Position numbers and translations under genes: made by a program
Notes under the pieces: generated by a model
Told to the model about the DNA's origin: nothing
Database searches by the model: none
Seen by the model: the letters and a program-made list of their open reading frames with translations, nothing else
Shown: positions 1 through 64,000 of the stretch, one piece after another
Position numbering within the stretch: the first letter of the stretch is position 1
Layout of the letters: every line of letters begins with the position of its first letter
Sequence record: PZ172995.1
Source of the DNA: a phage
Strand: one strand, 5' to 3'
DNA length: 64,000 bases

Positions 1-363
1 AAAGTCTCTGAAGACGGTTATTATAATGATGATGGTGATTGGGTAGCTTCACAAGATATTGTAGAGGTTAACTGTAAAGGTAATATCCAACCATACATCA
101 AAGGTTCTGTAAAGAATGGTACGCAGATTGCTTTACCGGAAGGTATTAGGCTCACTGATACAAGAATCCTGTATACAACATATAAACTTAGAACTTCAGA
201 TGATGTAGAGTGGAATGAGTCTGATATTGTTATGATTGATGGTCATGAGTATGAAGTATTTATGACTATGGATTGGTCACAGCAATTAGCCCATACGTCC
301 CATTATGAATATATCATTATTAGAAGGGATAAAATGAATGCAGTTAGAAACAGCAGAACTTGA
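1..363 (+). CDS. partial CDS, 3' end of a gene starting upstream of the window (likely virion morphogenesis protein)
   Basis: Frame 1 is open from base 1 to TGA at 361-363 (about 120 codons); overlaps next start; sits at head of tail gene block. Confidence 0.4.
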   Translation, partial: KVSEDGYYNDDGDWVASQDIVEVNCKGNIQPYIKGSVKNGTQIALPEGIRLTDTRILYTTYKLRTSDDVEWNESDIVMIDGHEYEVFMTMDWSQQLAHTSHYEYIIIRRDKMNAVRNSRT

Positions 364-937
364 AAAAGGTCTAGTTAGAACCTTAGTGGATGTTATTGGT
401 CACAGACTAGCTCGTGATAAAAATAATAGACCAAATGTAATTAGAGCTTACCCTTCTGATAACTCAAATGACAAAGGTTTAAAACCTGACCAGCCATTTA
501 TTACCGTATATTGTCAAGATGCTGCAACACCTTATGGTTGGGTTCTTGATAAATTTGTTGAAGATGATGTAGTTTGTTACAGAATTGCTTTTCAGATTCC
601 TGTACTGATTACGGTAAATGGTAAAGGTGCTCACAGCATCATGCTTGAGCTTAAACAACGATTAGAGATGAGTTCAGTCAGAGATTTAATCCTTGAAGAA
701 ACAGGGGCTACAGTACTAGACACTGGAGCAATCCCAAATGATTATACTTATCTCAATACAGATTTCGAAAATTCTGCACCTCTTGTTGTAACTCTTGTAA
801 AAAATTCAGTCCTGAAAGATGAACGTGGGGGTATTATTGAACGTGTCATTGTCGATGGTGAATTGGTTTACGAAGAAGGACAAGAGCCACCAGAATATAC
901 TATCCATCTAGATGTAGACTCCAAAGGGGTAAAATAA
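338..937 (+). CDS. hypothetical virion protein (possible neck/tail completion protein)
   Basis: 199-aa ORF, ATG overlapping upstream stop, immediately precedes sheath-like gene; no motif recognised. Confidence 0.45.
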   Translation: MQLETAELEKGLVRTLVDVIGHRLARDKNNRPNVIRAYPSDNSNDKGLKPDQPFITVYCQDAATPYGWVLDKFVEDDVVCYRIAFQIPVLITVNGKGAHSIMLELKQRLEMSSVRDLILEETGATVLDTGAIPNDYTYLNTDFENSAPLVVTLVKNSVLKDERGGIIERVIVDGELVYEEGQEPPEYTIHLDVDSKGVK

Positions 938-2290
938 ATGTGGAATCCAATTGTTAATGTAGATATTACATTGAACACCGCAGGAACTACAAGAGAAGGT
1001 TTTGGGCTACCACTATTTTTAGCTTCAACAGATAACTTTGAAGAAAGAGTCCGTGGTTACACTTCCTTAACTGAAGTTGCTGAAGATTTCGATGAAAATT
1101 CTGCTGCATATAAGGCTGCTAAACAACTTTGGAGTCAGACTCCTAAAGTAACTCAGCTTTATATTGGTAGACGTGCTATGCAGTACACTGTGTCAATTCC
1201 TGACTCTGTTACTGAAAGTACCGATTATTCTTTAACTGTAGCTGTTAGAGGTGGAGTTTCTCAACCATTCCAGTACACTTCACAGTCAGAAGATACTGCT
1301 GAGAAGGTGTTACAGCAGCTTAAAACACAGATTGAAGCAGAACCTTCTGTAAAAGACCTTGTTACTGTCAATGTAACTGGTACTGGTGGTTCAGCAACAA
1401 TGGTAATCACCAAAGCTGGTGACAACGACTTCGTGAAGGTTACTACTACAGCACAAACAGTGTCAATTGCAAGTACAACTGCTGACACGGCATCGACTGC
1501 TCTGGCAGCTATTGAAGCTTATTCAACTGACTGGTATTTCATTGCAGCAGAAGACAGAACTCAACAGTTTGTCTTAGCAATGGCTTCTGAGATTCAAGCT
1601 CGCAAGAAGATTTTCTTTACAGCTAACTCCGATGTAGCAGCACTGCAAGGTACAGAATTAGCTAGTGCAAATGATGTTCCAGCACAACTTGCTAAGAATA
1701 AATACACTCGTACAGTTTGCTTGTGGCATCACACAGCAGCAGAAGACTATCCAGAAATGGCATACATTGCTTATGGTGCTCCATATGATGCAGGTTCAAT
1801 TGCTTGGGGTAACGCACAGTTAACTGGCGTAGCTGCTTCTCTACAGCCATCTAATCAGAGACCTCTGACAAGTATTCAGAAGTCAGCTTTAGATGCACGT
1901 CACTGTAACTTCATTGACCTTGATGGTGGTGTTCCAGTGGTTCGTAGAGGGATTACTTCTGGTGGGGAATGGATTGATATCATTCGTGGTGTTGACTGGT
2001 TAGAATCAGACCTGAAAACTTCTCTGAGAGACTTGCTAATTAACCAGAAGGGTGGTAAGATTACTTATGATGATACTGGTATTACCCGTATTCGTCAAGT
2101 CATTGAAACCTCTCTACAAAGAGCAGTCAACAGAAACTTCCTGTCATCTTACACAGTTAATGTTCCTAAAGCCTCTCAAGTTGCTTTAGCAGACAAGAAA
2201 GCTCGTATCCTGAAAGATGTTACCTTCGCAGGTATCTTAGCAGGGGCTATCTTGGATGTTGACTTGAAAGGTACAGTGGCTTACGAATAA
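938..2290 (+). CDS. putative tail sheath / major tail protein
   Basis: 450-aa ORF followed by 148-aa tube-like ORF, chaperone pair and tape measure; assignment by size and synteny only. Confidence 0.45.
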   Translation: MWNPIVNVDITLNTAGTTREGFGLPLFLASTDNFEERVRGYTSLTEVAEDFDENSAAYKAAKQLWSQTPKVTQLYIGRRAMQYTVSIPDSVTESTDYSLTVAVRGGVSQPFQYTSQSEDTAEKVLQQLKTQIEAEPSVKDLVTVNVTGTGGSATMVITKAGDNDFVKVTTTAQTVSIASTTADTASTALAAIEAYSTDWYFIAAEDRTQQFVLAMASEIQARKKIFFTANSDVAALQGTELASANDVPAQLAKNKYTRTVCLWHHTAAEDYPEMAYIAYGAPYDAGSIAWGNAQLTGVAASLQPSNQRPLTSIQKSALDARHCNFIDLDGGVPVVRRGITSGGEWIDIIRGVDWLESDLKTSLRDLLINQKGGKITYDDTGITRIRQVIETSLQRAVNRNFLSSYTVNVPKASQVALADKKARILKDVTFAGILAGAILDVDLKGTVAYE

Positions 2291-2305
2291 TAGAGGTAAA
2301 TTGGA

Positions 2306-2752
2306 ATGGCTATGTATCAGCAATATTCCCCTAAAGACGTTGTGTGTAGCTGGAATGGTATTGCCATTGAAGGCTTTGCCCCAGACTCATTTTTACGTCT
2401 ACAGAGAACATCACCACTTGTGACACCAGTTGTAGGTGCAGGTGGTCAAGTTGCTCTGACAAGAAATGCAGACAAGACAGGTACTATTGAGATTGAGCTA
2501 ATGCAGACTTCTCTCTCTAATCAGATGCTTTCTGCAATTCAAGCTAAACAAGACAATATGGAACTTGAAGAAGATATCTCTTCTAACTTCGTAATCTACG
2601 ACCCATCAGGCTCTGTTCTGGCAACTGGTATTAATGCTTGGTTGCAGGAACTACCACAGATTGAACTTGGTCGTGACCAGAACTCTAAAACTTGGATTTT
2701 TGGTTGTGAGAAGCTAGACTACACTTCTACAATTCCAGCGTCAAGTGTTTAA
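2306..2752 (+). CDS. putative tail tube protein
   Basis: 148 aa, between sheath-like gene and chaperones; followed by terminator; synteny only. Confidence 0.45.
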   Translation: MAMYQQYSPKDVVCSWNGIAIEGFAPDSFLRLQRTSPLVTPVVGAGGQVALTRNADKTGTIEIELMQTSLSNQMLSAIQAKQDNMELEEDISSNFVIYDPSGSVLATGINAWLQELPQIELGRDQNSKTWIFGCEKLDYTSTIPASSV

Positions 2753-2764
2753 TAAATCCTATAA

Positions 2765-2797
2765 GGGGGAGACTTTAAAAGGTCTTCCCCTTTTTTG
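2765..2797 (+). terminator. rho-independent terminator
   Basis: GGGGGAGAC...GTCTTCCCC stem followed by TTTTTTG, 13 nt after stop of 2306..2752. Confidence 0.6.
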
Positions 2798-2825
2798 TTT
2801 CTTTTAAAAGTATTAAGGAATCACA

Positions 2826-3224
2826 ATGAAAACAGAAGCTAGAGTAATTAATGGTAAGAAAGTAAATATCGTTCTGCTTGGGGCAAGAGATGGTATTAAG
2901 ATGTCTATGAAGCTGGGTAAAATTGTTGTTCCAACCTTTGCACAGATGCTGTCAAGCCTGACTGATAAAGATAAGAAAGAAGCTCCAATGGTTCCATTTA
3001 AAGAACTTGTTGAAGCTTGTTTTGACAGAATTGAAGAAATTAACCTTGAAGAAATGGCTACCCTGTTATTTCAAGGGGCAACTGTTGATGACTTCCCACT
3101 TAATATTGATACATACTTCCAAGCAAACTATGGTGAATTTATTGATTACTTAGCATTTGCGCTGGAGGCAAACTTCGGAAGTTTTTTCGAAGCAAGCATT
3201 TTCAAAAGCCTAACTTCTCAGTAA
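2826..3224 (+). CDS. tail assembly chaperone (G-like)
   Basis: 132 aa directly upstream of tape measure; contains slippery heptamer near 3' end. Confidence 0.5.
   Translation: MKTEARVINGKKVNIVLLGARDGIKMSMKLGKIVVPTFAQMLSSLTDKDKKEAPMVPFKELVEACFDRIEEINLEEMATLLFQGATVDDFPLNIDTYFQANYGEFIDYLAFALEANFGSFFEASIFKSLTSQ
3182..3188 (+). other. candidate -1 programmed ribosomal frameshift site (T TTT TTC)
   Basis: Heptamer in 0 frame of 2826..3224 (codons agt ttt ttc); -1 frame is open from here into ORF 3227..3466 with no stop. Confidence 0.45.
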
Positions 3225-3226
3225 AC

Positions 3227-3465
3227 ATGGGTAACACTCTACAGACACCACTAACTGATGCTGCTGTAGAGGCAACCTATGAAGAAGCAGACGAGATGAA
3301 ATTTGTGCTTGCTATTTATGGTATGGAAGGGTGTAAAGAAACACTTGACCAACTCTTTGCTATGACATTCTCTGATTTATTATCATTGAGACAATTTCTT
3401 GAAATTCAGAGGTCGTATAAAGAGGAAATTGCTTACAACGAACTTAGAAGAGCAGGAAAAATGTA

Positions 3466-3466
<1 letters not shown>
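3227..3466 (+). CDS. -1 frame extension of tail assembly chaperone (GT-like fusion partner)
   Basis: 79-aa ORF in -1 frame relative to 2826..3224, ends at start of tape measure. Confidence 0.4.
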
Positions 3467-8853
<5,387 letters not shown>

Positions 8854-8854
<1 letters not shown>

Positions 8855-10323
8855 TGGCAGGACTAACTACAACAGGATTACAAACTCTAAGATATCAGGA
8901 GATTTTTGATAATATCAAATCAAGACTTCTTAGAGATATTTCACCAAACCTTGACGTTTCTGAAGATAGTCAATTAGGACTCTTCCTAGCTTCAATTGCA
9001 AGGTCTTTAGCAGATACCCATGAGATTCTATCAGAAGTCTATGACGGTGGAACAATTGACAAGGCCGAAGGCTTTAACCTTGATGATATTACAGCTTTAA
9101 ATGCTGTATATAGATATGTTGCTCAGGCAACAAGAGGTCAGGTAGAGTTTACTGGAACGACTGGTGCTACCATTCCTTCAACAACAAGATTAAGAAGTAC
9201 TGCCGGAAATATCTTTTATCCAGTTAACAACATTACCCTAACCCCATCATATTGTGTTGAAGCTGTCCTTGAAGTTAACTCTTTACGAACTGATGCAGAT
9301 TATGTTATTATTATTGATAACGTCATTTTCTCATATAAACCAACCTCATCAGACACAATCACCACACTTCTAACAAAATTAGCAGAAGCTATTAATGGTG
9401 GTATTGTAGCAAAGGCAGAAGTCATTAATGATGGAGCATCATTGAGAGTCTATAAAGATGAGGGTGATATCATTGCCAGAACAAACCCTATGGTTGTCAC
9501 TGCGACAACATTTCTGACCTTTACAAAAATTACAACTATTTCAGATGTAGTAGCTGAAGAGGTGGGTGCTACCCCTGCTTTGGCTGGTACGCTTATTGAG
9601 ATTGAGACAACTGTTGATGGTCTTGACAGTATTTATAACAGATATGACTTAACAACTGGTAGAAACGAAGAAACTGACACAGAACTGAGACAGAGATATT
9701 TAGAATCCTTAGCAGTTACTGGTGTGGGGACTTTAGATGCAATTGTAGCTGCTGTTAAAAGAGTTCAAGGTGTCTCAGATGCTTCAGGTGTTGAAAATGA
9801 TACTGAAGAGACAAACTCAGAAGGTCTTCCACCAAAATCTTTTAAGATTGTCGTAGTTGGTGGTCAAAATGATAATGTAGCTCAGGCAATCTGGGATACA
9901 AAACCTGCTGGTATTAGAGCTTATGGTTCAATTTTTGGTACAGCCTATGATTTAGGTGGTTTAGCACATAATATCTATTTTAGCAGACCAACACCAAAAT
10001 ACGCATTTGTTAAAGTCTCTTACTCTTTATATGATGAAGAAAGCTTGACAATCCCTGAAGAAGATATCAGAGACAGTATTGTACAAGGTATTAATGCCTA
10101 CGGAAGAACTCTTAAGGTTGGTAATGACGTTATCCCTAACAGAATCTATGGATATATCTATGACGTAATTAAAGGTATTGAGATTAATGAAGTTAAAGTA
10201 GCATTATCAAACAGTCAATCAGTTCCACCTAGTGACGGACAGTATACTACAGCAAGAATTACTGTTGACGGTGACCAATATACTGTTTGGGAAAGCAGCC
10301 AGTATACCATCACTAAGGAGTAA
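8854..10323 (+). CDS. putative baseplate J-like protein
   Basis: 489 aa following small wedge-like ORF and preceding fiber genes; no motif recognised. Confidence 0.4.
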
Positions 10324-10325
10324 TA

Positions 10326-11180
10326 ATGTTTGAAAAGATTGATAGTGTTTATTACAAAACACTTGATGAACGAACTGTAACACAGTTTAAAGATAAGTTT
10401 ATCTACACAAGCATCTTGAAAGCAATCACTGATGAGTTACAAACACTAGAGGATGTTTGCTGGCAGATGCACACAGAGAGAAATATCAGGACATCAGTAG
10501 GTCAACAACTTGATAATATTGGCTCACTGATTAAAGTTCCTAGACCTTTAGGTGCTGATGATGAAACATATAGAGCTATGCTTTATATCCAAATCTTCCT
10601 AAGACGCTCTGACACTACTCCAACATTCTTGCAAAAAGCAATTATGACACTGTATGGTGCAACTTTCTCTCAGATTTTTGAGCATATTACTCCTAAGACT
10701 GGTGGTATCGTTATCCGTATCAACACTAGGAAAAGCGTTCTAGATGCTGCATATACACTGTCAAAGATTTCTGCAACAACTACTGGTTCTGCTGTTATCT
10801 TAAGAGATGTTACTTTAAAAGGAACTGCTTGGACACCTGTAGAGGTTGCTGATTCAGCACTTGCCATTGTTGATGATAAAGAGAACTGGTTTGTAACTGA
10901 TGCTAACAGAGGTCTTGTCACAAATAACACTGGTGGCTCTCTGGAGTCCAACCTAGTAGGAAGTCTTGCAGATGCTGGTGTTATTGATGGTTACTTTAAG
11001 GTTGACAGAACAGCAAACTCACAGAGTGATGATTACATGACTGTAGATAGGTCTAATAATAGTGGATATTTCATCGTTGGTAAAGAAGCTGTTGCAGGTG
11101 GTGCATACGGAATCATGGCTGAGGTTGCACAAATTGTCAAAGGCAGAAAAGATAAATCACAACAAGAAGGAAATTCTTAA
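10326..11180 (+). CDS. putative baseplate/tail fiber attachment protein
   Basis: 284 aa, RBS AAGGAG, between J-like and fiber genes. Confidence 0.35.
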
Positions 11181-11482
11181 TGGCAGTTTTAAATTGGTCT
11201 ACAAATGAAGTGGATACTGATGGTAATCAGTTAAAAGTTTTACCACCACCGGAAATTCAAGAGACAGGTCTTTTAAAGGGTGAGCCTATGGGTAGACAGT
11301 GGTTCAACTATATTATCAACTACCTGCTGAATAAAGTAAACGGCACTGTTGGTGAAGTTCGCTCATATGCAACTGAGCAACCAGATTTAGTGGCTAATGG
11401 CTGGAATCTAATTAAGTCTGAGACAGGGACTGCATCAACAAGCACAAGAAACCTTTACACATATGAATATGTAGGAGCTTAA
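11180..11482 (+). CDS. hypothetical tail protein
   Basis: 100 aa, coupled start, upstream of tail fiber. Confidence 0.4.
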
Positions 11483-11484
11483 TA

Positions 11485-12660
11485 ATGGCAGTAGGTGAAA
11501 TTCAAATTAGTGCCTTGCCACAAGCGGCCTTACCAATTGATTTGAGTGATATCTTCCATCTTAAGCAAGGTGTTGAGGATAAAAGATGTACGCTTGAACA
11601 GTTGTTAGCACCTCACGCATCTTTGAGGAATAATCCTCATGGTGTAACTAAATCACAAGTAGGTCTTGATAATGTTATTAACTCTCTTCAATTAGTTGCA
11701 GCTAATAACTTGTCAGATATTGTAAATGTTGCTGAGGCAAGAGCAAATCTACAAATTATGTCGTCAGAGGAAGTGAATAACTTAATTCAGCAACATATTG
11801 ACGACAAAAGTAACCCACACAACACAACGAAAGCACAGGTTGGTTTAAGTAATGTTCAGAACTGGACAACATCCAACCTGTACAATGAAGATGCTGATAA
11901 ATATGCTACCGCGAGAGCAGTGAATAATCTATACAAAGCTATCCAAGCATCATATCCAGTGGGGACTATTCATCTGTCTGTTAACTCTGCTAACCCATCC
12001 ACTTACTTGCTTTGTGGAGGTACTTGGGAGTTGGTTTCTAAAGGTAGGGCGCTTGTTGGTTATGATACAGAAGCTAGACCTGTTGGTTCAACGTTCGGTT
12101 CTCAGACTGTAGCATTAACAAATAATAATTTACCAGCACACACCCACTCTATCTATTTAACAGGTGGTGGTCACACACACTCTGCAAGCGTATCTATCTC
12201 TAGTTTTGATTATGGTTCAAAAAGTACATCAACTTTTGATTACGGTACAAAAACGACTAATAGTGCTGGTGCTCACACTCACACGTTTAGCGGCACGACA
12301 AGTAATGATGGTAACCATAACCATAGAGTACCACTGAGAGGTAATGATAGAAGTGGGGGGGATGCTATTACTGCATCTGCTTATGCTGGGGTTAATAATA
12401 ATACGTATACTGATTTAGCAGGTGCTCACACCCATAGCTTCTCAGGCACAACTGCATCATCTGGTGCTCATAACCATACTGTTGCAATTGGTGCTCATAG
12501 CCACACTGTTAATATTGGTTCACACAGTCATACGGGCACTGTTACTGTCTCTAGCTCTGAACATACACACTCAGGAACATCTGGTTCTGTTGGTGGTGGT
12601 CAAGCTTTCAGTGTTGAGCAGCCATCTTTTGTCGTGTATGTATGGCAGAGAACAGCTTAA
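11485..12660 (+). CDS. tail fiber protein with C-terminal HxH-repeat domain
   Basis: 391 aa; C-terminal third has repeated H-T-H / H-N-H / H-S-H triplets (AHTHSFSGTT, GAHNHTVAIGAHSHTVNIGSHSHTG) and ends ...VWQRTA; RBS AGGAG. Confidence 0.65.
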   Translation: MAVGEIQISALPQAALPIDLSDIFHLKQGVEDKRCTLEQLLAPHASLRNNPHGVTKSQVGLDNVINSLQLVAANNLSDIVNVAEARANLQIMSSEEVNNLIQQHIDDKSNPHNTTKAQVGLSNVQNWTTSNLYNEDADKYATARAVNNLYKAIQASYPVGTIHLSVNSANPSTYLLCGGTWELVSKGRALVGYDTEARPVGSTFGSQTVALTNNNLPAHTHSIYLTGGGHTHSASVSISSFDYGSKSTSTFDYGTKTTNSAGAHTHTFSGTTSNDGNHNHRVPLRGNDRSGGDAITASAYAGVNNNTYTDLAGAHTHSFSGTTASSGAHNHTVAIGAHSHTVNIGSHSHTGTVTVSSSEHTHSGTSGSVGGGQAFSVEQPSFVVYVWQRTA

Positions 12661-12669
12661 TTTCTTTAC

Positions 12670-12690
12670 AGGGGCTTTGTAGCCCCTTTT
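12670..12690 (+). terminator. rho-independent terminator (weak U-tract)
   Basis: AGGGGCT-TTGT-AGCCCCT followed by TTTT between the two fiber genes. Confidence 0.45.
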
Positions 12691-12706
12691 AAGAGGAAAA
12701 TTCATA

Positions 12707-15073
12707 ATGGCAGATTACAAATTGAGTCAGTTAAACTCAATCGACACAATTCGTTCAGAAGACCTATTGCATATCAGAGTTAAGAAAAGACCTGAAATGT
12801 TGGGTGACGAAGACCGTAGAATGACCTATCAAGACTTCTTAGCTTCCTTCAAACTAGAAAGGTTTGTTCAGATTGCTGGGAGTAATATGACTGGGGATTT
12901 AGGTATTGTCAAGCTACTTTACGGTGGAAAGATTGTATTTGACCCTACAGGCTCTTCTGAGATTACTATTGGGGATGTTTTAAAGACTTTTAAACTTAAT
13001 GCAAGTGGCCTTAAACTCACTATTGCAGACTCTTCAAGGTCAGCAACTGTTTATCACACTCTGAATAAGCCAAGCCCTAATGAGCTTGGTATGAGAACTA
13101 ATGAAGAGAATGATGCAAGATATGCAAGGCTTGCTGCAAATAACATCTTTACATCCCAACAGACTATCCAAGCAAATGGTGAAGGTATTAGGTTAAAAAA
13201 CTCTTCTGAGAACTCACCGTTGTATATCAGAGGTCAGGATAGTGCTGGTGAGAATAGATGGTATATCGGTAATGGTTCAGGGGGTGATAATGTTACTATC
13301 CGCAACCACAAGACAGACTGTGAAGTTATTCTATCTAGTGTCGTGGCTATCAATAAAACATTAAGCATCACTGGTCAAGTCAAACCTTCAGATTTCTCTA
13401 ACTTAGATGCTAGATACTTCACTCAGACAGTTGCTAATCAGAGATTTGCACAGTTAGCTGGTAATAACACTTTTACAGGTGCTAATACATTTAGGACTAT
13501 GAGTATTATCTCAAATGCTGCTGCTATCACACTACAATGTGCATCAGCAAATGAATCCCTGTATCTACTTGCAAAAGATTATCAAGGTGGTAACTTATGG
13601 TATGTTGGTAAAGGTAGCTCAGGTGATGGTGTAACTATCTACAACTATACCACTAACACCTCTTTGGTCTTAGATGCTGCTGGAGTATCAGCAAATAAAA
13701 ATGTCAGAATCACTGGTCAAGTTCAACCTTCTGATTGGGCTAATATTGACTCTAGATACATTCCAGCAGGAACTTTGAGTAACCTTGCTAAACTGAGTGA
13801 TGTGAATACTTTTAGGTCTGCGCAAGTTATTAAACAGAATGGTCCAGTGTTGCAGCTAAGGAATACTATTCAGGACAGGGAGCTATATATCTCTGCTCAT
13901 AATGCTGATGATGTTAGAAAGTGGTACATCGGTAACGGGGATGCTAACCCAGCAAGGCTTATTATCCACAACGACAGAACTGCAACTACGATTTATATGC
14001 AAGACGATTTCTTGCTGAATAAAACAGTTAGAATCACTGGTCAAGTCCAACCTTCAGATTTCTCTAACTTAGATGCTAGATATTATACGCAATCTGTAGC
14101 AAACTCTAGGTACATGCTTGCTGTCTCTACTGGTTCTGGTACAGAGGCTGGTGATGGTGATGGTATTGCTTGGAATGCTAGGACTGGTCTGTATAATGTT
14201 ACAGGGAAATCTGGTTGTTCAACACAGCTAGTTTATCAAATGTTTATCGGTGGTGGCTCAACACCAACTGCACAGTTGAAGTTTAGCTACAGGAATGGTG
14301 GTGTCTGGTATAGGACAGCAAGAGATGGCTATGGATTTGAGAATAGCTGGGCTAAAATCTATACAGACCAAGATAAGCCAACCCCTTCAGATATCGGTGC
14401 ATACACTAAAGCTGAAACTGACCAGAAGATTGCAGAAGCAATTAGTGACTCTACAGACCTGAATAAAATCTATCCAGTAGGTATTGTAACGTGGTTTAAC
14501 AGTAATGTTAACCCTAATACAGCACTTCCTGGTCTAACTTGGACGTACCTGAATAATGGTGTTGGCAGAACTATTAGGATTGCAGCAGCAAATGGTTCAG
14601 ATGTTGCTACAACTGGTGGTTCAGACTCTGTAACGTTATCTGTTGGTAACTTACCTTCACACACACATAGTTTCTCTGCTACCACTTCATCATTTGATTA
14701 TGGTACTAAGACTTCTAGCACAACTGGTAACCATAACCACAACAGAGGTAACATGGAAATTTCTGGTGTGGTTGGTTGGTTCAGAAGTGATAACAGTGCA
14801 TTCTACACTGCGAGCGGTGCGTTTCAGATGGGTAGTTCTCAGGCTTCACATGGCTTCACAGGCTCTAACTTCACTTACGGTGCTGCTGCTGATTTCCACG
14901 CGTCAAGAACTTGGACAGGTGTAACCAACACAACTGGCAACCACGCGCACACTGTTGGTATTGGTGCTCACAGCCACACAGTTAGCGGTAACACAGGTGG
15001 TACTGGTTCTGGTTCAGCATTTAGCGTCACTAACCAGTTCTACAAGTTAATGGCTTGGGTAAGGACTGCTTAA
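12707..15073 (+). CDS. long tail fiber protein with internal tandem repeats and HxH C-terminal domain
   Basis: 788 aa; three ~100-aa repeats each ending ITGQV(K/Q)PSD(F/W)(S/A)N(L/I)D(A/S)RY; C-terminus has HxH repeats and ends ...AWVRTA, homologous to C-terminus of 11485..12660. Confidence 0.65.
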   Translation: MADYKLSQLNSIDTIRSEDLLHIRVKKRPEMLGDEDRRMTYQDFLASFKLERFVQIAGSNMTGDLGIVKLLYGGKIVFDPTGSSEITIGDVLKTFKLNASGLKLTIADSSRSATVYHTLNKPSPNELGMRTNEENDARYARLAANNIFTSQQTIQANGEGIRLKNSSENSPLYIRGQDSAGENRWYIGNGSGGDNVTIRNHKTDCEVILSSVVAINKTLSITGQVKPSDFSNLDARYFTQTVANQRFAQLAGNNTFTGANTFRTMSIISNAAAITLQCASANESLYLLAKDYQGGNLWYVGKGSSGDGVTIYNYTTNTSLVLDAAGVSANKNVRITGQVQPSDWANIDSRYIPAGTLSNLAKLSDVNTFRSAQVIKQNGPVLQLRNTIQDRELYISAHNADDVRKWYIGNGDANPARLIIHNDRTATTIYMQDDFLLNKTVRITGQVQPSDFSNLDARYYTQSVANSRYMLAVSTGSGTEAGDGDGIAWNARTGLYNVTGKSGCSTQLVYQMFIGGGSTPTAQLKFSYRNGGVWYRTARDGYGFENSWAKIYTDQDKPTPSDIGAYTKAETDQKIAEAISDSTDLNKIYPVGIVTWFNSNVNPNTALPGLTWTYLNNGVGRTIRIAAANGSDVATTGGSDSVTLSVGNLPSHTHSFSATTSSFDYGTKTSSTTGNHNHNRGNMEISGVVGWFRSDNSAFYTASGAFQMGSSQASHGFTGSNFTYGAAADFHASRTWTGVTNTTGNHAHTVGIGAHSHTVSGNTGGTGSGSAFSVTNQFYKLMAWVRTA
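13113..14110 (+). repeat. in-frame tandem triplication (~290-340 nt units) inside tail fiber gene
   Basis: Protein-level repeats NSPLYIRGQ...WYIGNG...ITGQVKPSDFSNLDARY / ESLYLLAK...WYVGKG...ITGQVQPSDWANIDSRY / RELYISAH...WYIGNG...ITGQVQPSDFSNLDARY; coordinates approximate. Confidence 0.6.
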
Positions 15074-15080
15074 TCCCTTG

Positions 15081-15109
15081 TTGACTGATTGTTAAGATGG
15101 TGTTAATAT
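15081..15109 (+). promoter_or_regulatory. sigma70-like promoter candidate (TTGACT-N17-TAATAT)
   Basis: Hexamers at 15081-15086 and 15104-15109, 44 nt upstream of ATG 15153. Confidence 0.4.
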
Positions 15110-15152
15110 TCTTTATGGGTATTCTCACCATCTTGGCTGATGAGGTGATTAA

Positions 15153-15350
15153 ATGCCTACAATCCTAGCAATTCTTCTAAAAAATCTAGGTAGCTTCTTC
15201 TGGAAACTCATTTTATCCCTTCTAAGTGAATACATGATTGAGAAAGTGTTCTTTAAGCTTGCAAGATATCTTGCTAGTAAGACAGACACACCTATTGATG
15301 ATGAGTTCGTAGATAACTTAGAAAAAGCTTTTAAGGGGGAGAATAAATGA
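15153..15350 (+). CDS. small membrane protein (holin-like size)
   Basis: 65 aa, hydrophobic N-terminal segment (PTILAILLKNLGSFFWKLILSLL), charged C-terminus; RBS GGTGA. Confidence 0.35.
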   Translation: MPTILAILLKNLGSFFWKLILSLLSEYMIEKVFFKLARYLASKTDTPIDDEFVDNLEKAFKGENK

Positions 15351-15718
15351 AGTGGCTAGAGGAAGCTTTTAAAAATAATATTGGTGCAATTGTAGTTGGT
15401 ATTTTTAGTGTTATTGGGATGTATACCACGATGCAAGTTTCAAGTGGTAAACAAGAAGTGTCTATCACAACAAAATTACAGCAGCTAGATAATTATTCCA
15501 AAAGTAATTATTCAGCTATTCGTGATTTACAGTCTGATATGAGGCTGCTTCAGCTAGGGATGGAGAACCAGAAAGTCCAGTTAGAGAATGTTAAGGGTGA
15601 GAACGCAAAACTTACTAAGACTCTTGATAAATTCTCTGATAGTGTGAACAATCTGGCTCAATCAGTATCAGCCCTCCAAGCTATTACTGAAAAGAACACA
15701 AAGAATACTGAAAAGTAA
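15347..15718 (+). CDS. membrane-anchored coiled-coil protein
   Basis: 123 aa, N-terminal TM-like segment (IGAIVVGIFSVIGMY) then heptad-like Q/L/K-rich region; overlaps upstream stop. Confidence 0.4.
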   Translation: MKWLEEAFKNNIGAIVVGIFSVIGMYTTMQVSSGKQEVSITTKLQQLDNYSKSNYSAIRDLQSDMRLLQLGMENQKVQLENVKGENAKLTKTLDKFSDSVNNLAQSVSALQAITEKNTKNTEK

Positions 15719-15723
15719 AGTTT

Positions 15724-15752
15724 AAGGCTCCTTTTTACGGGAGCCTTTTTTG
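15724..15752. terminator. bidirectional rho-independent terminator
   Basis: GGCTCC-TTTTTAC-GGAGCC stem flanked by A-rich 5' and TTTTTTG 3'; between convergent genes ending 15718 (+) and 15755 (-). Confidence 0.7.
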
Positions 15753-15754
15753 TT

Positions 15755-16654
15755 TTATTTACCTACTGATAAAGGTGCTTCAATCTTTCCTGCATGTTGG
15801 TAGTTGTTAATTCCACCGATAAAGTCACTTGCAGTGAGATGTTTTAGGTCACTTAAAGTATTAAGTTGTAAACCAATCTCAAAAGTAGGTGCATGAAACT
15901 CTTCATTGTTCATCAGTTCATAAACCTGCTTCATATGATTCTGATAAATCTGAGTATCTCCAAAGACACCTATCAAGTACCGTGGAGTGTATCCAGTCAT
16001 CTTACAAAGAACTTCCAGAATAAAACCGTAAGATGCAATATTGAATGGAAGTCCTAAAAAGGTGTCTACTGAACGCTGATACCATTGTAAGTCAACTTCA
16101 CCCTCGTTAGTAATATAAATCTGAAACAGAACATGACAAGGTGCTAGAGCCATTGAGTTTGCTGCAATATCTGCTGCATTCCAAGCATTAACAAGCATGT
16201 AACGGTCTGTGATATCACCCTTCATCTTTGTTACTAAGGTCTCTAACTGGTCTACAACACAACCGTTATGACCTTCAAAGTTTCTCCACTGAACTCCGTA
16301 GATTCTTCCACCTGCATCCTCTAACCAATCTTGTTCAGAAGAATAATTAGAGCTTAACCAGCGTTTAAAATCATCTGACCAGATAGTCCAACGTTCCCCA
16401 TCATTTTCACCCCAAGTGCGGTAACGGAGTTCACCAAGCTTATTCTCACCGTTCAGGAACCATAAAGCTTCCCCAATAACTTGCCGTGTAAACACCTGTT
16501 TAGATGTTAAGAGCGGGAAACCAGTTCGCATATCAAAACGAAACTGAGGTGGAGCAAATGCAGAGATAACATCTCCAGTTCGTGTAGTACGCAGTTCGCC
16601 AACTGATAAAACATGGTTCAGGATATTTTTGTAACTTGAATCTGCTTGTGACAT
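15755..16654 (-). CDS. thyA: thymidylate synthase
   Basis: 299 aa with hallmark motifs: RTGDVISAF (R-TG-G region), ALAPCHVLFQ (active-site PCH), WYQRSVDTFLGLPFNIASY. Confidence 0.9.
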   Translation of the reverse strand: MSQADSSYKNILNHVLSVGELRTTRTGDVISAFAPPQFRFDMRTGFPLLTSKQVFTRQVIGEALWFLNGENKLGELRYRTWGENDGERWTIWSDDFKRWLSSNYSSEQDWLEDAGGRIYGVQWRNFEGHNGCVVDQLETLVTKMKGDITDRYMLVNAWNAADIAANSMALAPCHVLFQIYITNEGEVDLQWYQRSVDTFLGLPFNIASYGFILEVLCKMTGYTPRYLIGVFGDTQIYQNHMKQVYELMNNEEFHAPTFEIGLQLNTLSDLKHLTASDFIGGINNYQHAGKIEAPLSVGK

Positions 16655-16655
16655 A

Positions 16656-17201
16656 TCAAAAGTGTCCTTTTACTTGTGGAACATAAATTTCAAAGGTTGC
16701 TTTACCATCATCTGATGGTTTTGACTGTACCTTTGTAAATACACGACCATCATACAACTTCTCGAAGAAGTTTTCAAAAGGTAAATGCACAGTGACCTCT
16801 TCAGTAACCTTATGGAAAACTGTATGGAACACTACATCAGCATACGGTAAAGCATTGATAAGGACACCTGCACCACCAATTACAAAGACATCTTCATCAA
16901 TAGAGCTATCAAGATACTTCAAAAATGCTCCAAACGACTCTTTACTGGCTTTAGCATACATTACCTCATCTTTGCCAAAGTCTATGCCTAAGTATGGTAC
17001 AGAGTTTGTTAAGATGAGGTTTGCACGTTCTGGTAAAGGTTTACTACCCAGAGTCTTAAAAGTCTCATTCCCCATCACTACTAAGTTATTTTTAGTGAGT
17101 CTCTTAAACTCTTGCATGTCCTGTTTATGTCGAGGCCACGGCATACCAGTTGGAGTACCAAACTCACCATTTTCACCACTTGCAAAGATTAGTTTAATCA
17201 T
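16656..17201 (-). CDS. folA: dihydrofolate reductase
   Basis: 181 aa; MIKLIFA...GMPW, VVMGNETFKTL, VIGGAGV motifs; adjacent to thyA. Confidence 0.8.
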   Translation of the reverse strand: MIKLIFASGENGEFGTPTGMPWPRHKQDMQEFKRLTKNNLVVMGNETFKTLGSKPLPERANLILTNSVPYLGIDFGKDEVMYAKASKESFGAFLKYLDSSIDEDVFVIGGAGVLINALPYADVVFHTVFHKVTEEVTVHLPFENFFEKLYDGRVFTKVQSKPSDDGKATFEIYVPQVKGHF

Positions 17202-17458
17202 TTTATAAATCCTTTCTTAATGAACCAGTTGATAACATTCTTCACAGCTTTATTGCTATGGTAGATTAAGTGTGGTGTAGGCTGGTATGAACCATAGGCC
17301 CAGAATGATAGATGCTCACCACAACCAACACATGTAGTACTTTCTTCAGCTATATGACCATTAACAATCACATGAACTTCACCTTGCAAGTCTGTACACC
17401 CACAATGTGGGCAACGGATAGGTGTTCCATCAGACTCATAGCAGTGTTCAATTTTCAT
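17198..17458 (-). CDS. small Cys-rich zinc-ribbon protein
   Basis: 86 aa with CPHCGC...CVGCGEH pattern. Confidence 0.4.
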   Translation of the reverse strand: MKIEHCYESDGTPIRCPHCGCTDLQGEVHVIVNGHIAEESTTCVGCGEHLSFWAYGSYQPTPHLIYHSNKAVKNVINWFIKKGFIK

Positions 17459-17974
17459 TTATTTAACCTCAAAAACTGGTTCAAGAACCAATATAAAGTC
17501 TACACAGTCATCTTCTTCATCCAGAATACCATCAAAGTTCTTAGGAACGAAGTCGAATAGACTCATAACAAAACAGTCAGAAGTAACCCTAATAGTGCCT
17601 CCCATATTCTCTACAGTCAACACTGTACGACTTTCTTTTACCTCTCGCAGAAGATTGCTCACAAAGTCATCTAAGAAGTACTTCATCAGTGACTTAAAAC
17701 CTTTAGGGTAATCTGTACCAGAGTATGTTTCAATCTGGGGCGCAAGCTTAACATTTATACTAGTCTTTGCTAAGAACGTGCTAGAGAACATACTATCAGG
17801 TAACTTACAAACAGTCTTTCCAGTACCTTCATGTTCAATCTCAACAAAACCAGCTTCGTCGCCACATGTGACTATTTTAAAAGATGCTTCATTATCATGC
17901 TGTGAAGCCATAAACTTTTTAAGCATCACTTTAAGGAAGTCTGCATGAGCATCTTGTAAGTAGATATCAATCAT
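17459..17974 (-). CDS. hypothetical protein
   Basis: 171 aa, contiguous with neighbours on minus strand; no motif recognised. Confidence 0.45.
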   Translation of the reverse strand: MIDIYLQDAHADFLKVMLKKFMASQHDNEASFKIVTCGDEAGFVEIEHEGTGKTVCKLPDSMFSSTFLAKTSINVKLAPQIETYSGTDYPKGFKSLMKYFLDDFVSNLLREVKESRTVLTVENMGGTIRVTSDCFVMSLFDFVPKNFDGILDEEDDCVDFILVLEPVFEVK

Positions 17975-17987
17975 AGTTAATCACCTA

Positions 17988-18347
17988 TTATGGGAACAGA
18001 CACTTGATGTCATCATTTTTGAAAACGAAACTTGTGTAGTTGTGACCATCAACATCCAGCCAAACAGCCTGAACATCGACACCATCAAGATTGTGGTAAA
18101 GCTCTTTGATGAAGTGGTCTTTCACAATCTGGCTGCTAGTGGTTTCCAGCTTAATGTTTGAGATTGCTGAACCTACAGCCATATAACCCATTACACGTTT
18201 CTTCTCAGTATGCTTAATCTTACCATCTTTGTAAGCCATAATGAGATTGGAAAGAATCTTCACACCATAATACTTTTCAAGGTGAGTAGGTACACCATAA
18301 AAGCCTAATGCGAAGTTTTCAGAGTGGATAATGTTTTCACGTTTCAT
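17988..18347 (-). CDS. hypothetical protein
   Basis: 119 aa ORF; no motif recognised. Confidence 0.45.
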   Translation of the reverse strand: MKRENIIHSENFALGFYGVPTHLEKYYGVKILSNLIMAYKDGKIKHTEKKRVMGYMAVGSAISNIKLETTSSQIVKDHFIKELYHNLDGVDVQAVWLDVDGHNYTSFVFKNDDIKCLFP

Positions 18348-18348
18348 A

Positions 18349-18678
18349 TTAATCTGCCAACCTTAAGTTAAAATTAACACCAAATTTTTCGCATACTTCC
18401 AACATAAACTCAAGCGAGACATTACCAGTGAGATTGATTATGTTGGATACACGAGCCTGAGAGATACCACAAATTTTAGCAACTTGCTCTTGAGAAAGAC
18501 CTCTGGATTTAATCTCTCTCTTAAAACGATGTGCAACGAAATCTCTCATTTCGTCTACATCCATTGGACAAATATAACTCTCCATTTCAGCTTCTCTGTC
18601 AGCCTCCCAATCATCTTGTGGAGCATAAGGGTCAAAAACCTCATTCATCTTTCTTCTTCCGTTTGCGTGAAGTGTCAA
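18349..18678 (-). CDS. HTH (XRE-like) DNA-binding protein
   Basis: 109 aa; C-terminal region LSQEQVAKICGISQARVSNIIN resembles helix-turn-helix. Confidence 0.5.
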   Translation of the reverse strand: MTLHANGRRKMNEVFDPYAPQDDWEADREAEMESYICPMDVDEMRDFVAHRFKREIKSRGLSQEQVAKICGISQARVSNIINLTGNVSLEFMLEVCEKFGVNFNLRLAD

Positions 18679-18853
18679 TCAATGAATCTATGCTTGTAGC
18701 CCTAACCTTTTCACGTTCATCGTTAAGATAATCATCAAGAGCCTTTTCAATCTGTGAATCATCTTGACAGATAACTGTAAAGACTGTAAAGCCATCTGTA
18801 TCATCAATTATCTTACCATAACCGCTTCTTGGATGTAACTTTTTAAGAGCCAT
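18641..18853 (-). CDS. hypothetical small protein
   Basis: 70 aa, overlaps downstream gene by ~38 nt; uncertain. Confidence 0.3.
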   Translation of the reverse strand: MALKKLHPRSGYGKIIDDTDGFTVFTVICQDDSQIEKALDDYLNDEREKVRATSIDSLIDTSRKRKKKDE

Positions 18854-18854
18854 A

Positions 18855-19238
18855 TCAAATACCTGTGCAGCTTCTGTTTTCTAAGAAATACTCAACACCA
18901 TACATAGCTTTTTGCATCAAATCTTCTTTAAACTGAATACGATGATTGAGCATAGCCTGTACATCAATATCATCATGGTGCTTCTCTTTAATATTTGCAG
19001 ATTGCAGGAAATACTCTGCAAGAACACGATACTGATAGTCAGTTACCTTGTCAGTCATCTCTGTTAAAGACTCTTCAGAGATTGGTTTAAGTAACTCACC
19101 ATTAGCCAGAGCAACACCTTTAACAATCTGGCAAGTGTCTTCTGGAACACCTGATAAGTCCACGTTTGGGAGTTCTGTTGCATTGACTGGTAAATTCATT
19201 GCCATAACCATTGCAGCAGCTAATAAAATCTTTTTCAT
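18855..19238 (-). CDS. secreted/periplasmic protein with signal peptide
   Basis: 127 aa; N-terminus MKKILLAAAMVMAMNLPVNA is a signal-peptide-like segment; own promoter-like element upstream. Confidence 0.5.
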   Translation of the reverse strand: MKKILLAAAMVMAMNLPVNATELPNVDLSGVPEDTCQIVKGVALANGELLKPISEESLTEMTDKVTDYQYRVLAEYFLQSANIKEKHHDDIDVQAMLNHRIQFKEDLMQKAMYGVEYFLENRSCTGI

Positions 19239-19282
19239 AATGACCTCAAAGTTATATTAAATTTTGTATTACATTGAGTATA

Positions 19283-19311
19283 AAAATAAGCTATAACACC
19301 TGACTTGTCAA
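19283..19311 (-). promoter_or_regulatory. sigma70-like promoter candidate on minus strand (TTGACA-N17-TATTTT)
   Basis: Reverse complement of 19306-19311 is TTGACA, of 19283-19288 is TATTTT; ~45 nt upstream of ATG at 19238. Confidence 0.4.
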
Positions 19312-19417
19312 CAGATTTTATAGCTTATTTGGCAGATTTTTTATAAGGCTACTGCCATCCTTCCATACATTACCTAACCAAGCCGAACATCACACAACCA
19401 GACCGAGCCGCACCCCG

Positions 19418-19501
19418 CCTTATTAAAAGACCCTGTTTAAAGACCTTTTAAAAAGGTAAGTCTCATTTTAATGTAGCTGAGACTAACTACCCATACCTCA
19501 C
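19418..19501. repeat. conserved intergenic element, copy A (~85 nt)
   Basis: CCTTATTAAAAGACCCTGTTTAAAGACCTTTTAAAAAGG followed by a ~52-nt core (GTAAGTCTCATTTTAATGTAGCTGAGACTAACTACCCATACCTCAC) identical to 20842-20893; core carries inverted repeat AGTCTCA/TGAGACT; partial third copy at ~19557-19595. Confidence 0.7.
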
Positions 19502-19585
19502 CTTACCACGCCGAACAGTACCGGACTATACCAGACCATGCCGAACATTGCCGAGCCTTATTAAAAGACCCTCTTAAAGACCTTT

Positions 19586-19610
19586 TAAAAAGGAGCCTCC
19601 GAAGAGGCTA
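19586..19610 (-). terminator. rho-independent terminator on minus strand (UUCG loop)
   Basis: Minus-strand read: GTAGCCTC-TTCG-GAGGCTCC then TTTTT; directly downstream of stop of 19621..20061. Confidence 0.65.
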
Positions 19611-19620
19611 CCTAGTCAAC

Positions 19621-20061
19621 TTAGAAAGGTTTTCTACGTTGCTTGTTAATGTTAGCTTTCATAGCAGCTAAATGGTTTTGCTGTTCAATCAGTCGTGAAC
19701 GTTCTTGATGACTAAGTGCCATAGTGTTCACATTCTCAATTGCTTGAGTGGCTTGCTTTAAAGCACGACCAATCTTACCAGACATTTTACGTTTTGCAAT
19801 AGTTGCTTGATGTTTAGGTTCAACCACACGATAACCAACACCCATTGAAGCAACCAGATAAATCTTCTCTTCTTTAAGAAGCTTCTCAATAAACTTCTCA
19901 AGTCGGTTTAGACGTGTAAGTGCATAAGCCTTCATTTCATCTTCGTACTTAACAATGTCACCTTGATAAGTTGGCTTCGCAATACCTAAGAAGGTATCCA
20001 TCTCAGAATGTGATACAGTGTCACCGTAACTAAACTTTGCTGCTAATGCTTTTGTATTCAT
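19621..20061 (-). CDS. hypothetical protein (basic C-terminal half)
   Basis: 146 aa; no motif recognised; second gene of a two-gene unit bracketed by repeated intergenic elements. Confidence 0.45.
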   Translation of the reverse strand: MNTKALAAKFSYGDTVSHSEMDTFLGIAKPTYQGDIVKYEDEMKAYALTRLNRLEKFIEKLLKEEKIYLVASMGVGYRVVEPKHQATIAKRKMSGKIGRALKQATQAIENVNTMALSHQERSRLIEQQNHLAAMKANINKQRRKPF

Positions 20062-20063
20062 AA

Positions 20064-20669
<606 letters not shown>

Positions 20670-20808
20670 TTAGTTGATTGTTAAGTTGTTTGTAAAGAAC
20701 CCTCAACAGAAGACTCTTTAGAAACTTGGTAGATTTTTAACGTGGCTACTACCATCCACCCTTACCGCGACACACCGAACCAGACCTTACACCACCTTAC
20801 ACCACCCC

Positions 20809-20893
20809 ACCTCATTAAAAGACCCTCTTAAAAGGCCTTTTAAAAAGGTAAGTCTCATTTTAATGTAGCTGAGACTAACTACCCATACCTCAC
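20809..20893. repeat. conserved intergenic element, copy B (~85 nt)
   Basis: CCTCATTAAAAGACCCTCTTAAAAGGCCTTTTAAAAAGG plus core identical to copy A; flanked by A/C-rich (minus strand G/T-rich) CACC/CCGAAC-repeat sequence as in copy A. Confidence 0.7.
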
Positions 20894-21061
20894 ATCACCG
20901 CACCATACTACACCTGACACCACCTTACACCACCGCACCATACCTGACCGAGCTACACATCACTTAAAAACCCTCTTAGAAAGACTCTTAAGTGATGCTG
21001 GTGAGTACCTGTTGGTTTATGCTGCTCAGTATACTCACCAAATTTTCTATGTCAACAACTT

Positions 21062-22198
21062 TTATTCATAATCTCGTATAACGAGACCAACAGGGAACTG
21101 TAAAGACCCCTTACGAGTCATCTTCTGGAACTGAACAGTTAAAGGTTTCCCGATAAACTCTTCAGGATGTTCAGCAAGATACTGTTTCTTCTCGTGTGTA
21201 GTTTTCCATGAGACATCTACAAAGACGTTAGGAAGAGTCTCTACAACGAACTTGCCATGACCACGCTTATCAGTCTTTACACCAGTCACTTTAAACTCTT
21301 CAGTGTGCATCTTCTTGTGCTTAATCAAGAAGTATGAACGGTGACAACACTCATAGAAGGAGTCTTCAGAGATTGAACGGTACATTGCACCTTCAAACTT
21401 AGCTTCAACCCACTTATCATGAGCTTCATCAAACTCTTCCCAAGAATTTACACGACGAGACTTAACAGGAACAACTTTACAGCCATCTCTAAAGTCATTC
21501 AATGGTGAAGTCTCAATAATATCTCTACGCTCAGGCCACGTCTTAGTGCTGTCACAGATATCGTACCAGTAGAACTGGAGTAGATGTCGGTCTGGATTGT
21601 CAGCATTCTTAATCATAGACACAATATCTTCTAAGTCCCAACCGTGAGCATAAATCTCACCATCAAAGTCTTCTACTTGTGGATGCAATTTAAGCAACAA
21701 AAGCAAATCTGGGATTAGTTCTTCTGGGACGTTGTAAATAGTATTCTCACGAGAATAAGCCGTGAAGCTAACTAAATCAGCATCTCTTGAAATCCTACAA
21801 CGGACACCATCAAGTTTCGGTTGAGCATCAGCAGGGAACTTCAGATACTTTGCATGGCTAACCTTTGCAGCATCATGAGCAAGCTGTACACCTACCTTCT
21901 CAGTATTCTGTGCAGACTCTTTTGTGTAAGCATAACCTTTGCGGTCAACCTGCTTTTTATACTTTGCAGCAACTTCAAAGAGAGCTTGCTGTTCAGCGTT
22001 ACGCTCATTCTTTTTACCGATGTTTTTAGGTTCTGCTGTATACTCTTCAAACATCATCTTGCCATTTTCTTTACCGTAGGTTGTAATAACTTTGTCACCT
22101 ACAGCAACGCATGACCAGACGTTGAAAGAGCCATCTTTATTTTGTTTGTACAGTATTGTCATTTTTAACCTCTGAGTGATACCAAGTGTAACAAGCAT
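21062..22198 (-). CDS. ATP-dependent DNA ligase
   Basis: 378 aa with adenylation motif KLDGVRC (KxDGxR); true start may be internal Met at ~22162 (RBS GAGG upstream). Confidence 0.8.
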   Translation of the reverse strand: MLVTLGITQRLKMTILYKQNKDGSFNVWSCVAVGDKVITTYGKENGKMMFEEYTAEPKNIGKKNERNAEQQALFEVAAKYKKQVDRKGYAYTKESAQNTEKVGVQLAHDAAKVSHAKYLKFPADAQPKLDGVRCRISRDADLVSFTAYSRENTIYNVPEELIPDLLLLLKLHPQVEDFDGEIYAHGWDLEDIVSMIKNADNPDRHLLQFYWYDICDSTKTWPERRDIIETSPLNDFRDGCKVVPVKSRRVNSWEEFDEAHDKWVEAKFEGAMYRSISEDSFYECCHRSYFLIKHKKMHTEEFKVTGVKTDKRGHGKFVVETLPNVFVDVSWKTTHEKKQYLAEHPEEFIGKPLTVQFQKMTRKGSLQFPVGLVIRDYE

Positions 22199-22355
22199 TA
22201 CATGCGTAAAGCTCTAAGTCATTTTTATCTGGTTTATGGAAACAGTTTGACCCACAACGACACCGAAATAGTTTACCATCAACACGAAGAATGAATGTTT
22301 CAAGCTCACCATCTTCTGTAAGAACTGCGTTCTTAAATTTATCTGCTACAGTCAT
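22137..22355 (-). CDS. small zinc-ribbon protein
   Basis: 72 aa; CRCGSNCFHK...CNACYTWYH four-Cys pattern. Confidence 0.4.
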   Translation of the reverse strand: MTVADKFKNAVLTEDGELETFILRVDGKLFRCRCGSNCFHKPDKNDLELYACNACYTWYHSEVKNDNTVQTK

Positions 22356-22558
22356 TTTCTCTTACCGCCAATCTCTACGTCGATAACTTGAACATCACCA
22401 GCAACATCAAACTTATGGATGATGCTTTCCACAGTGTAAGTCCAACCCCCAATGCGAACCAACTCACCTTCTCGTGGGACGATTGGATTACGTTGAGCTA
22501 CGGTTGTAGTGGAGTGAACAACATCATAACAGTAGATATAGTTTACTAGGACTTCCAT
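22352..22558 (-). CDS. hypothetical small protein (start adjusted to internal Met)
   Basis: ORF-track frame 22352..22657; Met at 22558 is preceded by GAGG 8 nt upstream and avoids overlap with 22569..22805. Confidence 0.35.
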   Translation of the reverse strand: MEVLVNYIYCYDVVHSTTTVAQRNPIVPREGELVRIGGWTYTVESIIHKFDVAGDVQVIDVEIGGKRK

Positions 22559-22568
22559 CGTAAAAACC

Positions 22569-22805
22569 TCACTCAATAACCGTGGTATGTGATTGACTAT
22601 TTTTACCATATCTATAAGATGTTGTTGTTTGAGAGTTTGGACATCTGACAACAACAATATCTGTGCTTATTGCATCACCATTTAACTTATAGACTTTGCA
22701 ATCTTGCATCTCTGGCGGGAGACTATAAGAAGCATTCTTGTCCTCGTAAGAGGGGTTACAGCCAGATAGAAAGATAATACTAAGCACAATTACTGCTTTC
22801 CACAT
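22569..22805 (-). CDS. putative lipoprotein
   Basis: Start adjusted to Met (MWKAVIVLSIIFLSGC...) with AGGAGA RBS; lipobox-like FLSGC after hydrophobic segment. Confidence 0.5.
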   Translation of the reverse strand: MWKAVIVLSIIFLSGCNPSYEDKNASYSLPPEMQDCKVYKLNGDAISTDIVVVRCPNSQTTTSYRYGKNSQSHTTVIE

Positions 22806-22818
22806 AATACTTCTCCTA

Positions 22819-22974
22819 TTACTGTTCACGATGTTCTACTTCTCTGTACGTTCGTCGATAGTTTATAATAAGCTGTGCTAATTCGTTGCTTTTAACATCT
22901 GAACGTAGCAGTTGCCAATCAAAACCTTTACCGACCCTTCCATATAAACTAAAGAGTTTTACTTTGCGTTTCAT
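22819..22974 (-). CDS. small basic protein (51 aa), not in supplied ORF track
   Basis: ATG with upstream GGAGA RBS (GGAGATACCAAAATG); translation MKRKVKLFSLYGRVGKGFDWQ...; below 60-aa cutoff. Confidence 0.35.
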   Translation of the reverse strand: MKRKVKLFSLYGRVGKGFDWQLLRSDVKSNELAQLIINYRRTYREVEHREQ

Positions 22975-22991
22975 TTTGGTATCTCCAATAC

Positions 22992-23204
22992 TCAGATGTC
23001 AATGCTAATACGTTCACCCTTAAGGACTCCTGTACGGTCCCTTGCAATCTTACCGTCAACAATAAGGATATGCGCAGACTTTAAAGATTCACTATTAAAA
23101 CCTTTTACGAACTTACTAGGCATCACTACAATAAGCATCTCCTGAATCAACTCTGGAGTATAGCAATTGTCGTGAAGTTGCTGAATAACGTCTGAAAGTG
23201 TCAT
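22992..23204 (-). CDS. small protein, paralog A of 23407..23625
   Basis: Start adjusted to MTLSDV... (RBS GGAGACATCAAAAATG); C-terminal DGKIARDRTGVLKGERI matches paralog B GGKIAKDKTGYLKGERV. Confidence 0.45.
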   Translation of the reverse strand: MTLSDVIQQLHDNCYTPELIQEMLIVVMPSKFVKGFNSESLKSAHILIVDGKIARDRTGVLKGERISIDI

Positions 23205-23410
23205 TTTTGATGTCTCCAATACTCAATATCAATAAGTTCTTGTGCAATGCTTTTCAGATTACCTTTCAAGAAAACCTTCTCAGAACCTGAAAGAGATGAA
23301 TTGTCAATTAACCTGTTCATTCTCTCAAACAACTTCTGCTTACGGTTCTTGATAGTTTCCTTTGAAGCATCTTTCATCATTGCTGCATGGGTTCTTCCAC
23401 GGTGGCTCAT
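23201..23410 (-). CDS. small basic protein
   Basis: 69 aa, K/R-rich, sandwiched between two paralogous small genes. Confidence 0.4.
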   Translation of the reverse strand: MSHRGRTHAAMMKDASKETIKNRKQKLFERMNRLIDNSSLSGSEKVFLKGNLKSIAQELIDIEYWRHQK

Positions 23411-23625
23411 AGTAAACTCTCAATATTTACACGCTCACCTTTTAAGTAGCCTGTCTTATCTTTTGCGATTTTACCTCCAGCAATAAAGATATCTACTCTA
23501 CGTAGAACTTCAGGGTTTACCTTCAAATTCCTACAGCTACTGCAAAGAACAATAAACATCCCTTCAATCTCTTTTTGAGAATAACCTGCACATTGCAACT
23601 GAACTTCAATCTCTGAAAGTGTCAT
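23407..23625 (-). CDS. small protein, paralog B of 22992..23204
   Basis: 72 aa starting MTLSEI...; shares N- and C-terminal sequence with paralog A. Confidence 0.45.
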   Translation of the reverse strand: MTLSEIEVQLQCAGYSQKEIEGMFIVLCSSCRNLKVNPEVLRRVDIFIAGGKIAKDKTGYLKGERVNIESLL

Positions 23626-23686
23626 GTGACCTCCTATACAAGATATAGTATAAGGTACTCTTCCATGAGCACCTTGTCAATACTAA

Positions 23687-26416
23687 TTAGTGTACTTCAA
23701 GCCAGCTTTTACCAACCTTACCAGTACCTGTAACAAGTGTTTCTTTCTTAAGACCTAAGTTTTTAGAAGCTTGTCCATAATACCAGTCAGTAACTGCTTT
23801 CACATCTGCCGTCATACTTTCTGGACATTCCCAGCTTGTTTCATCGTGATATGCGCAGAGCAAACGAGCACCAATAGCTGGTTGACGACCATTCAACTTC
23901 ATCAAGCCTTCGTCAATCATACGGCGACAAGCAAGGTTAATTGCCTCATTTTGAATCTGAGCCTCCGAACCCATTAGCAAATAATTCAATAACTTATGTG
24001 GAGATTTACACCACAACCAAGCTCCAGCAACCTTTACAAAACCTCCTTTAGAGATTGCAGCAGTCTTACCAAACACCTCTTCAAGTGCCTTTTTAGTCGC
24101 TTTGTAGTCAGCTTCCAAGTCATCTAGCAGCTTCTTAATTTTAGGCAAACGAATAAAGTAAGTCTGTTTAGTCAGTGCACCTTCCTGAGTAGTTGCAGCT
24201 TTAATCGTCTTAGCAAACTTCTCATCACCTGCACCGAACAGCAGTGCATAGATACCATTCTTAGCTTTCTTACGACCCTTACTAATCTCATGAAGGAGAT
24301 TCTCATCTTGAGTAGCTCGGCAAGTCAAGATATCCTGCTCATCATTCAAGCTAAAGTAAATACTGTTCAGTGTGTGTGCATCAGTCCCTGAATAGACAAC
24401 GTAAAGGTCATTCTCAGAGTCATAGCGAAGGTACTTATCAATCTCTGGATTGAGGTACTCATCAAAATGTTTGCAGTAATAGCGTCCATCTTCTTGACGA
24501 ATAAACTCAATTTCTTCTTTACCTTGCGTTACCGCTTTGGTGAAGTCTTTGTCACCCATAAAGTTACAAAGAAGAACTAGCTGGGCTGAGTTCATGTCTA
24601 CAGAGACAACGTTAGTACCTTCTTCACAAATCCACACTGCCCTCATTGGTTCCCCATAGACAGCAGCACCAGACGGTACGTTTACAATACCATACTGTGT
24701 CATACGTCCAGTTGAAGTACCAAATACCATTGCACCAGCACTAAGGCGACCATCTGGACGAATCTGGTTCAACCAACCTTTTTCATCATCCTTTGAGTTC
24801 TCAATAGTTCTGCGTCGGTGCATCAAAGTATAGTACTTAGCAATCTTCTGTCCAAGCTCACCTTCAATCGTATCATAAGATGATTCAGTAAGTTTTGGTG
24901 AAGTACGGATTAAGCAAGGCTCAAGCAAATCTGTGTACTTCTTCACAGACCAGTTATGCTCAATGTATTGGACACCTTCATGTTCAACATAACTCAAACC
25001 ACACCGTTCAACCATCTCCTGCCACTTAGGATGCTTGGTAATCATCTTTTTGTTGTCTTTGAAACGACAAACCTTAACAGGACGACCATCTGAGTCTTTC
25101 TTGTAGTTCCAGTCATCTGGAATCCAACCAACTGATTTCAAGTAGTCTTTAACAACTGCTACCTGAGTCATACGAGAAACTTCGAACTCAATTGGTGTAT
25201 ATGGTGCATCAATCAAACCTGTGTAGCGACTTGACTCAAGTTCAAAGTGGTTAACAACATGACTGTTATAGTACTTCACAGTCTTAACTGTTTTTACTGG
25301 CTTCCAGTCTTTGCACTTCTTACCAATCTTTGCATTCAACTCATTGCAAATTGCACGAGCATCCTTCATTGCTACAAAACCTTCCTTGTACTCTTCACCA
25401 GTTACAGAGTTGGTTGGGGTATAGCAATTCCGCTTTTCAATGTTAAAAATCTTGGTAGTTGGTTTACCAAATGGCTTGATTTCATATGTCTGCATCTCAC
25501 CGTTACGTACCTGTTGACGATACTTTGTCTTAGGGTACTTGGTAATTCTTTTCAGTCCATCTGCATGACCAAACGCTTCAACATACTCATTCCAAGCTTT
25601 TGCAAACTCTTCTCCAGTAACTTTACCTTTGGTTTTAATAGTTGGAGGAAGATGTGGTTCAACTTCTGAAGCAAGCTCATTAGTCAACTTATCAAGTTCC
25701 TTTACATGGAACTCCATAAGCTCTTTATCAGCTTTCCAACCATTGATAGCCTGTTGACTCATCCAGAAAGATGTTTCTTTAGCTCGCATGTAGGTTTCAT
25801 AAGTATCTACGCCACACTTCTTCAGCTTGAGATATTCATTATCCAGTGCACGTTTAGTTTTGGCGTTAATACGGATATCCTCTACGACACGAGTGAAGAT
25901 TTCTGCATTCCACACACCCCAATGTTCAATCTCTGGTTTACGTACACCAACACGAGCACCCCATGCTGCCAAGCCATGAGCACCTTTATAGCCCTTTGGA
26001 GTTGGTCTATCCATCCACTGAACACGAGACTGGATAAGAGAATCCTGAAAGAAATTACTCCACGGCTTACACTTTGGATTATCAAAGTTCCATAAATCAG
26101 GTGCAATGTGATTGAAAACCCACCAGTCATAACCCAAACCATTATGGATGCAAAGTCGTTTTGCCTTTAACGCAAACTCAATACCTTCACGCAAACCACC
26201 CTTGATGTACTTGGTGTATTTGTGACCGAGGATAGGCTCATCTGTAAAGACCCATACAGGTGGCTCTTCATCGTCAGATTTATAGTCTGCGAAAGCCATT
26301 ACGTGCACTTTAGTGAACTCAAGGAGTAAACCATCAGTTTCTGTATCACCAACTAAATGTAAGTTTTTAAAATCTACGTTTTCCATTTTTACTCCCTCTA
26401 AAATCATTAACCTCAT
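23687..26416 (-). CDS. DNA polymerase, family A (T7 gp5-like) with 3'-5' exonuclease domain
   Basis: 909 aa; N-terminal exo motif DTETDGL; motif B-like KAKNGIYALLFGAG; motif C-like CAYHDE; RBS GAGGGAG. Confidence 0.85.
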   Translation of the reverse strand: MRLMILEGVKMENVDFKNLHLVGDTETDGLLLEFTKVHVMAFADYKSDDEEPPVWVFTDEPILGHKYTKYIKGGLREGIEFALKAKRLCIHNGLGYDWWVFNHIAPDLWNFDNPKCKPWSNFFQDSLIQSRVQWMDRPTPKGYKGAHGLAAWGARVGVRKPEIEHWGVWNAEIFTRVVEDIRINAKTKRALDNEYLKLKKCGVDTYETYMRAKETSFWMSQQAINGWKADKELMEFHVKELDKLTNELASEVEPHLPPTIKTKGKVTGEEFAKAWNEYVEAFGHADGLKRITKYPKTKYRQQVRNGEMQTYEIKPFGKPTTKIFNIEKRNCYTPTNSVTGEEYKEGFVAMKDARAICNELNAKIGKKCKDWKPVKTVKTVKYYNSHVVNHFELESSRYTGLIDAPYTPIEFEVSRMTQVAVVKDYLKSVGWIPDDWNYKKDSDGRPVKVCRFKDNKKMITKHPKWQEMVERCGLSYVEHEGVQYIEHNWSVKKYTDLLEPCLIRTSPKLTESSYDTIEGELGQKIAKYYTLMHRRRTIENSKDDEKGWLNQIRPDGRLSAGAMVFGTSTGRMTQYGIVNVPSGAAVYGEPMRAVWICEEGTNVVSVDMNSAQLVLLCNFMGDKDFTKAVTQGKEEIEFIRQEDGRYYCKHFDEYLNPEIDKYLRYDSENDLYVVYSGTDAHTLNSIYFSLNDEQDILTCRATQDENLLHEISKGRKKAKNGIYALLFGAGDEKFAKTIKAATTQEGALTKQTYFIRLPKIKKLLDDLEADYKATKKALEEVFGKTAAISKGGFVKVAGAWLWCKSPHKLLNYLLMGSEAQIQNEAINLACRRMIDEGLMKLNGRQPAIGARLLCAYHDETSWECPESMTADVKAVTDWYYGQASKNLGLKKETLVTGTGKVGKSWLEVH

Positions 26417-26581
26417 ACATTACTGCAAAAAATTATAAAAAGCAAGTTGACAATGTACTTGACAAGGTGTTAATCTTTGCGAAGTGGGTTTTTACTTAAA
26501 AGGTTACTTAACAGTTTAACTATACAGATACTTTAAAACTCTTAAAAGATTATTTAATAGCTTTTAAAAAGCTTTAAAGTA

Positions 26582-26600
26582 TAACGTATAGAATACGTTA
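26582..26600. promoter_or_regulatory. 19-bp perfect palindrome (candidate operator) in divergent promoter region
   Basis: TAACGTATAGAATACGTTA in the 227-bp gap between divergent DNA polymerase (-) and 26644 (+) genes; two TTGACA hexamers at ~26447 and ~26459 nearby. Confidence 0.4.
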
Positions 26601-26643
26601 AGATAAAAGATTAAAACTTAATAGTTACTTAAAAGAGGCTTAC

Positions 26644-27066
26644 ATGCAGAAAATGTTTGTTCACCCAGACATAGCTGACTTTGTTAGAGCTTTGCAGAAG
26701 TTGGAAGAACTTGACATTGCTGCTCAACGGGAATATGCTCACCATCACAGGAGAATGGTTGATATACAACATGAAATAGAGTTGTCTGAAAACTATGAAG
26801 ATGACTTAAAATGCTCTGTGTTTGAGCATATGAAAGATGTTGCTACAGCGAGACGTAAAGCTAAAGACACAGTTGCTTTACTAGATTCTCTTAAAAAGAG
26901 GTTGCAAAGTGGTACAGACCTGTGTAATCTAGCGTCACTGATTAATGATGTTGAAACTTCTTGGGATAGACATTACTATCCACGTTCTGAAAAGACACTT
27001 GACTTTTCTTCATCAGAAAACTTAAAATGTTCTAGAAAGAAACTTAACCAACTGAGAGAGAAATAA
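26644..27066 (+). CDS. hypothetical protein
   Basis: 140 aa, RBS AAGAGG; no motif recognised. Confidence 0.45.
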   Translation: MQKMFVHPDIADFVRALQKLEELDIAAQREYAHHHRRMVDIQHEIELSENYEDDLKCSVFEHMKDVATARRKAKDTVALLDSLKKRLQSGTDLCNLASLINDVETSWDRHYYPRSEKTLDFSSSENLKCSRKKLNQLREK

Positions 27067-27067
27067 T

Positions 27068-27880
27068 ATGAATACTACTGTAGACCAGATGCTTGAAGAA
27101 AAAGGTATTGACGAAGCATTCTTAATCAATGCCGTAGAAAGCATGGCTATGATTCTTCGTGGAAACAACTACACAGAACAGTTTATGCCTGCAAGCTATA
27201 ACTTGCCTAAAGACAAGTCTGATAACGGTGCTTTTGCAGAACAGGTTAATATGATGCTGTGCGACAAAAAACTTGCCTTAGCATCTATCGTTGTAGGTGT
27301 TGATGCTCTTGCAGAGTTCATTTTTTATGAGATGCAGAAAAATGACTATATTGCCATGACCTCTGAAGAAAAAGACTCGCTACTGCTCTTAGATAATAAT
27401 GAGCTAGTTGACCTGTTAATTTCGTCAACGAGTGCTGTTATGGCTGCTCTTGAGAAGCGCATGGAAGAGAAGCTGTCACGATATGAAAAACTTGATTGGG
27501 GTGTAGAAGAGTTAAACCCACGAATCAAAGAGATTATCCAGCAAACTAAAGACTCTTTAGCAGAAGCTGTGAAAGATGATTCTGTAGCTGATGTAGAACC
27601 ACTACAGGTGAAGGTTGCTCTGATGATTCCAGCTATTTCTACAATGATGAATATCGTTGCACTAATCCAACTTTCTCAGATGTTGGGTGTGACCATTGAG
27701 TTCGTTGAGGAGATGACTGGTGGTGTCAGTATGCAAGCAATCAATGATGTTTTGGTAAACATTGGTGCTTCAATCATTGAAGAGAAGCTACGTATCAACT
27801 TCGGTGATGATTTTGTGAAGCAAATCTCAGCTATGGCTGAAAAAGAGCACTCACAAATTACTAGTGACCAACTGCACTAA
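27068..27880 (+). CDS. hypothetical acidic protein
   Basis: 270 aa, rich in D/E; coupled to upstream gene; followed by terminator. Confidence 0.45.
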   Translation: MNTTVDQMLEEKGIDEAFLINAVESMAMILRGNNYTEQFMPASYNLPKDKSDNGAFAEQVNMMLCDKKLALASIVVGVDALAEFIFYEMQKNDYIAMTSEEKDSLLLLDNNELVDLLISSTSAVMAALEKRMEEKLSRYEKLDWGVEELNPRIKEIIQQTKDSLAEAVKDDSVADVEPLQVKVALMIPAISTMMNIVALIQLSQMLGVTIEFVEEMTGGVSMQAINDVLVNIGASIIEEKLRINFGDDFVKQISAMAEKEHSQITSDQLH

Positions 27881-27898
27881 GTCTTTATGAATCTTATA

Positions 27899-27922
27899 AG
27901 CCTCCTTAGTTGGGGGCTTTTT
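27899..27922 (+). terminator. rho-independent terminator
   Basis: AGCCTCC-TTAGTT-GGGGGCT followed by TTTTT. Confidence 0.5.
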
Positions 27923-27941
27923 AGTAATTAAGGGAGATAAA

Positions 27942-28685
27942 ATGAGTAGTATTATTGCATTTACTGGAAAAGCACGTTCTGGAAAGGACACCTCATGTTC
28001 TATTGTCAAGAATATCTTAGAAGATGAGTATGGCTACAATGTTGCAGTAATGGCCTATGCAGACAATCTTAAGCTATCTGCATCAAAGATATTTGACTTG
28101 ACGTGGAATGACCTGTACGGTGAAACTAAAGAGACTCCACAGGTCTTTGATTTATCATACTCTGAACTTATGAGTAAAGTTACAGAAGCTATGGAGTTCA
28201 CCTTCAGAGATGAACGTTACCATATGGACTTTAAGCTTATGTCAGAGTTAACCGGACGATTAATCATGGAACTTAAGAAGGTTGCTAAGCCAACTCTATT
28301 GACACGTCTGGGATTTAGCAAGAAGTATAAATTCTCATCAAGACAAATTCAACAGATTTGGGGTACTGAAGTTATCCGTAAAGTTATGGGTGACAAGTTC
28401 TGGGCTAAAGACCTTGAAAAAAGAATGGTAAACTTCTTTGACGTTTGCTCACTTAGAAATCAAGAAGGTGTTGTTTTAATCAGTGACTTAAGGTTTGACT
28501 CTGAAGCTGAGTGGCTGAGCAGATTTGCACACCAAATTATTGAAGTAAAAAGAGACAATGTGGACAAGGTTTCATCACATGTTTCAGAAAATGGAATTTC
28601 TACCAAATATGCGCGTGACATTATTCATAATAATGGTACTCTTGAAGACCTTGAAAGCAAGCTAAGAGCTATCCTGAAAATTTAA
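27942..28685 (+). CDS. deoxynucleoside monophosphate kinase (T4 gp1-like)
   Basis: 247 aa; N-terminal P-loop IIAFTGKARSGKDT typical of phage dNMP kinases. Confidence 0.65.
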   Translation: MSSIIAFTGKARSGKDTSCSIVKNILEDEYGYNVAVMAYADNLKLSASKIFDLTWNDLYGETKETPQVFDLSYSELMSKVTEAMEFTFRDERYHMDFKLMSELTGRLIMELKKVAKPTLLTRLGFSKKYKFSSRQIQQIWGTEVIRKVMGDKFWAKDLEKRMVNFFDVCSLRNQEGVVLISDLRFDSEAEWLSRFAHQIIEVKRDNVDKVSSHVSENGISTKYARDIIHNNGTLEDLESKLRAILKI

Positions 28686-28693
28686 AAGAGAGA

Positions 28694-28894
28694 ATGAAGA
28701 TGAGAGTAAAAGATAATTTTAAAGTTATTGACCATCGTTTAGTGGAACTCTCATCTCTTTCCAATGAGGTAATGATTGAACGTCTTAAGAGAGTTGAATC
28801 ACGAAGGAAAGAGATTGCAGATGAAATTCATGAACTGGACAAGATTGAAAATGGATTGAAGGCAGAACTACAACGAAGAGGTGCTAATGTCTAA
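28694..28894 (+). CDS. small coiled-coil protein
   Basis: 66 aa, charged helical sequence; overlaps primase-helicase start. Confidence 0.4.
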   Translation: MKMRVKDNFKVIDHRLVELSSLSNEVMIERLKRVESRRKEIADEIHELDKIENGLKAELQRRGANV

Positions 28895-30872
28895 AGGTCG
28901 TAAATTGAAAGAGGCTGGTCAGTTTATTGGTCATTGTGCATGTCCACGTTGTGGTTCATCAGATGCTGGTTCAATCTACCATCATGACGATGATTCTTAT
29001 TCGATGACTTGCTTTAGCTGTAACAAAGGTTTCCCAGAGTGGGATTTTGATAAAGGACAAATCGTGAGCACTTATTCTACTGGTTCAGATAATAAAAACC
29101 GTACTTTCCGTGGAATGGATTTAGACGATGTAAAAGAAAACCTAGAAGCAATGGACTTGAAAGACAGGAAGATTCCTGCAAAAGTCCTCGAACGCTTAGG
29201 TATCAAGGTTGACATTGATAGTGACGGTGAAATTGATGCACATTTCTATCCAACTTACAAACGTAATGAAGATGGCAAGCTAGAACATGTTGGTTATCGT
29301 GTTCGTCACCGTTACCCAGAAGACCATCCAAAAGAACACCTACGTGGTAAGTTAAAAGACTTTTCAGGTGGTGTTGGAGATATTAAAGGTGAACTGGCAA
29401 TGTTCGGTTCATGGATTGCTCCAGAAGGTGGGAACCGACTGTTCATCTGGGAAGGTGAGATGGAATGTGCGACAGCTATCTACATGACTTCTTTGGCGAT
29501 TAAAGATAAGTCTCGTCGTAAGAATTACTGTCACGTATCTGTTCCATCAGGTGCAAACATTAAGTCTATCAAAGACAACTATCAGTACATCACATCATTT
29601 GATGAGATTTACTTGTGCTTTGATAACGATGAAGCAGGTGCTAAAGCTACCAAAGAGGCTGCTGGTATCCTACCTATTGAGAAGGTTCGTTTGTTCCAGT
29701 ATCCAGAGGGTGTAAAAGACCTTAATGAATGGTGGACAAAGTTCTACAAAGAGAAAGACACAGTTCTGGAAGGATTTAAACAGCGTATCTACAACGCACC
29801 TCGTTACTGTCCTGCTGGTATCAAGAACTTCGCAGATGGTTTTGAGGCAATGAAGAATCGTGGTCAGATTCCATTGATTCCTTTCCCAGAATCTTTCGGG
29901 GATTTGAACAGGTTGACTTATGGTGGTTACGGTTTAGGTGAGATTACAACTCTGGCAGCACCATCTTCAGTAGGTAAATCAGCATACACCCGTGAAATGA
30001 TTTACACTGCTTGGAAGGAAACCGATTACAATATTGGTGTAATTCCAGTTGAAGATACCTATGAAGAGTTGATGGAGATGCTCTGTGCAATCCACTTAAG
30101 CAAGCAGATTTCTGAGATTCCTTATGACGAACGTGATTGGGATGAATTAAAGGAAGCACACGCAGAACTATCTAAAGGTCGTCGTATCCACATCGTAGAC
30201 CATCAAGGGGCAATTGACCAAGATAACCTGCTGGAATTTGTTGACTATCTTGTTAACAGTTTAGACTGTAAGATTATTATTCTTGACCCTATTACGTTGG
30301 CTCTGTCACGTTCAGATACGGATGAAGAGGAAGTTTTGTCTGAACTATTGCGTCGTTGCAAACGCTACCAGTATGCACAGGTTAACGTCTGCCACGTTCG
30401 TAAGAGTGCAGGTGGTCAGAAAGCTAACTCTGAAGGTGGAGATATCTCTGAAGAGGATATTAAGGGTTCTGGTGCATACTTCCAGATTTCCATGAACAAC
30501 ATTCTGTTAATGCGTAACAAGGTTGACCCAGACCCTGTTAAGAAAAACTTGACAAAAATCAAGTTAACTAAGTGTCGTCGTCATGGTAAGTCAACAGGTA
30601 TTGCTGGTCACACTTGGTACAATCCAGATACAGGACGGCTTATCAAAGCTTCTGGGTGTGGTGTTGATATTGATGGTGCAGCAGAAAATATTCGTCAACA
30701 GTTTGGTATTGGTGAAGCTGAAGACCATTACGATGACTCTTTACCTCATTATGAGGATGAAGTGTTTGACCGTGAGACTGGTGAAGTCTATACTGAAGAA
30801 CAGCGCCAAAGCTCAACGATTCCACCTGTATTAAGTGAGGATGCAGATGACTGCCCGTTTGAAACTGAGTGA
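28881..30872 (+). CDS. bifunctional DNA primase-helicase (T7 gp4-like)
   Basis: 663 aa; N-terminal Cys4 zinc ribbon CPRCGSSD...CFSCNKGF; central TOPRIM-like acidic region; helicase Walker A APSSVGKSA and DnaB-like C-terminal half. Confidence 0.85.
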   Translation: MLMSKGRKLKEAGQFIGHCACPRCGSSDAGSIYHHDDDSYSMTCFSCNKGFPEWDFDKGQIVSTYSTGSDNKNRTFRGMDLDDVKENLEAMDLKDRKIPAKVLERLGIKVDIDSDGEIDAHFYPTYKRNEDGKLEHVGYRVRHRYPEDHPKEHLRGKLKDFSGGVGDIKGELAMFGSWIAPEGGNRLFIWEGEMECATAIYMTSLAIKDKSRRKNYCHVSVPSGANIKSIKDNYQYITSFDEIYLCFDNDEAGAKATKEAAGILPIEKVRLFQYPEGVKDLNEWWTKFYKEKDTVLEGFKQRIYNAPRYCPAGIKNFADGFEAMKNRGQIPLIPFPESFGDLNRLTYGGYGLGEITTLAAPSSVGKSAYTREMIYTAWKETDYNIGVIPVEDTYEELMEMLCAIHLSKQISEIPYDERDWDELKEAHAELSKGRRIHIVDHQGAIDQDNLLEFVDYLVNSLDCKIIILDPITLALSRSDTDEEEVLSELLRRCKRYQYAQVNVCHVRKSAGGQKANSEGGDISEEDIKGSGAYFQISMNNILLMRNKVDPDPVKKNLTKIKLTKCRRHGKSTGIAGHTWYNPDTGRLIKASGCGVDIDGAAENIRQQFGIGEAEDHYDDSLPHYEDEVFDRETGEVYTEEQRQSSTIPPVLSEDADDCPFETE

Positions 30873-30942
30873 TAGTTATAAAAGAGAGGGGTTCATACCC
30901 TTCTTTGAAGAAAAAAGTTTAAACGAATTTCAGGAAGAGTGT

Positions 30943-30971
30943 TTGACAAAGGTTGATAGGTTCTATAGAAT
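30943..30971 (+). promoter_or_regulatory. sigma70-like promoter candidate (TTGACA-N17-TAGAAT)
   Basis: Hexamers at 30943-30948 and 30966-30971, ~70 nt downstream of helicase stop; same architecture as promoters at 31282 and 50349. Confidence 0.5.
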
Positions 30972-31124
30972 GCTCTACATGAAATGTGATGGAGGCGTTG
31001 AGGTAGAAGAAAAGTTCCATCACAGTATGATAACAGTCACTATTACTATACCTCGACATAATATTGGTTGGCTGTTTATAATTAAAGAAAATGTGTTTGA
31101 ATATCAAGTATATCGGAGAATATC

Positions 31125-31274
31125 ATGAAACACTCTAAAGCATTTGAACAAGTTTTTGGGGATTCCTTAAAAGCCACTGCTGGTAAACCAGCAAAATACT
31201 ACGAAGAGAAGCGTGTAAGAACTGGAAAAACTGCACGTAAAGCAGCTTCTAAAGATAAGCACAACTTCCAGTAA
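31125..31274 (+). CDS. small basic protein (49 aa), not in supplied ORF track
   Basis: ATG preceded by GGAGA RBS; translation MKHSKAFEQVFGDSLKATAGKPAKYYEEKRVRTGKTARKAASKDKHNFQ. Confidence 0.4.
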   Translation: MKHSKAFEQVFGDSLKATAGKPAKYYEEKRVRTGKTARKAASKDKHNFQ

Positions 31275-31281
31275 TTAATGT

Positions 31282-31310
31282 TTGACAATAGAGTATCAAC
31301 AAATTAGAAT
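31282..31310 (+). promoter_or_regulatory. sigma70-like promoter candidate (TTGACA-N17-TAGAAT)
   Basis: Hexamers at 31282-31287 and 31305-31310, 37 nt upstream of SSB-like gene. Confidence 0.55.
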
Positions 31311-31346
31311 TGGTACTCTTCATAAATTGAGATAGAGGTTTAAATA

Positions 31347-32204
31347 ATGTCTAAAGTTGTTAAAATGAAAGCTCCGGTAGAGAAGTACAATGGTACTGAA
31401 CGTCAAACTCTGCGTTACCTTCTGAAAGATGTCTGGTTTTATTACCTGAACACTTCACCACGTCCGGGAAAAGGTAAATCCATTGATAAGAAGTTCCCAG
31501 GAAAAGACTGCAACTACAGTGTTTCAATTCTGGCAGAAGATGGTAACAAGCTGTTTAAAGAGTTCACTAAGTCTAAGAAAAACCCAGAAGGTTGGGATAA
31601 AGTTACTACTGAAGCTGTTGATGCAGATGACTTCGAAGAGAAGTTTGGTTGCAAACCACCATTTGAAGCAGACACTTACTACATCTTGAAAGTAAGTCGT
31701 GCAGCAGCTTATAAAGATGGTGCTGTGTGGACAGCTAAACAGTCATTCCCTGTAATGCTGATTGAAGAAGTAAACGGTAAGCGTGTAGCTGTTAAGCAGC
31801 CGATGAAGAAAATCAAAGCTCAAGCATCTGACAAACATGAAGATGACAAGAACTATGATGTAATTCATCCAGATATTGCAGTTGGTAACGGTTCTTTTGG
31901 TAGCGTGATTCTTTCTACTCACTTCTACACTTTTGAGAACAATGTTCTGACAAAACCTATTCAGGAACAGTTTATCATTGATACTCTTGTACCTTACACT
32001 GGTGGTAACGGTGGTAACGGTGAACCTGAACTGGATGAAGACGAACTGGCTATGCTTGGTCTTGATGGTGTTGAAGATAACGGTGAAATCACTGAAGAAG
32101 ACGCAAAAGACCACAAACCTTCGAATCACTCTGATGATGGTGATGATGAAGACTTGCCAGACCCAGATGACGAAGAAGATGAAGACTTCGATACAGAAGA
32201 CTAA
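31347..32204 (+). CDS. single-stranded DNA-binding protein (T7 gp2.5-like) candidate
   Basis: 285 aa with strongly acidic C-terminal tail (DDGDDEDLPDPDDEEDEDFDTED) and position beside primase-helicase. Confidence 0.5.
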   Translation: MSKVVKMKAPVEKYNGTERQTLRYLLKDVWFYYLNTSPRPGKGKSIDKKFPGKDCNYSVSILAEDGNKLFKEFTKSKKNPEGWDKVTTEAVDADDFEEKFGCKPPFEADTYYILKVSRAAAYKDGAVWTAKQSFPVMLIEEVNGKRVAVKQPMKKIKAQASDKHEDDKNYDVIHPDIAVGNGSFGSVILSTHFYTFENNVLTKPIQEQFIIDTLVPYTGGNGGNGEPELDEDELAMLGLDGVEDNGEITEEDAKDHKPSNHSDDGDDEDLPDPDDEEDEDFDTED

Positions 32205-32222
32205 TCTCTAAAAGTTACTTTA

Positions 32223-32250
32223 AAGCCCTGTACTTAGTATGGGGCTTTTT
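32223..32250 (+). terminator. rho-independent terminator
   Basis: AAGCCC...GGGCTT stem followed by TTTTT after SSB-like gene. Confidence 0.5.
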
Positions 32251-32266
32251 CATATGGAGAGTCACA

Positions 32267-33307
32267 ATGGAGAAGTATACGCTAACAAAACTTCCCGATT
32301 CAGTTACACATGTCTTTATTGACTCTGACAGTATTGCCTATAAAGGTGCTTGTGTAGTTGAGAAAGCAAAATATAAATACGTCAATAAACTCACAGCAGA
32401 AGAATCTGAATCATTTGATAATGCAAAAGATGCTGCAAGATGGTTAGCAGACCAGAGAATCCTTGTAGAAGAGCTTGGCCTAGCATTTGATGAAGATGAA
32501 TGGGAAAGACAGACTTGGAAAGAAGCTAAGAGTGAAAAAGAAGCTATCATGGCTACTCAGCAGGTTCTTCAGGAATGGCTTAAGGTTGTTGGTAAAGAAA
32601 GAACTTGGGTAGGTTACTTAACAGAGAAAGGTGTGCATAAGCATAAAGACGTTAAAGGTCTTGAGCACCAATATCAAGGTAACCGTAAAGATGCTGTCAC
32701 ACCAACACACTTAGTTGCTTGTCGTGAATATCTCCTGTCAAGACCAGAGTTCAAACTCTTAAAGGGTGGCTTCGAAGCCGACTCAATCGTTATTGCTAAA
32801 GCTGAAAAGATGGGTAAGAAAGCTGCTCTTATGAGTATTGACAAAGACCTTCGACAAGCTGAAGGGACTTATTGTATTGATATGACTTATGAAAAGTCAC
32901 CACTAATTTTTATTGCTGACAATAATGTTGGTGATATCTGGGATTGCCCTATCAAATCAAAACCAAAAGCTGCAAAAACAGTTGGTGTAGGTTTTAAATT
33001 CTTGTGTTATCAGGCTGTTGCTGGAGATAATGCAGACAACTACTTCGGCCTTAAAGGTGCTGGTAAAGTAGCTGTGATGAATGCTTTAGAGGGTAAAGAG
33101 ACCTACAAAGAGTGTCTTGATGCTATCTATGAACTTTATGCTAAAAAAGATTCTTATACCTATGTATCATGGGATGGACAGACTGTTACCAAAACACCAT
33201 TAGAGTTAATGGAACAGCATTTCTGGATAGCATATCAAGAGAGAAATCCAAAAGATAATTTCTCTTTTAAGAAATATAATTGGGAGCCGTGTATGAATGA
33301 AGATTAA
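32267..33307 (+). CDS. 5'-3' exonuclease / flap endonuclease (FEN family)
   Basis: 346 aa; acidic clusters (VFIDSDSIAY, GFEADSIVIA, MSIDKDLRQ) and H3TH-like GLKGAGKVAV motif. Confidence 0.7.
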   Translation: MEKYTLTKLPDSVTHVFIDSDSIAYKGACVVEKAKYKYVNKLTAEESESFDNAKDAARWLADQRILVEELGLAFDEDEWERQTWKEAKSEKEAIMATQQVLQEWLKVVGKERTWVGYLTEKGVHKHKDVKGLEHQYQGNRKDAVTPTHLVACREYLLSRPEFKLLKGGFEADSIVIAKAEKMGKKAALMSIDKDLRQAEGTYCIDMTYEKSPLIFIADNNVGDIWDCPIKSKPKAAKTVGVGFKFLCYQAVAGDNADNYFGLKGAGKVAVMNALEGKETYKECLDAIYELYAKKDSYTYVSWDGQTVTKTPLELMEQHFWIAYQERNPKDNFSFKKYNWEPCMNED

Positions 33308-33794
33308 AGGATTTGGCAATTGTCCTACCTATGGTCATTGGGTATCTTTATGTGGGGAAGTTGACCCCACTAAACATTTTGGTTTTGTCTATTTAGTACA
33401 CTGTAAGAAGACCGGACAATATTATATCGGAAAGAAACAGCTTAATAGTGTGACCAAAAGAAAAGTTGCTGGCAAGACTCGGAAGAAGGTAGTCACTAAG
33501 GAGAGTGATTGGATGACTTATGAGACTTCTTCTGAGTATATTAAAAAAGATATTGAGAGCTTTGGGAAAGAATTTTTTGACTTTTACATTATCCAAACCT
33601 ACTACACGAAAGGTGGTCTAGTTTATGGTGAAGCAAACCTCCAACATAAATTCGATGTAATGACAAAAAGGATTGACTCTAAGCTCAGACTCTTCTACAA
33701 TGCCAATATTGCAGCAATTAAGTTTATCACTAAAGAAACTTATGAAGATGCTGAAAAAAGAATCCATAAGGTAATGAAAGCAAATTGTGCTTGA
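33297..33794 (+). CDS. GIY-YIG-like domain protein (possible homing-type endonuclease)
   Basis: 165 aa; FVYLVHCKKTGQYYIGKK matches GIY-(x9-11)-YIG spacing; weak. Confidence 0.4.
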   Translation: MKIKGFGNCPTYGHWVSLCGEVDPTKHFGFVYLVHCKKTGQYYIGKKQLNSVTKRKVAGKTRKKVVTKESDWMTYETSSEYIKKDIESFGKEFFDFYIIQTYYTKGGLVYGEANLQHKFDVMTKRIDSKLRLFYNANIAAIKFITKETYEDAEKRIHKVMKANCA

Positions 33795-33800
33795 TAACTA

Positions 33801-34046
33801 TTGAGAGAGAATAAAATGTTTAACAAAAGTAAAGCTGTGAGTCATGTAGCAAAGGTTGACAGCAAGATTGAAGAACTTGAGCGCATTCTTGCAAATGCCA
33901 GAGAGTCAATAATTAAAGAGGTTGAAGCTGTTGAATCTCAAATGCAGCACCTAATGCTTAAACGTCAAGAGTTACGTGAGCATCTGGAATATATTGAAAC
34001 ACGAGAGCTAAAAGTTAACAGATTTTTAAGGAGTCCGAATGTTTAA
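33801..34046 (+). CDS. small coiled-coil protein
   Basis: 81 aa, charged helical sequence. Confidence 0.4.
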   Translation: MRENKMFNKSKAVSHVAKVDSKIEELERILANARESIIKEVEAVESQMQHLMLKRQELREHLEYIETRELKVNRFLRSPNV

Positions 34047-34794
34047 CTCAAGAGAATCAGTAAAAAACTGGAATCTTCGTTGCGGAAACACCCAAAAGCA
34101 ACCTTACAGTGATGAGTATTGGGAATCTTTGAAATCCCAGTCTCTGTGTATGCTTGAAGAAGCAAAAGAGCTTGTAAAAGCAATTGAAGAGAAAGACCCC
34201 ATTGAGACATTGGATGCTCAGGCAGATTTGCAATATGTTCTTGACGGTCTAATTTATCTGTCACAACATGACCACAATGGCGCTATGGAAGCTGTTTGCC
34301 ATAATAATGACCTGAAGTACACAGACGACTATGAAGAAGCTTTAAAACGTCTTGCAGATATTGAGAAGCGTACTGGTCAAGAGTGTATTATCAGAATGTC
34401 AGTGGTTGATGGTAAAGAGTGGTATGCGATTGTCCGTGCAGCCGATGGGAAGATTATGAAGCAATCAAATCTCCCTAAAGTACAACTTGGTGAATACATT
34501 GTAGAACTTGAAAGCCAAGAACTTTTTGTGGTAGTATCTGAGACATGCGTTATCTGCAAAGGTATTGTATGTAGCTTAAAGGATTTGGGTGTAGATGGTT
34601 TTGTAGAAGTTAATCCAATTACCTCTAAAGCAGATAAAGATTTCTGTAAAGAGAATGGATTATGGATTGCAGATATTGTCTACTACGATGGTGAGCAGTT
34701 CCATGTAACCTCATACCCGAAACTGAATTATGATGCTAATAACCTAAAGTGCTGGTTAAAAGGGGTTGGTTATAATGGATTCACAGAACATTAA
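34039..34794 (+). CDS. MazG-like nucleotide pyrophosphohydrolase candidate
   Basis: 251 aa; N-terminal EEAKELVKAIEE ... LDAQADLQYVLDGL resembles MazG EExxE/ExxD helices; low confidence. Confidence 0.35.
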   Translation: MFNSRESVKNWNLRCGNTQKQPYSDEYWESLKSQSLCMLEEAKELVKAIEEKDPIETLDAQADLQYVLDGLIYLSQHDHNGAMEAVCHNNDLKYTDDYEEALKRLADIEKRTGQECIIRMSVVDGKEWYAIVRAADGKIMKQSNLPKVQLGEYIVELESQELFVVVSETCVICKGIVCSLKDLGVDGFVEVNPITSKADKDFCKENGLWIADIVYYDGEQFHVTSYPKLNYDANNLKCWLKGVGYNGFTEH

Positions 34795-35098
34795 TAAAGA
34801 AGGTGTGGCTCAGAAGAGCCACTTCTCAAACTACAATATTTCTATGACGGTGTTTATGAATGACCCGTTACTTGAGAAGTATGGTGAGACTCCAGATACA
34901 CTTCTGGATAATGAACAAGTTTTAAAAGCAGTCCTGTACAAATATGGGATTGATATTGAGAAAGAGTATTCCTTTGAAATCTGCCAACACAGAAATACTT
35001 TTGGTAAAGTTGTGATGGCTCCGCTCTTTATGGGTGTAGAAAGGACTGACTACGGTTGGTTATATCTAAAAAGAAACTTGGAGAAATACCGTGTCTAA
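34766..35098 (+). CDS. hypothetical protein
   Basis: 110 aa; true start may be a few codons downstream. Confidence 0.4.
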   Translation: MVIMDSQNINKEGVAQKSHFSNYNISMTVFMNDPLLEKYGETPDTLLDNEQVLKAVLYKYGIDIEKEYSFEICQHRNTFGKVVMAPLFMGVERTDYGWLYLKRNLEKYRV

Positions 35099-35432
35099 AG
35101 CAAAAAAGTTATCTTATGATGACATTATCTCAGGTGCTAAGTTAGGTGTTGACAGTATCGGACAAGATGTTAAGCACGGAGACACAGTTATGTACTGTGA
35201 TGACCGAAGAGGGAGAAGTGCAATCTTGTTTGGAAGAATTGTTTGCAAGATGCGAGGTAATTACGTTGTTGCAGACATGGATGTGAACGTTACACAAAAA
35301 CTTGAAACACTTATGGATGATAATACATCATCATCATGGTTCTTCCTGAATTGTATGCACACTTCTTCAGTCACAAAAGTAAGTGATAAGTTTTACGATA
35401 TGTGGCAGAATGAGCAAATTTTCAAGATTTAA
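35091..35432 (+). CDS. hypothetical protein
   Basis: 113 aa; followed by strong terminator. Confidence 0.45.
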   Translation: MSKAKKLSYDDIISGAKLGVDSIGQDVKHGDTVMYCDDRRGRSAILFGRIVCKMRGNYVVADMDVNVTQKLETLMDDNTSSSWFFLNCMHTSSVTKVSDKFYDMWQNEQIFKI

Positions 35433-35436
35433 ACTA

Positions 35437-35461
35437 GGGAGCCTCTTCGGAGGCTCTTTTC
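35437..35461 (+). terminator. rho-independent terminator (UUCG tetraloop)
   Basis: GGGAGCCTC-TTCG-GAGGCTC followed by TTTTC. Confidence 0.7.
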
Positions 35462-35478
35462 ACCTGTAGGATTCAAAA

Positions 35479-37713
35479 ATGATTAAGACAATTAAAAAAT
35501 CAAACGGTACAGTAGTAAACTTTGACCCAGAAAGACTGAATAAGTGGGCATCATGGGCAGATAAGCGTGGTATTATCTGGTCAGAAGTCACTATGGAAGC
35601 TATGAAACGTGTCTATGAAGGTTGCACCACAAAAGAGATGCACCAAGCCATGATTGATGTTTGTGTTGATAAACAAACTCAAGAGTACTCAGATATGGCT
35701 GGACGGCTACTTCTGGGAATTATCTACAAAGAAGCCTTTGGAGGCTTTACTAAGGTTCCTACGCTGGTTACCTTCGTTAAAAATATGGAGAGAGCAGGAC
35801 TTTGGGAGAAGATGGATTATTCTCAGGAAGAGCTTGAATATCTGCAAGGGTACATTGTGCACTCAAAAGATATCTCTTACGGTTATGCAGTCCTGAAACA
35901 GTTCAGAGACAAGTATGGTATCCGTGATATTAAAACGGGAAGACTTTTTGAGTCACCACAATTTATGTTTATGGGTATGGCTATGAAAGCCTTTGAGAAG
36001 CAACCAAAGCACCGTAGACTGCAAGATGTTATCAAGCTGTACACTTACCTATCTGACCTGAAGATTAACGCTCCTACGCCTTATCTGAATGGTTTAAGAG
36101 CTACTAAATCAGGTTATGCGTCATGCTGTTTGATTAAGGCGAATGATACTGCTGAGTCTCTAGGTATTGCTGCAAAGGTTGCCTATGACATGACCACAAA
36201 GCAAGCTGGTATTGGTATGCTGATGGAGACTCGCACTATTGGTGATGGTATCCGTCAAAATACTATTGAGCATATGGGTAAGCTGCCTTATTACAAGCTT
36301 GTACGTTCATCTGTAGAGGCAAACAAACAAAAGAGCCGTGGTGGTTCAGCTAACAACTTCTACACTGCTCTAGACCCGCAGATTGAAGATTTACTGCGTT
36401 TGAAGCACCCTACAACGGTTCCTTCGAAACGTATTAATGAGATGGACTACTCATTCGGCACAAATGATTATTTCTGGCAGTGTGTTCAATATGATACCGA
36501 TTGGTTGCTATTCTCTTACAAGGATGCACCAAAACTCTATGACATGTTCTACACAGCATCTGCTGATGAGTTTGCTATGGCAGTTGGTCACGCAGTACAT
36601 TCAGGTGTTAAGCACAGACGGGTGAAGGCTCGTGAAATTGCTAAACTGTTTATCCAGCAGCGTTATGCAACAGGCCGTGTGTACCCATTCTTCACGAATA
36701 ATGCAAACACACATACACCATTTAAAGAACCTTTGAAGATGTCAAATCTTTGTATGGAAATTGTGTTGCCAGTGTATGGGTTTGAGAAAGAGACAGACCT
36801 TTACAGAGATGATGCTGTGAAAGAGGATGGTGAGGTAGCTCTTTGCTTCCTAGCTAGTTTGGTTGCAGGGAGAATTTCAGAAGATGAATACGCTGACGTT
36901 GCTTATTATGCTCTTGCAATGGTTGACTCCGTTATTGACCTTATGGATTATCCGTATCCGTCGATGCGCAACCATGTTCAGAAGCGTCGTTCTGTTGGTA
37001 TTGGCCTTACAAATGTGGCTCATTACCTTGCGAAAAACTACGTGAACTACTCTTCAAGAGCAGGTAAGACGAAGCTTCATGAGCTTGCTGAAATGCACTC
37101 TTACTACTTACACGAAGCTTCTTTAAGACTTGCTAAAGAACGTGGTGTACCTGAGTATATGCAGTTCACTAAGTATCCTGAAGGTTGGGTTCCTCCGAAG
37201 ACAGCTAACAGGAAGATTGATGAGAAGCATGATGCAAAACTTCGTTATGATTGGGATGACTTAGCACAACGTATTAAAGAAAATGGTGGAATCCGCAACT
37301 CTGTATTAGAAGCTTACATGCCTAATGAAAGTTCTTCACTGGCAACTAATACGACAAATGGCTTGTATCCAATTCGTGACTTTATTTTAACTAAAAAGTC
37401 TGCAACTGGTAACGTACTGTTTATTGTTCCAGATTACGAAGAGTTGAAGTATGTCTATGAAATTGCTTGGGATATTGACACCTTTGACCTGATTGATTGT
37501 TATGCAATTGTTCAAAAGTTCACTGGTCAAGCTATCTCTTCAGATTTCTATGTTGACTATGCAAAGTCTAAGAAGGTATCATTGGCTCAAGCTTTGAAGT
37601 ACATGATTTATGCCAACTCAGTAGGTATGAAAACCATGTACTACCTTAACAGTCGCATTGGTGTAGGTAAATCTGCACTGCAAGATGCTTATTGCGAGGG
37701 TTGTGGTGTTTAG
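35479..37713 (+). CDS. nrdA: ribonucleotide reductase class Ia large subunit
   Basis: 744 aa; N-terminal ATP-cone-like segment; active-site NLCMEIVLP; C-terminal Cys pair (CEGCGV). Confidence 0.9.
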   Translation: MIKTIKKSNGTVVNFDPERLNKWASWADKRGIIWSEVTMEAMKRVYEGCTTKEMHQAMIDVCVDKQTQEYSDMAGRLLLGIIYKEAFGGFTKVPTLVTFVKNMERAGLWEKMDYSQEELEYLQGYIVHSKDISYGYAVLKQFRDKYGIRDIKTGRLFESPQFMFMGMAMKAFEKQPKHRRLQDVIKLYTYLSDLKINAPTPYLNGLRATKSGYASCCLIKANDTAESLGIAAKVAYDMTTKQAGIGMLMETRTIGDGIRQNTIEHMGKLPYYKLVRSSVEANKQKSRGGSANNFYTALDPQIEDLLRLKHPTTVPSKRINEMDYSFGTNDYFWQCVQYDTDWLLFSYKDAPKLYDMFYTASADEFAMAVGHAVHSGVKHRRVKAREIAKLFIQQRYATGRVYPFFTNNANTHTPFKEPLKMSNLCMEIVLPVYGFEKETDLYRDDAVKEDGEVALCFLASLVAGRISEDEYADVAYYALAMVDSVIDLMDYPYPSMRNHVQKRRSVGIGLTNVAHYLAKNYVNYSSRAGKTKLHELAEMHSYYLHEASLRLAKERGVPEYMQFTKYPEGWVPPKTANRKIDEKHDAKLRYDWDDLAQRIKENGGIRNSVLEAYMPNESSSLATNTTNGLYPIRDFILTKKSATGNVLFIVPDYEELKYVYEIAWDIDTFDLIDCYAIVQKFTGQAISSDFYVDYAKSKKVSLAQALKYMIYANSVGMKTMYYLNSRIGVGKSALQDAYCEGCGV

Positions 37714-37768
37714 TTTTAATAACTATGAGGGTCGTAAAAGACCCTCTAAAATTAACTTTGGAGAAACT

Positions 37769-38026
37769 ATGAAAGACTTAATAGCAAATCACGAGTGGCC
37801 CATATACTTGCTCCACAAACCTCGGAAAACGATGTACTATGTGAGTAGCACAGACATGATGATAAAACAAAATGATGACTCATGGGTCGCTGGTGTCTCT
37901 TACATCTCTACAGCAGATGGTAAAATCTATGCAAGACCTTATGACATGTTTAACAAAGAAAATTGGGAAGTTTTAGACAGAAAACAAGCCTTAGAGATGA
38001 TAAAGAAAGGAGAAATCACACTATGA
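37769..38026 (+). CDS. hypothetical small protein between nrdA and nrdB
   Basis: ORF-track frame 37685..38026 overlaps nrdA; Met at 37769 has GGAG RBS; stop overlaps nrdB ATG. Confidence 0.35.
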   Translation: MKDLIANHEWPIYLLHKPRKTMYYVSSTDMMIKQNDDSWVAGVSYISTADGKIYARPYDMFNKENWEVLDRKQALEMIKKGEITL

Positions 38027-39096
38027 TTAACCAACACCCAATCTTTTTAGGTGGTGAGAGAAAAACTTTTGACTCACTTAATAAACACTACCCAAAAATC
38101 TTTGAACTTTATAAACAACAAAAAGCACAAGACTGGTCAGAAGATGAGTTCCCTTTTGAACAATCACGTCTTGATTTTGAGAGTGTTCCAGCATCTATGT
38201 CAGGTGTAATGCTTGAGATTCTTAAGTGGCAATGGGAAGCAGATACCCAAGTTGCTAAGAGCTTGGCATTTGCCTTTGCACCATTTATCTCTGATGACAT
38301 CTATGCAACTGCAATTATGAAGCAGTCGGAGATTGAAAACCTACATGCTCTTACTTACTCGGAGATTGTAAGGCAATGTATTAAAAATCCTGAAACAATC
38401 TTAGATGAGATTAACCAGAATGTTGCTGTACAAGACCGATTAAAAACTGTGAATCGTGTTCTTGAAGAATTACTAGATGAAGGCATAAACTATCGTCTGA
38501 GTTATGTCCGTGACTCGCTTCTGGACAAAGACCCTTTACACTTTCATAAAGTGATTCTAAAAGGTCTATTTGCAGTGACTGCACTTGAAGGTATCTCTTT
38601 TATGGCATCCTTTGCATGTACTTTTGCACTTGATGCTCAAGATAAATTTCAAGGTATTGCTCAAGCTGTCCAGAAAATTATGCTTGACGAAATCCTTCAC
38701 ACTAAAATTGATATTGAAGTTTTAAAAGAAACTTTAAGAGATGATGAGTGGCAAAAAGCTTTCCAACAAATTCTCCCAGAGATTAAAGTAATCTTAGATG
38801 AAGTAGTTGAAAGCGAAGAGAAATGGTCGTATTATATCTTCTCCGAAGGACGCGCTGTAGTTGGGTTAAATACAAAACTTCTTCATGAGTGGGTTTACTA
38901 TAATGCTGCCCCACTGTATGATATGTTTGGCATTCCCAGAGATTTTGTAGCTCCTAAAGAACCACCTTTGAAGTATATGATTAAGAAGATGGAAATTGAT
39001 AAAGAGCAGAATGCTAATCAGGAGCAACAGAACGGTGCGTATTTATTGAATACTGTTGTAGATGATTTGAATAGTGGATTTTTAGAGGTTCCTTAA
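38023..39096 (+). CDS. nrdB: ribonucleotide reductase class Ia small subunit
   Basis: Start set at MINQHPIFLGG (RBS AAGGAG); iron-ligand-like ExxH (DEILHT) and LEGISFMASFA region; alternative upstream start 37963. Confidence 0.8.
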   Translation: MINQHPIFLGGERKTFDSLNKHYPKIFELYKQQKAQDWSEDEFPFEQSRLDFESVPASMSGVMLEILKWQWEADTQVAKSLAFAFAPFISDDIYATAIMKQSEIENLHALTYSEIVRQCIKNPETILDEINQNVAVQDRLKTVNRVLEELLDEGINYRLSYVRDSLLDKDPLHFHKVILKGLFAVTALEGISFMASFACTFALDAQDKFQGIAQAVQKIMLDEILHTKIDIEVLKETLRDDEWQKAFQQILPEIKVILDEVVESEEKWSYYIFSEGRAVVGLNTKLLHEWVYYNAAPLYDMFGIPRDFVAPKEPPLKYMIKKMEIDKEQNANQEQQNGAYLLNTVVDDLNSGFLEVP

Positions 39097-39338
39097 TGAC
39101 TTATGTAATTTACTCCAAAACTGGATGCCCTCAGTGTGAGACTGCAAAGAATTTTGCGAAAGCTCGTGGTATTGACCATGTTGTGAGGATGTTAGGGCAG
39201 GATTATGAACTGTCAGACCTGATGGATATTGCACAGATGCCAGTTCGTCAGATGCCATTCATCATGAAAACTGACGGTCAAAACCTAAAACCTGTTGGAA
39301 CGCTACAGAATTTTATGGCAGAGGTGAATAATGCTTAA
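39096..39338 (+). CDS. glutaredoxin/NrdH-like redoxin
   Basis: 80 aa with CPQC active-site motif near N-terminus; adjacent to nrdB. Confidence 0.7.
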   Translation: MTYVIYSKTGCPQCETAKNFAKARGIDHVVRMLGQDYELSDLMDIAQMPVRQMPFIMKTDGQNLKPVGTLQNFMAEVNNA

Positions 39339-39537
39339 ACGCCTTTGGGAAGGTTTGGTTGTTGATGCACCAGCTATTGTGATTGGTATGCTTGTTGTTA
39401 ACCTATTTACTGATTTTGAACAAGGTTCATTGTTTGGAGCCATGTTACTATGGGTTATCTTTGAAATATTAGAAATACAGTTAGGCATCACTGAAAAACT
39501 AAGAGAACTCTTTTCGAAGTTTTCTAAAAAGATTTAA
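39331..39537 (+). CDS. small membrane protein
   Basis: 68 aa with hydrophobic segments (VVDAPAIVIGMLVVNLF, FGAMLLWVIF). Confidence 0.4.
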   Translation: MLKRLWEGLVVDAPAIVIGMLVVNLFTDFEQGSLFGAMLLWVIFEILEIQLGITEKLRELFSKFSKKI

Positions 39538-39544
39538 AATGAAA

Positions 39545-39566
39545 GGGTCTCTTCGGAGACCTTTTT
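39545..39566 (+). terminator. rho-independent terminator (UUCG tetraloop)
   Basis: GGGTCTC-TTCG-GAGACC followed by TTTTT. Confidence 0.7.
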
Positions 39567-39585
39567 AGCATGTAAAGGGGCAATA

Positions 39586-41730
39586 ATGAACAAAGTACAA
39601 ATTATTAAAAAGAATGGCTCACTTGAAGAACCGGATATCAAAAAAGTTTTAGCAGCAGTAACTAAGTCAGCTAACAGGGTTGGATATAAAGAACTCCCAC
39701 CAGATGTTACCCAAGCTCTTGAGTCAGCATTTATGAGGATTCTGGTAAAGTCCACTAAGCAGAATAATTTGCTCATCTCGGTAAATGATATTCACAGCAT
39801 CGTTGAAGGTGCTTTGGCAGAAGTCAATCACGAGATTTATGAGTCTTACTCAACATACAGAAATTACCGTAAAGAGGTTGCTCAAAATTGGGATGAGCTT
39901 TACCAAAAGACTAAGGACACGCTCTTCTTAGGTGACCGTGAAAATGCTAACTTTGACAGTAGTTTAATTTCTACAAAAGGTTCAATTATTCGTGGTTATC
40001 TGACTAAAGAAATCTTTAAACAGTACCATTTAACACCAGAGGAACTCGAAGCCATTGAAAAGGGGTTTATCTACATCCATGACTTAAGAGACCTAATTTT
40101 TGGTGGGATTAACTGTTGCCTGTTTGACATTGGTAAAGTACTGAAAGGCGGCTTTGAAATGTCTGGCATCGAATACTGTGAACCGAAGTCAGTACTGTCA
40201 GCCTTACAGGTTATCGGTGATGTAGTTCTTTCAGCAACTGCACAACAATTTGGTGGCTTTACTTTAGCAGAGATTGATAAGGTGCTTGTACCGTATGCTA
40301 AGAAGTCTCTACGCTATCATGCTGAGAAAGCAGCATCTTACGGTATTCCTAAAGAGCATTACCATAACTATGTCATGGAGCAGCTACAGATTGAATTAAC
40401 TCAAGGCTTCCAGTCACTAGAGATGAAACTAAACACTGTACCTTGCAGCCGTGGTGATTTTGCATTCACAACTTTAACATTTGGTTTACTTGACTCAGAT
40501 ATGTCTAATGAAGACAACCGGCTACAATACATGATTGCAAACACCATTCTTGATGTTCGCATGAATGGACAAGGTAAGAGTAAGAAGCCTGTTGTATTCC
40601 CTAAACTGGTTTATATTCATGACCAGAAGAGACACGATGAGAATATCTGTCAAGGCCAACTGTACAGTAAAGCTATTGAGTGTTGCTCTAAAGCAATGTA
40701 TCCAGATTTCTTAAGCGTATCTGGTCATGGTGCTGTAGCAGAGGCTTTTGAGCGTTCTGGCAAGGTAATTTCACCGATGGGTTGCAGAGCTTTCTTATCC
40801 CCATATCTTAACGAGAATGGAGAAGAGTTCTACGTTGGTCGTGCTAACATTGGTGCTGTATCTTTGAACTTACCAATGATTTACCAGTATTCTAAAGAGA
40901 ATGGTTTAGATTTCTGGAAAGAACTTGATAAGTACCTAGAGATGATTCGCAGCTTCCACAAGAAACGCTACGAAATGATTGCTAATATGCCAGCAAGTTC
41001 TAACCCTCTTGCATTCACACAAGGTGGTCTGTACAAAGGGACTAAGAAACCTACTGACAAGGTTGGCTGGGATATTGTGAAGTCTTTCACAGCTTCTTTT
41101 GGGGTTACTGCGCTTGATGAGTTATCTGTTCTTGCTGAGGGTAAACGACTCCATGAAGTTGGAAGCTATAGTTTTGCATACGATGTTCTGGCATACATTA
41201 ACATGAAAACTGAAGAGTTTAAGAATGAAGATGGCTTCTTATATGCGGTATATGGCACTCCAGCAGAATCACTTTGCGGAACTCAGCTAAAACAGTTCAG
41301 AGATATGTTTGGCGTTATCAAAGGCGTTTCTGATAAGGAATACTTTACAAACAGTTTCCATATGAATGTTGCAGCAGACATCTCACCATTTGAGAAGCAG
41401 GACTTAGAAGAGCCGTTCTTCCATATCTGTAGAGGTGGTAGAATCCAGTATGTCAGAGTAGCTAACCCAGAAAACTTACCAGCACTTAAAAGTTGTATTA
41501 CAAGAGGGATGTTGAAAGGTTTTTATCAGGGACTTAACTTTGACTTAGCAATCTGTGAACATTGTGGTAACAGACCAAAGGCTGATGTTGAAGAATGTGA
41601 GGTTTGCCATTCACATGACATCTCTGTGATTAACAGGGTGTGTGGGTATCTTGGGTGGACTAAGATTAAAGGCGAATCCCGAATGAACGATGCAAAAATT
41701 GCTGAGATTCGTGATAGAGTCTCTATGTAA
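39586..41730 (+). CDS. nrdD: anaerobic ribonucleoside-triphosphate reductase
   Basis: 714 aa; N-terminal ATP cone; C-terminal Cys4 (CEHCG...CEVCH) and glycyl-radical motif RVCGYLG. Confidence 0.9.
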   Translation: MNKVQIIKKNGSLEEPDIKKVLAAVTKSANRVGYKELPPDVTQALESAFMRILVKSTKQNNLLISVNDIHSIVEGALAEVNHEIYESYSTYRNYRKEVAQNWDELYQKTKDTLFLGDRENANFDSSLISTKGSIIRGYLTKEIFKQYHLTPEELEAIEKGFIYIHDLRDLIFGGINCCLFDIGKVLKGGFEMSGIEYCEPKSVLSALQVIGDVVLSATAQQFGGFTLAEIDKVLVPYAKKSLRYHAEKAASYGIPKEHYHNYVMEQLQIELTQGFQSLEMKLNTVPCSRGDFAFTTLTFGLLDSDMSNEDNRLQYMIANTILDVRMNGQGKSKKPVVFPKLVYIHDQKRHDENICQGQLYSKAIECCSKAMYPDFLSVSGHGAVAEAFERSGKVISPMGCRAFLSPYLNENGEEFYVGRANIGAVSLNLPMIYQYSKENGLDFWKELDKYLEMIRSFHKKRYEMIANMPASSNPLAFTQGGLYKGTKKPTDKVGWDIVKSFTASFGVTALDELSVLAEGKRLHEVGSYSFAYDVLAYINMKTEEFKNEDGFLYAVYGTPAESLCGTQLKQFRDMFGVIKGVSDKEYFTNSFHMNVAADISPFEKQDLEEPFFHICRGGRIQYVRVANPENLPALKSCITRGMLKGFYQGLNFDLAICEHCGNRPKADVEECEVCHSHDISVINRVCGYLGWTKIKGESRMNDAKIAEIRDRVSM

Positions 41731-41884
41731 AACTTGACAGGGTGGTGTGGGTCTTGATAGGCTTACATCACCTTTTTTATTGGATGTTAGATATGGCAGA
41801 GAGTATTATTGGGTTGTTCATAGGTTCTGTCTTACTAGGGTTCTTTTTAGGACTTTCTTATTGTGAATTGAGAGATAATTTAAA

Positions 41885-42085
41885 ATGTTTAAAATATCAA
41901 AAACGTTGATATACATACTCCACATTCTAATCTTCTTCTTTGGGGTTAGTGTTATGGTATGGGGTTTTTCAGACCCACAATGGAGTTTATCATATCATGG
42001 ACAAATGGATTTATGGTCATGCTTCAAACCATTTTTAGGGTTAGCTATAGCATTCAGTGCATTACCAACCAGGGTGAAATTATGA
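41885..42085 (+). CDS. small membrane protein
   Basis: 66 aa with two hydrophobic segments. Confidence 0.35.
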   Translation: MFKISKTLIYILHILIFFFGVSVMVWGFSDPQWSLSYHGQMDLWSCFKPFLGLAIAFSALPTRVKL

Positions 42086-42477
42086 TTAAGTTGAACCAAA
42101 AACAGTTAGAGTGGGTTAAAGATTACGCCTCAGAGTGTGGCTCTTGCGAAAAGAATCACGTAAAATACTCAACATTCCATACAGTCTTCACATTGTACAT
42201 CAGCGACAATGTTCTAAGTGATTCCGTAGAAGACGGTGTAGCATTGCCTAATGAGTTACTTGATAAATTAGCTGTAGTCACTGGAACTTGGTCTGAAGAA
42301 GACGGTCATGAATTATCTGATGATGTTGTCTTCTACACTCTTGAAAACATCATGAATCCAGAGTACATTATGCTAATGACTTGTGCACAAGACTGTGTGC
42401 CATTGCAAAACTTCATTAAAGAACACTGTGAAGAATTTATTACTAAACAGGTTCCTTGTCAGGTAGTGTTTGAATAA
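42082..42477 (+). CDS. hypothetical Cys-containing protein
   Basis: Start set at internal Met MIKLNQ... of ORF 41959..42477 (ATGA overlap with upstream gene). Confidence 0.4.
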   Translation: MIKLNQKQLEWVKDYASECGSCEKNHVKYSTFHTVFTLYISDNVLSDSVEDGVALPNELLDKLAVVTGTWSEEDGHELSDDVVFYTLENIMNPEYIMLMTCAQDCVPLQNFIKEHCEEFITKQVPCQVVFE

Positions 42478-42512
42478 GTAAAACAATTAAATAATATTGG
42501 TGAGGTAACTAG

Positions 42513-42998
42513 ATGAATTACATGGAGATTCGACCATTTGACACAGCTAATGGTGAAGGGGTTCGTGTGAGCATCTTCGTAGCTGGCTGCAAACATCACT
42601 GTGAAGGCTGCTTTAACAGGGAGTCTTGGAAGTTTAATGCTGGTAAAGTGTTTACTTATGCAAACCTTTACGGCATCATTCAGCTAATGAATGATAATGC
42701 TATCAGTGGGCTGTCAATACTTGGTGGGGAACCTCTGGATGACAGAAACATTCAAGAGGTCACCAACATATGCAAGCGTATTAAAACTGTTTATCCAGAA
42801 AAGTCTATATGGCTTTGGACAGGTTTTCAACTACACGAAAAAATCCACTTAGATGTTATGAAATATGTTGACGTGGTGATTGATGGTAAGTATGATTCTT
42901 CTAAACCAACAATTAAACCATATCGTGGTTCTGATAACCAAAACCTCTGGAGAAAAGAGTATGGATGGCAAGGCGATTGTCAATGGCGAGCAGAATGA
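42513..42998 (+). CDS. nrdG: anaerobic ribonucleotide reductase activating protein (radical SAM)
   Basis: 161 aa; CX3CX2C cluster VAGCKHHCEGCFN. Confidence 0.85.
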   Translation: MNYMEIRPFDTANGEGVRVSIFVAGCKHHCEGCFNRESWKFNAGKVFTYANLYGIIQLMNDNAISGLSILGGEPLDDRNIQEVTNICKRIKTVYPEKSIWLWTGFQLHEKIHLDVMKYVDVVIDGKYDSSKPTIKPYRGSDNQNLWRKEYGWQGDCQWRAE

Positions 42999-43236
42999 TT
43001 ATTCTGGCAAGTGGACTTACGACATCAACAAGTTAGATGCTTGGATGATTTACACAAGAGAAAAGTTTGGTGAACGTTCATTATGTGCCCTTGCAACGAT
43101 GGTGAAGAACGTTACCTTTGTCATCCATGAATCAGATAAATTTGGAGACTTCTACAGGATTCAAAACATCAGAGAAGGTGTAACTCCAATAGGAATCACT
43201 GAAGAAGAACTTCATAAGTTCTGTATTAAACTTTAA
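42961..43236 (+). CDS. hypothetical small protein
   Basis: ATG at 42961 (MDGKAIVNGEQ...) with RBS AGAAAAGAG inside 3' end of nrdG; ORF-track frame 42880..43236. Confidence 0.4.
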   Translation: MDGKAIVNGEQNDYSGKWTYDINKLDAWMIYTREKFGERSLCALATMVKNVTFVIHESDKFGDFYRIQNIREGVTPIGITEEELHKFCIKL

Positions 43237-43251
43237 TGAGAGAGACTAAAA

Positions 43252-43518
43252 ATGGGAATTTTAGGTAATATGAAAGCTGGCTTCTTGAAGGCACTGGCAA
43301 AAGCAGCAGCAATCATTTCTATGACTGGAAAGCAGGTTGGTGTAGATGCTTCAGCAGTTGCACAAGTTCTTGCAAGCCAAATTGAACAGCACCCTTACAT
43401 CTACGTAGGCCGTGGCAAAGGTGGTAAGAAACAAGCACATCGACCAACTGGTGCAGCAGCAATTAAACGTGCAGCTAAAAAAGCTAGTAACCGTAAACGT
43501 AACAAGAAGGCTAAATAA
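43252..43518 (+). CDS. small basic protein
   Basis: 88 aa, A/K-rich, C-terminal RKRNKKAK. Confidence 0.4.
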   Translation: MGILGNMKAGFLKALAKAAAIISMTGKQVGVDASAVAQVLASQIEQHPYIYVGRGKGGKKQAHRPTGAAAIKRAAKKASNRKRNKKAK

Positions 43519-43520
43519 TC

Positions 43521-43841
43521 ATGAGCAAAGTTTATAACACTCGTAAATTACAGATTTTCGTACTGTGCCAGTTTATGGCTAAAGAGTATAACTACTACTA
43601 TTGTGGTACAGGGTTCATTAGTGATAATGACGGCTCATATCTACCATTCAAAGAGGCTGTAAAACTCTTCAATGAAGAGAAAAGCTCTAAGAAAGATATT
43701 GAAAAGGTTAAGCTAACCTACAGCAAGAAAGATAAGAAGATTATCTGCCTAGATAACTTTGTCAAAGTTACTGGAGAAGCAAAAGAGTTTATGGATGAGA
43801 GTGAAATCTCATTCACAAGCATCTTGAAAGTAGCTCAGTAA
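43521..43841 (+). CDS. hypothetical protein
   Basis: 106 aa; followed by terminator. Confidence 0.4.
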   Translation: MSKVYNTRKLQIFVLCQFMAKEYNYYYCGTGFISDNDGSYLPFKEAVKLFNEEKSSKKDIEKVKLTYSKKDKKIICLDNFVKVTGEAKEFMDESEISFTSILKVAQ

Positions 43842-43853
43842 ACAGATACTATA

Positions 43854-43880
43854 AGGGGACTGTAAAGGTTCCCTTTTTTA
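43854..43880 (+). terminator. rho-independent terminator
   Basis: AGGGGAC...GTTCCCT stem (one G-U) followed by TTTTTTATTTT. Confidence 0.55.
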
Positions 43881-43893
43881 TTTTGGAGATAAT

Positions 43894-44409
43894 ATGTATC
43901 TGTCAAATCTGAAACGTTCTGCTGCAATGTCAGTTCTAAGACTCAGCTTCGATGAACGTCAAGAGTTCATTGACACCCACCAATATGACCCTTCTAACTC
44001 TAATCACATGATTCTCTGGAATCGTGACAGTACTCGTGAAAGAGCACTATTCCGCTATTATCCACACTACACTGTAGATAACTTGTATGAATGTTTTGTT
44101 GTGAAGAACACCATTGCAGTTCTCAATAAACTTTGCAGATACACAGGTAGTCAATCCTTCACATTAGGTCACCACAAGCCTGTTACAAAAGGTGGTGAAC
44201 ATCACTGCGCAAACTGGTTTATCCAAACTAAAGCTGATAACCAGAAGCAAGGAGATAGCCTTCTAAGCACTCCTAAGATGACCTATGAAGAGCAAGAGAA
44301 ATATATCAAAAATAATATGCCAGATGTGCTTGACAACAACTATACAGATTTGGCAATATCTCTCCTGTTGAAGTTCGAGACAGTTTATAGGGCAACTTAC
44401 AATGGCTAA
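43894..44409 (+). CDS. HNH endonuclease-like protein
   Basis: 171 aa; LGHHKPVTKGGEHHCANWFIQTKADNQKQGD resembles HNH core (HH ... N ... N/K). Confidence 0.45.
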   Translation: MYLSNLKRSAAMSVLRLSFDERQEFIDTHQYDPSNSNHMILWNRDSTRERALFRYYPHYTVDNLYECFVVKNTIAVLNKLCRYTGSQSFTLGHHKPVTKGGEHHCANWFIQTKADNQKQGDSLLSTPKMTYEEQEKYIKNNMPDVLDNNYTDLAISLLLKFETVYRATYNG

Positions 44410-44680
44410 AGAGAAGTGGGAGATTTTACCACTAGTCAGTGAGGGTGGTAACGGTTGTGAAATGTACATGATACGAGGTCATGTTCCAGAACCAATTGCA
44501 CTTGAGATGGTAAACAATTTTACAGATGGCTCCTACAAAGACTTAGGAGAACCAACTGTCAAGCAACAATGGGTTAAACCTGTACCAGACAGCACAGGTA
44601 ACTGTAGTGTACTTTATCACGTTGTAGACCCTGCAAAATGCAAATCTGCAATGGCAGTAACAAACGTAACTTTTGATTGA
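44402..44680 (+). CDS. hypothetical protein
   Basis: 92 aa, coupled to Prs-like gene. Confidence 0.4.
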   Translation: MAKEKWEILPLVSEGGNGCEMYMIRGHVPEPIALEMVNNFTDGSYKDLGEPTVKQQWVKPVPDSTGNCSVLYHVVDPAKCKSAMAVTNVTFD

Positions 44681-45573
44681 GAGAGAAAACTATGAAAACA
44701 TCTATCCGTGTTACAGTTCATTCACCAACTAAAGGGACTCATGAAGAAGAGTTTAACATCATCCAATTCCCTTCTGGTGAGATTGGTGGACACTTTTCAC
44801 CAGAGTTTGTTGATTTTACTGCCTATGCAGCATCATCTATCAACAATGTGATTATGATTGTAAAAGGCTACGACAAGGACACATTGTTTGCTGTGGCACT
44901 TGCTAAAGAGGCAATTGATGATTTGATTCCTCATGATTATGCCTTAAAGACTGTCATCTTTTACTACTTACCAAATGCACGATATGACCGTCACATGTTT
45001 AAAGGTGATGCAGCAGCTTTGAAGGTTTTTGCTAAACAGGTTAATGCAATGGGTTTTGGCGCGGTCTGTGCAGTTGACCCTCACAGTTATGTGCCAGATA
45101 ACCTGTTTAACTGCTTCCAAAGTATTCCTCAAAATGAAATTGCAGTCCACTATGCAAATGACCCACTGGTTGATTACTTAGTAGCCCCAGATGCAGGTGC
45201 TTCTAAGAAGATTGCAGAAACTGCTAAAGAGTTGGATAAACCATACATCACAATGTCTAAAGTACGTAACCTTAAGACTGGTGAAATTACTGGTATGCGA
45301 ATCCTTGATGATGTTGATTTGACCGATAAAACTGTTATGATTCTCGACGATATCTGTGATGGTGGTCGAACCTTCATAGAAGCAGCTAAACATCTTCGTG
45401 AAGCAGGTGCAAAACGTGTGGAACTCTATGTAACACATGGCATCTTCTCTAAAGGTGTTGAAAACCTTCTTGACAATGGTATTGACCACATCTACACTAC
45501 AAACTCTTTAGGGGAAGCTAAAGACCGTGGTTTAACACATTATGGTCAAGTTACTGTAGCAAACCTTGATTAA
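44677..45573 (+). CDS. ribose-phosphate pyrophosphokinase (Prs)-like protein; candidate ADPR pyrophosphokinase
   Basis: 298 aa; type I PRTase PRPP-binding loop VMILDDICDGGRT; N-terminal FPSGEIGG resembles Prs. Confidence 0.7.
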   Translation: MREKTMKTSIRVTVHSPTKGTHEEEFNIIQFPSGEIGGHFSPEFVDFTAYAASSINNVIMIVKGYDKDTLFAVALAKEAIDDLIPHDYALKTVIFYYLPNARYDRHMFKGDAAALKVFAKQVNAMGFGAVCAVDPHSYVPDNLFNCFQSIPQNEIAVHYANDPLVDYLVAPDAGASKKIAETAKELDKPYITMSKVRNLKTGEITGMRILDDVDLTDKTVMILDDICDGGRTFIEAAKHLREAGAKRVELYVTHGIFSKGVENLLDNGIDHIYTTNSLGEAKDRGLTHYGQVTVANLD

Positions 45574-45582
45574 AACTTTATA

Positions 45583-45605
45583 GGGGGCTTTTAAGCCCCA
45601 TTTTG
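45583..45605 (+). terminator. intergenic hairpin / weak terminator between Prs-like and NAMPT-like genes
   Basis: GGGGGC-TTTTAA-GCCCC followed by ATTTTG. Confidence 0.35.
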
Positions 45606-45619
45606 AGAGAGATTAAAAG

Positions 45620-47401
45620 ATGACTAAATCACTTTATGCAGTACCAGCAGGTTTAAACGCAGATGCTTACAAATCTGGTCACATTTACCAGTATCCTAGC
45701 GCAACAGAATACTTGATGTTCAACCTGACACCACGTAGTGATAAATGGTTTAACAGTCCTTTAGCAATTGACGGTGTGGTGGCTTTTGGTATTCAACGTT
45801 TTGTTAAAGACTACTTAATAGACCACTGGAACGCCACCTTCTTCGAACGTGACAAAGAAGAAGCAATTGACGAAATCTTAGAAGTCATGAACGGTGTTCT
45901 GGGTAAAGATGCTATTGGCCGTGAACATTGGGAAGCACTTCACGACTTAGGTTATCTACCAGTTGAAGTATACGCTGTAGAAGAAGGCACAGTTGTTCCT
46001 ATGCGTGTACCAATGATTGTCTTCCAGAACACTGTTTCAGGTTTCCATTGGGTAGCGGGGTATCTGGAAGATGCTTTCTCTGCTGAGATTTGGAAGGCTT
46101 GTACCATTGCAACTATTGCATTGCACTACAAACGTATCTGTAAGAAGTGGTCTGACCTTACTTGTGATAACGACTTACATTTGCCTTATCAGTGCCATGA
46201 CTTTGCTATGCGTGGTATGTCCGGCTTTACCGATGACGCATTTAACGCTGTAGGCCACTTAACCAGCTTTAAAGGAACTGATAGCTTCCCTGCTGTATAT
46301 ACAGCTAAACGCATCTATGGACAGTCCTACCCAATCTCTGATATTGGTAGCTCTGTACCAGCCACTGAGCACTCTGTAATGTGTGCAAACATTGCTTGGG
46401 AAGGTGGTAATGAGTTGATTGAAGAAGAAAGACGCTTTAAAGGTGAGTTACAGACCTTCCGTCGTTTCTTAACAGAAACTTACCCAACTGGTATTGCAAG
46501 TGTTGTTTCAGACACTTATAACTTTTGGAGAACTGTGTCAGAAATCTTACCAGCACTTCGTAAAGAGATTATGGAACGTGATGGCAAACTGGTCATTCGT
46601 CCTGACTCTGGCGACCCTGTACATATTGTCACAGGTTATAAAGCAATCCACTTAGAGTGTGCTAAAAAGGCTTATTACGAACACCTAAGCAAGCTGGAAG
46701 CCAGCGACACAATGCTGAATGCTGTTCTGAACATGAAGCTTGAAAACATCAACTATGGTATTGCTGGATGGCTACTGTCAGAAGGCTACGAAATGGTTGT
46801 TGACAGAGAAGACTTTGAAGTTGCTGATACAGTGCTGTTGAAAAATGCTTATATGGTTGGTTCTGCAAACGTTGTAACACGTCCTGTAGCAGAGATTGAT
46901 GGGGCTATTAAGACCCTGTATAACATCTTTGGAGGGACTATCAACTCTAAAGGTTTTAAGGTACTGGATGAGCACATTGGCCTTATTTATGGTGACTCTA
47001 TCACGTTGGAACGTGCAAACGAAATCCTGAAACGTTTGTATGAAATGGGTTTTGCAAGCTCTAACGTAGTGTTTGGTGTAGGTTCTTATACTTACCAGTA
47101 CATGACTCGTGACACCTTTGCATTTGCTGTCAAAGCAACTCTTGCAAGTATTGGTGGTAAAGAGATTATGCTTGCAAAAGACCCTAAAACAGATAGCGGT
47201 GTTAAGAAGTCTGCTTTTGGTGGTGTAGCACCCATGTGGGATGGTGATAAGCTGAAAGCTGTAGATGGCTATGGATTCCAGAGCTTTGCAGATGTGCTTG
47301 AACATCCAGCTTGTGCTTTACGTTTAGTCTTTAGTGACTCTGAGCAGTTCGGTTACACAACTCTTGGTGATATTCGAAATAATATTGACAAGCAACTTTA
47401 A
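45620..47401 (+). CDS. nicotinamide phosphoribosyltransferase (NAMPT/NadV)-like protein
   Basis: 593 aa; N-terminal LNADAYKSGH resembles NAMPT/NAPRTase family substrate-binding region; adjacent to Prs-like gene. Confidence 0.65.
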   Translation: MTKSLYAVPAGLNADAYKSGHIYQYPSATEYLMFNLTPRSDKWFNSPLAIDGVVAFGIQRFVKDYLIDHWNATFFERDKEEAIDEILEVMNGVLGKDAIGREHWEALHDLGYLPVEVYAVEEGTVVPMRVPMIVFQNTVSGFHWVAGYLEDAFSAEIWKACTIATIALHYKRICKKWSDLTCDNDLHLPYQCHDFAMRGMSGFTDDAFNAVGHLTSFKGTDSFPAVYTAKRIYGQSYPISDIGSSVPATEHSVMCANIAWEGGNELIEEERRFKGELQTFRRFLTETYPTGIASVVSDTYNFWRTVSEILPALRKEIMERDGKLVIRPDSGDPVHIVTGYKAIHLECAKKAYYEHLSKLEASDTMLNAVLNMKLENINYGIAGWLLSEGYEMVVDREDFEVADTVLLKNAYMVGSANVVTRPVAEIDGAIKTLYNIFGGTINSKGFKVLDEHIGLIYGDSITLERANEILKRLYEMGFASSNVVFGVGSYTYQYMTRDTFAFAVKATLASIGGKEIMLAKDPKTDSGVKKSAFGGVAPMWDGDKLKAVDGYGFQSFADVLEHPACALRLVFSDSEQFGYTTLGDIRNNIDKQL

Positions 47402-47415
47402 AAGTATATGATAAG

Positions 47416-47437
47416 AGGCTCCTACGGGAGCCTTTTT
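47416..47437 (+). terminator. rho-independent terminator
   Basis: AGGCTCC-TACG-GGAGCCT followed by TTTTT. Confidence 0.7.
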
Positions 47438-47454
47438 AATTTCTGGAGAAGATT

Positions 47455-47790
47455 ATGAAAATCAAAGAAATGAACATCAACATTGTCTTAGAAGAACGTT
47501 GGGAGAACATCAAGAAGCCTGAAAATGGTCATAAGTTCCTCAACAAAATCTTAGTGGCAGCTAAAGAAGAACTGACTGGCAAGGTTGCAGCAGCAATCAC
47601 AATAAAGGTGTGTGTAAAAGGTCTTCCAGACAATCACCAATTTGCACTTGACGAGTTTAAAGAAAGCTTCTACAATCCAAACAAACAGATGCTTGAAAGT
47701 AACTTTGCAGTATCTACAAGTATCGTTCATGACAGAAGCTTTATCCTTTACAAGAATATGAGAGGTGAGTCATGCAAGCATATTGGATAG
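47455..47790 (+). CDS. hypothetical protein
   Basis: 111 aa, RBS GGAGAAGA. Confidence 0.45.
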   Translation: MKIKEMNINIVLEERWENIKKPENGHKFLNKILVAAKEELTGKVAAAITIKVCVKGLPDNHQFALDEFKESFYNPNKQMLESNFAVSTSIVHDRSFILYKNMRGESCKHIG

Positions 47791-47948
47791 AAATTTTACT
47801 GTCACTTGGTAGTGTAGCAGTGTTCGTTTACCTTCTTTGCAAGTACTATGCAGAGCACAAAAAATGTGACTTCTGTGACGGAGAAGGTTATACAAGAGCA
47901 GGTTGTTGCCCTATGTGTGGCGGTTCTGGTAAAATGTTTAATAAGTAA
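47772..47948 (+). CDS. small membrane plus zinc-ribbon protein (58 aa), not in supplied ORF track
   Basis: ATG with RBS AGAGGTGA; hydrophobic N-terminus then CDFCDG...CCPMCGGSG. Confidence 0.4.
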   Translation: MQAYWIEILLSLGSVAVFVYLLCKYYAEHKKCDFCDGEGYTRAGCCPMCGGSGKMFNK

Positions 47949-47976
47949 TTTAACAGTAAACTAAGAGGAAAGTATT

Positions 47977-50343
47977 ATGCGCATGGTAAATGACCACGCA
48001 GAAGTGATTAAGAGTTCAACTTCTTTAGAGACGTCTCAAGCACAGATTACAATGACACCTGAAATGTTCAGCCTTTTGAGTTCTGGTGTATATACCTTTA
48101 AAGAAAGGGCAGTTATTCGTGAACTGTCATGTAACGCAGTAGATGCTCAGAAAGAAGCTGGAAAAGAGAACATCCCGTTCCATGTGCATTTACCTACTCG
48201 TTTTGAGCCTTACTTTGAAGTTCGTGATTTTGGAACTGGATTGACTCATGATAAAGTTATGAGTTTGTATCTAAATTACGGGGCTTCTACGAAGAATGAC
48301 TCTAATGACTACATTGGTGCAATGGGTATCGGCTCAAAATCCCCATTTGCAATTGCTCAGTCATTCACAGTATCTAGCTATGTTGATGGTGTTGTCAATA
48401 AGTACTCTGTTTACCTTGAGAATGGTATCCCTCAAGTAACTAAGTTGACCACTAACCCAACAAAAGAACCTAATGGTTTAGCTGTACGTGTAGCAGTTGC
48501 TGACCACCGTATTTCAAAGTTCTTTGAAGAAGCTGGTCATGTATACTCATACTTTGCTGTAAAACCAGAAAGTAATATCGAGTATGATGATGTATTAGCA
48601 GATATGAATGTCATTGCCCGTGAAGAAGGTGTTTATGATGCCATGATTCACAAACAAAGCTGGCGTTCTAGTGGTAACAGGACAGAGTTTAATGTGGTGA
48701 TGGGTAACATTGCCTATCCAGTGAACATGGAAGCATTACTTGGTGATGATTTCTTCAAAGTCTTACCAGAATTTTTCCGTAGGAGCGTAGACCTTGTAAA
48801 CATCTACATGCCTATTGGTTCAGTTGCTATTGCAGCTTCTCGTGAAGCATTGCAGATGAATGACACGACAAAAAATGTTATCATCGAGGCTACTAAAAAG
48901 ATAACTGAAGCAATTACAAAGGATGTTATCAAGAAAGTTAATAGTCAACCTACACTCATGGATGCTGCACAGGCTTATGCTGAGTTACGCTTGAACTCAC
49001 GAGAGATGTTTAATGCTGTGTGTCCAAAGCTAGAGTGGGGAGGCGTTAAGCTTGATTCTCTGGAAGAAGAATTACTAAACATTCGTCGTGGAATTATCTA
49101 CGCAGAAGATGGCTCAGTTATTTATGAACGTGATGGTAAAGGTAATATTAAGGTTGATAGGAACGGAAACAACATACCTAAAGTAGATTATCTTTATAAT
49201 CCAGTTGCTTATGTTAAGTTCAACTCTTTAGAAAGTAAGATTCGTGCAACAGCACTTTCCTACACTCAAGAGGCAAGTATGTTCAATATCTTTGGCGCAA
49301 TGCGTAAAAGTCAAATTGAGCAGTTTTTGTTTGTTATAAATGACCGTCGCAATAAAAATGGTACTGAGAAGACTGTAGGACGCAATCAGATTCTGCGTGG
49401 TGCATGTCGAGACTATGCCAGTGAGTCAAATCTGTTTCACAGATACAATGGTATTGTCTTTGTATTCTCGACTGAAAAAGAGTTAGACGACCTAATCAAT
49501 CTGCACAAACTTGATAAAAGCTTGTTAAAGATTGTGAAGATGTCTGATAAGGAACACCATTACCAGCGTAAAGAAACTGTAAGAGGTGTTGTAAAACTCT
49601 GGAAAGCTGTTCCAGCAGAAGGTGTAGCTTCATACAAAGAGGTGTCAGAAGACTTAGATACGATTGAAGAACCTCAGCTTTATATTAAGGCAGTAGGCGA
49701 CACAGTTGATGGTGAATGTTTTTGCTCATCTCCAGAAGATGTAGCTAAGTCAGTTGCCAATGTCATTGGAAAGACAGTCTATGTTTTCCGAAAAGCAAAT
49801 TGGAAAAAGATACCAGAAGACTGGATTGAAGTAGATGAGAAACTCTTGAACGACAGCTTAACTGATGTTCACTGGATTAATCATAACAGGTATATGACAC
49901 GTATCTATATGAATGGTGTCCTTGACCTTACAAGCAGTTGGATTATTGCCAGAAACTTTACGTTTAATAACAGGAAGATTTCTCGTGGCTATTGCTATTC
50001 ACGGGATACAAACAAAACTATCTTCTTAGAAGGTAATGAAGATGCTGTTGAGGCAATGTTTGGTAAAATCCAATACGTTGCTGCACCGTTTGCATACACT
50101 TACACTGTTAGTCGGTTGCAAACTTTGAAAGAATGCCTTGACAATGACACAAAGCTGTACAAGAAAATTAAGAAAGCTGGTGACCGTATGGTTATTAAGG
50201 TGACAAACTATCTTTCAAAAAGAAAACAAGAAAACTTCTTGCTTTCTCATTTAGATTGGAATAAAGTGTCACCCATCGAAGTGAGTAAGTTCTTAGGCTT
50301 TGATGTGAAGTGTGTTCCAGAAGGGACTACAATTTACGATTAA
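47977..50343 (+). CDS. rIIA: rIIA-like protein with GHKL-type ATPase domain
   Basis: 788 aa; N-box-like ELSCNAVDA, G1-like RDFGTGL, G2-like GAMGIGSKS; followed by rIIB-sized gene. Confidence 0.55.
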   Translation: MRMVNDHAEVIKSSTSLETSQAQITMTPEMFSLLSSGVYTFKERAVIRELSCNAVDAQKEAGKENIPFHVHLPTRFEPYFEVRDFGTGLTHDKVMSLYLNYGASTKNDSNDYIGAMGIGSKSPFAIAQSFTVSSYVDGVVNKYSVYLENGIPQVTKLTTNPTKEPNGLAVRVAVADHRISKFFEEAGHVYSYFAVKPESNIEYDDVLADMNVIAREEGVYDAMIHKQSWRSSGNRTEFNVVMGNIAYPVNMEALLGDDFFKVLPEFFRRSVDLVNIYMPIGSVAIAASREALQMNDTTKNVIIEATKKITEAITKDVIKKVNSQPTLMDAAQAYAELRLNSREMFNAVCPKLEWGGVKLDSLEEELLNIRRGIIYAEDGSVIYERDGKGNIKVDRNGNNIPKVDYLYNPVAYVKFNSLESKIRATALSYTQEASMFNIFGAMRKSQIEQFLFVINDRRNKNGTEKTVGRNQILRGACRDYASESNLFHRYNGIVFVFSTEKELDDLINLHKLDKSLLKIVKMSDKEHHYQRKETVRGVVKLWKAVPAEGVASYKEVSEDLDTIEEPQLYIKAVGDTVDGECFCSSPEDVAKSVANVIGKTVYVFRKANWKKIPEDWIEVDEKLLNDSLTDVHWINHNRYMTRIYMNGVLDLTSSWIIARNFTFNNRKISRGYCYSRDTNKTIFLEGNEDAVEAMFGKIQYVAAPFAYTYTVSRLQTLKECLDNDTKLYKKIKKAGDRMVIKVTNYLSKRKQENFLLSHLDWNKVSPIEVSKFLGFDVKCVPEGTTIYD

Positions 50344-50348
50344 AGTGT

Positions 50349-50378
50349 TTGACAAGGGGCTTCAAAGCCCCTTAGAAT
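50349..50378 (+). promoter_or_regulatory. sigma70-like promoter candidate (TTGACA-N18-TAGAAT) with hairpin in spacer
   Basis: Hexamers at 50349-50354 and 50373-50378; spacer is AGGGGCTTCAAAGCCCC stem-loop; 45 nt upstream of 50423. Confidence 0.45.
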
Positions 50379-50422
50379 AGCCTTACAAAATGATTTATTA
50401 ACTAACAAGAGAGAGTAATAAG

Positions 50423-51529
50423 ATGACTACTAAAACTAAAGCACAGATTGACGCAGAAATCTACAAACTGGTTAAAGAAGGCAAGCTGACTAAAACAGCT
50501 ATTGCACAGAAGTTCAATACTTCAACCCGTTCAGTTGGTCGTGCTGTAGAGCGTCATGAAGCAACCTTAAAAGGTAAGAAAAAGGTAGCTTCTAAACCAG
50601 CTACAAAGACTTTGAAGCAAGTTGCTAAATCAGTTAAAAAGAAAACTGGAAAACCAGTTGAAAAGGTTGTTAAAGAGGCTGTACAAAAGGCTCCGGTAAA
50701 TAAACTACACGAAGCTATGCAGAATGGTAACCAGATTGAGTATATGATTACTGGCGATTCTGTTATCATGACTTTCGGTGCAGATTCTGAAATCGTTGAA
50801 TCTACCCATCCGAACTACAAAGAAATCGTAATGGCTGTTGTAGGTGGTGAGTACAAGAAAGCTTTCGAACTGATGAACATTCGTAAATCTATCGAAAACT
50901 TCACTCAGGGTGCTATCACAATCAAAGGTGACAAGTTATTCTACGGTGCTGTTGAGATGCGTTCTACTCTGGTTGACCGTATTCTTCATATGATGAAGAC
51001 TGGTGATAAAGGTTTTGAACGACTTGTAATGTTCTTCGAAAAACTGATGGAAAACCCATCTAAAGGCTCTGTAGAACAACTGTGGGGATTCATATCTCAC
51101 CTTGATGTTGAAATTGATGAAGAAGGTTACATTATCGGTTGGAAAAAGGTACAAAGTAAAGCTGATGGTTCTCTGGTAGACAGCCACACTCATAAAGTAC
51201 CTAATGACTTGGGTAACCTAGTTGAGATGCCTCGTTGGATGGTTGATAGTGACCCTAACCGCACTTGCTCTCAGGGTTTACATGTTGGTGCATGGGAATA
51301 CGTATCATGTTTTGGAGGTGATACCATTCTGAAAGTTCGTGTCCATCCACGAGATGTTGTATCTGTTCCGGTTGATTACAACGATATGAAGATGCGTGTA
51401 TCAGCTTATGAATCTTTTGCGATTGTTGACAGCAACCGTAAAGTTATCAAGACTTACTCTGGCTCTGGTGGGCATCGTGTAGTGATTGGTTCTCACGGTG
51501 AGTTAATCTCCAAGACACCACGCGTTTAA
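50423..51529 (+). CDS. rIIB: rIIB-like protein candidate
   Basis: 368 aa directly downstream of rIIA-like gene; N-terminal HTH-like segment; assignment by synteny. Confidence 0.4.
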   Translation: MTTKTKAQIDAEIYKLVKEGKLTKTAIAQKFNTSTRSVGRAVERHEATLKGKKKVASKPATKTLKQVAKSVKKKTGKPVEKVVKEAVQKAPVNKLHEAMQNGNQIEYMITGDSVIMTFGADSEIVESTHPNYKEIVMAVVGGEYKKAFELMNIRKSIENFTQGAITIKGDKLFYGAVEMRSTLVDRILHMMKTGDKGFERLVMFFEKLMENPSKGSVEQLWGFISHLDVEIDEEGYIIGWKKVQSKADGSLVDSHTHKVPNDLGNLVEMPRWMVDSDPNRTCSQGLHVGAWEYVSCFGGDTILKVRVHPRDVVSVPVDYNDMKMRVSAYESFAIVDSNRKVIKTYSGSGGHRVVIGSHGELISKTPRV

Positions 51530-51540
51530 TAGTTTACAAT

Positions 51541-51564
51541 AGGCTGCTTCGGCGGCCTTTTTTA
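51541..51564 (+). terminator. rho-independent terminator (UUCG loop)
   Basis: GGCTGC-TTCG-GCGGCC (one G-U) followed by TTTTTTA. Confidence 0.65.
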
Positions 51565-51624
51565 TTTGTATTTTGTGCAGAGTGCTGTATAATTGTTGTC
51601 ACGATAAACTAAACAGGAGAACCA

Positions 51625-52173
51625 ATGAAGAAGTTGATTCTAGGTTTGTGCTTAATGTTTACAGCACACTTATCTTATGCAGTTGACTGCCCAGAGCTAT
51701 CAATTAGCCAAAAAGTAAACATGTTAAAAGCTTACCAGTATGGTGAGAATAATATGGGTAAAGGTTGGGGTATCACTCTAGCTGCTATAGCCTTACAAGA
51801 GTCAGAGTTAGGTCTGAATATGGAGAATAAAAAGACCCATGACTATGGTATCTTCCAGAATCACTTGAAGACTGTTGTAAAGCGTAACAAAATCAGTCCT
51901 AATGTGGCTAAAAAGAAACTCTTAAAAGATTTTGACTATGCTGCAAAGGAAACACACAAAGAGCTTGAGTTTTGGACGAAGGTACATGGTCAACCAAAGT
52001 CAAAGAAGACTTTACAAAAAGTTTTAGCGTCATATAATGCTGGGTATTCGTACAAAATCCCTAAAGCTAAGAAATACTCTCAAGATGTCTACAACAATAT
52101 GAAAGTTATTGCTCAATGTGAATTTGCAACAAACATTTCTAAGGTAAACCATGAAAAAATTAAGAAAGTCTGA
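51625..52173 (+). CDS. secreted lytic transglycosylase (SLT domain) candidate, possible endolysin
   Basis: 182 aa; N-terminal signal-like MKKLILGLCLMFTAHLSYA; ALQESELG, YGIFQN and ASYNAGYS resemble SLT motifs (ES, GLMQ, AYNAG). Confidence 0.5.
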   Translation: MKKLILGLCLMFTAHLSYAVDCPELSISQKVNMLKAYQYGENNMGKGWGITLAAIALQESELGLNMENKKTHDYGIFQNHLKTVVKRNKISPNVAKKKLLKDFDYAAKETHKELEFWTKVHGQPKSKKTLQKVLASYNAGYSYKIPKAKKYSQDVYNNMKVIAQCEFATNISKVNHEKIKKV

Positions 52174-52846
52174 TGAAGTACTGTGTCATGCTTATGACTT
52201 ACATCCTCATGAGTTAGGTCTTGATTCCTGTGTATGGACCCCAGAACAGTGCAGAGATTTTGAAGATACTGCAAGAGAGGTTGTATGTTCACTTGAAGAG
52301 TTCCACACATCAGAATCAATTGTGAATGTTGTGGACAAAGAGACTGGACAATCTATAGGTGTAAGACGTGACAGTTTAGTCATAGTCAATAAAGACCTTG
52401 TAGAAAAAGGTAACCTCATCTTAGCAGACATTGATGGTGTTCTTACAAATTTTAATCACGAAGATTGCTCAACAGAATTGATTGATGGGTCATTTTCACA
52501 GTACACTAATTTGCTTGACTCTGTAAGTGCAAAGCCAACGTATGTTTTCAATATTATTGATGCAATCTCTAATCATGCTGCCATTGGACTCTTGACAGCG
52601 AGGGGTGAATCTCAGAGAATACCTACTGAGATGTTTTTAAGGCATTACATAGAGCATGATTACATGCTTTTCATGCGTGGTTTTGGAACTAACTCTATAA
52701 GTGCAGAAAGTTTAAAAGTGAGGATGATTCAGTCTTGCATTCTTCCTTACTTTAATATAGTATGCTTTATAGAAGATACAGAGAAGAATGTTCAGAAGGT
52801 AAACAGAATCCTTCCACACATTAAAACCATGTTAGTTAAACATTGA
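52151..52846 (+). CDS. HAD-superfamily phosphatase candidate
   Basis: 231 aa; ILADIDGVLTNF matches HAD motif I (DxDGxL); later GLLTARGE motif II-like. Confidence 0.45.
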   Translation: MKKLRKSDEVLCHAYDLHPHELGLDSCVWTPEQCRDFEDTAREVVCSLEEFHTSESIVNVVDKETGQSIGVRRDSLVIVNKDLVEKGNLILADIDGVLTNFNHEDCSTELIDGSFSQYTNLLDSVSAKPTYVFNIIDAISNHAAIGLLTARGESQRIPTEMFLRHYIEHDYMLFMRGFGTNSISAESLKVRMIQSCILPYFNIVCFIEDTEKNVQKVNRILPHIKTMLVKH

Positions 52847-53322
52847 GAGAAAAACTTATGAACAATATCATTACGGTAGCACTGGACGATACGACAAACA
52901 AATCTGTAGTAGTTCGTAAATTGATTCAAGGTAACTTTGAAGGTAAAATTTTTCGTGCTGTCAATGTAAAAGCTGATGGCAGCATTCGTGAATATCGTGC
53001 ATTGTTGAATGTTAAAAAGCACGTAAAAGGCGCTGGTTCAACGACTGCACACAAAGAAAACCTGATGACTATTTATGATATGGGTAAGGCTTCAGAGTTA
53101 GGTGCTGAAGGTATCGTTAAAGAAGGTGCTCCGTATCGCTCTTTCAATCTGGAAACTACTCTTATGCTTTCCTTTACAAGTGGTTCTAAAACAATCACTT
53201 ACCTCTTTACTGATGCTGCAACGGTATCTGCTATTAAGGATGGCACTGTCAAAGCTGGCGTAGTTGCTGCTGCAAAAGCTTCTTCGATGGCTGCGAATAT
53301 CCTTGCTAAAGTCCTCAGTTAA
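52843..53322 (+). CDS. hypothetical protein
   Basis: 159 aa; no motif recognised; followed by terminator. Confidence 0.45.
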   Translation: MREKLMNNIITVALDDTTNKSVVVRKLIQGNFEGKIFRAVNVKADGSIREYRALLNVKKHVKGAGSTTAHKENLMTIYDMGKASELGAEGIVKEGAPYRSFNLETTLMLSFTSGSKTITYLFTDAATVSAIKDGTVKAGVVAAAKASSMAANILAKVLS

Positions 53323-53333
53323 GGTTAAGATAC

Positions 53334-53356
53334 AGGCTCCTTCGGGAGCCTTTTTC
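53334..53356 (+). terminator. rho-independent terminator (UUCG tetraloop)
   Basis: AGGCTCC-TTCG-GGAGCCT followed by TTTTC. Confidence 0.7.
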
Positions 53357-53374
53357 ATTTCAGGAGATTGTTAA

Positions 53375-53722
53375 ATGACATTTAAAGAGTTCTGCCAAGC
53401 TACTTTCATAATTGTTTTCTTAGTTGGGGCAGGTGTCTGGGGAGGATACTCTTACAGAGACTACCAAGTTGCTGAAGCTGAGTTAAGCAATGAGAAACTA
53501 ATAAGTGTTGCTAAAGATGCTTATCAGGAAGGTTTAGCCACACTCAGCACCAATTACAAAAATGATTTGAAAGATGTGCTTGCTAAGAATAAGCATACAA
53601 AAGAGGTACTAACATATGAAAAAACTAAGCCAGAGTTTTATAATGTTTGTGTTACTGATAATTATGTCAGGGTGTTCAACGAACAAAGTGAACAGTACAT
53701 TCAAAAACTCCCAAGTAAGTGA
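53375..53722 (+). CDS. i-spanin (Rz-like) candidate
   Basis: 115 aa; N-terminal TM segment (ATFIIVFLVGAGVWGG) then charged helical periplasmic region; contains start of overlapping lipoprotein gene. Confidence 0.5.
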   Translation: MTFKEFCQATFIIVFLVGAGVWGGYSYRDYQVAEAELSNEKLISVAKDAYQEGLATLSTNYKNDLKDVLAKNKHTKEVLTYEKTKPEFYNVCVTDNYVRVFNEQSEQYIQKLPSK

Positions 53723-53885
53723 GAGTGACAAGTACACTCAAGAAGAGTCAAGATTCACTGTCAAAGGTAATACTGGTAGTGATGTGGCAGCAGCCCTTGA
53801 GTTTTATCGTGATGGTTTTTACCAGTGCACAATCAAAGCTAATAACCTGATTGATATGATTTTATTAGGAAATAAACAGCAATGA
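53616..53885 (+). CDS. o-spanin (Rz1-like lipoprotein) candidate
   Basis: 89 aa in +1 frame overlapping 3' end of 53375..53722; signal plus lipobox (LLIIMSGC). Confidence 0.5.
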   Translation: MKKLSQSFIMFVLLIIMSGCSTNKVNSTFKNSQVSESDKYTQEESRFTVKGNTGSDVAAALEFYRDGFYQCTIKANNLIDMILLGNKQQ

Positions 53886-54151
53886 CAGAGAATGAAGATA
53901 CTTTCTATGTAGAAGGGTACTTACTACTACCACGACCAAAAGAAACTTATATGCGGGTTGATTTCTCACCAACCATTATGGATAACGTGATGTGCCATAT
54001 CTTTATGCAAGGTGTCACAGCACAGCTTAAGCATGTTGGTAAAGAGTGCAAAATAAAGGTTGACACTCATCCAGAAATCAAAGAGAATCACTACACATGG
54101 TTCTTACCAGACTCTAAAGAAATCTTAGCAGTTCTTAAAACGAGGAAATGA
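53882..54151 (+). CDS. hypothetical protein
   Basis: 89 aa, coupled starts. Confidence 0.4.
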   Translation: MTENEDTFYVEGYLLLPRPKETYMRVDFSPTIMDNVMCHIFMQGVTAQLKHVGKECKIKVDTHPEIKENHYTWFLPDSKEILAVLKTRK

Positions 54152-54462
54152 TTATGAAATTCCAGCCAACAAATCGTGGATTTTCTTATGCAGAATTTAA
54201 AGATGCTAAAGGGGAAATTTGTACTTTACAAGAGAGTTCATCATATGAACCATGTATCTGGTTAGGTGCTAAAGAGGTCTCTGTTCAGTACCTAGATGGT
54301 GGCTGGAAAACACTTGATATCCCAGCATTAGTAGGCAAAGATTTTGTAGGTAACCAAAGAATGAAACTCAACCAAGAACAGGTGAAAGAGTTATTACCAT
54401 ACCTTCAGTACTTTGCTGAAAATGGTGAATTACCAACAGAGGAACTTACAAATGCAGATTAA
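54148..54462 (+). CDS. hypothetical protein
   Basis: 104 aa, coupled starts. Confidence 0.4.
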   Translation: MIMKFQPTNRGFSYAEFKDAKGEICTLQESSSYEPCIWLGAKEVSVQYLDGGWKTLDIPALVGKDFVGNQRMKLNQEQVKELLPYLQYFAENGELPTEELTNAD

Positions 54463-54778
54463 TGGAAGAGACTTTGTAGCCGTTTACTACGAGAAAGATA
54501 AAGAAGTTGGCGTAGCACAAGTATCTTATGGTAATGGTAAGTGGTTGTATGGGACAATTGCAGTAGTCGGAACAAGAAGTGATACAAAAACTTTTAAAGA
54601 TTGTGTTGACCTTCTTGAAGAATCCATCCACAATCATTGGTGTCTGATATGGATGACTGACAACGAAGTGATAGAACGCTTCAAAAAGATTGGTATCAAC
54701 ATTGATAGCATTGAGCATGTTGACTTGTATGAGCTAACTGAGAAGGTAAACTATGAAAGTAATACTAGCCAGAGATAA
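54452..54778 (+). CDS. hypothetical protein
   Basis: Start set at internal Met MQINGRDF... of ORF 54413..54778. Confidence 0.4.
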   Translation: MQINGRDFVAVYYEKDKEVGVAQVSYGNGKWLYGTIAVVGTRSDTKTFKDCVDLLEESIHNHWCLIWMTDNEVIERFKKIGINIDSIEHVDLYELTEKVNYESNTSQR

Positions 54779-54986
54779 AAAGACCCGCAAGATTGTACGT
54801 TCAGCAGTATTCATAGGGAGAGATGAAGTCGTCCCGTTTGCAGGGGAAGATGTACTAACTTATAAGAAGGGTTTAAAACGTAAATTCAGTGACCGTTTAC
54901 GCGGATTCATCTCTGAACCATTAGAAGATTTCAAAAGTCGCTGTGGCGAAGGCATCATCATTCAAGAGGCAATTATTCATGGCTGA
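54753..54986 (+). CDS. hypothetical small protein
   Basis: 77 aa ORF. Confidence 0.35.
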   Translation: MKVILARDKKTRKIVRSAVFIGRDEVVPFAGEDVLTYKKGLKRKFSDRLRGFISEPLEDFKSRCGEGIIIQEAIIHG

Positions 54987-55179
54987 TTTCTGCAAAGATT
55001 GTGCTATCGAAATGTTTGGACGTGATACAGGTGACTTAAAAGGTCTTATCACTGAAGATGACTTTAAAGCTGGCTATGCAATGCCAGTAATCTGTGAAGG
55101 TTGTGGATGTATCTGGGTAGACCACGAAGGACAACGTGTAAAACCTTCAGAAGATAAAGAATCTTGGGAGAGATGCTAA
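54979..55179 (+). CDS. small Cys-rich protein
   Basis: Start set at MADFCKDC...; CxxC ... CEGCGC pattern; directly upstream of macrodomain gene. Confidence 0.35.
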   Translation: MADFCKDCAIEMFGRDTGDLKGLITEDDFKAGYAMPVICEGCGCIWVDHEGQRVKPSEDKESWERC

Positions 55180-55965
55180 ATGGGTATTGTAAAAATCATC
55201 AATGGGGATATCTTCTCCGCATTTGATAAAGGTAAGTTTGATATTATTGGTCACGGTTGCAACTGTATGAATTTAATGGGCGCAGGTATCGCTGACAAGA
55301 TTTCTAAACTTTACCCAAAAGCATATGAGACTGATACAGAAGTCTATCTGTATGCAGGTGGTATAGGTCACAAACCATGTGAAAATTTACTAGGCAATTT
55401 CTCTGTAGCACGTTTAGAACAAGGCCGTATAGCTAACCTTTACACTCAGCTTAAGACTGGTAAAGATGCCCGATACAGTGCTTTAGAGTCATCTTTGAAA
55501 CAACTTAACAGATACTGTGAAGTCAATCAGTTGAAGAAAGTTGGGTTACCTATGATTGGTGCAGGTATCGGTGGACTAGACTCTCAAGCCGTCACAGTCA
55601 TCATTAATCAGGTGATGAAGAGTGTAGATGTGTATCTGTATGTCTATGAAGGAGAGATGTACCACAAGTTACGCTCAGGTTGGAAGAACTACTGTGAACC
55701 AGAATACTTTGCTGGTGTAGTAGTGTTCACTAATGATGTAGTTACCCTCTTCAGACGAAGAAAAGGCAAGATACATCAAAGTAACCCTCCGGTTGAAAAG
55801 ATGTCTCTAAGTAACGCTCTAGTTACCCACCTGTCGAAGAGCAATCACAGAATTGCAGTAACATTTGGCAGTGATGCAGATACATATATCTATGCAAGAA
55901 CTGATGAGGATGTTGAGGAAATTTTCTCTTCACCGGAAGTAACCTTCTTAGACGCAAAGAACTAA
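55180..55965 (+). CDS. macrodomain protein (TARG1/DarG-like ADP-ribose binding/hydrolase fold)
   Basis: 261 aa; N-terminal IINGDIF...DIIGHGCNCMNLMGAGIA and later GLPMIGAGIGGLD match TARG1-type macrodomain motifs. Confidence 0.6.
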   Translation: MGIVKIINGDIFSAFDKGKFDIIGHGCNCMNLMGAGIADKISKLYPKAYETDTEVYLYAGGIGHKPCENLLGNFSVARLEQGRIANLYTQLKTGKDARYSALESSLKQLNRYCEVNQLKKVGLPMIGAGIGGLDSQAVTVIINQVMKSVDVYLYVYEGEMYHKLRSGWKNYCEPEYFAGVVVFTNDVVTLFRRRKGKIHQSNPPVEKMSLSNALVTHLSKSNHRIAVTFGSDADTYIYARTDEDVEEIFSSPEVTFLDAKN

Positions 55966-56034
55966 GAAACTCTGTAGAATATTCACAATAGGTTAAGCCT
56001 TTCTTATCTGGTAAATTTTTCAGGTAAGGAGGGC

Positions 56035-56234
56035 TTTTTCATTTCAGGATTGTGCAGGTAGAGTTCTGGACAGAAATCTGTAGAGAAAATTTTGAACTCC
56101 AAAGAGAAAATTCATTTTCAAACTGTGCAGGTAATCTCCAAAGAGCTTTTTCATTTTCAAAACGTGCAGACCCCGCTCAGGTCGGGCAAGAAAAATCATT
56201 TTAGAATTGTGCAGGTAGGTGGGTGCAGGTGGGG
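56035..56234. repeat. cluster of four to five direct repeats (~25-bp unit TTTTCATTTTCAAA-yTGTGCAGGTA)
   Basis: Copies at ~56035-56060, 56111-56133, 56146-56170, 56193-56217, partial 56218-56234, in a 500-bp gene-free gap. Confidence 0.65.
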
Positions 56235-56471
56235 ATGTCGCCATTTCTCACAAGGCTACCACATCTGAAAAGAAAAGTCAACAGAAAAATTTGTAGCGGA
56301 TTGAAAAATAATTCTTGATTGTAGTTCTGTTTTGTGGTAGTCGCGTGCACCCGTTTCATTACAATTTTTGCAAAAAATATTTTTAAAATTCCTATTGACT
56401 CTTTGAGTATGGTTATCTAATATTTGCATCAGACGGGCAATCAAGCCCACTTCCTAAACTGGAGAATCAAA

Positions 56472-56678
56472 ATGCTTTACAGTCGTGAATTGATGGTTAC
56501 AACTAACGTTAACACAAAGGTAAAACGTTTTTATATGCAAGTGTGCGGCGCATGGCGTAGAATATCAGAAGCTGACTATTGCAACTATGTAGAGACGGCT
56601 ATTAATTCTAATTGCTACCTTACAATAAACACTAAGAAGTTTACAAGACAGACAGCAATTTACTACTACGATAAATAA
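56472..56678 (+). CDS. small early protein
   Basis: Start set at MLYSRE... after RBS CTGGAGAATCAAAATG (ORF-track frame 56424..56678). Confidence 0.45.
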   Translation: MLYSRELMVTTNVNTKVKRFYMQVCGAWRRISEADYCNYVETAINSNCYLTINTKKFTRQTAIYYYDK

Positions 56679-56679
56679 A

Positions 56680-56769
56680 AAAGTACTTTACAAGGGGCTT
56701 AAAAGCTGATATCTTAAGCCCCAGATAAAGAGCTTTACTAAATTAACCCTTAAACTAGGAGATTCAAAA
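56680..56769 (+). promoter_or_regulatory. early intergenic cassette type 1 (stem-loop + AGATAAAGAGCTTTAC + SD)
   Basis: AGTACTTTACA, hairpin GGGGCTTAAAAGCTGATATCTTAAGCCCC (56694-56722), AGATAAAGAGCTTTAC, CCTTAAACTAGGAGATTCAAAAATG. Confidence 0.6.
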
Positions 56770-57150
56770 ATGGCTTATCGTGCACCGAAATTCATCAACA
56801 AAGACAACTTCCGCAACGCACTGGAGAAGTCACTTGGTGAAAATTTTAAAGGTAACATTATCGTTGTTCACGTATTCAATTTTAAGTATGATGTAAACGG
56901 GAATAGAATCAACCATTACACAGCAACCATGTTAGATGGTACGCTATCAAGTGAAAAAGCTGTACTGAATGCACTTGCAGGACGTGGTAAAAACCTGATA
57001 AGATGCGATAAGAGACGTTATCAGGGTGGCGCATATGGTTATGATGATGCTGTTTATCATCTTGAAAATATGGGCTATTCAGTGGAAAAAGCTGGAGTGT
57101 CTCAAATAATCGGCAGTGACGGCTATGTGACAATTTTCAAAATTAACTAA
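56770..57150 (+). CDS. small early protein
   Basis: 126 aa, preceded by conserved AGGAGATTCAAAAATG. Confidence 0.5.
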   Translation: MAYRAPKFINKDNFRNALEKSLGENFKGNIIVVHVFNFKYDVNGNRINHYTATMLDGTLSSEKAVLNALAGRGKNLIRCDKRRYQGGAYGYDDAVYHLENMGYSVEKAGVSQIIGSDGYVTIFKIN

Positions 57151-57151
57151 T

Positions 57152-57238
57152 AAAGTACTTTACAGGGGGCTTATAGTTCGATAAAGTAAGCCCCAGATAA
57201 AGAGCTTTACCACTAAATCCTAAATTGGAGATTCAAAA
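57152..57238 (+). promoter_or_regulatory. early intergenic cassette type 1
   Basis: Hairpin GGGGGCTTAT...GTAAGCCCC (~57166-57194) + AGATAAAGAGCTTTACCACTAAATCCTAAATTGGAGATTCAAAAATG. Confidence 0.6.
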
Positions 57239-57529
57239 ATGGCTATTATTAAAAACGTTGTAATTCCTGCAAAAACTCGTGATGACGCTCGCATCATGGC
57301 GAAAAAGTTAGGCGGGAAAGTGGTTGACAACGGAAAACAAACTGCTGTAAGGTGGAACGTGAAGGCGGATAAACAAATGAATTTAAAAAATTCACCAATA
57401 AACCTTTTTACATGTGTAAACACTATCGGGAAAACGAATGTATACACTAAAAAGGCATATATCAGACGCATCGCCATGACGTCACCTATTCGGACAATGA
57501 GAAGTCATGCAAAGCTGAAAATTAAGTAA
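57239..57529 (+). CDS. small early protein
   Basis: 96 aa after conserved SD context. Confidence 0.5.
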   Translation: MAIIKNVVIPAKTRDDARIMAKKLGGKVVDNGKQTAVRWNVKADKQMNLKNSPINLFTCVNTIGKTNVYTKKAYIRRIAMTSPIRTMRSHAKLKIK

Positions 57530-57530
57530 T

Positions 57531-57619
57531 AGAGTACTTTACAGGGGGCTTAAAAGCTGATATCTTAAGCCCCAGATAAAGAGCTTTACCACTCAATCCT
57601 TAAACTAGGAGATTCAAAA
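57531..57619 (+). promoter_or_regulatory. early intergenic cassette type 1
   Basis: Hairpin GGGGGCTTAAAAGCTGATATCTTAAGCCCC (57545-57573), near-identical to copy at 56694. Confidence 0.6.
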
Positions 57620-58132
57620 ATGAAAACTGTAGACGCTACCTTTGAAGTTGTAAAAGAAAAATTTTCCATCATTTACGAAGCTGTCAATTGCTACGAAGCA
57701 AGCCATAATCTTGATAATTGGAAGTTTACAGATGACCATCAAGGCGGTGTGACTATTAAAAACCCCAACTGTCAGCGTAATGGATTTAAATATGCAATTC
57801 CTTTACATTACAGCCTTAAACAGCTTTCAATTGACTATGCAAAACAAGGCCGGGAAAATCCATCGAAAGAGGCTTACATCAGCTTACAGAAAGAACTAGA
57901 AAGAGATTTAGAGGCTTCAGAATATAACATCGCCGCGAAAGTTGTAGATGCAAACGGTAGCACGGTTTTAGAGAGTTTTTATATTGGTTATGCTTTCGAT
58001 TGGTGCTACAGTGACGGCGATGATTTAGATGACAGACTAAAAGAGGAAGTGAACAACGCAGACGCAGAATCTGAAGTATTAGAACGCTTGGAAGCATTAA
58101 AAGATTCAGTGATGAATATCTTTAAGAACTAA
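57620..58132 (+). CDS. small early acidic protein
   Basis: 170 aa, D/E-rich C-terminal half. Confidence 0.5.
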   Translation: MKTVDATFEVVKEKFSIIYEAVNCYEASHNLDNWKFTDDHQGGVTIKNPNCQRNGFKYAIPLHYSLKQLSIDYAKQGRENPSKEAYISLQKELERDLEASEYNIAAKVVDANGSTVLESFYIGYAFDWCYSDGDDLDDRLKEEVNNADAESEVLERLEALKDSVMNIFKN

Positions 58133-58133
58133 A

Positions 58134-58223
58134 TAGACCTCTTTACACGGGGCTAACAAGCGGATATGATAGCCCCAGATAAAGAGATTTATCAAATTAA
58201 CCCTTAAACTAGGAGATTCAAAA
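58134..58223 (+). promoter_or_regulatory. early intergenic cassette type 1 (variant)
   Basis: Hairpin GGGGCTAACAAGCGGATATGATAGCCCC (~58149-58176) + AGATAAAGAGATTTATC + CCTTAAACTAGGAGATTCAAAAATG. Confidence 0.55.
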
Positions 58224-58520
58224 ATGAAATTATCAAATAAAGTTAGGGAAAACCTTAGCAAATTACTCAACAAAATTGATTTTATAGAGACATCAAGGAA
58301 TAGTCATGATGTTATGGAATGGTTACACGGCAAAATAAAAGGCCGTCGTGTAGTGATTTGCTTATGGAATAGTTGCAGGGAGTATAAAAAGCCTGTATTG
58401 CAAATTAATGTTTATGATGATACTTTTAAAAGTCCTGTAAAGTCTAAAAGCGATTTATTAGAATCCTATGAGATAACTGTAAATGGCAAAGTATCACGTA
58501 AAGAGGAAACACCATGTTAA
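58224..58520 (+). CDS. small early protein
   Basis: 98 aa after conserved SD context. Confidence 0.5.
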   Translation: MKLSNKVRENLSKLLNKIDFIETSRNSHDVMEWLHGKIKGRRVVICLWNSCREYKKPVLQINVYDDTFKSPVKSKSDLLESYEITVNGKVSRKEETPC

Positions 58521-58846
58521 TGACTGGTATCACTGCAATCATTGCCATTTTCGCGCTATATAAGGCATATAAAGCCTATAATCTAGCAAATAAGGCAATC
58601 ACACAGCAAGTTAGCAATAACCTTGTAGAGAGCTTTCTAGGGCGTTTAAGTGATGAGCAAATAAAGCGGCTAGAGATGAGCTTCAGATATAAAGCGAAAA
58701 CCTATCAGATAAGTGACATCTTCAAAGATGATTTCCAGTTAGTTGATGATTATAATTCTCTGATAAATGCTTTAAACATCAGTGACTTGAAAGACTATCA
58801 CGCTGTAATTGTTCAAGAATTGAGCAAACGAAAACAAAGTGTTTGA
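58514..58846 (+). CDS. small early membrane protein
   Basis: 110 aa; N-terminal hydrophobic segment (MLMTGITAIIAIFALY); stop overlaps TTGACA of next cassette. Confidence 0.45.
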   Translation: MLMTGITAIIAIFALYKAYKAYNLANKAITQQVSNNLVESFLGRLSDEQIKRLEMSFRYKAKTYQISDIFKDDFQLVDDYNSLINALNISDLKDYHAVIVQELSKRKQSV

Positions 58847-58937
58847 CACTGATTTTTAGATAGGTTAAATTACACATCAACGGGGAGGGAATGACCTTCC
58901 CCACTAAATAAAGTCCTTAAACTAGGAGATTCTAAAA
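58843..58937 (+). promoter_or_regulatory. early intergenic cassette type 2 (TTGACA-N17-TAAATT promoter + 5' stem-loop + SD)
   Basis: TTGACA 58843-58848, TAAATT 58866-58871, hairpin GGGGAGGGAATGACCTTCCCC (~58881-58902), SD AGGAGATTCTAAAAATG. Confidence 0.6.
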
Positions 58938-59096
58938 ATGTTTTGTGCAGGTGATAAAGTTGTCTGGAATGATATAGATGACGGTTTATGTACGAAAGTT
59001 GTTGTTATCTTAGAAATTGATTATATCACTGGTGTTGCAACTGTAGCAGATAATGATATAATCTTTGATGTCTTAATTAGTGAACTGTCAAAATAA
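58938..59096 (+). CDS. small early protein (52 aa), not in supplied ORF track
   Basis: ATG after conserved cassette SD; translation MFCAGDKVVWNDIDDGLCTK... Confidence 0.4.
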   Translation: MFCAGDKVVWNDIDDGLCTKVVVILEIDYITGVATVADNDIIFDVLISELSK

Positions 59097-59121
59097 AGTC
59101 CTTAAACTAGGAGATTCAAAA

Positions 59122-59394
59122 ATGTACACTACTAACAACGGTCGCACTTTAAATGTAACCCTACGCCACTATGTGAACGGTGTAATGCACTTCGAGGATT
59201 TACAAGCTGAACAACATATATTGGATTGGCAACTTGCAGGACTCCAAAAAACTGCTACCGGATACGGGAAAAAGATTCCAACTAGCTGGAAAGTATACTA
59301 CGAAGGCCGTTTGCGTAGAATTTATCAAGATGTATGCGGCAATAGCGCATCAAGTTACATCATAGTAAAAGGCAAAAAGCTGCATTTAGCATAA
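59122..59394 (+). CDS. small early protein
   Basis: Start set at MYTTNNGRT... after AGGAGATTCAAAAATG (ORF-track frame 59080..59394 begins upstream with GTG). Confidence 0.45.
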   Translation: MYTTNNGRTLNVTLRHYVNGVMHFEDLQAEQHILDWQLAGLQKTATGYGKKIPTSWKVYYEGRLRRIYQDVCGNSASSYIIVKGKKLHLA

Positions 59395-59395
59395 A

Positions 59396-59479
59396 GTACT
59401 TTACAAGGGGCTTATAAATCTGTACAGTAAGCCCCAGATAAAGAGCTTTACCACTAAATCCTAAATTGGAGATTCAAAA
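59396..59479 (+). promoter_or_regulatory. early intergenic cassette type 1
   Basis: Hairpin GGGGCTTATAAATCTGTACAGTAAGCCCC (59407-59435) + AGATAAAGAGCTTTACCACTAAATCCTAAATTGGAGATTCAAAAATG. Confidence 0.6.
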
Positions 59480-59884
59480 ATGGCTATTAATAATCGTGAG
59501 TTATCTATCTTAAAAGCACGTTTGACCGTTAACCGGATTAATGTTATCACATCAGCAGCACCGGATGAAACACTGCAAAACATTATTGGGAAGATTCAAA
59601 GTGTTATCTTAGACGTTGAAAGCGTAAAAAACTCATTGGCTGACGTTGCAGCCGGTATCACGCTAGACGGTGCACAACATGAGATGGCTGACATGTTAGG
59701 CAAATCAAAGGTAATGAATAAAGAATTAGACTTGAAAATGTTTCGATTTGCTGTTAAAGTGTGGCTATCCGTCGAGTATGACGCTAATTTTGCAATCGCT
59801 GATTTCTTTGCCACTTGGTTACAACGTAACTTAACAAATCATGATTTCCGTGATGTCTGTGATGCAATCTACGCAGAACTTTAA
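59480..59884 (+). CDS. small early protein
   Basis: 134 aa after conserved SD context. Confidence 0.5.
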   Translation: MAINNRELSILKARLTVNRINVITSAAPDETLQNIIGKIQSVILDVESVKNSLADVAAGITLDGAQHEMADMLGKSKVMNKELDLKMFRFAVKVWLSVEYDANFAIADFFATWLQRNLTNHDFRDVCDAIYAEL

Positions 59885-59891
59885 AAAGATG

Positions 59892-59984
59892 TTGACACTG
59901 ATTTTTAGATAGATTAAATTACTCATCAACGGGGAGGCAATAACCTCCCTACTAAATAAAGTCCTTAAACTAGGAGATTCTAAA
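59892..59984 (+). promoter_or_regulatory. early intergenic cassette type 2
   Basis: TTGACA 59892-59897, TAAATT 59915-59920, hairpin GGGGAGGCAATAACCTCCC (~59931-59949); near-identical to cassette at 58843. Confidence 0.6.
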
Positions 59985-60182
59985 ATGGCTATTATTAACG
60001 GCTTAACCATTGAAACAACACACATCAAAGATATCAAAGTTGGTGATGTAGTCCTTTCCCACGGCGTAGAAAAAACTGTCACTGCAAAGGATATCAAAGA
60101 GGATTCTTTCATGGGTAGAACTCTCTTCGGTGATTCTTATTGCTTAGGTTATCTTGCAGTTTTAAAAGTTGTCAAAAATTAA
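59985..60182 (+). CDS. small early protein
   Basis: 65 aa after conserved SD. Confidence 0.45.
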   Translation: MAIINGLTIETTHIKDIKVGDVVLSHGVEKTVTAKDIKEDSFMGRTLFGDSYCLGYLAVLKVVKN

Positions 60183-60183
60183 G

Positions 60184-60274
60184 TAATAAAGTACTTTACA
60201 AGGGGCTTAAAAAGTTGGTATCTTAAGCCCCAGATAAAGAGCTTTACACAGTCCTTAAACTAGGAGATTCAAAA
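60184..60274 (+). promoter_or_regulatory. early intergenic cassette type 1
   Basis: Hairpin GGGGCTTAAAAAGTTGGTATCTTAAGCCCC (60203-60231) + AGATAAAGAGCTTTACAC + CCTTAAACTAGGAGATTCAAAAATG. Confidence 0.6.
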
Positions 60275-60817
60275 ATGAAATGCTTTCACGGTACTACTCA
60301 AGAAAACTTCACCAACCTGATTAATAACGGTGATAAACCATCAGGCGCATGGAATTGTTCGGATATGGATGGCAATTTTTACGTTTATCCAGAAAATAAA
60401 ATCTATGGCGACGATGAGGAAGAAATAATCTCTGAAGGCATTCAACAAGCTTTAGGCAATGCCACTATAACGGCAGCTTTTCAGATGAAAACTCAAAACA
60501 TTGTTATCTTGGAACTTGATATTCCAGAGGATGAGTTGAATGATGATTATTCTTGTGATAATATGTCGAGCGTGGCAAGTTTTACAGAGTATTTCGATAT
60601 AAGCTGGATTAAAAAGGTTTACATCACTGAATTTAATGCTATGTTTTCGCCTTTTTGTCTCCCTTCACTGGATAACCCAAATTTAAACTATATTGACGAG
60701 TCTCTGGAACTTCTCGCTAAAAGTGTTCAACAATCAGACAGTATTCAGGTTTTTTGTGACATCATGGATACACTAACAGGAAACATCATAGAAAGTGATT
60801 TGAAGAGCTTTTTATAA
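60275..60817 (+). CDS. early protein
   Basis: 180 aa, acidic; no motif recognised. Confidence 0.5.
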   Translation: MKCFHGTTQENFTNLINNGDKPSGAWNCSDMDGNFYVYPENKIYGDDEEEIISEGIQQALGNATITAAFQMKTQNIVILELDIPEDELNDDYSCDNMSSVASFTEYFDISWIKKVYITEFNAMFSPFCLPSLDNPNLNYIDESLELLAKSVQQSDSIQVFCDIMDTLTGNIIESDLKSFL

Positions 60818-60883
60818 TAACCTATACAATCACCTTATAAATACTGATTAGCCCCTCACAGGGGCTTTTAGGAGGCCTAAATC

Positions 60884-61117
60884 ATGCTTACAACCATTTA
60901 TCTCATCCTTTCTATTTGTAATGGTCATTCATGCGATTTTAAAGGGCTTGAGGAGTTTACAGGGAGTAAAGAAAATGCCGTTCAAGTGTGCCAGATAGCA
61001 AGGCAAGACTATCCCGCCAGTGATGATATACAATGTTACTTTAAGACAGAAGATAATGACGGCGTTTATTTTGATAGCGTAGATGGTCAATATGAAATTA
61101 TCATTGAAAAAGACTAG
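60884..61117 (+). CDS. small early protein with N-terminal hydrophobic segment
   Basis: 77 aa; MLTTIYLILSICNGHSC... signal-like N-terminus. Confidence 0.4.
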   Translation: MLTTIYLILSICNGHSCDFKGLEEFTGSKENAVQVCQIARQDYPASDDIQCYFKTEDNDGVYFDSVDGQYEIIIEKD

Positions 61118-61129
61118 ACAAGCCTGATA

Positions 61130-61206
61130 AAAGTCTGTAAATTGTCAATCAACGGGAGGTAATAACCTCCCCACTAAGTAAAGTCCTTAAACTAGGAGAT
61201 TCAAAA
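61130..61206 (+). promoter_or_regulatory. early intergenic cassette type 2 (variant lacking clear TTGACA)
   Basis: GTCTGTAAATTGTCAATCAACGGGAGGTAATAACCTCCCCACTAAGTAAAGTCCTTAAACTAGGAGATTCAAAAATG; hairpin ~61154-61172. Confidence 0.55.
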
Positions 61207-61548
61207 ATGGCTTATGTAACCGTAATTACCGATAAAGATGGTTCATCTTGGTCAACTCAAGTAAGTGATAAGATGTCACCTATGCAGTGCCTAAAATACT
61301 TTGAGCAATGGAACAAAGGTGAAGAAACAAGCCCCTTCCAAGTGATGCAGATTATCCATACAGATAACGAAGGGAATAAAACTGTTTTGAATAGTGAGTA
61401 CTATGCAACCAGATTCGAAACGAGAAGTAAAGCAATGAAACTCTTACGTGAATCCGGTTACTCTCATATTGCCTCACTAATCTGGGATGACCTGCTAAAA
61501 AGTCAGCGTATCAGCTATGTAAAACCTGAAAAAACATTCATCAGTTAA
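61207..61548 (+). CDS. small early protein
   Basis: 113 aa after conserved SD. Confidence 0.5.
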   Translation: MAYVTVITDKDGSSWSTQVSDKMSPMQCLKYFEQWNKGEETSPFQVMQIIHTDNEGNKTVLNSEYYATRFETRSKAMKLLRESGYSHIASLIWDDLLKSQRISYVKPEKTFIS

Positions 61549-61699
61549 TCAATAACTTACAAAAAACTTTTAAAAAAGTGTTGACAATCCCTCTTGACAT
61601 TGGTAACTTTGTTCGAGGGGGTTTATCTAAAAGGGATTAACTTAAAAGATTCTTTATAGATAAACTTAAAAAATTGCTTGCAATCAGCTATCAAAACAA

Positions 61700-61769
61700 G
61701 TAAATTACTAATCAACGGGAGGTAATGACCTCCCCACTAAGTAAAGTCCTTAAACTAGGAGATTCAAAA
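61700..61769 (+). promoter_or_regulatory. early intergenic cassette type 2
   Basis: TAAATTACTAATCAACGGGAGGTAATGACCTCCCC (hairpin ~61717-61735) + ACTAAGTAAAGTCCTTAAACTAGGAGATTCAAAAATG; TTGACA boxes at ~61572-61600 upstream. Confidence 0.55.
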
Positions 61770-62300
61770 ATGAACAAGTTCAAAGCTATCAATTACATTC
61801 GTTCGAGTAGCATCATGTCAAAACCTGTTAAAGATACCTATGAATTTCGTTGCAATGGGGTGCATTTTGCAACCATCACCAAATCAGAAAACGGAGCTTA
61901 TTACATCCATCGCCGTAATGTTGCAACCGTTGTTGTCTCTCATTTTATGCAAGCTGTCGCGGAACTTCTCCCGATGTTTTTAGGGCTTTACTTGGATGAG
62001 TGTAAAAACGTTCACAATCACGTTAAAAACCTTTTAAACAGCTATAAAATGGCTTATGAACGTTCTATCAAGTCATTGAACAAGTTTTACAACGCACCTG
62101 AAAATACTGTGTCAATAGCCTATGGTGTAAGCGGTGAAATGGTAAACTTATCCAATGTGGAAGAAATCAAGCTGCATGATTTACGCCCTAACGGTTACGC
62201 TAAAACCATCGGTGAAGGTTTAACTTTCAATATCAAGAACTTAGAAAAAACTTTAAAAGATATTGAAAAAGATATTGACGAGACAATCAAAAGTCTGTAA
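61770..62300 (+). CDS. early protein
   Basis: Start set at MNKFKAIN... after cassette SD (ORF-track frame 61725..62300). Confidence 0.5.
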   Translation: MNKFKAINYIRSSSIMSKPVKDTYEFRCNGVHFATITKSENGAYYIHRRNVATVVVSHFMQAVAELLPMFLGLYLDECKNVHNHVKNLLNSYKMAYERSIKSLNKFYNAPENTVSIAYGVSGEMVNLSNVEEIKLHDLRPNGYAKTIGEGLTFNIKNLEKTLKDIEKDIDETIKSL

Positions 62301-62366
62301 ATTGTCAATCAACGGGGAGGGAATGACCTTCCCCACTAAACAAAGTCCTAAACTGGAGTTATCAAG
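62301..62366 (+). promoter_or_regulatory. early intergenic cassette type 2
   Basis: GTCTGTAAATTGTCAATCAACGGGGAGGGAATGACCTTCCCC (hairpin ~62314-62334) + ACTAAACAAAGTCCTAAACTGGAGTTATCAAGATG. Confidence 0.55.
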
Positions 62367-62630
62367 ATGGAAAACGTCGAACTGACCACACTTTTACAAA
62401 TTGCAACCGACAAAGAGGATGTAGCATTATTCCACCGTATCGAAAGTGATTTGTTCAATGGTGAAATCATTAAAGAATCTTACGAAGTGGTCGGATTCAA
62501 AGATGGTAAATCATTTGGATTCTTTGACCTCGACAAAGGCAACGCTATTACAAAGTATGATGTTTTATCTTGTGAGATTCTGACAAAATACAACGAAAAA
62601 AGACTTGCAACATACGCCAACATGCAGTAA
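62367..62630 (+). CDS. small early protein
   Basis: 87 aa after cassette. Confidence 0.5.
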   Translation: MENVELTTLLQIATDKEDVALFHRIESDLFNGEIIKESYEVVGFKDGKSFGFFDLDKGNAITKYDVLSCEILTKYNEKRLATYANMQ

Positions 62631-62695
62631 ATTACTAATCAACGGGAGGGATAACCTCCCTACTAAGTAAAGTCCTTAAACTAGGAGATTCTAAA
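62631..62695 (+). promoter_or_regulatory. early intergenic cassette type 2
   Basis: TAAATTACTAATCAACGGGAGGGATAACCTCCC (hairpin ~62644-62660) + TACTAAGTAAAGTCCTTAAACTAGGAGATTCTAAAATG. Confidence 0.55.
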
Positions 62696-62944
62696 ATGGC
62701 AACTATCCGCGCAATTGTAAATTCTTATGGCTGCTACACTCTGGACGTTAAATTTGATATAGGTGGGACCGATGAGTGTTTCGAACTGGTGAAAACAGTC
62801 ATTAAACAAGTTATCCCAGACTATAACCCTACTGATGACTTCTGGAAAGATGCAGTAAAAGAGGCGTTGAACGATGAATATCATTACCATTATTGGGGTG
62901 ATTTGATTGTCTCCCTGTACTACAATAAACAAGGTTGCAACTAA
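62696..62944 (+). CDS. small early protein
   Basis: 82 aa; last ORF before ~1 kb non-coding repeat region. Confidence 0.5.
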   Translation: MATIRAIVNSYGCYTLDVKFDIGGTDECFELVKTVIKQVIPDYNPTDDFWKDAVKEALNDEYHYHYWGDLIVSLYYNKQGCN

Positions 62945-62982
62945 TCGACGCAACGGGGCTAAATAGCCCCAGATACCTTTAT

Positions 62983-63006
62983 AGCCCCTTAAATGGGGCT
63001 TTTTTA
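62983..63006 (+). terminator. rho-independent terminator
   Basis: AGCCCC-TTAAAT-GGGGCT followed by TTTTTT; preceded by second hairpin GGGGCTAAATAGCCCC at ~62955-62970. Confidence 0.65.
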
Positions 63007-63049
63007 CGTCTTAACAAATCCCTATACAACCCTTTTCCTTTCCTTTCCA

Positions 63050-63700
63050 GAATCTATCCCATACCTTAAAAGCAATAACTCTATAGCTTACTCTATAGCC
63101 CCTTATCAAATCAACTTAAATATAAGCCCATAACCCGAAAGGGAAGGGCAACCATTTAAACGCTCTATAAAGCCCTATAACAGCCTTATCAACCTAACTT
63201 AAGGGATTGCATTACCTCACCCTTAAAAGCCCTTTATAAAGCTTCCCAGAGCCTTAAAAGAATCTTATAAGGGTGTAAGCTTTATTATCTCGTTAGCTAT
63301 CTTGTGAATGGTTAAACAACCCCTTGATAGTAACTGAAAAGTATGTTATAGGGGCTATAAAGTTACTTTGAAGTAGTTTAAAAGTTACTTAAAAGTTACG
63401 TAAATGCTAGCCCCCTTAACATTTTCTTAACAATTTCTTAACAATCCCTACATAGTTATGCTTTTAAGGTACTTGTTAGCAACTTGTTAGCCCCTTGTTA
63501 AATCTCTGTTAAAACCACGTAAAAGCCTTGTAAGAGCCTTTGACATAGCCTATAAAGCCTCTGTAAAGCCCTATAAATAGCTTTCTGTATAGTTGGGGTG
63601 TAATTACTAGGAAGAGACTAAAAAGAGCTTATAAGGAGCTATAAAGGGCTTTTAAGAGGGCTATTTAAAGGGTCACTAAGAGAGAAAGGGAACGATAAGA
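63050..63700. repeat. dispersed short direct repeats of CTATAAAG(C/G)C family in gene-free region
   Basis: About ten copies or variants (CTCTATAAAGCCCTATAA, CTTTATAAAGC, GGCTATAAAGTTAC, CCTATAAAGCCTCTGTAAAGCCCTATAAATAGC, GAGCTATAAAGGGC ...). Confidence 0.6.
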
Positions 63701-63995
63701 AAAGAGATAGTGACCATGTTAATAGCTTGTTAAAAAGATTAAACACTTGTTAGAAACTTGTTAATTATCTTAACAAAATAACTCTTTAAAATTAACTTGT
63801 TAGCTCTTGTTAGTCATCTGTTAAGACACTGTAAAGCCTATGTATCAACTGTTAAGAAACTGTTAAGTTCTTGTTAAAACTGTTAAGAATCTGTTAAGAC
63901 CTCTGAAGAGATGTTAAGAGGTTGTAAGAACTGTTAAGAGATTGTTAATGATATTTTAAAATTCTGCAAAGGGGATGTTACAGGGCTGTTAAGGG
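63420..63995. repeat. iteron-like array of CTTGTTA(A/G) / CTGTTAAG repeats, ~11-13 bp periodicity
   Basis: Two inverted copies (TTCTTAACAA x2, ~63428-63450), four copies ~63471-63510, and at least 15 copies from ~63725 to 63995 (e.g. CAACTGTTAAGAAACTGTTAAGTTCTTGTTAAAACTGTTAAGAATCTGTTAAGAC). Confidence 0.7.
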
Positions 63996-64000
63996 CTACC

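What the first reader, a model, noticed from the sequence alone, without database searches (positions are those of the whole stretch)
56680..60274. Early intergenic cassette type 1: conserved stem-loop + AGATAAAGAGCTTTAC + Shine-Dalgarno, six copies
Seen in sequence: six intergenic regions (ending at ATGs 56770, 57239, 57620, 58224, 59480, 60275) share about 85 nt: AGTACTTTACA, a GGGGCTTA...TAAGCCCC hairpin with variable loop, AGATAAAGAGCTTTAC, then CCTTAAACTAGGAGATTCAAAAATG. The hairpins lack a U-tract, so they are not classical terminators. Inference: processing sites, attenuators or promoter-associated elements that place many small early genes under a common regulatory and translational unit.
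Basis: seen in the sequence. Interest (0 to 1): 0.55.

Follow-up and report, generated by a model that had tools for sequence, protein, structure and literature searches.

The report
Promoter-in-hairpin gene cassettes, Felix O1-like phage
The six repeats are real, and each most likely holds a host-type promoter built into a conserved hairpin, followed by a standard leader and ribosome site; this design is already described in T4-like phages ("PeSL" cassettes) but not, as far as I could find, in the Felix O1 group.

Summary
The window is a Felix O1-like myophage (Felixounavirus). All six cassettes exist at the stated places, on the + strand, in front of six small genes of unknown function.

- **Promoter.** Each cassette carries a sigma-70-type promoter: -35 TTTACA, a 17/18-nt spacer, and -10 TAnnnT. 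The spacer and -10 lie inside the GGGGCTTA...TAAGCCCC hairpin.
- **The "separate" motif.** AGATAAAGAGCTT is the 3' arm of a longer interrupted hairpin. It pairs with AAGTACTTTA, which contains the -35.

Across about 150 copies from four Ounavirinae genera:
- The -35, the TA..T of the -10 and the 17-nt spacing are almost invariant, while the rest of the loop varies.
- The stem keeps pairing through compensatory changes (GGGG/CCCC to GGTG/CACC, TA to AT).
- G:T pairs far outnumber A:C mismatches, so pairing is selected on the sense strand.
- Gene-sized insertions and deletions between relatives begin and end at the cassettes.

This matches the promoter-early stem-loop (PeSL) cassettes of T4-like phages, read side by side in RB49. 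My verdict is a new member of a known kind. Promoter activity and the role of the hairpin in RNA are inferred, not shown.

The parts
56681..56772 (+). Type-1 cassette 1. The upstream stop codon TAA is at 56676-56678. Elements: -35 TTTACA 56687-56692; 17-nt spacer with TGn; -10 TATCTT 56710-56715; core hairpin 56694-56722; predicted start near A56723; 3' arm AGATAAAGAGCTTTAC 56723-56738; SD GGAG 56758-56761; ATG 56770.
   Evidence: (86.5 bits)
57153..57241 (+). Type-1 cassette 2. Elements: -35 57159-57164; 17-nt spacer; -10 TAAAGT 57182-57187; hairpin 57166-57194; 3' arm 57195-57210; SD 57227-57230; ATG 57239.
   Evidence: (83.6 bits)
57532..57622 (+). Type-1 cassette 3. Elements: -35 57538-57543; 17-nt spacer with TGn; -10 TATCTT 57561-57566; hairpin 57545-57573; 3' arm 57574-57589; SD 57608-57611; ATG 57620.
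   Evidence: (84.1 bits)
58136..58226 (+). Type-1 cassette 4, a diverged variant. Elements: -35 58142-58147; 17-nt spacer; -10 TATGAT 58165-58170; hairpin GGGGCTA..TAGCCCC 58149-58176; 3' arm AGATAAAGAGATTTAT 58177-58192, which pairs with CTCTTTA; SD 58212-58215; ATG 58224.
   Evidence: -20.9 kcal/mol, z -4.78; 67.2 bits
59394..59482 (+). Type-1 cassette 5. Elements: -35 59400-59405; 17-nt spacer; -10 TACAGT 59423-59428; hairpin 59407-59435; 3' arm 59436-59451; SD 59468-59471; ATG 59480.
   Evidence: (80.5 bits)
60189..60277 (+). Type-1 cassette 6. Elements: -35 60195-60200; 18-nt spacer with TGn; -10 TATCTT 60219-60224; hairpin 60202-60231; 3' arm 60232-60247; SD 60263-60266; ATG 60275.
   Evidence: (77.4 bits)
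50349..50378 (+). Related promoter-hairpin between rIIA and rIIB: TTGACA-A-GGGGCTT-CAA-AGCCCC-T-TAGAAT. The hairpin lies wholly inside the 18-nt spacer, the same layout as RB49 PeSLs.
   Evidence: (18.8 bits); annotated as a promoter in phage ASO1A
58843..58940 (+). Type-2 sibling cassette: TTGACA-17-TAAATT promoter, then the GGGGAGG..CCTTCCCC hairpin in the predicted 5' leader, then the same SD block.
   Evidence: promoter and 'terminator' annotated at the homologous place in ASO1A
59892..59987 (+). Type-2 sibling cassette (TTGACA-17-TAAATT, leader hairpin, SD, ATG 59985).
61115..61209 (+). Type-2 sibling cassette (TAGACA-17-TAAATT).
61677..61774 (+). Type-2 sibling cassette (TTGCAA-17-TAAATT).
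62276..62370 (+). Type-2 sibling cassette (TTGACG-17-TAAATT).
62606..62698 (+). Type-2 sibling cassette (TTGCAA-17-TAAATT).
59093..59124 (+). Minimal junction: stop codon plus the shared block AAAGTCCTTAAACTAGGAGATTCAAAAATG, with no promoter or hairpin. It is also an indel boundary.
   Evidence: (family D1)
55995..56046 (+). Canonical intrinsic terminator with a U-tract, bounding the cassette region upstream.
   Evidence: terminator t13 of Felix O1
62983..63006 (+). Canonical intrinsic terminator with a U-tract, ending the cassette region. It is preceded at 62947-62984 by a degenerate cassette remnant, GGGGCTAAATAGCCCCAGATA.
   Evidence: terminator t23 of Felix O1

Best explanation
Each repeat is a portable 'promoter plus stem-loop plus leader' cassette of about 90 bp, placed between the stop codon of one small early gene and the start of the next. 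I describe it in three parts and mark what is inferred.

**1. DNA level: promoter (inferred from sequence).** Host RNA polymerase with sigma-70 binds -35 TTTACA and a -10 TAnnnT hexamer 17-18 bp downstream; half the copies also have an extended TGn. Transcription should start at or next to the A of AGATAAAG. The transcript carries a standard 43-47-nt leader with a GGAG Shine-Dalgarno 8 nt before the ATG. Each gene of unknown function therefore has its own early promoter and the same translation signals.

**2. RNA level: hairpin (structure supported, role inferred).**
- The promoter's spacer, -10 and discriminator are written as a 9-bp G+C-rich hairpin.
- The flanks AAGUACUUUA and UAAAGAGCUU extend it to about 18 bp with internal loops.
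- The predicted start lies in the 3' arm, so only transcripts reading through from upstream contain the hairpin.
- In those transcripts it most likely marks a boundary, as an attenuator or insulator, a 3'-end stabiliser, or a processing site.
- This explains the invariance of AGATAAAG: it must stay complementary to the -35 region, which sigma-70 recognition itself holds fixed.

**3. Evolutionary level: recombination site (supported by comparison).** The near-identical cassettes give homology for recombination. Single genes are deleted, inserted or swapped precisely between cassettes without disturbing the expression of neighbours.
For: **Promoter**
- All six copies are picked up by the consensus scan as TTTACA-17/18-TATCTT, TAAAGT, TATGAT or TACAGT.
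- In 147 copies (55 distinct cores) from related contigs, TTTACA is present in 147/147. The spacer is 17 nt in 139 copies and 18 nt in 8. The -10 is TAnnnT in 146/147, with 12 different hexamers.
- The pattern xAxxxT occurs at only 14% of other offsets in the same cassettes.
- In the alignments, CTTTACA and the T, A and final T of the -10 are at least 97% conserved among otherwise variable loop columns.
- Variants that lost one base from each stem arm still keep the 17-nt spacing.
- Erwinia-phage variants change the -35 to TTGCAA, and the rIIA-rIIB copy has TTGACA. Both remain -35-like.
- All six type-2 siblings have a -35-like hexamer exactly 17 nt before TAAATT.
- Felix O1 encodes no RNA polymerase of its own, according to its genome paper.
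- In that paper's RT-PCR table, ORFs 16 and 20 peak at 5 min. These are the genes just downstream of the same 57-bp repeat.

**Hairpin**
- Predicted free energy is -18.3 to -20.9 kcal/mol, with z-scores of -2.6 to -4.8.
- 96.7% of cells pair, against at most 64% when partners are slid. Five pairs show changes on both sides. The covariation score is 0.151, against 0.073 in shuffles (0 of 500 reach it).
- Pair 3 is G-C in 59 distinct cores and T-A in 8, and is always paired. Pairs 7-9 switch between TA/AT and AT/CG/TA.
- G:T pairs number 125 and A:C mismatches 17, so pairing is maintained on the sense strand.

**Recombination**
- 38 of 44 ends of segments missing in relatives lie within 15 nt of a cassette, although cassettes plus 15 nt cover only 23% of the region.
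- Match end points fall at cassettes 1, 2, 3 and 6 and at the type-2 cassette at 59987.
- Individual relatives lack exactly the gene between two cassettes, and one contig has an empty tandem cassette.

**Precedent**
- PeSLs of phages RB49 and phi1 have the same layout. Their promoter and terminator activity was shown with lacZ fusions. I read the RB49 copies directly for comparison.
Against: - No transcript data exist for this phage group in the literature I could search. Promoter activity, the start site and any RNA role are untested.
- The -10 hexamers are weak, at 4-5 matches of 6, and only half the copies have the TGn extension.
- The hairpin has no U-tract, so it is not a classical terminator.
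- Support for the outer helix rests on one covarying pair, probably from one or two events. Its other pairs never vary, so they say nothing for or against it.
- The copies are related by descent and by recombination. Shuffle statistics therefore overstate independence.
- The alignment used was fitted to the model structure.
Confidence: 0.7

Rival explanations
1. A purely RNA element. The long interrupted hairpin is an endonuclease processing site (RNase III type, or RNase E acting on the adjacent AU-rich AGAUAAAG), or a U-tract-less attenuator inside one long early transcript. On this view the promoter-like hexamers are incidental.
For: - The extended hairpin has about 18 bp with 1x1 and 3x3 internal loops and is stable.
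- It shows compensatory changes and an excess of G:T pairs on the sense strand.
- It has no U-tract.
- From general knowledge: the RNase III sites between T7 early genes are interrupted hairpins of similar size.
Against: - An RNA loop gives no reason for the invariant T, A and final T at a fixed 17-nt distance from an invariant TTTACA while the neighbouring loop positions vary.
- The spacing is kept when the arm length changes.
- Variants replace TTTACA by TTGCAA or TTGACA, which breaks the outer helix but keeps a -35.
- Some Erwinia-phage copies lack the AGATAAAG arm altogether yet keep the -35, hairpin and -10.
Confidence: 0.12
2. A DNA operator. The two 12-bp boxes TAAAG-nn-CTTTA are binding sites for a phage early-shutoff repressor or other dimeric DNA-binding protein. 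The left box overlaps the -35; the right box lies at about +4 to +15.
For: - AGATAAAG is invariant in 151 of 151 copies found without constraining it.
- The left box TAAAGTACTTTA is a perfect palindrome in most Felixounavirus copies. In some Erwinia-phage copies the two boxes are a direct repeat, ATAAAGAGCTTTA.
- The positions are classical for repression.
Against: - The left half of the left box varies: TAAAG, AAAAG, TAAAT, ATAGA.
- The core stem changes sequence while keeping pairing, and tolerates G:T but not A:C. This points to single-strand pairing rather than duplex recognition.
- Some variants lack the right box.
- No candidate binding protein was identified. The neighbouring genes have no known domains.
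Confidence: 0.08
3. A selfish or neutral repeat: a small mobile palindromic element, or sequence homogenised by gene conversion, with no regulatory role.
For: - There are many copies per genome: 1396 places in 288 phage records.
- Cassettes sit at recombination breakpoints.
- One contig has an empty tandem cassette.
Against: - Copies always run in the same direction as the genes. They keep a fixed register between stop codon and start codon.
- Each cassette keeps its own loop sequence across genomes, so homogenisation is not frequent. Yet the promoter positions and AGATAAAG stay invariant from E. coli phages to Erwinia phages.
Confidence: 0.05

Closest known systems
PeSL (promoter-early stem-loop) cassettes of T4-like phages RB49/phi1, T4/PST and KVP40/nt-1 (Arbiol et al. 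2010, PMC2839356; Comeau et al. 2014, PMC4122927)
   Same: - They are intergenic, with the stop codon of the upstream gene in an A/T-rich stretch.
- They carry a sigma-70-like -35 and -10, 17 nt apart.
- A GGGG...CCCC stem-loop, often with G-T pairs, lies between the hexamers or overlaps the -10.
- A GGAG Shine-Dalgarno and ATG close the 3' end.
- Many copies cluster among small genes of unknown function.
- They sit at insertion, deletion and replacement boundaries between close relatives.
- The T4/PST consensus -35 is TTTACW, as here.
- RB49 copies read directly have the form TAAAAAGTTGTTGACAGGGGATCACCGATCCCCTATAAT...GGAGAATCAAAAATG.
   Different: - The phage lineage differs: Ounavirinae rather than Straboviridae. 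There is no sequence homology beyond the generic signals.
- The hairpin here is 29 nt with an 11-12-nt loop. It runs from +1 nt after the -35 through the -10 to the start site. In RB49 it is a 17-nt hairpin wholly inside the spacer. Only the rIIA-rIIB copy at 50349 looks like that.
- The -10 is weak (TAnnnT), against TATAAT in RB49.
- There is an extra invariant 3' arm, AGATAAAGAGCTT, that pairs with the -35 region.
- Promoter activity, terminator activity and mini-circle formation were shown for PeSLs. None has been shown here.
Repeats listed in the Felix O1 genome paper (Whichard et al. 2010, PMC3185647)
   Same: The paper lists the same sequence: a 57-bp direct repeat, CTTTACATGGGGCTTAAAAGTCTGTAAAGTAAGCCCCAGATAAAGAGCTTTACCACT, between genes 15/16 and 19/20. 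It also lists the 39-bp type-2 repeat.
   Different: The paper reports them only as direct repeats. It assigns no promoter, structure or role, and states that promoters for this region and the temporal control of transcription are unknown.
RNase III processing hairpins between the early genes of phage T7 (from general knowledge, not tested here)
   Same: They are interrupted hairpins of about two helical turns, with an internal loop, lying between early genes on a read-through transcript.
   Different: The T7 sites do not contain a promoter. Cleavage has not been shown here, and the helix here has only about 18 bp.
Rho-independent (intrinsic) terminators
   Same: A G+C-rich stem-loop lies directly after a stop codon.
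   Different: There is no U-tract. The stem is followed by AGAUAAAG in every copy. The true terminators of this genome do have U-tracts (55995, 62983).

Membership tests
PeSL cassettes (T4-like phages) | Intergenic position, with the stop codon of the upstream gene in an A/T-rich stretch just before the -35 | tested here: met
   The nearest stop codon ends 5-9 nt before TTTACA in all 147 copies parsed. In the window the stop-to-(-35) gap is 5-12 nt.
PeSL cassettes (T4-like phages) | Sigma-70-like -35 and -10 hexamers about 17 nt apart | tested here: met
   The window copies read TTTACA-17/18-TAnnnT. Across 147 copies the elements are essentially invariant. This tests sequence only, not activity.
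PeSL cassettes (T4-like phages) | A stable stem-loop, typically a G-run paired with a C-run, placed between -35 and -10 or overlapping the -10 | tested here: met
   The GGGGCTTAA/TTAAGCCCC stem starts 1 nt after the -35 and includes the last base or bases of the -10.
PeSL cassettes (T4-like phages) | Shine-Dalgarno and start codon of the downstream gene at the 3' end | tested here: met
   GGAG lies 8 nt before the ATG in all six copies.
PeSL cassettes (T4-like phages) | Many copies clustered in a variable region of small genes of unknown function | tested here: met
   Between 56.4 and 63.0 kb there are 6 type-1 and 6 type-2 cassettes. Ten neighbouring proteins match only PHROG families of unknown function and have no Pfam match above cut-off.
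PeSL cassettes (T4-like phages) | Located at insertion, deletion or replacement boundaries between close relatives | tested here: met
   38 of 44 gap ends lie within 15 nt of a cassette, against 23% expected.
PeSL cassettes (T4-like phages) | Demonstrated promoter activity, terminator activity and mini-circle formation | not testable with these tools
   This needs reporter fusions, transcript-end mapping and inverse PCR.
PeSL cassettes (T4-like phages) | Carried by a T4-like (Straboviridae) genome | tested here: not met
   The window is a Felixounavirus of the Ounavirinae. The resemblance is one of architecture, not of lineage or sequence.
Intrinsic terminator | A U-rich tract immediately 3' of the stem | tested here: not met
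   None of the six is in the terminator scan. The stem is followed by AGATAAAG in 151 of 151 copies.
RNase III processing site | About 20 bp or more of mostly continuous double-stranded RNA, cleaved by RNase III | tested here: inconclusive
   There are 18 predicted pairs, interrupted by 1x1 and 3x3 loops. Cleavage is not testable here.
Phage N4 early hairpin promoters (from general knowledge) | A 5-7-bp stem with a 3-nt loop, recognised by a virion RNA polymerase | tested here: not met
   The stem here has 9 bp and the loop 11-12 nt. Felix O1 is reported to encode no RNA polymerase.
T4 MotA-dependent middle promoters (from general knowledge) | A TGCTTtA box about 12 nt upstream of the -10, together with MotA and AsiA proteins | tested here: not met
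   Some relatives have GTGCTTTACA, but the box ends 19 nt before the -10. Felix O1 is reported to encode no proteins that modify host polymerase specificity.
Any Rfam RNA family | A match to a curated covariance model | tested here: not met
   There are no matches at E up to 1 in 55900-63100 on either strand.

The most novel reading that the evidence does not exclude
The roughly 18-bp interrupted hairpin that hides the -35 and the start site in read-through RNA could be a dedicated processing site, for RNase III or another endonuclease cutting in or near the AGA internal loop. Cleavage would then leave the upstream message ending in a protective hairpin. It would give the downstream message almost the same 5' end (AGAUAAAG...) as transcripts started at the embedded promoter. 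Every small early gene would then yield a uniform monocistronic mRNA, whichever promoter made it. The same cassettes might also act as exchange points for gene mini-circles across the whole Ounavirinae subfamily.
Probability: 0.2. Interest if true: 0.55.

Novelty: new member of a known kind. Interest (0 to 1): 0.35.

Why it matters
Felix O1-like phages are widely used for Salmonella typing, biocontrol and therapy. The founding genome paper nonetheless says that the promoters of this region and the temporal control of transcription are unknown. Reading the repeat as a promoter-in-hairpin cassette has three consequences.
- **Early promoters.** It supplies candidate early promoters for a block of genes of unknown function. 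The window has 13 in 6.6 kb: six type-1, six type-2 and one at 56395.
- **Mosaic genomes.** It explains why related genomes differ by whole genes that begin and end at the same short sequence.
- **A wider design.** It shows that the PeSL design is not confined to T4-like phages, which suggests convergent or shared logic for plugging accessory genes into lytic phage genomes.

In practice, the cassettes are natural insertion points for engineering these phages.

Tried and rejected
**Interpretations tested and rejected**
- **Second TTTAC as the -35 of another promoter.** I paired it with TAAACT or TAAATT next to the Shine-Dalgarno. The spacing is only 7-13 nt, and a start there would remove the Shine-Dalgarno (read).
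- **T4-type MotA box.** GTGCTTTACA occurs in relatives, but with the wrong distance to the -10.
- **N4-type hairpin promoter.** The stem and loop sizes are wrong, and the phage has no polymerase of its own.
- **Classical terminator.** There is no U-tract.
- **Known RNA family.** Rfam gives nothing.
- **Strand test by folding energy.** Comparing the two strands of the core hairpin was uninformative, at -12.06 against -11.94 kcal/mol. Counting G:T against A:C was informative.

**Technical problems**
- The plain MAFFT alignment puts short-arm variants out of register for pairs 7-9. I solved this with end-anchored counting and a model-based alignment.
- My first regex for the wider set shifted the register for copies with five G's, so the pair 5-8 numbers are noisy. 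Pair 3 and the shuffle results stand.

**Searches that found nothing**
- Literature searches for transcript maps of Felix O1-like phages found none.
- The phiEa21-4 genome paper is not held.
- The wV8 paper does not mention promoters or repeats.
- PHROG and Pfam scans of the ten neighbouring proteins gave no function.

Full report
**What the window is.** The region 56300-60900 matches 251 phage records at up to 99% identity. Nearly all are Felix O1-like myophages of Escherichia, Salmonella, Shigella and Citrobacter. In the annotated relative ASO1A, the homologous stretch follows rIIA and rIIB and consists of small hypothetical genes. The cassette region runs from about 56.4 to 63.0 kb on the + strand. 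It is bounded by two canonical U-tract terminators, at 55995 and 62983. These correspond to terminators t13 and t23 of Felix O1.

- AGATAAAGAGCTTTAC is exact in five copies and has two mismatches in the sixth. With up to 3 mismatches there are 8 matches, against 1.23 expected by chance.
- CTTTACAnGGGGCT is exact in all six.
- A covariance model built from relatives recovers exactly these six at 67-86 bits. Nothing else on the + strand scores above 19 bits.

**Anatomy: a promoter inside the hairpin.** The promoter scan lists every copy as TTTACA, then 17 nt (18 nt in copy 6), then TATCTT, TAAAGT, TATGAT or TACAGT. Three copies also have a TGn extension.
- The 17-nt spacer is the 5' arm plus most of the loop of the hairpin.
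- The -10 ends on the first base of the 3' arm.
- The usual start, 7-8 nt further on, falls on the last C of the stem or the A of AGATAAAG.
- A transcript started here therefore lacks the hairpin. It begins with the conserved leader, which runs 43-47 nt to the ATG, with GGAG 8 nt upstream of it.

**Anatomy: the hairpin is longer than described.** Folding the region as RNA gives one long interrupted hairpin: AAGU, a 1x1 loop, CUUUA, a 3x3 loop, a 9-bp G+C-rich stem, and an 11-12-nt loop. Predicted free energy is -18.3 to -20.9 kcal/mol, with z-scores of -2.6 to -4.8.

**Comparative evidence for the promoter.** An exact-word scan of viral contigs returned many Felix O1-like contigs. Parsing them gave 147 copies with 55 distinct cores.
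- TTTACA is present in all 147 copies.
- The spacer is 17 nt in 139 copies and 18 nt in 8.
- The -10 is TAnnnT in 146 copies, spread over 12 different hexamers.
- In the alignments, the T, A and final T of the -10 are the only loop positions conserved at 97% or more.
- The same xAxxxT pattern is found at only 14% of other offsets.
- Variants that lost one base from each arm lengthen the loop, so the 17-nt spacing is preserved.

**Wider distribution.** The cassette occurs at 1396 places in 288 phage records. These span Felixounavirus, Suspvirus, Mooglevirus and the Erwinia Kolesnikvirus group. In the Erwinia phages the stem is GGTG...CACC. Some copies use TTGCAA as the -35 and TGaGACTAT as the -10, and lack the AGATAAAG arm. 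Across all these variants the constant features are a -35-like hexamer, a hairpin and a -10-like hexamer at fixed spacing.

**Comparative evidence for the hairpin.** Counting pairs from both ends of the core stem in 55 distinct cores gave the following:
- nine paired positions;
- C-G or T-G at pair 5, about half each;
- switches between TA/AT and AT/CG/TA at pairs 7-9;
- no pairing beyond pair 9.

With the Erwinia copies added, pair 3 is G-C in 59 cores and T-A in 8, and is never unpaired. No shuffle out of 2000 reaches this.

On a model-based alignment of 93 copies (70 distinct):
- 96.7% of cells pair, against at most 64% with slid partners.
- Five pairs change on both sides.
- The covariation score is 0.151, against 0.073 in shuffles.
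- G:T pairs number 125 and A:C mismatches only 17, so pairing is maintained on the sense strand.

Two cautions apply. The outer helix has only one covarying pair (G-C 56, U-A 10), while its CUUUA/UAAAG part never varies and so says nothing either way. The copies are related to each other and the alignment was fitted to the model, so these numbers overstate independence.

**Recombination.** I compared the window's 56300-63000 stretch with every related locus of at least 6 kb. This gave 22 internal segments missing in a relative, representing 13 distinct gaps. Of their 44 ends, 38 lie within 15 nt of a type-1, type-2 or SD-only junction, although those junctions plus 15 nt cover only 23% of the stretch.
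- The match end points fall at cassettes 1, 2, 3 and 6 and at the type-2 cassette at 59987.
- ASO1A lacks exactly the gene at 56770-57150, and another contig lacks exactly 57620-58132.
- In another contig, a gene preceded here by a type-2 cassette has a type-1 cassette instead.
- One contig carries an empty cassette, in which an ATG is followed at once by the next CTTTACA.

**Context.**
- Six type-2 cassettes in the same block each have a -35-like hexamer exactly 17 nt before TAAATT. Each is followed by a hairpin in the predicted leader and the same Shine-Dalgarno block.
- The rIIA-rIIB spacer reads TTGACA-A-GGGGCTT-CAA-AGCCCC-T-TAGAAT, a hairpin wholly inside the spacer.
- The ten neighbouring proteins match only PHROG families of unknown function. 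None has a Pfam match above cut-off.
- Rfam has no match.
- The Felix O1 paper lists the 57-bp repeat without interpretation. It says the phage has no polymerase of its own and that promoters and timing are unknown. Its RT-PCR table shows ORFs 16 and 20, downstream of the repeats, peaking at 5 min.
- A Salmonella screen reported that raised RpoS activity makes cells resistant to FelixO1. That fits a dependence on sigma-70 holoenzyme but has other possible explanations.

**Comparison with what is known.** PeSLs of T4-like phages are defined as intergenic cassettes with these features:
- an upstream stop codon in an A/T-rich stretch;
- a sigma-70-like promoter;
- a GGGG...CCCC stem-loop, most often between -35 and -10 or overlapping the -10, with G-T pairs;
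- a Shine-Dalgarno and ATG at the 3' end;
- clustering in variable regions, at indel boundaries;
- promoter and terminator activity shown by lacZ fusions, and mini-circles shown by inverse PCR.

I read the RB49 copies directly. A typical one is TAAAAAGTTGTTGACAGGGGATCACCGATCCCCTATAAT...GGAGAATCAAAAATG. Six architectural features are met here. The three experimental ones cannot be tested, and the lineage differs.

The cassette differs from RB49 PeSLs in three ways:
- The hairpin is longer and runs through the -10 to the start site.
- The -10 is weaker.
- An invariant 3' arm pairs with the -35 region.

**Mechanism and rivals.**
- **Best reading (0.7).** A host-type early promoter is nested in a hairpin that acts only in read-through RNA. 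It is followed by a standard leader, and the whole unit serves as a recombination module.
- **RNA-only element (0.12).** This does not explain the promoter-specific invariants or the variants that keep a -35 while breaking the outer helix.
- **Operator model (0.08).** This explains the invariance of AGATAAAG. It fits poorly with the variable left half-site, the compensatory changes and the excess of G:T pairs.
- **Neutral or selfish repeat (0.05).** This fits poorly with the fixed register and orientation, and with conservation from E. coli phages to Erwinia phages.

**Novelty.** The repeat itself is in the literature, and the design is known from T4-like phages. I found no paper linking the two. 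The finding is therefore a new member of a known kind, of moderate interest. The open question is what the extended hairpin does in RNA.

Noticed in passing
window 56040-56240: There are four or five copies of a TCATTTTCAAAnnGTGCAGGT-like motif, about 40-45 nt apart. They lie in the roughly 400-nt non-coding stretch between terminator 55995-56046 and the first promoter of the cassette region, at 56395 (TTGACT-17-TAATAT). They could be binding sites for a regulator or an origin-like array.
   Followed up: no
window 63000-64000: More than 1 kb has no plausible ORF and is dense in short repeats (CTGTTAAGA, CTTGTTA, TATAAAGCC). It lies after the terminator that ends the early block. The homologous gap is also unannotated in phages ASO1A, Maleficent and SUSP2.
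   Followed up: no
window 19370-19600 and 20762-20990: A 157-nt repeat (78% identical) is built of 5-nt periodic nnACC units. It is followed by AAAGACCCT...AAAGACCTTTTAAAAAGG and flanks minus-strand genes.
   Followed up: no
window 58843-58940, 59892-59987, 61115-61209, 61677-61774, 62276-62370, 62606-62698: This is a second cassette type. A -35-like hexamer (TTGACA, TAGACA, TTGCAA or TTGACG) lies exactly 17 nt before TAAATT. A GGGGAGG..CCTCCCC hairpin follows in the predicted 5' leader, then the same SD block. Some database records annotate this hairpin as a terminator although it has no U-tract.
   Followed up: partly
window 50349-50378: The rIIA-rIIB spacer holds TTGACA-A-GGGGCTT-CAA-AGCCCC-T-TAGAAT. 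This is a near-consensus promoter with the hairpin wholly inside the 18-nt spacer, the layout seen in RB49 PeSLs.
   Followed up: partly
window 62947-62984: A degenerate remnant of a type-1 cassette (GGGGCTAAATAGCCCCAGATA, 10.5 bits with the model) lies directly in front of the true terminator at 62983.
   Followed up: no
window 56472-56485; locus L004 (IMG/VR UViG 2974556886), minus strand near 7391-7474: The first gene of the block starts ATGCTTTACAG, which is the cassette's 5' arm right after the ATG. L004 has an 'empty' cassette in which ...GGAGAATCTAAAATG is followed at once by CTTTACATGGGG.... Both look like footprints of recombination inside cassettes.
   Followed up: partly
window 61560-61700: An unusually long leader before gene 61772 carries tandem -35-like hexamers (GTGTTGACAATCCCTCTTGACATT). 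The region is conserved in Citrobacter phage Maleficent (L123 10968-11173).
   Followed up: no
loci L122, L124, L125 (Erwinia/Kolesnikvirus phages): A hybrid cassette has TTGCAA or TTTACA, then GGGGTTACGGTTATGAGACTATAACCCC, then GTCGAAAC in place of AGATAAAG. It shows that the 3' arm is dispensable in some lineages.
   Followed up: partly
whole window: No tRNA genes were found in the 64 kb, so the window excludes the tRNA cluster described for Felix O1.
   Followed up: yes

What the first reader, a model, noticed from the sequence alone, without database searches (positions are those of the whole stretch)
58843..62695. Early intergenic cassette type 2: TTGACA-N17-TAAATT promoter with GGGAGG/CCTCCC 5' stem-loop, six copies
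Seen in sequence: copies upstream of ATGs 58938, 59985, 61207, 61770, 62367 and 62696 share TAAATT(A/G)C..AATCAACGGG(G)AGG-loop-CCTCCC(C)ACTAA(G/A)TAAAGTCCTTAAACTAGGAGATTC(A/T)AAAATG. Two copies (58843, 59892) carry a perfect TTGACA exactly 17 nt upstream of TAAATT. Inference: a family of host-RNAP early promoters whose transcripts begin with a conserved leader hairpin, which could stabilise the RNA or bind a regulator.
Basis: seen in the sequence. Interest (0 to 1): 0.55.

Follow-up and report, generated by a model that had tools for sequence, protein, structure and literature searches.

The report
Early promoter–hairpin gene cassettes
The six repeats are real: they are copies of a compact "promoter + hairpin + ribosome-binding site" unit placed in front of small early genes of a Felix O1-like phage, and related phages gain and lose those genes by recombining at the units, much as described for T4-like phages.

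Summary
The window comes from a Felixounavirus (Felix O1-like myovirus). All six copies, not just two, carry a -35-like hexamer exactly 17 bp upstream of TAAATT. A seventh, diverged copy lies at 56395-56471. Each unit reads: A-tract, -35, N17, -10, N4, ATCAAC, a G-run/C-run hairpin, an AU-rich linker, then a shared SD module and ATG.

Across 15 genomes from three Ounavirinae genera I found 91 copies (168-174 distinct sequences once IMG/VR contigs were added):
- The -35 to -10 spacing (17) and the -10 to hairpin spacing (10 nt in 153/168) are fixed.
- Hairpin length (12-24 nt) and hairpin-to-SD distance (11-32 nt) vary.
- Stems change compensatorily (GGGAGG/CCTCCC, GGGC/GCCC, GGGA/TCCC).

Single-gene indels between phages are bounded by the cassettes, with crossover points inside them.

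Best reading: sigma-70 early promoters whose transcripts probably start 2-3 nt before a 5'-terminal stem-loop, repeated as recombination-prone modules. This is the architecture of the PeSLs of T4-like phages, here in a different subfamily. No transcription start site, RNA half-life or termination data exist, so the hairpin's function is inferred. Novelty is a new member of a known kind; interest is moderate to low.

The parts
56395..56471 (+). Diverged seventh cassette, the first promoter of the array, upstream of the 68-aa gene at 56472
   Evidence: Layout: -35 TTGACT 56395-56400; 17-bp spacer; -10 TAATAT 56418-56423; ATCAGAC 56428-56434; hairpin GGGC-AATCAA-GCCC 56435-56448; SD CTGGAG. Read from sequence. 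Promoter scan. Covariance-model hit at 56427-56456 (22.1 bits). The same variant sits before the homologous gene in BPS15Q2, mistaenkt and DR094.
58843..58937 (+). Type-2 cassette 1, upstream of ATG 58938 (52-aa ORF)
   Evidence: Layout: -35 TTGACA 58843-58848, which contains the TGA stop of the upstream gene; -10 TAAATT 58866-58871; ATCAAC 58876-58881; hairpin GGGGAGGG-AATGA-CCTTCCCC 58882-58902; ribosome-binding-site module 58915-58932..
59084..59121 (+). Promoter-less copy of the 3' module (AAATAAAGTCCTTAAACTAGGAGATTCAAAA), upstream of ATG 59122
   Evidence: Together with the same module at 58905-58937 it forms a direct repeat flanking the 52-aa ORF at 58938-59096. That ORF is absent from most relatives, where the same promoter and hairpin directly precede the 59122 gene.
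59892..59984 (+). Type-2 cassette 2, upstream of ATG 59985
   Evidence: Layout: -35 TTGACA 59892-59897; -10 TAAATT 59915-59920; ATCAAC 59925-59930; hairpin GGGGAGG-CAATAA-CCTCCCT 59931-59950; ribosome-binding-site module 59963-59980..
61115..61206 (+). Type-2 cassette 3, upstream of ATG 61207
   Evidence: Layout: -35 TAGACA 61115-61120, whose TAG is the stop codon of the upstream gene; -10 TAAATT 61138-61143; ATCAAC 61148-61153; hairpin GGGAGGT-AATA-ACCTCCC 61154-61171; ribosome-binding-site module 61185-61202..
61678..61769 (+). Type-2 cassette 4, upstream of ATG 61770
   Evidence: Layout: -35 TTGCAA 61678-61683; -10 TAAATT 61701-61706; ATCAAC 61711-61716; hairpin 61717-61734; ribosome-binding-site module 61748-61765..
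62275..62366 (+). Type-2 cassette 5, upstream of ATG 62367 (variant ribosome-binding site)
   Evidence: Layout: -35 TTGACG 62275-62280, inside the upstream coding sequence; -10 TAAATT 62298-62303, whose TAA is the upstream stop codon; ATCAAC 62308-62313; hairpin 62314-62334; SD CTGGAG..
62605..62695 (+). Type-2 cassette 6, upstream of ATG 62696
   Evidence: Layout: -35 TTGCAA 62605-62610; -10 TAAATT 62628-62633, whose TAA is the upstream stop codon; ATCAAC 62638-62643; hairpin GGGAGG-GATAA-CCTCCC 62644-62660; ribosome-binding-site module 62674-62691..
55995..56036 (+). Intrinsic terminator bounding the cassette array on the left (context)
   Evidence: Stem of 17 pairs followed by a T-run. It equals terminator t13 in the Felix O1 paper.
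62983..63000 (+). Intrinsic terminator bounding the cassette array on the right (context)
   Evidence: AGCCCCTTAAATGGGGCT followed by TTTTTT. It equals terminator t23 of Felix O1. The only other terminator-like sites the scan reports between 56036 and 62983 are two at about 59.6-59.8 kb inside the 59480-59884 ORF (59638-59653 on the - strand, 59770-59783 on the + strand); none lies at a cassette or in an intergenic gap.

Best explanation
The repeats are copies of a compact regulatory cassette of a Felix O1-like phage (subfamily Ounavirinae). Each cassette gives one small early gene of unknown function its own expression signals.

**Shown by sequence**
- The layout is: A-rich tract, -35-like hexamer, 17-bp spacer, -10 hexamer (TAAATT), N4, invariant ATCAAC, G-run/C-run hairpin, AU-rich linker, shared Shine-Dalgarno module, ATG.
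- The layout is conserved across three genera.
- Gene indels between phages are bounded by the cassettes.

**Inferred**
1. Host sigma-70 RNA polymerase initiates early in infection at the A residues of ATCAAC, 7-9 nt after the -10. Each primary transcript would then begin with 2-3 unpaired nucleotides followed directly by the stem-loop.
2. The 5'-terminal stem-loop most likely protects the short monocistronic early mRNA from 5'-end-dependent decay (RppH/RNase E entry). In read-through transcripts from the promoter upstream, the same hairpin sits just after the preceding stop codon. There it could protect or delimit that message's 3' end.
3. The roughly 70-100-bp cassette is repeated 7 times within 6.3 kb (16 times counting the sister 'type 1' cassette and shared ribosome-binding-site modules). 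It therefore serves as portable homology for recombination and gene conversion. Genes are inserted, deleted and swapped at cassette boundaries, and every rearranged gene still has a promoter and ribosome-binding site.

This matches the PeSL ('promoter-early stem-loop') design described for T4-like phages.
For: **Identity of the phage.** 253-257 phage records match, nearly all Felixounavirus or other Ounavirinae of enterobacteria.

**Promoter**
- The -35 sits at exactly 17 bp in 6/6 window copies (7/7 with the 56395 copy) and in 90/91 copies in 15 genomes.
- The hexamers are kept while the five spacer classes differ, and while they overlap different coding 3' ends and stop codons.
- There is an A-tract upstream of the -35.
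- The -10 varies only within TAnnnT across genera.
- One copy is annotated as a promoter in KR014248.
- Felix O1 ORF21 and ORF22 are maximal at 5 min.

**Hairpin**
- It is present in 91/91 copies, starting 0-1 nt after ATCA(G)AC. There are 29 distinct sequences, 48 in the larger set.
- Native 5'/3' arm pairs are more stable than swapped arms: -10.3 versus -8.1 kcal/mol, with 0/2000 permutations reaching the native value.
- 84.6% of cells are paired; the covariation score is 0.180 against 0.133 in shuffles (0/500 shuffles reach it).
- G.U wobbles number 46 cells against 2 U.G. The stem is therefore better on the sense strand, which points to an RNA-level (+ strand) role.

**Positional link to the promoter.** The -10 to hairpin distance is 10 nt in 153/168, 11 in 14 and 12 in 1. 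By contrast, hairpin length spans 12-24 nt and hairpin-to-SD distance spans 11-32 nt.

**Recombination**
- The gene-order map shows single-gene presence/absence bounded by cassettes. The same gene sits behind type 1 in one phage and type 2 in another.
- Three phages that lack the 62367 gene have three different crossover points, all inside the cassette: in TAAATT, in ATCAACGGG, and between the hairpin and the ribosome-binding site.
- The 58938 ORF is flanked by a duplicated ribosome-binding-site module. Felix O1's three-gene gap is flanked by type-2 cassettes.
- Paralogous cassettes are identical within a genome, including private variants, yet differ between genomes.
- The region is hyperplastic: only 13/257 records cover at least 80% of it, against 158/263 and 233/260 for two control regions of equal length.
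- All downstream genes are of unknown function.

**Precedent.** PeSL promoter and stem-loop activities, and recombination at PeSLs, were shown experimentally (PMC2839356; PMC4122927).
Against: - No transcription-start, half-life or reporter data exist for any Ounavirinae cassette. Literature searches found none.
- Felix O1 ORF19 and ORF23, also behind type-2 cassettes, peaked at 25 min rather than 5 min in end-point RT-PCR.
- Formal covariation is modest. Only 2 of 8 pairs show double changes, and sliding the 3' arm by -1 gives a nearly equal score (0.156), because G-run/C-run arms can slip.
- The copies are related and undergo gene conversion, so conservation alone does not prove function.
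- Some hairpins in Suspvirus and Mooglevirus are weak (-3.6 to -7.5 kcal/mol).
- In the sister type-1 cassette the hairpin overlaps the spacer and -10, so it cannot lie in its own transcript. A single common role for both hairpins would therefore favour an effect on upstream read-through RNA or on DNA, rather than 5'-end protection.
Confidence: 0.6

Rival explanations
1. The hairpin is mainly a transcription attenuator or terminator (an insulator). It would stop or dampen RNA polymerase arriving from the promoter upstream, so that each gene is driven chiefly by its own promoter. This is the role assigned to the stem-loop of PeSLs.
For: - In phage RB49/phi1 a PeSL stem-loop placed between a strong promoter and lacZ reduced expression about as much as the rrnB T1 terminator (PMC2839356).
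- The hairpin lies 20-45 nt after the upstream stop codon in every copy.
- The sister type-1 hairpin can only exist in read-through RNA.
- There are about 16 co-directional promoters between 56036 and 62983, and the terminator scan finds no terminator-like site at any cassette or in any intergenic gap there.
Against: - No U-tract follows the stem (ACUAAAUAAAG), and the terminator scan finds nothing at any cassette.
- The stems are short, at 4-8 bp.
- The fixed 10-nt distance from the -10, against variable distances elsewhere, is not needed for termination of upstream transcripts.
- The invariant ATCAAC is left unexplained.
Confidence: 0.2
2. ATCAAC plus the GGG...CCC hairpin is an operator, on DNA or on the nascent RNA, for a phage or host protein. 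The protein would switch the whole set of early genes off or on together (temporal control), or would nick or recombine DNA at these sites.
For: - ATCA(G)AC and the outer GGG/CCC pairs are invariant in 91 copies from three genera, while neighbouring bases vary.
- The Felix O1 authors state that temporal regulation is unexplained and that no RNA-polymerase modifiers are recognisable.
- The PeSL authors speculated about a GGGG...CCCC-binding recombination protein.
Against: - Loop sequence and length vary freely (AAUGA, CAAUAA, GAUAA, AAGCAA, AAGAUAAA), and stem length varies from 4 to 8 bp. This is unlike known hairpin-specific binders.
- No candidate protein was identified; the neighbouring genes have no Pfam match and only PHROG families of unknown function.
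- ATCAAC conservation is equally explained by start-site or initial-transcribed-sequence requirements.
Confidence: 0.1
3. The repeats are recombination-spread, gene-converted DNA. Their conservation reflects concerted evolution rather than selection on a promoter or an RNA structure.
For: - Paralogous cassettes are identical within a genome, including private variants.
- The commonest hairpin precedes nine different genes.
- The Felix O1 paper listed them simply as direct repeats.
Against: - The -35 hexamers are kept at 17 bp in five unrelated spacer and coding contexts, with P about 0.047 per context by chance.
- The -10 drifts only within TAnnnT.
- Stems change compensatorily, and native arms outperform swapped arms.
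- Indels are tolerated only outside the -35/-10/hairpin spacings.
Confidence: 0.07
4. The hairpins are rho-independent terminators on the minus strand, as annotated in the GenBank record of phage KhF2.
For: KT184314 carries 'Rho-independent terminator' features on the opposite strand at the homologous hairpins.
Against: - No minus-strand genes exist in this 6.5-kb array.
- On the minus strand the frequent G.U pairs become A.C mismatches.
- The downstream minus-strand sequence GTTGATTAGTAATTTA is not a T-run, and the scan here calls no terminator at these sites.
Confidence: 0.03

Closest known systems
PeSLs (promoter-early stem-loops) of T4-like myoviruses (Arbiol et al. 2010, PMC2839356; Comeau et al. 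2014, PMC4122927)
   Same: - Roughly 100-bp intergenic units made of an upstream stop codon in an AT-rich tract, a sigma-70-type -35/N17/-10, a G-run/C-run stem-loop with G-T pairs, then SD and ATG.
- Clustered in hyperplastic regions in front of genes of unknown function.
- Indels and replacements between close relatives have crossovers inside the units.
- One of the five PeSL subclasses has the stem-loop downstream of the -10, as here. The neighbouring type-1 cassette matches the commonest subclass, with the stem overlapping the -10.
   Different: - The host lineage is Ounavirinae (Felix O1-like), not T4-like, and there is no sequence similarity to PeSLs.
- The stem here is at a strictly fixed position 10 nt after the -10, preceded by an invariant ATCAAC, and so is predicted to be transcribed as the 5' end of the mRNA.
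- A long shared ribosome-binding-site module is part of the repeat.
- Promoter, terminator and mini-circle activities have not been tested here.
5'-terminal stabilising stem-loops of E. coli mRNAs, such as the ompA 5' UTR (Emory, Bouvet and Belasco, 1992; from my own knowledge, not retrieved here)
   Same: A stem-loop predicted within 2-3 nt of the 5' end of the transcript, followed by an AU-rich single-stranded linker and the ribosome-binding site.
   Different: The 5' end is not mapped and no half-life data exist. The stems are shorter and G/C-rich, and the element is repeated in front of many genes.
Intrinsic (rho-independent) terminators
   Same: A short G+C-rich hairpin located just after a stop codon.
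   Different: There is no U-tract and the consensus scan does not flag the sites. True terminators with T-runs bracket the array at 55995-56036 and 62983-63000.
Integron gene-cassette arrays and phage 'morons' (analogy drawn by the PeSL authors)
   Same: Small accessory genes arranged as exchangeable units, each bounded by a repeated sequence.
   Different: No integrase or attC-type site is present. Each unit carries its own promoter, and exchange is presumably by general homologous recombination over about 70-100 bp of homology.

Membership tests
PeSL (promoter-early stem-loop) cassettes | Sigma-70-like -35 and -10 boxes about 17 bp apart, with an AT-rich tract upstream of the -35 | tested here: met
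   6/6 window copies (7/7 with the 56395 copy) and 90/91 copies in 15 genomes have at least 4/6 matches to TTGACA at exactly 17 bp from a TAnnnT hexamer. An A-tract lies upstream.
PeSL (promoter-early stem-loop) cassettes | An adjacent stable stem-loop, typically G-run/loop/C-run | tested here: met
   A hairpin is present in 91/91 copies. There are 29-48 distinct sequences, with dG from -3.6 to -15 kcal/mol.
PeSL (promoter-early stem-loop) cassettes | [quoted passage not shown] | tested here: met
   The upstream stop codons lie within the -35 or the -10 in four of the six copies: TGA in TTGACA at 58844, TAG in TAGACA at 61115, and the TAA of TAAATT at 62298 and 62628. For the other two copies (-35 at 59892 and 61678) the upstream stop lies outside the unit, about 8 and about 130 bp upstream of the -35 (ORF ends 59884 and 61548). 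The shared SD module ends at the ATG.
PeSL (promoter-early stem-loop) cassettes | Concentrated in hyperplastic regions, in front of genes of unknown function | tested here: met
   Only 13/257 relatives cover at least 80% of 56600-63000, against 158/263 and 233/260 for control regions. None of the ten downstream proteins has a Pfam match, and their PHROG families are of unknown function.
PeSL (promoter-early stem-loop) cassettes | Indels or replacements between related phages with crossovers inside the elements | tested here: met
   See the gene-order map. There are three distinct intra-cassette crossovers for the 62367-gene indel. The 58938 ORF is flanked by duplicated modules, and Felix O1's three-gene gap is flanked by type-2 cassettes.
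PeSL (promoter-early stem-loop) cassettes | Demonstrated strong promoter activity, terminator activity of the stem-loop, and mini-circle formation | not testable with these tools
   This needs reporter assays and inverse PCR on infected cells. No such data were found for Ounavirinae.
PeSL (promoter-early stem-loop) cassettes | Described in T4-like phages (Tevenvirinae and relatives) | tested here: not met
   The window and all 248-257 matching records are Ounavirinae-like phages: Felixounavirus, Mooglevirus and Suspvirus. This is therefore an analogue in another lineage, not the same sequence family.
Intrinsic terminator | A G+C-rich hairpin immediately followed by a U/T-run | tested here: not met
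   No cassette hairpin is reported by the terminator scan. The tail is ACTAAATAAAG.
5'-terminal stabilising stem-loop | A stem beginning within a few nucleotides of the transcript's 5' end | not testable with these tools
   This is only predicted. The stem starts 10-11 nt after the -10 in 167/168 copies, which would leave 2-3 unpaired nucleotides if initiation is at A+7 to A+9. Start-site mapping is required.
Any curated RNA family (Rfam 15) | A match to a covariance model | tested here: not met
   There are no matches with E-value up to 1 in 54000-64000 on either strand.

The most novel reading that the evidence does not exclude
The invariant ATCAAC-GGG...CCC element may not be just a start site plus a passive hairpin. 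It could be the recognition site of a dedicated phage-encoded factor: a structure-specific nuclease or recombinase, or an RNA-binding regulator. That would make the terminal early region of Felix O1-like phages an integron-like array in which promoter-equipped genes are actively captured, excised and co-regulated.
Probability: 0.08. Interest if true: 0.75.

Novelty: new member of a known kind. Interest (0 to 1): 0.35.

Why it matters
- **Transcription of Felix O1-like phages.** The 2010 Felix O1 genome paper listed these sequences only as 'direct repeats'. It stated that the way transcription proceeds and is timed was unknown. Reading them as promoter/hairpin/ribosome-binding-site cassettes gives a concrete, testable map of early transcription for a widely used group of Salmonella and E. 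coli biocontrol and typing phages.
- **Generality of the PeSL strategy.** It shows that the PeSL way of organising and shuffling accessory genes is not confined to T4-like phages.
- **Natural variation for experiments.** The collection holds 29-48 stem variants at a fixed position after the -10. These could be used to test how 5'-terminal hairpins affect mRNA stability.
- **Practical points.** The cassettes are compact, strong, self-contained expression units. Their near-identical ribosome-binding-site modules mean that antisense or dCas13 guides aimed at one early gene's ribosome-binding site may hit several.

Tried and rejected
- **Rfam.** A scan of 54-64 kb at E-value up to 1 found nothing.
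- **Literature.** Searches for Felix O1 or Ounavirinae promoter, start-site or transcriptome work found no start-site data. They returned only the 2010 genome paper, with repeats listed and crude RT-PCR timing.
- **Alignment of hairpins.** Plain MAFFT alignment mis-registers the 3' arm. I re-aligned with a covariance model and added an alignment-free arm-swap test.
- **Mini-ORF in the loop.** GGAGG-N2-3-ATG gives MTFPTK* at 58891. I rejected it because ATG is present in only 3 of 6 window copies (ATA in the others), the spacing is too short, and the ATG is buried in the hairpin.
- **SD/anti-SD mimic (GGAGG paired with CCUCC).** Rejected as the conserved feature, because Mooglevirus and Suspvirus copies use GGGC/GCCC or GGGA/TCCC stems.
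- **RNase III site.** The stems are only 4-8 bp, which is too short (inference).
- **Lambda-type nut/boxB.** The loops are not conserved and there is no boxA-like match (inference).
- **Minus-strand terminator (KhF2 annotation).** Rejected; see the rival explanations.
- **Spread beyond Ounavirinae.** A cassette BLAST and an IMG/VR pattern scan hit only Ounavirinae records and contigs (51-94 kb, most about 87-90 kb).
- **Function of downstream proteins.** Pfam gave nothing and PHROGs gave only families of unknown function.

Full report
**What the window is.** BLAST of 58800-62750 against the phage collection hits 253 records. Nearly all are Felix O1-like myoviruses of Escherichia, Salmonella, Shigella and Citrobacter, at up to about 94% identity. 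The region corresponds to Felix O1 ORF14-23. It is an array of small co-directional genes, 52-180 aa, lying between two intrinsic terminators at 55995-56036 and 62983-63000. These are terminators t13 and t23 of the Felix O1 paper. The last 593 bases of the window (63408-64000) align end-to-end with the 618-bp direct terminal repeat annotated in phage UAB_69. The array therefore sits about 460 bp from the physical genome end.

**Checking the observation.**
Shuffles give 0.13 expected.
- The alignment of the six copies shows invariant TTG-type -35 positions, an invariant TAAATT, ATCAACGGG, both hairpin arms, and the downstream AAAGTCC..GGAG module. The -35/-10 spacer is variable.
In fact all six have one at exactly 17 bp (TTGACA x2, TAGACA, TTGCAA x2, TTGACG). 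No comparable match appears at 15, 16, 18 or 19 bp. The chance of at least 4/6 matches at a fixed position is 0.047.
- In four of the six copies the stop codon of the upstream gene is embedded in the -35 or in the TAA of TAAATT.
- Each leader folds into the predicted hairpin plus a weak second hairpin (UCCU/AGGA) over the SD. Energies are -16 to -20 kcal/mol, with z-scores of about -2.4 to -2.8.
- A covariance model of ATCAAC plus hairpin finds exactly seven hits in the 64 kb. They are the six above and a diverged copy at 56427-56456, which belongs to TTGACT-N17-TAATAT upstream of the first gene of the array.
- The 3' ribosome-binding-site module occurs ten times. It is shared with a second cassette type: TTTACA-N17-TAxxxT, with a GGGGCT..AGCCCC hairpin spanning the spacer and the -10.

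**Comparative anatomy.** I fetched the homologous region from 14 relatives: 11 Felixounavirus-type phages, Mooglevirus Moogle, and the Suspvirus phages mistaenkt and SUSP1.
- There are 91 type-2 cassettes. The -35 is at 17 bp in 90 of them.
- The -10 is TAAATT in Felixounavirus, and TAAAGT, TAATAT or TAGTAT elsewhere.
- ATCA(G)AC is invariant, and a hairpin starts 0-1 nt after it in all 91.
- There are 29 distinct hairpins, or 48 among 174 distinct cassettes once IMG/VR contigs are added.
- Stems include GGGGAGGG/CCTTCCCC, GGGAGG/CCTCCC, GGGGAG/CTCCCC, GGGGC/GCCCC, GGGC/GCCC and GGGA/TCCC. These are compensatory changes at the inner pairs, with the outer GGG/CCC fixed.
- Swapping 5' and 3' arms between variants lowers stability: native -10.3 against -8.1 kcal/mol, with 0/2000 permutations as good.
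- On the model-guided alignment, 84.6% of cells pair and the covariation score exceeds all shuffles. However, only two pairs show double changes, and sliding by -1 scores nearly as well. Formal covariation support is therefore modest.
- G.U pairs are common (46 cells) and U.G rare (2). The stem is therefore better on the sense strand, which favours an RNA-level role in + strand transcripts.
- Indels are tolerated in the hairpin (12-24 nt) and between the hairpin and the SD (11-32 nt). The -10 to hairpin distance is 10 nt in 153/168, 11 in 14 and 12 in 1.
- With sigma-70 initiation typically about 7 nt past the -10, usually at a purine (established knowledge), the start falls on the AA of ATCAAC. 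The transcript would then begin 2-3 nt before the stem.

**Gene shuffling at the cassettes.** A gene-order map shows that nearly every gene of the array has its own cassette: type 1, type 2 or ribosome-binding site only. Differences between phages are whole-gene indels bounded by cassettes.
- The 52-aa ORF at 58938 is present only in the window, HMD-P10 and LTH02.
- The three genes at 59985-61117 are missing from Felix O1.
- The 62367 gene is missing from Felix O1, VpaE1 and UAB_69.
- LF82P5 and DR094 lack nine genes.
- The same gene can be behind type 1 in one phage and type 2 in another.
- For the 62367-gene indel, the single remaining cassette is a left/right chimera of the window's two flanking cassettes. 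Its crossover point differs in each phage: within TAAATT in Felix O1, within ATCAACGGG in UAB_69, and between the hairpin and the ribosome-binding site in VpaE1.
- The 58938 ORF is flanked by a direct repeat of the ribosome-binding-site module. Felix O1's three-gene gap is flanked by type-2 cassettes.
- In UAB_69, HMD-P10 and JN01, two cassettes about 0.9-1.0 kb apart are identical to each other, including private variants, yet differ from the homologous pair in other phages. This indicates gene conversion.
- The region is hyperplastic. Only 13 of 257 relatives cover at least 80% of 56600-63000 in one piece, against 158/263 and 233/260 for equal-length control regions.
- The downstream proteins have no Pfam match and only PHROG families of unknown function.

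**Mechanism.**
- Shown: the conserved architecture, its spacings, the structural conservation of the stem, and cassette-bounded rearrangements.
- Inferred: these are host sigma-70 early promoters. The hairpin is the 5'-terminal structure of each primary transcript, and I take its most likely job to be protection against 5'-end-dependent decay. It could secondarily delimit or protect the 3' end of read-through RNA from the gene upstream. The repeated 70-100-bp unit is the substrate for homologous recombination that shuffles early accessory genes while keeping each one expressible.
- My rough confidences are: promoter about 0.85; recombination module about 0.8; 5'-protection as the main role of the stem about 0.45.
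- The main rival for the stem is attenuation of upstream transcription, as shown for one PeSL stem-loop. For it: the sister type-1 hairpin cannot be in its own transcript. Against it: there is no U-tract, and the fixed distance to the -10 is not needed for such a role.
- A protein operator, pure concerted evolution, and minus-strand terminators (as annotated in KhF2) are less likely, for the reasons given under the rival explanations.

**Relation to what is known.** The design matches the PeSLs of T4-like phages feature by feature:
- an AT-rich tract with the upstream stop codon;
- -35/N17/-10;
- a G-run/C-run stem with G-T pairs, in one of several positions including just downstream of the -10;
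- SD and ATG;
- clustering before genes of unknown function in hyperplastic regions;
- crossovers inside the elements.

It is not the same sequence family and lies in a different subfamily (Ounavirinae).

For Felix O1-like phages, I found only the following. The 2010 genome paper lists a 39-bp type-2 repeat and a 57-bp type-1 repeat as 'direct repeats'. It does not call them promoters, and it says temporal control is unknown. One copy is annotated as a pattern-matched promoter in AYO145A. KhF2 carries software-predicted minus-strand terminators on the hairpins. Felix O1 RT-PCR places ORF21 and ORF22 (type-2) at 5 min, but ORF19 and ORF23 (also type-2) at 25 min.

**Verdict.** The finding is best filed as PeSL-like early regulatory and shuffling cassettes in a new phage lineage: a new member of a known kind, of moderate to low interest (0.35). 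The most novel reading not excluded is an active, factor-dependent cassette system recognising ATCAAC plus the stem, with probability about 0.08.

Noticed in passing
window 63408-64000: This stretch aligns over 616 nt (87% identity) with the 618-bp direct terminal repeat annotated in Salmonella phage UAB_69. The window ends exactly at the repeat's end, so this is probably the physical genome terminus. The stretch has no ORF and is packed with short words: CTGTTAAG x7, CTTGTTAG x5, CTTGTTAA x4.
   Followed up: partly
window 63000-63400: About 400 bp of non-coding DNA lies between the array's terminator and the terminal repeat. It contains repeated CTATAAAG(CC)-type words at 63166, 63235, 63356, 63551 and 63640. 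Function is unknown.
   Followed up: no
window 56052-56230: Five GTGCAGG(T) boxes (56052, 56125, 56164, 56209, 56223) lie in the roughly 350-bp non-coding stretch between terminator 55995-56036 and the first cassette promoter at 56395. They could be regulator-binding or iteron-like sites.
   Followed up: no
window 56687-56769, 57159-57238, 57538-57619, 58142-58223, 59400-59479, 60195-60274: A sister 'type 1' cassette: TTTACA-N17-TA(T/A)xxT, with a GGGGCTTA..TAAGCCCC hairpin spanning the spacer and the -10, then CAGATAAAGAGCTTTAC and the same ribosome-binding-site module. It corresponds to the 57-bp direct repeat in the Felix O1 paper. Here the hairpin cannot be part of its own transcript.
   Followed up: partly
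window 61583-61625: Two overlapping TTGACA boxes and a CCCTC...GAGGG inverted repeat lie in the 150-bp spacer upstream of cassette 61678. The AYO145A record annotates a promoter at the homologous place. This may be an extra promoter or an operator.
   Followed up: no
window 60818-60883: The gene at 60884 is the only one in the array without a type-1 or type-2 cassette. It is preceded by AGCCCCTCACAGGGGCT plus TTTT running into its SD (AGGAGG). This is a terminator-like hairpin with a short T-run, conserved in the relatives with a 63-66-nt gap.
   Followed up: no
window 58891, 61725, 62323: The hairpin loop carries an ATG in three of the six copies. The one at 61725 is in frame with gene 61770, giving a listed 191-aa ORF. 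The ATG is not conserved (ATA in the other copies) and lies too close to GGAGG, so it is probably not used.
   Followed up: yes
L001, L004, L008, L013 and H17/H19 annotations (relatives): Several GenBank records label the small early proteins of this array 'tail sheath monomer', 'tail tube protein' or 'prohead assembly scaffold protein'. These are 65-110-aa products with no Pfam match and PHROG families of unknown function, so the labels look like propagated mis-annotations.
   Followed up: partly
L011 (phage SUSP1) and PMC11879866: A published dCas13d knock-down screen of SUSP1 targets ribosome-binding-site regions. The near-identical ribosome-binding-site modules of these cassettes mean that guides against one early gene may cross-hit others. 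I did not check this against the paper's guide tables.
   Followed up: no

Follow-up and report, generated by a model that had tools for sequence, protein, structure and literature searches.

Arrays of short sequence motifs close to genome ends or cleavage sites have been described for several phages. Within about 300 bp of its 160-bp terminal repeat, T7 carries 13 exact copies of CCTAAAG in the same orientation. Dunn and Studier reportedly named the short repeats of this phage SRL and SRR, and to our knowledge the function of the CCTAAAG arrays has not been established. The small terminase (TerS) of T7 is gp18, and the secondary origins phiOL and phiOR adjoin the terminal repeat; T7-like replisomes start at transcription-dependent origins. 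In lambda, cosB comprises the gpNu1 sites R1-R3 and an IHF site beside cosN, for which cooperative loading of the recognition subunit serves as the model. The pac site of P1 contains hexanucleotide TGATCA/G elements, which flank the cleavage region. Plasmid and lambda-type iterons as well as parC of plasmid R1 are cooperatively bound by a small protein (ParR on the 11-bp parC repeats).

For Salmonella and E. coli, Felix O1-like phages find wide application in typing, biocontrol and therapy, and no small terminase has been identified for these phages. Their terminal repeat itself is already known. In UAB_Phi87 the direct terminal repeat (DTR, 608 bp, Fig. S1) was mapped by Bal31 digestion and Sanger run-off sequencing, and the termini of D4 were determined with PhageTerm. 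Only TerL and no TerS was found in the Felix O1 genome paper (PMC3185647), and the mechanism of exact-DTR packaging was called poorly understood (PMC13595956). In the literature searched, neither a motif array nor an origin or pac site was described for Felix O1-like phages.

The DNA analysed here, called the window, is a stretch of 64,000 nucleotides from PZ172995.1. It is matched by 256-264 phage records at 76-97% identity, nearly all of which are assigned to Felixounavirus, Mooglevirus or Suspvirus, and its gene order is that of the relative D4. By these comparisons the window belongs to Felixounavirus and represents a Felix O1-like myovirus. The left end of the PZ172995.1 genome lies outside the window, and therefore both genome ends were compared in relatives. 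In D4, ECP2307 and GE_vB_7A the first 581-592 bp are the same as the last 581-592 bp (99.5-100% identity). This repeat is homologous to 63410-64000 of the window, and its boundaries match bases 63410 and 64000. Judged by this homology, 63410-64000 (+ strand, 591 bp) is the whole DTR of the genome and occurs at either end of the virion DNA, which agrees with the ends of the relatives, the run-off sequencing of UAB_Phi87 and the PhageTerm result for D4. Since the DTR-carrying records start at the equivalent of base 63410 and end at the equivalent of base 64000, the end of the window, position 64000, can be assigned as the true right genome terminus. The mapped DTR of UAB_Phi87 runs from AACATTTTC to GGGCTACCAA, which corresponds to 63418-64002, and is off from the ends of the DTR-anchored records by 8 nt on the left and 2 nt on the right. 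The same sequence at both genome ends is also seen in the Kolesnikvirus vEam_PM_21, where the DTR has a length of 438 bp. The initial annotation, made from the sequence of the window, had listed an origin, a packaging or partition-like site, a terminal-repeat boundary and a regulator-binding region as options. The terminal-repeat option is the one that gained, in a stronger form than stated there, as the region comprises the complete DTR.

The octamer (A/C)(C/T)TGTTAAG had been reported to occur at least 15 times between 63725 and 63995. That number is right for the 6-nt core TGTTAR, which is found 15 times on the + strand of this interval, and not for the literal pattern, which is found 4 times; YTGTTAAG occurs 7 times and CTGTTAAG or CTTGTTAG 10 times. 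A total of more than 20 repeats is likewise reached at the core level only, with 20 TGTTAR cores in forward and 4 in inverted orientation across 63410-64000. The further copies placed at 63471-63510 are indeed present as four cores at 63474, 63485, 63496 and 63507. Instead of two inverted copies we found three (63416, 63427 and 63438), plus one at 63770. The spacing of roughly one helical turn was confirmed: the best-fit period of the main array (63714-64000) is 10.30 bp with a Rayleigh R of 0.84, none of 5000 random placements did as well, and at 10.3 bp the 4-base spectrum has a power of 10.6, with a background maximum of 5.7.

The motif is far more frequent than expected from the local base composition. 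The genome-wide rate predicts 0.25 cores for the main array, which contains 16 (Poisson P = 7e-24). In the DTR there are 20 forward cores, while 2000 shuffles of the DTR alone that preserved its dinucleotides yielded 1.07 +/- 1.0 (at most 6). No other cluster exists in the 64 kb, as the densest 300-bp segment holds 17 cores and the next densest elsewhere only 4. The claim that the stretch is free of ORFs of at least 60 aa also holds: there is none in 62945-64000, and the longest one within 63420-64000 has 35 aa. A structured RNA or tRNA locus was rejected, because 62600-64000 gave no Rfam match at E <= 1.

The last ORF before the junction region occupies 62696-62944. It is followed by an intrinsic terminator on the + strand (62983-63006, found in a terminator scan), which closes the rightmost + strand gene block and marks the start of a non-coding concatemer-junction region of approximately 1.65 kb. 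In the relatives convergent gene blocks flank this region on both sides, and the DTR together with its flanks is untranscribed DNA between two convergent, terminator-closed gene blocks. The left flank of the DTR (63007-63409) is unique right-end DNA, non-coding and C-rich on the + strand. It is filled with 10-11 bp repeats of a second family (CTATAAAG, CTTAAAAG, TAGCCCCTTA and AAAGTTAC; repeat families D5-D13) with a periodicity of about 11.1 bp (spectral peak at 11.1 bp), and in Moogle and SUSP1 75-92% of the flank can still be aligned. The GC skew is as low as -0.7 in the stretch of L003 that is homologous to it.

The block at the left DTR boundary (63402-63421) reads TAAATGCTA up to the boundary and GCCCCCTTAACA behind it. 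According to a table of 22 junctions it is conserved in Felixounavirus, Mooglevirus and Suspvirus and homologous to TA followed by the boundary and GCCACTTTTACA in Kolesnikvirus. Directly inside the boundary there are three inverted TGTTAAG copies with 11-bp spacing (63415-63444, - strand). These copies point towards the left cut on the - strand and are kept in Moogle, UAB_Phi87 and Erwinia phages. Four forward copies with an exact 11-bp spacing come next (63474-63512, + strand; CTTGTTAG twice, CTTGTTAA and CTGTTAA), which were also detected as TRF row 63471-63500 and as repeat family D2. The central segment of the DTR (63520-63713) again harbours the second repeat family (CTGTAAAG, CTATAAAG, GCTTATAAG and GGGCTTTTAAG; repeat families I14, D4, D11 and D14) with a periodicity of about 11.2 bp. 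Some of its copies are inverted relative to the left flank, for example in the 17-nt perfect inverted match between 63222-63238 and 63640-63656.

The main phased array (63714-64000, + strand) is made up of about 27 units of 10-11 bp with the consensus aaCTGTTAAGa, which include the 16 exact TGTTAR cores as well as degenerate units, and every unit lies on one helical face. A single inverted core (ATCTTAACAA, 63770-63775, - strand) is located inside the array at a position that is kept in relatives. Comparison of the boundaries defines a right-boundary block (63950-64000, + strand), which ends with TTTTAAAATTCTGCAAAGGGGATGTTACAGGGCTGTTAAGGGCTACC at the terminus. Three genera show no variation in the last 13 nt of the DTR and in the AAGCAGATATACA that comes next, and both can still be recognised in Kolesnikvirus. 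In relatives TGTTAG and TGTTAAG copies go on for about 500 bp past the right DTR boundary, with about 8 more forward cores, and the array is therefore not confined to the repeated interval, which weighs against a role in packaging. Beyond the window, the GC content of L003 drops to 23% right after the right DTR boundary, and further repeats lie past this trough in the relatives.

One explanation for such an arrangement is an operator or promoter cluster, which would serve a phage regulator (e.g. the HTH_3 protein encoded at 18349-18678) or act as a sink for RNA polymerase. The reverse complement of the core, TTAACA, agrees in five of six positions with the -35 hexamer TTGACA, and the phage family does encode an HTH_3 regulator. 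However, the promoter-like matches are no more frequent than expected by chance, and a good -10 hexamer accompanies none of them. Transcription of the gene blocks on either side runs towards the region, which leaves it no gene to control. HTH_3 dimers usually recognise palindromes and not long direct arrays. The regulator-binding region proposed in the initial annotation is unlikely because the motif clusters at no other intergenic region of the 64 kb, and altogether we consider an operator or promoter cluster extremely improbable. The convergent terminators and the chance level of promoter-like matches make a purely DNA-level role of the junction region likely.

The region is kept in more than 250 relatives. 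Lack of conservation and a repeat frequency at the local expectation, the two objections foreseen in the initial annotation, can thus be dismissed. Four Ounavirinae genera have a common layout, in which inverted copies mark the left boundary and the phased array of forward copies extends up to the right one. The cores are 97.5% conserved in 20 relatives in comparison to 87.6% for the spacers (P = 5e-8). In Moogle 19 of the 24 cores are retained and in SUSP1 16 of the 24, whereas the value for other hexamers is 26-29%, and the cores stay at aligned positions despite an overall identity of 75%. In Moogle and SUSP1 the DTR can be aligned over its full length (100%), the adjacent genes over only 21-25%. 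A phase of 10.2-10.35 bp is kept in all lineages tested. The DNA of Kolesnikvirus is otherwise unalignable, yet it has the same motif, the same layout and homologous boundaries around its shorter DTR. This pattern of conservation indicates that selection acts on the TGTTAR motif.

Tandem units in non-coding, dispensable DNA could also have arisen, and been homogenised, by unequal recombination or by slippage during replication, as a neutral by-product without any sequence-specific function. The length of the DTR among the relatives changes in whole-unit steps of about 11 bp, which speaks for such a process and shows that gain and loss of units are ongoing. Nevertheless this explanation is already disfavoured and in our opinion very unlikely: the cores are far better conserved than the spacers and persist at aligned positions, motif and layout survive amid the unalignable DNA of Kolesnikvirus, and the non-coding region outlasts its neighbouring genes.

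The phasing itself would also suit an architectural or end-handling element, in which the array is bent intrinsically or bound by a nucleoid or phage histone-like protein. Possible roles are the organisation of the end at the portal, the start of ejection, protection against exonucleases, and end-to-end annealing for the formation of concatemers. The 10.3-bp phasing sets each unit on one helix face, the AA/TT periodicity belongs to the top 2% of the window segments, and the element, being the DTR, occupies the two ends of the virion DNA. Intrinsic curvature was assessed through periodicity measures. The AA/TT periodicity is, however, unexceptional, with rank 11 among 626 segments, and has its peak at 11.3 bp and not at 10.3 bp. 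Moreover, conservation is concentrated on the TGTTAR letters and not on A/T phasing, which argues for sequence-specific recognition over bending alone. An architectural role thus appears unlikely to us.

Because the region is the whole DTR, a packaging-related role is the best-supported reading. We infer that a protein binds to the array, and the chances seem about even that the TGTTAAG-type sites form a putative cis-acting platform for the terminase or another recognition protein, which positions the two DTR cuts. The repeated elements directly adjoin the cleavage positions: 7 nt separate the last forward core of the main array from the right terminus, and the first inverted core begins at a distance of 5-6 nt from the left boundary. 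Since no TerS is known for the Felix O1 lineage, an unconventional recognition system would be needed. The binder could be the terminase itself, a small-terminase-like recognition protein, or an N-terminal segment of TerL. Replicated concatemers would offer one DTR copy per junction, on which the protein would load cooperatively along one helix face following the 10.3-bp phased array. The outermost copies, which face outward to both boundaries (TGTTAAGGGGGC up to the left cut on the - strand and TGTTAAGGGCTACC up to the right cut on the + strand), could then position two cuts approximately 590 bp apart. Subsequent duplication of this interval of about 590 bp would create the repeat at both ends of every packaged genome. 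The lambda cosB R sites, the P1 pac hexamers, SPP1 pacL/pacR and the CCTAAAG arrays of the T7 concatemer junction would be functional counterparts. The argument from symmetric boundaries is weakened by UAB_Phi87, whose left end lies 8 nt inside the DTR-anchored boundary.

The resemblance to T7 comprises a short exact DTR, a T7-like replisome, and many same-orientation copies of a 7-nt motif in a non-coding concatemer junction. In both cases copies are found inside the repeat as well as in the flanks, and the motifs share ...TAAAG / ...TTAAG. On the other hand, the T7 motif is CCTAAAG and not TGTTAAG, and its copies are spaced by 13 bp (or 24-29 bp) and not by 10.3 bp. Most T7 copies are located outside the repeat, while most are inside here. 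The T7 region contains the promoters A0, phiOL and phiOR, whereas no promoter above chance was seen here, and unlike T7 with gp18 the Felix O1 lineage has no identified TerS. Based on the sequences, the relation to the T7 arrays is one of analogy and not of homology.

With lambda cosB the locus shares several short recognition elements beside a terminase cut and inside the packaged DNA. There are about 24 sites of 6-7 nt in contrast to three 16-bp sites in cosB, and a duplicated repeat of 590 bp in contrast to the 12-nt cohesive ends of lambda; neither an IHF consensus in the DTR nor a Nu1-like protein was found. P1 pac and SPP1 pacL/pacR are similar in that short repeated motifs flank or adjoin the cleavage site as a recognition platform. 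Both phages are, however, headful packagers with permuted ends, fewer repeats and other motifs, and P1 is in addition regulated by Dam methylation. In Kolesnikvirus the last exact core is 39 bp away from the cut, which speaks against a role in packaging.

Helix-phased direct tandem repeats are also typical of iterons and of R1 parC, the latter with 11-bp units near the unit length found here. Accordingly an iteron-type or other replication origin has to be considered, at which the phased repeats bind a phage initiator and the AT-rich stretch after the DTR melts in the concatemer or in a circular form. The dense direct repeats on one helical face fit this idea, as do the 23% GC trough immediately right of the array with more repeats beyond it, the sharp switch of the GC skew across the junction, and one DnaA-box-like 9-mer (one mismatch) in the right flank of L003. 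The trough fits an origin and a packaging site equally well, which counts against the latter. In T7 phiOL and phiOR are situated next to the terminal repeat as well, and an origin role could coexist with a packaging role as it does at the T7 junction. Several points argue against an origin. The units are 10-11 bp long with a core of 6-7 nt, while iterons have 17-22 bp. There is no initiator among the 171 annotated features of D4, although one may be hidden among the many hypothetical proteins. The replisome is T7-like with a PolA-type polymerase and a primase-helicase. Promoters do not exceed the chance level, and transcription of the two flanking units stops ahead of the region. No DnaA box with up to one mismatch occurs in 62945-64000. 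Finally, an origin leaves the exact registration of the array with both mapped termini unexplained. Of the characteristics of an iteron origin, only the AT-rich element beside the array was found (L003), and neither the unit length nor an initiator or DnaA boxes. The term iteron-like can therefore not be kept in the sense of family membership, and we regard an origin as unlikely. A partition-like site fails because no par genes are annotated in D4 and the phage is lytic: Rep, ParR, ParM, ParA and ParB are all missing from the annotation of this close relative. Furthermore, the edges of the array are genome termini, which neither iterons nor parC explain.

We also looked for a protein that could serve the packaging role. 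When the ORFs next to TerL were scanned against PHROGs and Pfam, neither a recognisable TerS nor a Nu1-like protein came up. In D4 a 66-aa ORF immediately precedes TerL; it was considered as TerS and rejected as a DNA binder, because its product is acidic and coiled-coil-like, has no Pfam match, and its PHROG and homologues carry no functional name. The 244-aa ORF upstream is a DUF7217 protein, and no informative match was obtained for the 166-aa ORF that follows the portal gene. The TerL of ICP1 is related to that of the Felix O1 group, and ICP1 is likewise without an identified small terminase; its predicted pac region between gp1 and gp2 contains no phased array. No array was seen in the examined parts of PaP1 (TerL about 40% identical), whose record is not DTR-anchored. 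Satellites or plasmids with the signal were searched for among 5,426 E. coli genomes, which gave one 52-nt fragment and no real match, and among 72,556 plasmids, none of which matched. A match of a junction 21-mer in a 'Bacteroidia' contig lies inside a LeuRS-like gene and is due to chance. The failure to find a candidate binder or other carriers and the array-free pac region of ICP1 weigh against the packaging reading, as does the lack of an established function for the T7 arrays, its closest analogue.

In its most specific form the packaging reading would make the array the platform of a non-canonical terminase. An N-terminal TerL segment of about 75-90 residues, or a small protein, would polymerise on one helical face over approximately 280 bp, and the end copies would set the cuts about 590 bp apart. 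This detailed version is improbable, and if true it would be a previously undescribed way to measure and generate an exact short terminal repeat. The conserved phased array of about 24 sites between mapped cuts could be used as DNA bait for the missing recognition factor. It also provides a defined cis element for phage engineering, for instance in the design of packaging signals for transducing particles or in the rebooting of synthetic genomes. The small ORFs which are annotated inside the junction region in some records are probably spurious.

The stretch at 63420-64000 could be identified by comparison with related phages. Matches were obtained in 256-264 phage records, with identities of 76-97%; nearly all of these records are Felix O1-like myoviruses (Ounavirinae), and several independent ones end exactly at the base matching 64000 or begin at the one matching 63410. 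In D4, ECP2307 and GE_vB_7A the first 581-592 bp are identical to the last 581-592 bp, and this direct terminal repeat (DTR), from GCCCCCTTAACATTTTC to GTTAAGGGCTACC, corresponds to window 63410-64000; the D4 termini come from PhageTerm. For UAB_Phi87, Bal31 digestion with run-off Sanger sequencing independently gave a DTR of 608 bp (PMC4837284), whose published sequence AACATTTTCTTAACAA...GATGTTAAGGGCTACCAA (Fig. S1) aligns to window 63418-64002. Because the repeats of the relatives match 63410-64000 and the UAB_Phi87 mapping comes within a few nucleotides of it, the comparison identifies the stretch as the DTR itself and places the right genome terminus at the end of the window. A terminal-repeat boundary was among the options of the initial annotation, and it is the whole stretch that forms the repeat. 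Felix O1-like phages were already known to have a DTR: the genome paper of Felix O1 inferred short terminal repeats and found no small terminase (PMC3185647). The motif array is not described in that paper, nor was a description found in the literature searched on Felix O1-like phages; the phased, conserved TGTTAAG array and its relation to both cut sites in four genera seem not to have been described before.

Past the stop codon at 62944 the sequence, which was read from 62400 to 64000, is non-coding throughout and built of short repeats. As noted earlier for the terminal part, no ORF of at least 60 aa was found within 62945-64000, and the region has no Rfam match to a known RNA family. In the order of the concatemer, the DTR lies within a ~1.65-kb non-coding region flanked by two convergent gene blocks, each ending in a terminator (62983-63006 in the window). 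The C-rich left flank (63007-63409) carries a second repeat family with ~11.1-bp periodicity. The left DTR boundary at 63410 is followed by three inverted TGTTAAG copies (63415-63444, - strand) and four forward copies (63474-63512, + strand), both at 11-bp spacing, by a central segment with the second family partly in opposite orientation (63520-63713, 11.2-bp periodicity), and by the main forward array (63714-64000, + strand), whose ~27 units have the logo consensus aaCTGTTAAGa and reach the right DTR boundary at 64000. The inverted copies (63416, 63427 and 63438) had earlier been counted as two, and the forward copies reported near 63471-63510 were recovered. The outermost copies face outward, TGTTAAGGGGGC (- strand) to the left boundary and TGTTAAGGGCTACC (+ strand) to the right one. 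This position and orientation relative to the mapped ends is directly visible; the symmetry depends on the left boundary of the DTR-anchored records, and the left end mapped by Sanger sequencing in UAB_Phi87 is 8 nt more internal. To the right of the DTR the relatives contain an invariant AAGCAGATATACA, followed by a trough of 23% GC and by ~8 more forward TGTTAG/TGTTAAG copies in a G-rich right flank. Hypothetical ORFs of 25-55 aa are annotated in the DTR or flanks of UAB_Phi87 (L023 1954-2249), D4 (L005 2963-3127) and other matching records; they probably represent spurious gene calls, since the DNA is repetitive and they are not conserved as ORFs.

Units of the second repeat family (CTATAAAG, CTTAAAAG, TAGCCCCTTA, AAAGTTAC and GCCCTTTATA) occupy the left flank (from 62945) and the DTR centre in opposed orientations, including a 17-nt perfect inverted match between 63222-63238 and 63640-63656. 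Their period of 11.1-11.2 bp sets them apart from the main array with its 10.3 bp. Similar motifs (CCCTCTTAAAAG, CCTTTTAAAAAGG and CTCTTAGAAAG) occur together with C/A-rich ACCTTACACC and CACCTGACACC units in a 395-bp intergenic stretch at 20667-21061. Both genes flanking it are on the - strand, and the downstream gene is the counterpart of DNA ligase in D4. A TGTTAAG array is absent from that stretch.

The 6-nt core TGTTAR is present 20 times on the + strand and four times on the - strand of 63410-64000. The copy numbers of the initial annotation ("at least 15", "more than 20") hold for this core but not for stricter motifs: within 63725-63995, (A/C)(C/T)TGTTAAG occurs literally four times, YTGTTAAG seven times, and CTGTTAAG or CTTGTTAG ten times. 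Copy claims are therefore limited to the core, for which the enrichment is decisive. The main array contains 16 cores against 0.25 expected at the genome-wide rate (P = 7e-24). Local base composition, raised earlier as a possible cause, does not account for the repeats, as 2000 dinucleotide-preserving shuffles of the DTR segment alone gave 1.07 +/- 1.0 forward cores (maximum 6) versus the 20 observed. CTTGTTAG has five copies in the terminal region and two in the remaining 126 kb (both strands counted), and the core density per 300-bp window is 17 in the array and at most 4 anywhere else across 64 kb. Spacing by about one helical turn was borne out by a core phase of 10.30 bp (Rayleigh R = 0.84, equalled by none of 5000 random placements) and by a 10.3-bp 4-base spectral power of 10.6 (maximum of background 5.7).

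An origin of the repeats by neutral slippage is contradicted by their conservation. Across 20 Felixounavirus junctions conservation is 97.5% at core positions versus 87.6% in spacers (Mann-Whitney P = 5e-8). In the DTRs of Moogle (Mooglevirus) and SUSP1 (Suspvirus), about 75% identical overall, 19/24 and 16/24 cores are kept at aligned positions versus 26-29% of other hexamers (P = 5e-7 and 3e-5), and bases within cores are identical at rates of 0.93 and 0.88, compared with 0.70 elsewhere; all these figures are somewhat inflated, since aligners tend to match repeat copies to one another. Between genera the DTR aligns over its full length (100%) but the adjoining 2.7 kb of genes over only 21-25%, which indicates that the non-coding terminal region is more constrained than its neighbouring genes. 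Only 86 bp are alignable in Kolesnikvirus (Erwinia phages), yet motif and layout recur, with inverted copies on the left and a forward array at 10.2-bp phase toward the right of a 438-bp DTR, whose homologous boundaries lie between TA and GCCAC on the left and between GCGGCCAC and TAAGTAGATATACA on the right. In Erwinia phages the left flank (L028 2530-2880) contains TTCTAAG repeats in place of the second family. An array phase of 10.2-10.35 bp was found in each of the four lineages tested. The region, whose conservation in close relatives was raised earlier as a check, keeps the same motif and layout in four genera. As judged from these alignments, the letters and the phase of the motif are under selection. 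This selection on specific letters weakens the case for a purely architectural or bending role, as does the ordinary AA/TT periodicity (rank 11 of 626). The DTR lengths of the relatives (about 570, 580, 591, 602, 613 and 633 bp) are quantised in ~11-bp steps (R = 0.85, equalled by none of 3000 random sets; the sequences are related, so the length changes are not independent events), which points to gain and loss of whole units.

A regulator-binding or promoter region, the former also proposed in the initial annotation, is contradicted by the terminators of convergent gene blocks on both sides, by promoter matches no more frequent than chance and by the absence of motif clusters elsewhere in the 64 kb. 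The region does not group with partition centromeres either. The main rival is an iteron-type replication origin, for which the direct, phased repeats speak as well as, in the close relative HMD-P10, the GC trough adjoining the array and a sharp GC-skew switch across the concatemer junction (L003 4000-5600), where the left flank has values of about -0.35 to -0.7 and the right flank of +0.4 to +0.74. However, the units have half the iteron length, D4 has a T7-like replisome and no annotated initiator, the part within the window is without a DnaA box, and the exact registration with both termini would be left unexplained; the label "iteron-like" is thus not retained. Close to the far end of the HMD-P10 junction segment a conserved block, TTATTCACATATGATGGTGACCC, resembles a DnaA box (9-mer, one mismatch). 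Packaging and origin roles are compatible with each other, and the T7 junction also bears the origins phiOL and phiOR.

Support is strongest for a role in packaging, in which the array would be a cis-acting platform used by the packaging machinery at the concatemer junction. A protein, presumably terminase-associated, would bind the array, and the outward-facing terminal copies would set two cuts, one at each DTR boundary. The interval between the cuts would then be duplicated, giving a DTR at both ends of each virion genome. The array is best grouped with the arrays of short recognition repeats at phage packaging sites and concatemer junctions, and lambda cosB, P1 pac and SPP1 pacL/pacR would be its functional analogues. 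T7 is the closest analogue among those tested, by analogy and not homology: its 160-bp terminal repeat and flanks contain 13 same-orientation CCTAAAG copies, which differ from the TGTTAAG sites in motif, in their 13-bp spacing and in lying mostly outside the terminal repeat, and promoters are present in the T7 region. In lambda, cosB lies within the packaged DNA beside cosN, and by analogy one might speculate that the right end, where the large array adjoins the cut, is packaged first.

PHROGs and Pfam revealed no small terminase near the large terminase (TerL), and no binder was identified. The D4 ORF at the canonical small-terminase position upstream of TerL (L029 16746-16946, outside the window; 66 aa, phrog_4397, function unknown) was rejected as array binder, being acidic and coiled-coil-like. 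In D4 TerL the N-terminal ~75-90 residues (L029 16968-17240) precede Terminase_6N without domain assignment, and alignments with more distant TerL homologues begin only at about residue 60-70; this segment is a candidate binder, as a lead only. ICP1 TerL is about 31% identical, and in ICP1 the small terminase is likewise unidentified (PMC11417361); a phased array was sought in the ICP1 pac region and not found. The array offers a concrete handle on the missing recognition subunit of this terminase lineage and on the generation of exact short DTRs, a mechanism described as poorly understood (PMC13595956).

The 21-mer GGGCTACCAAGCAGATATACA spanning the right boundary has one exact match in 185,579 species genomes (L035 7898-7918, Bacteroidia SAG contig JAOKFZ010000001.1), which is due to chance as it lies within a leucyl-tRNA-synthetase-like gene without further similarity. 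Another repeat, a 27-bp tandem of about 2 copies (77-83% matches), is located at 12451-12519 within a structural-gene region and is similar to the in-gene repeats reported in Felix O1 genes 76 and 77.
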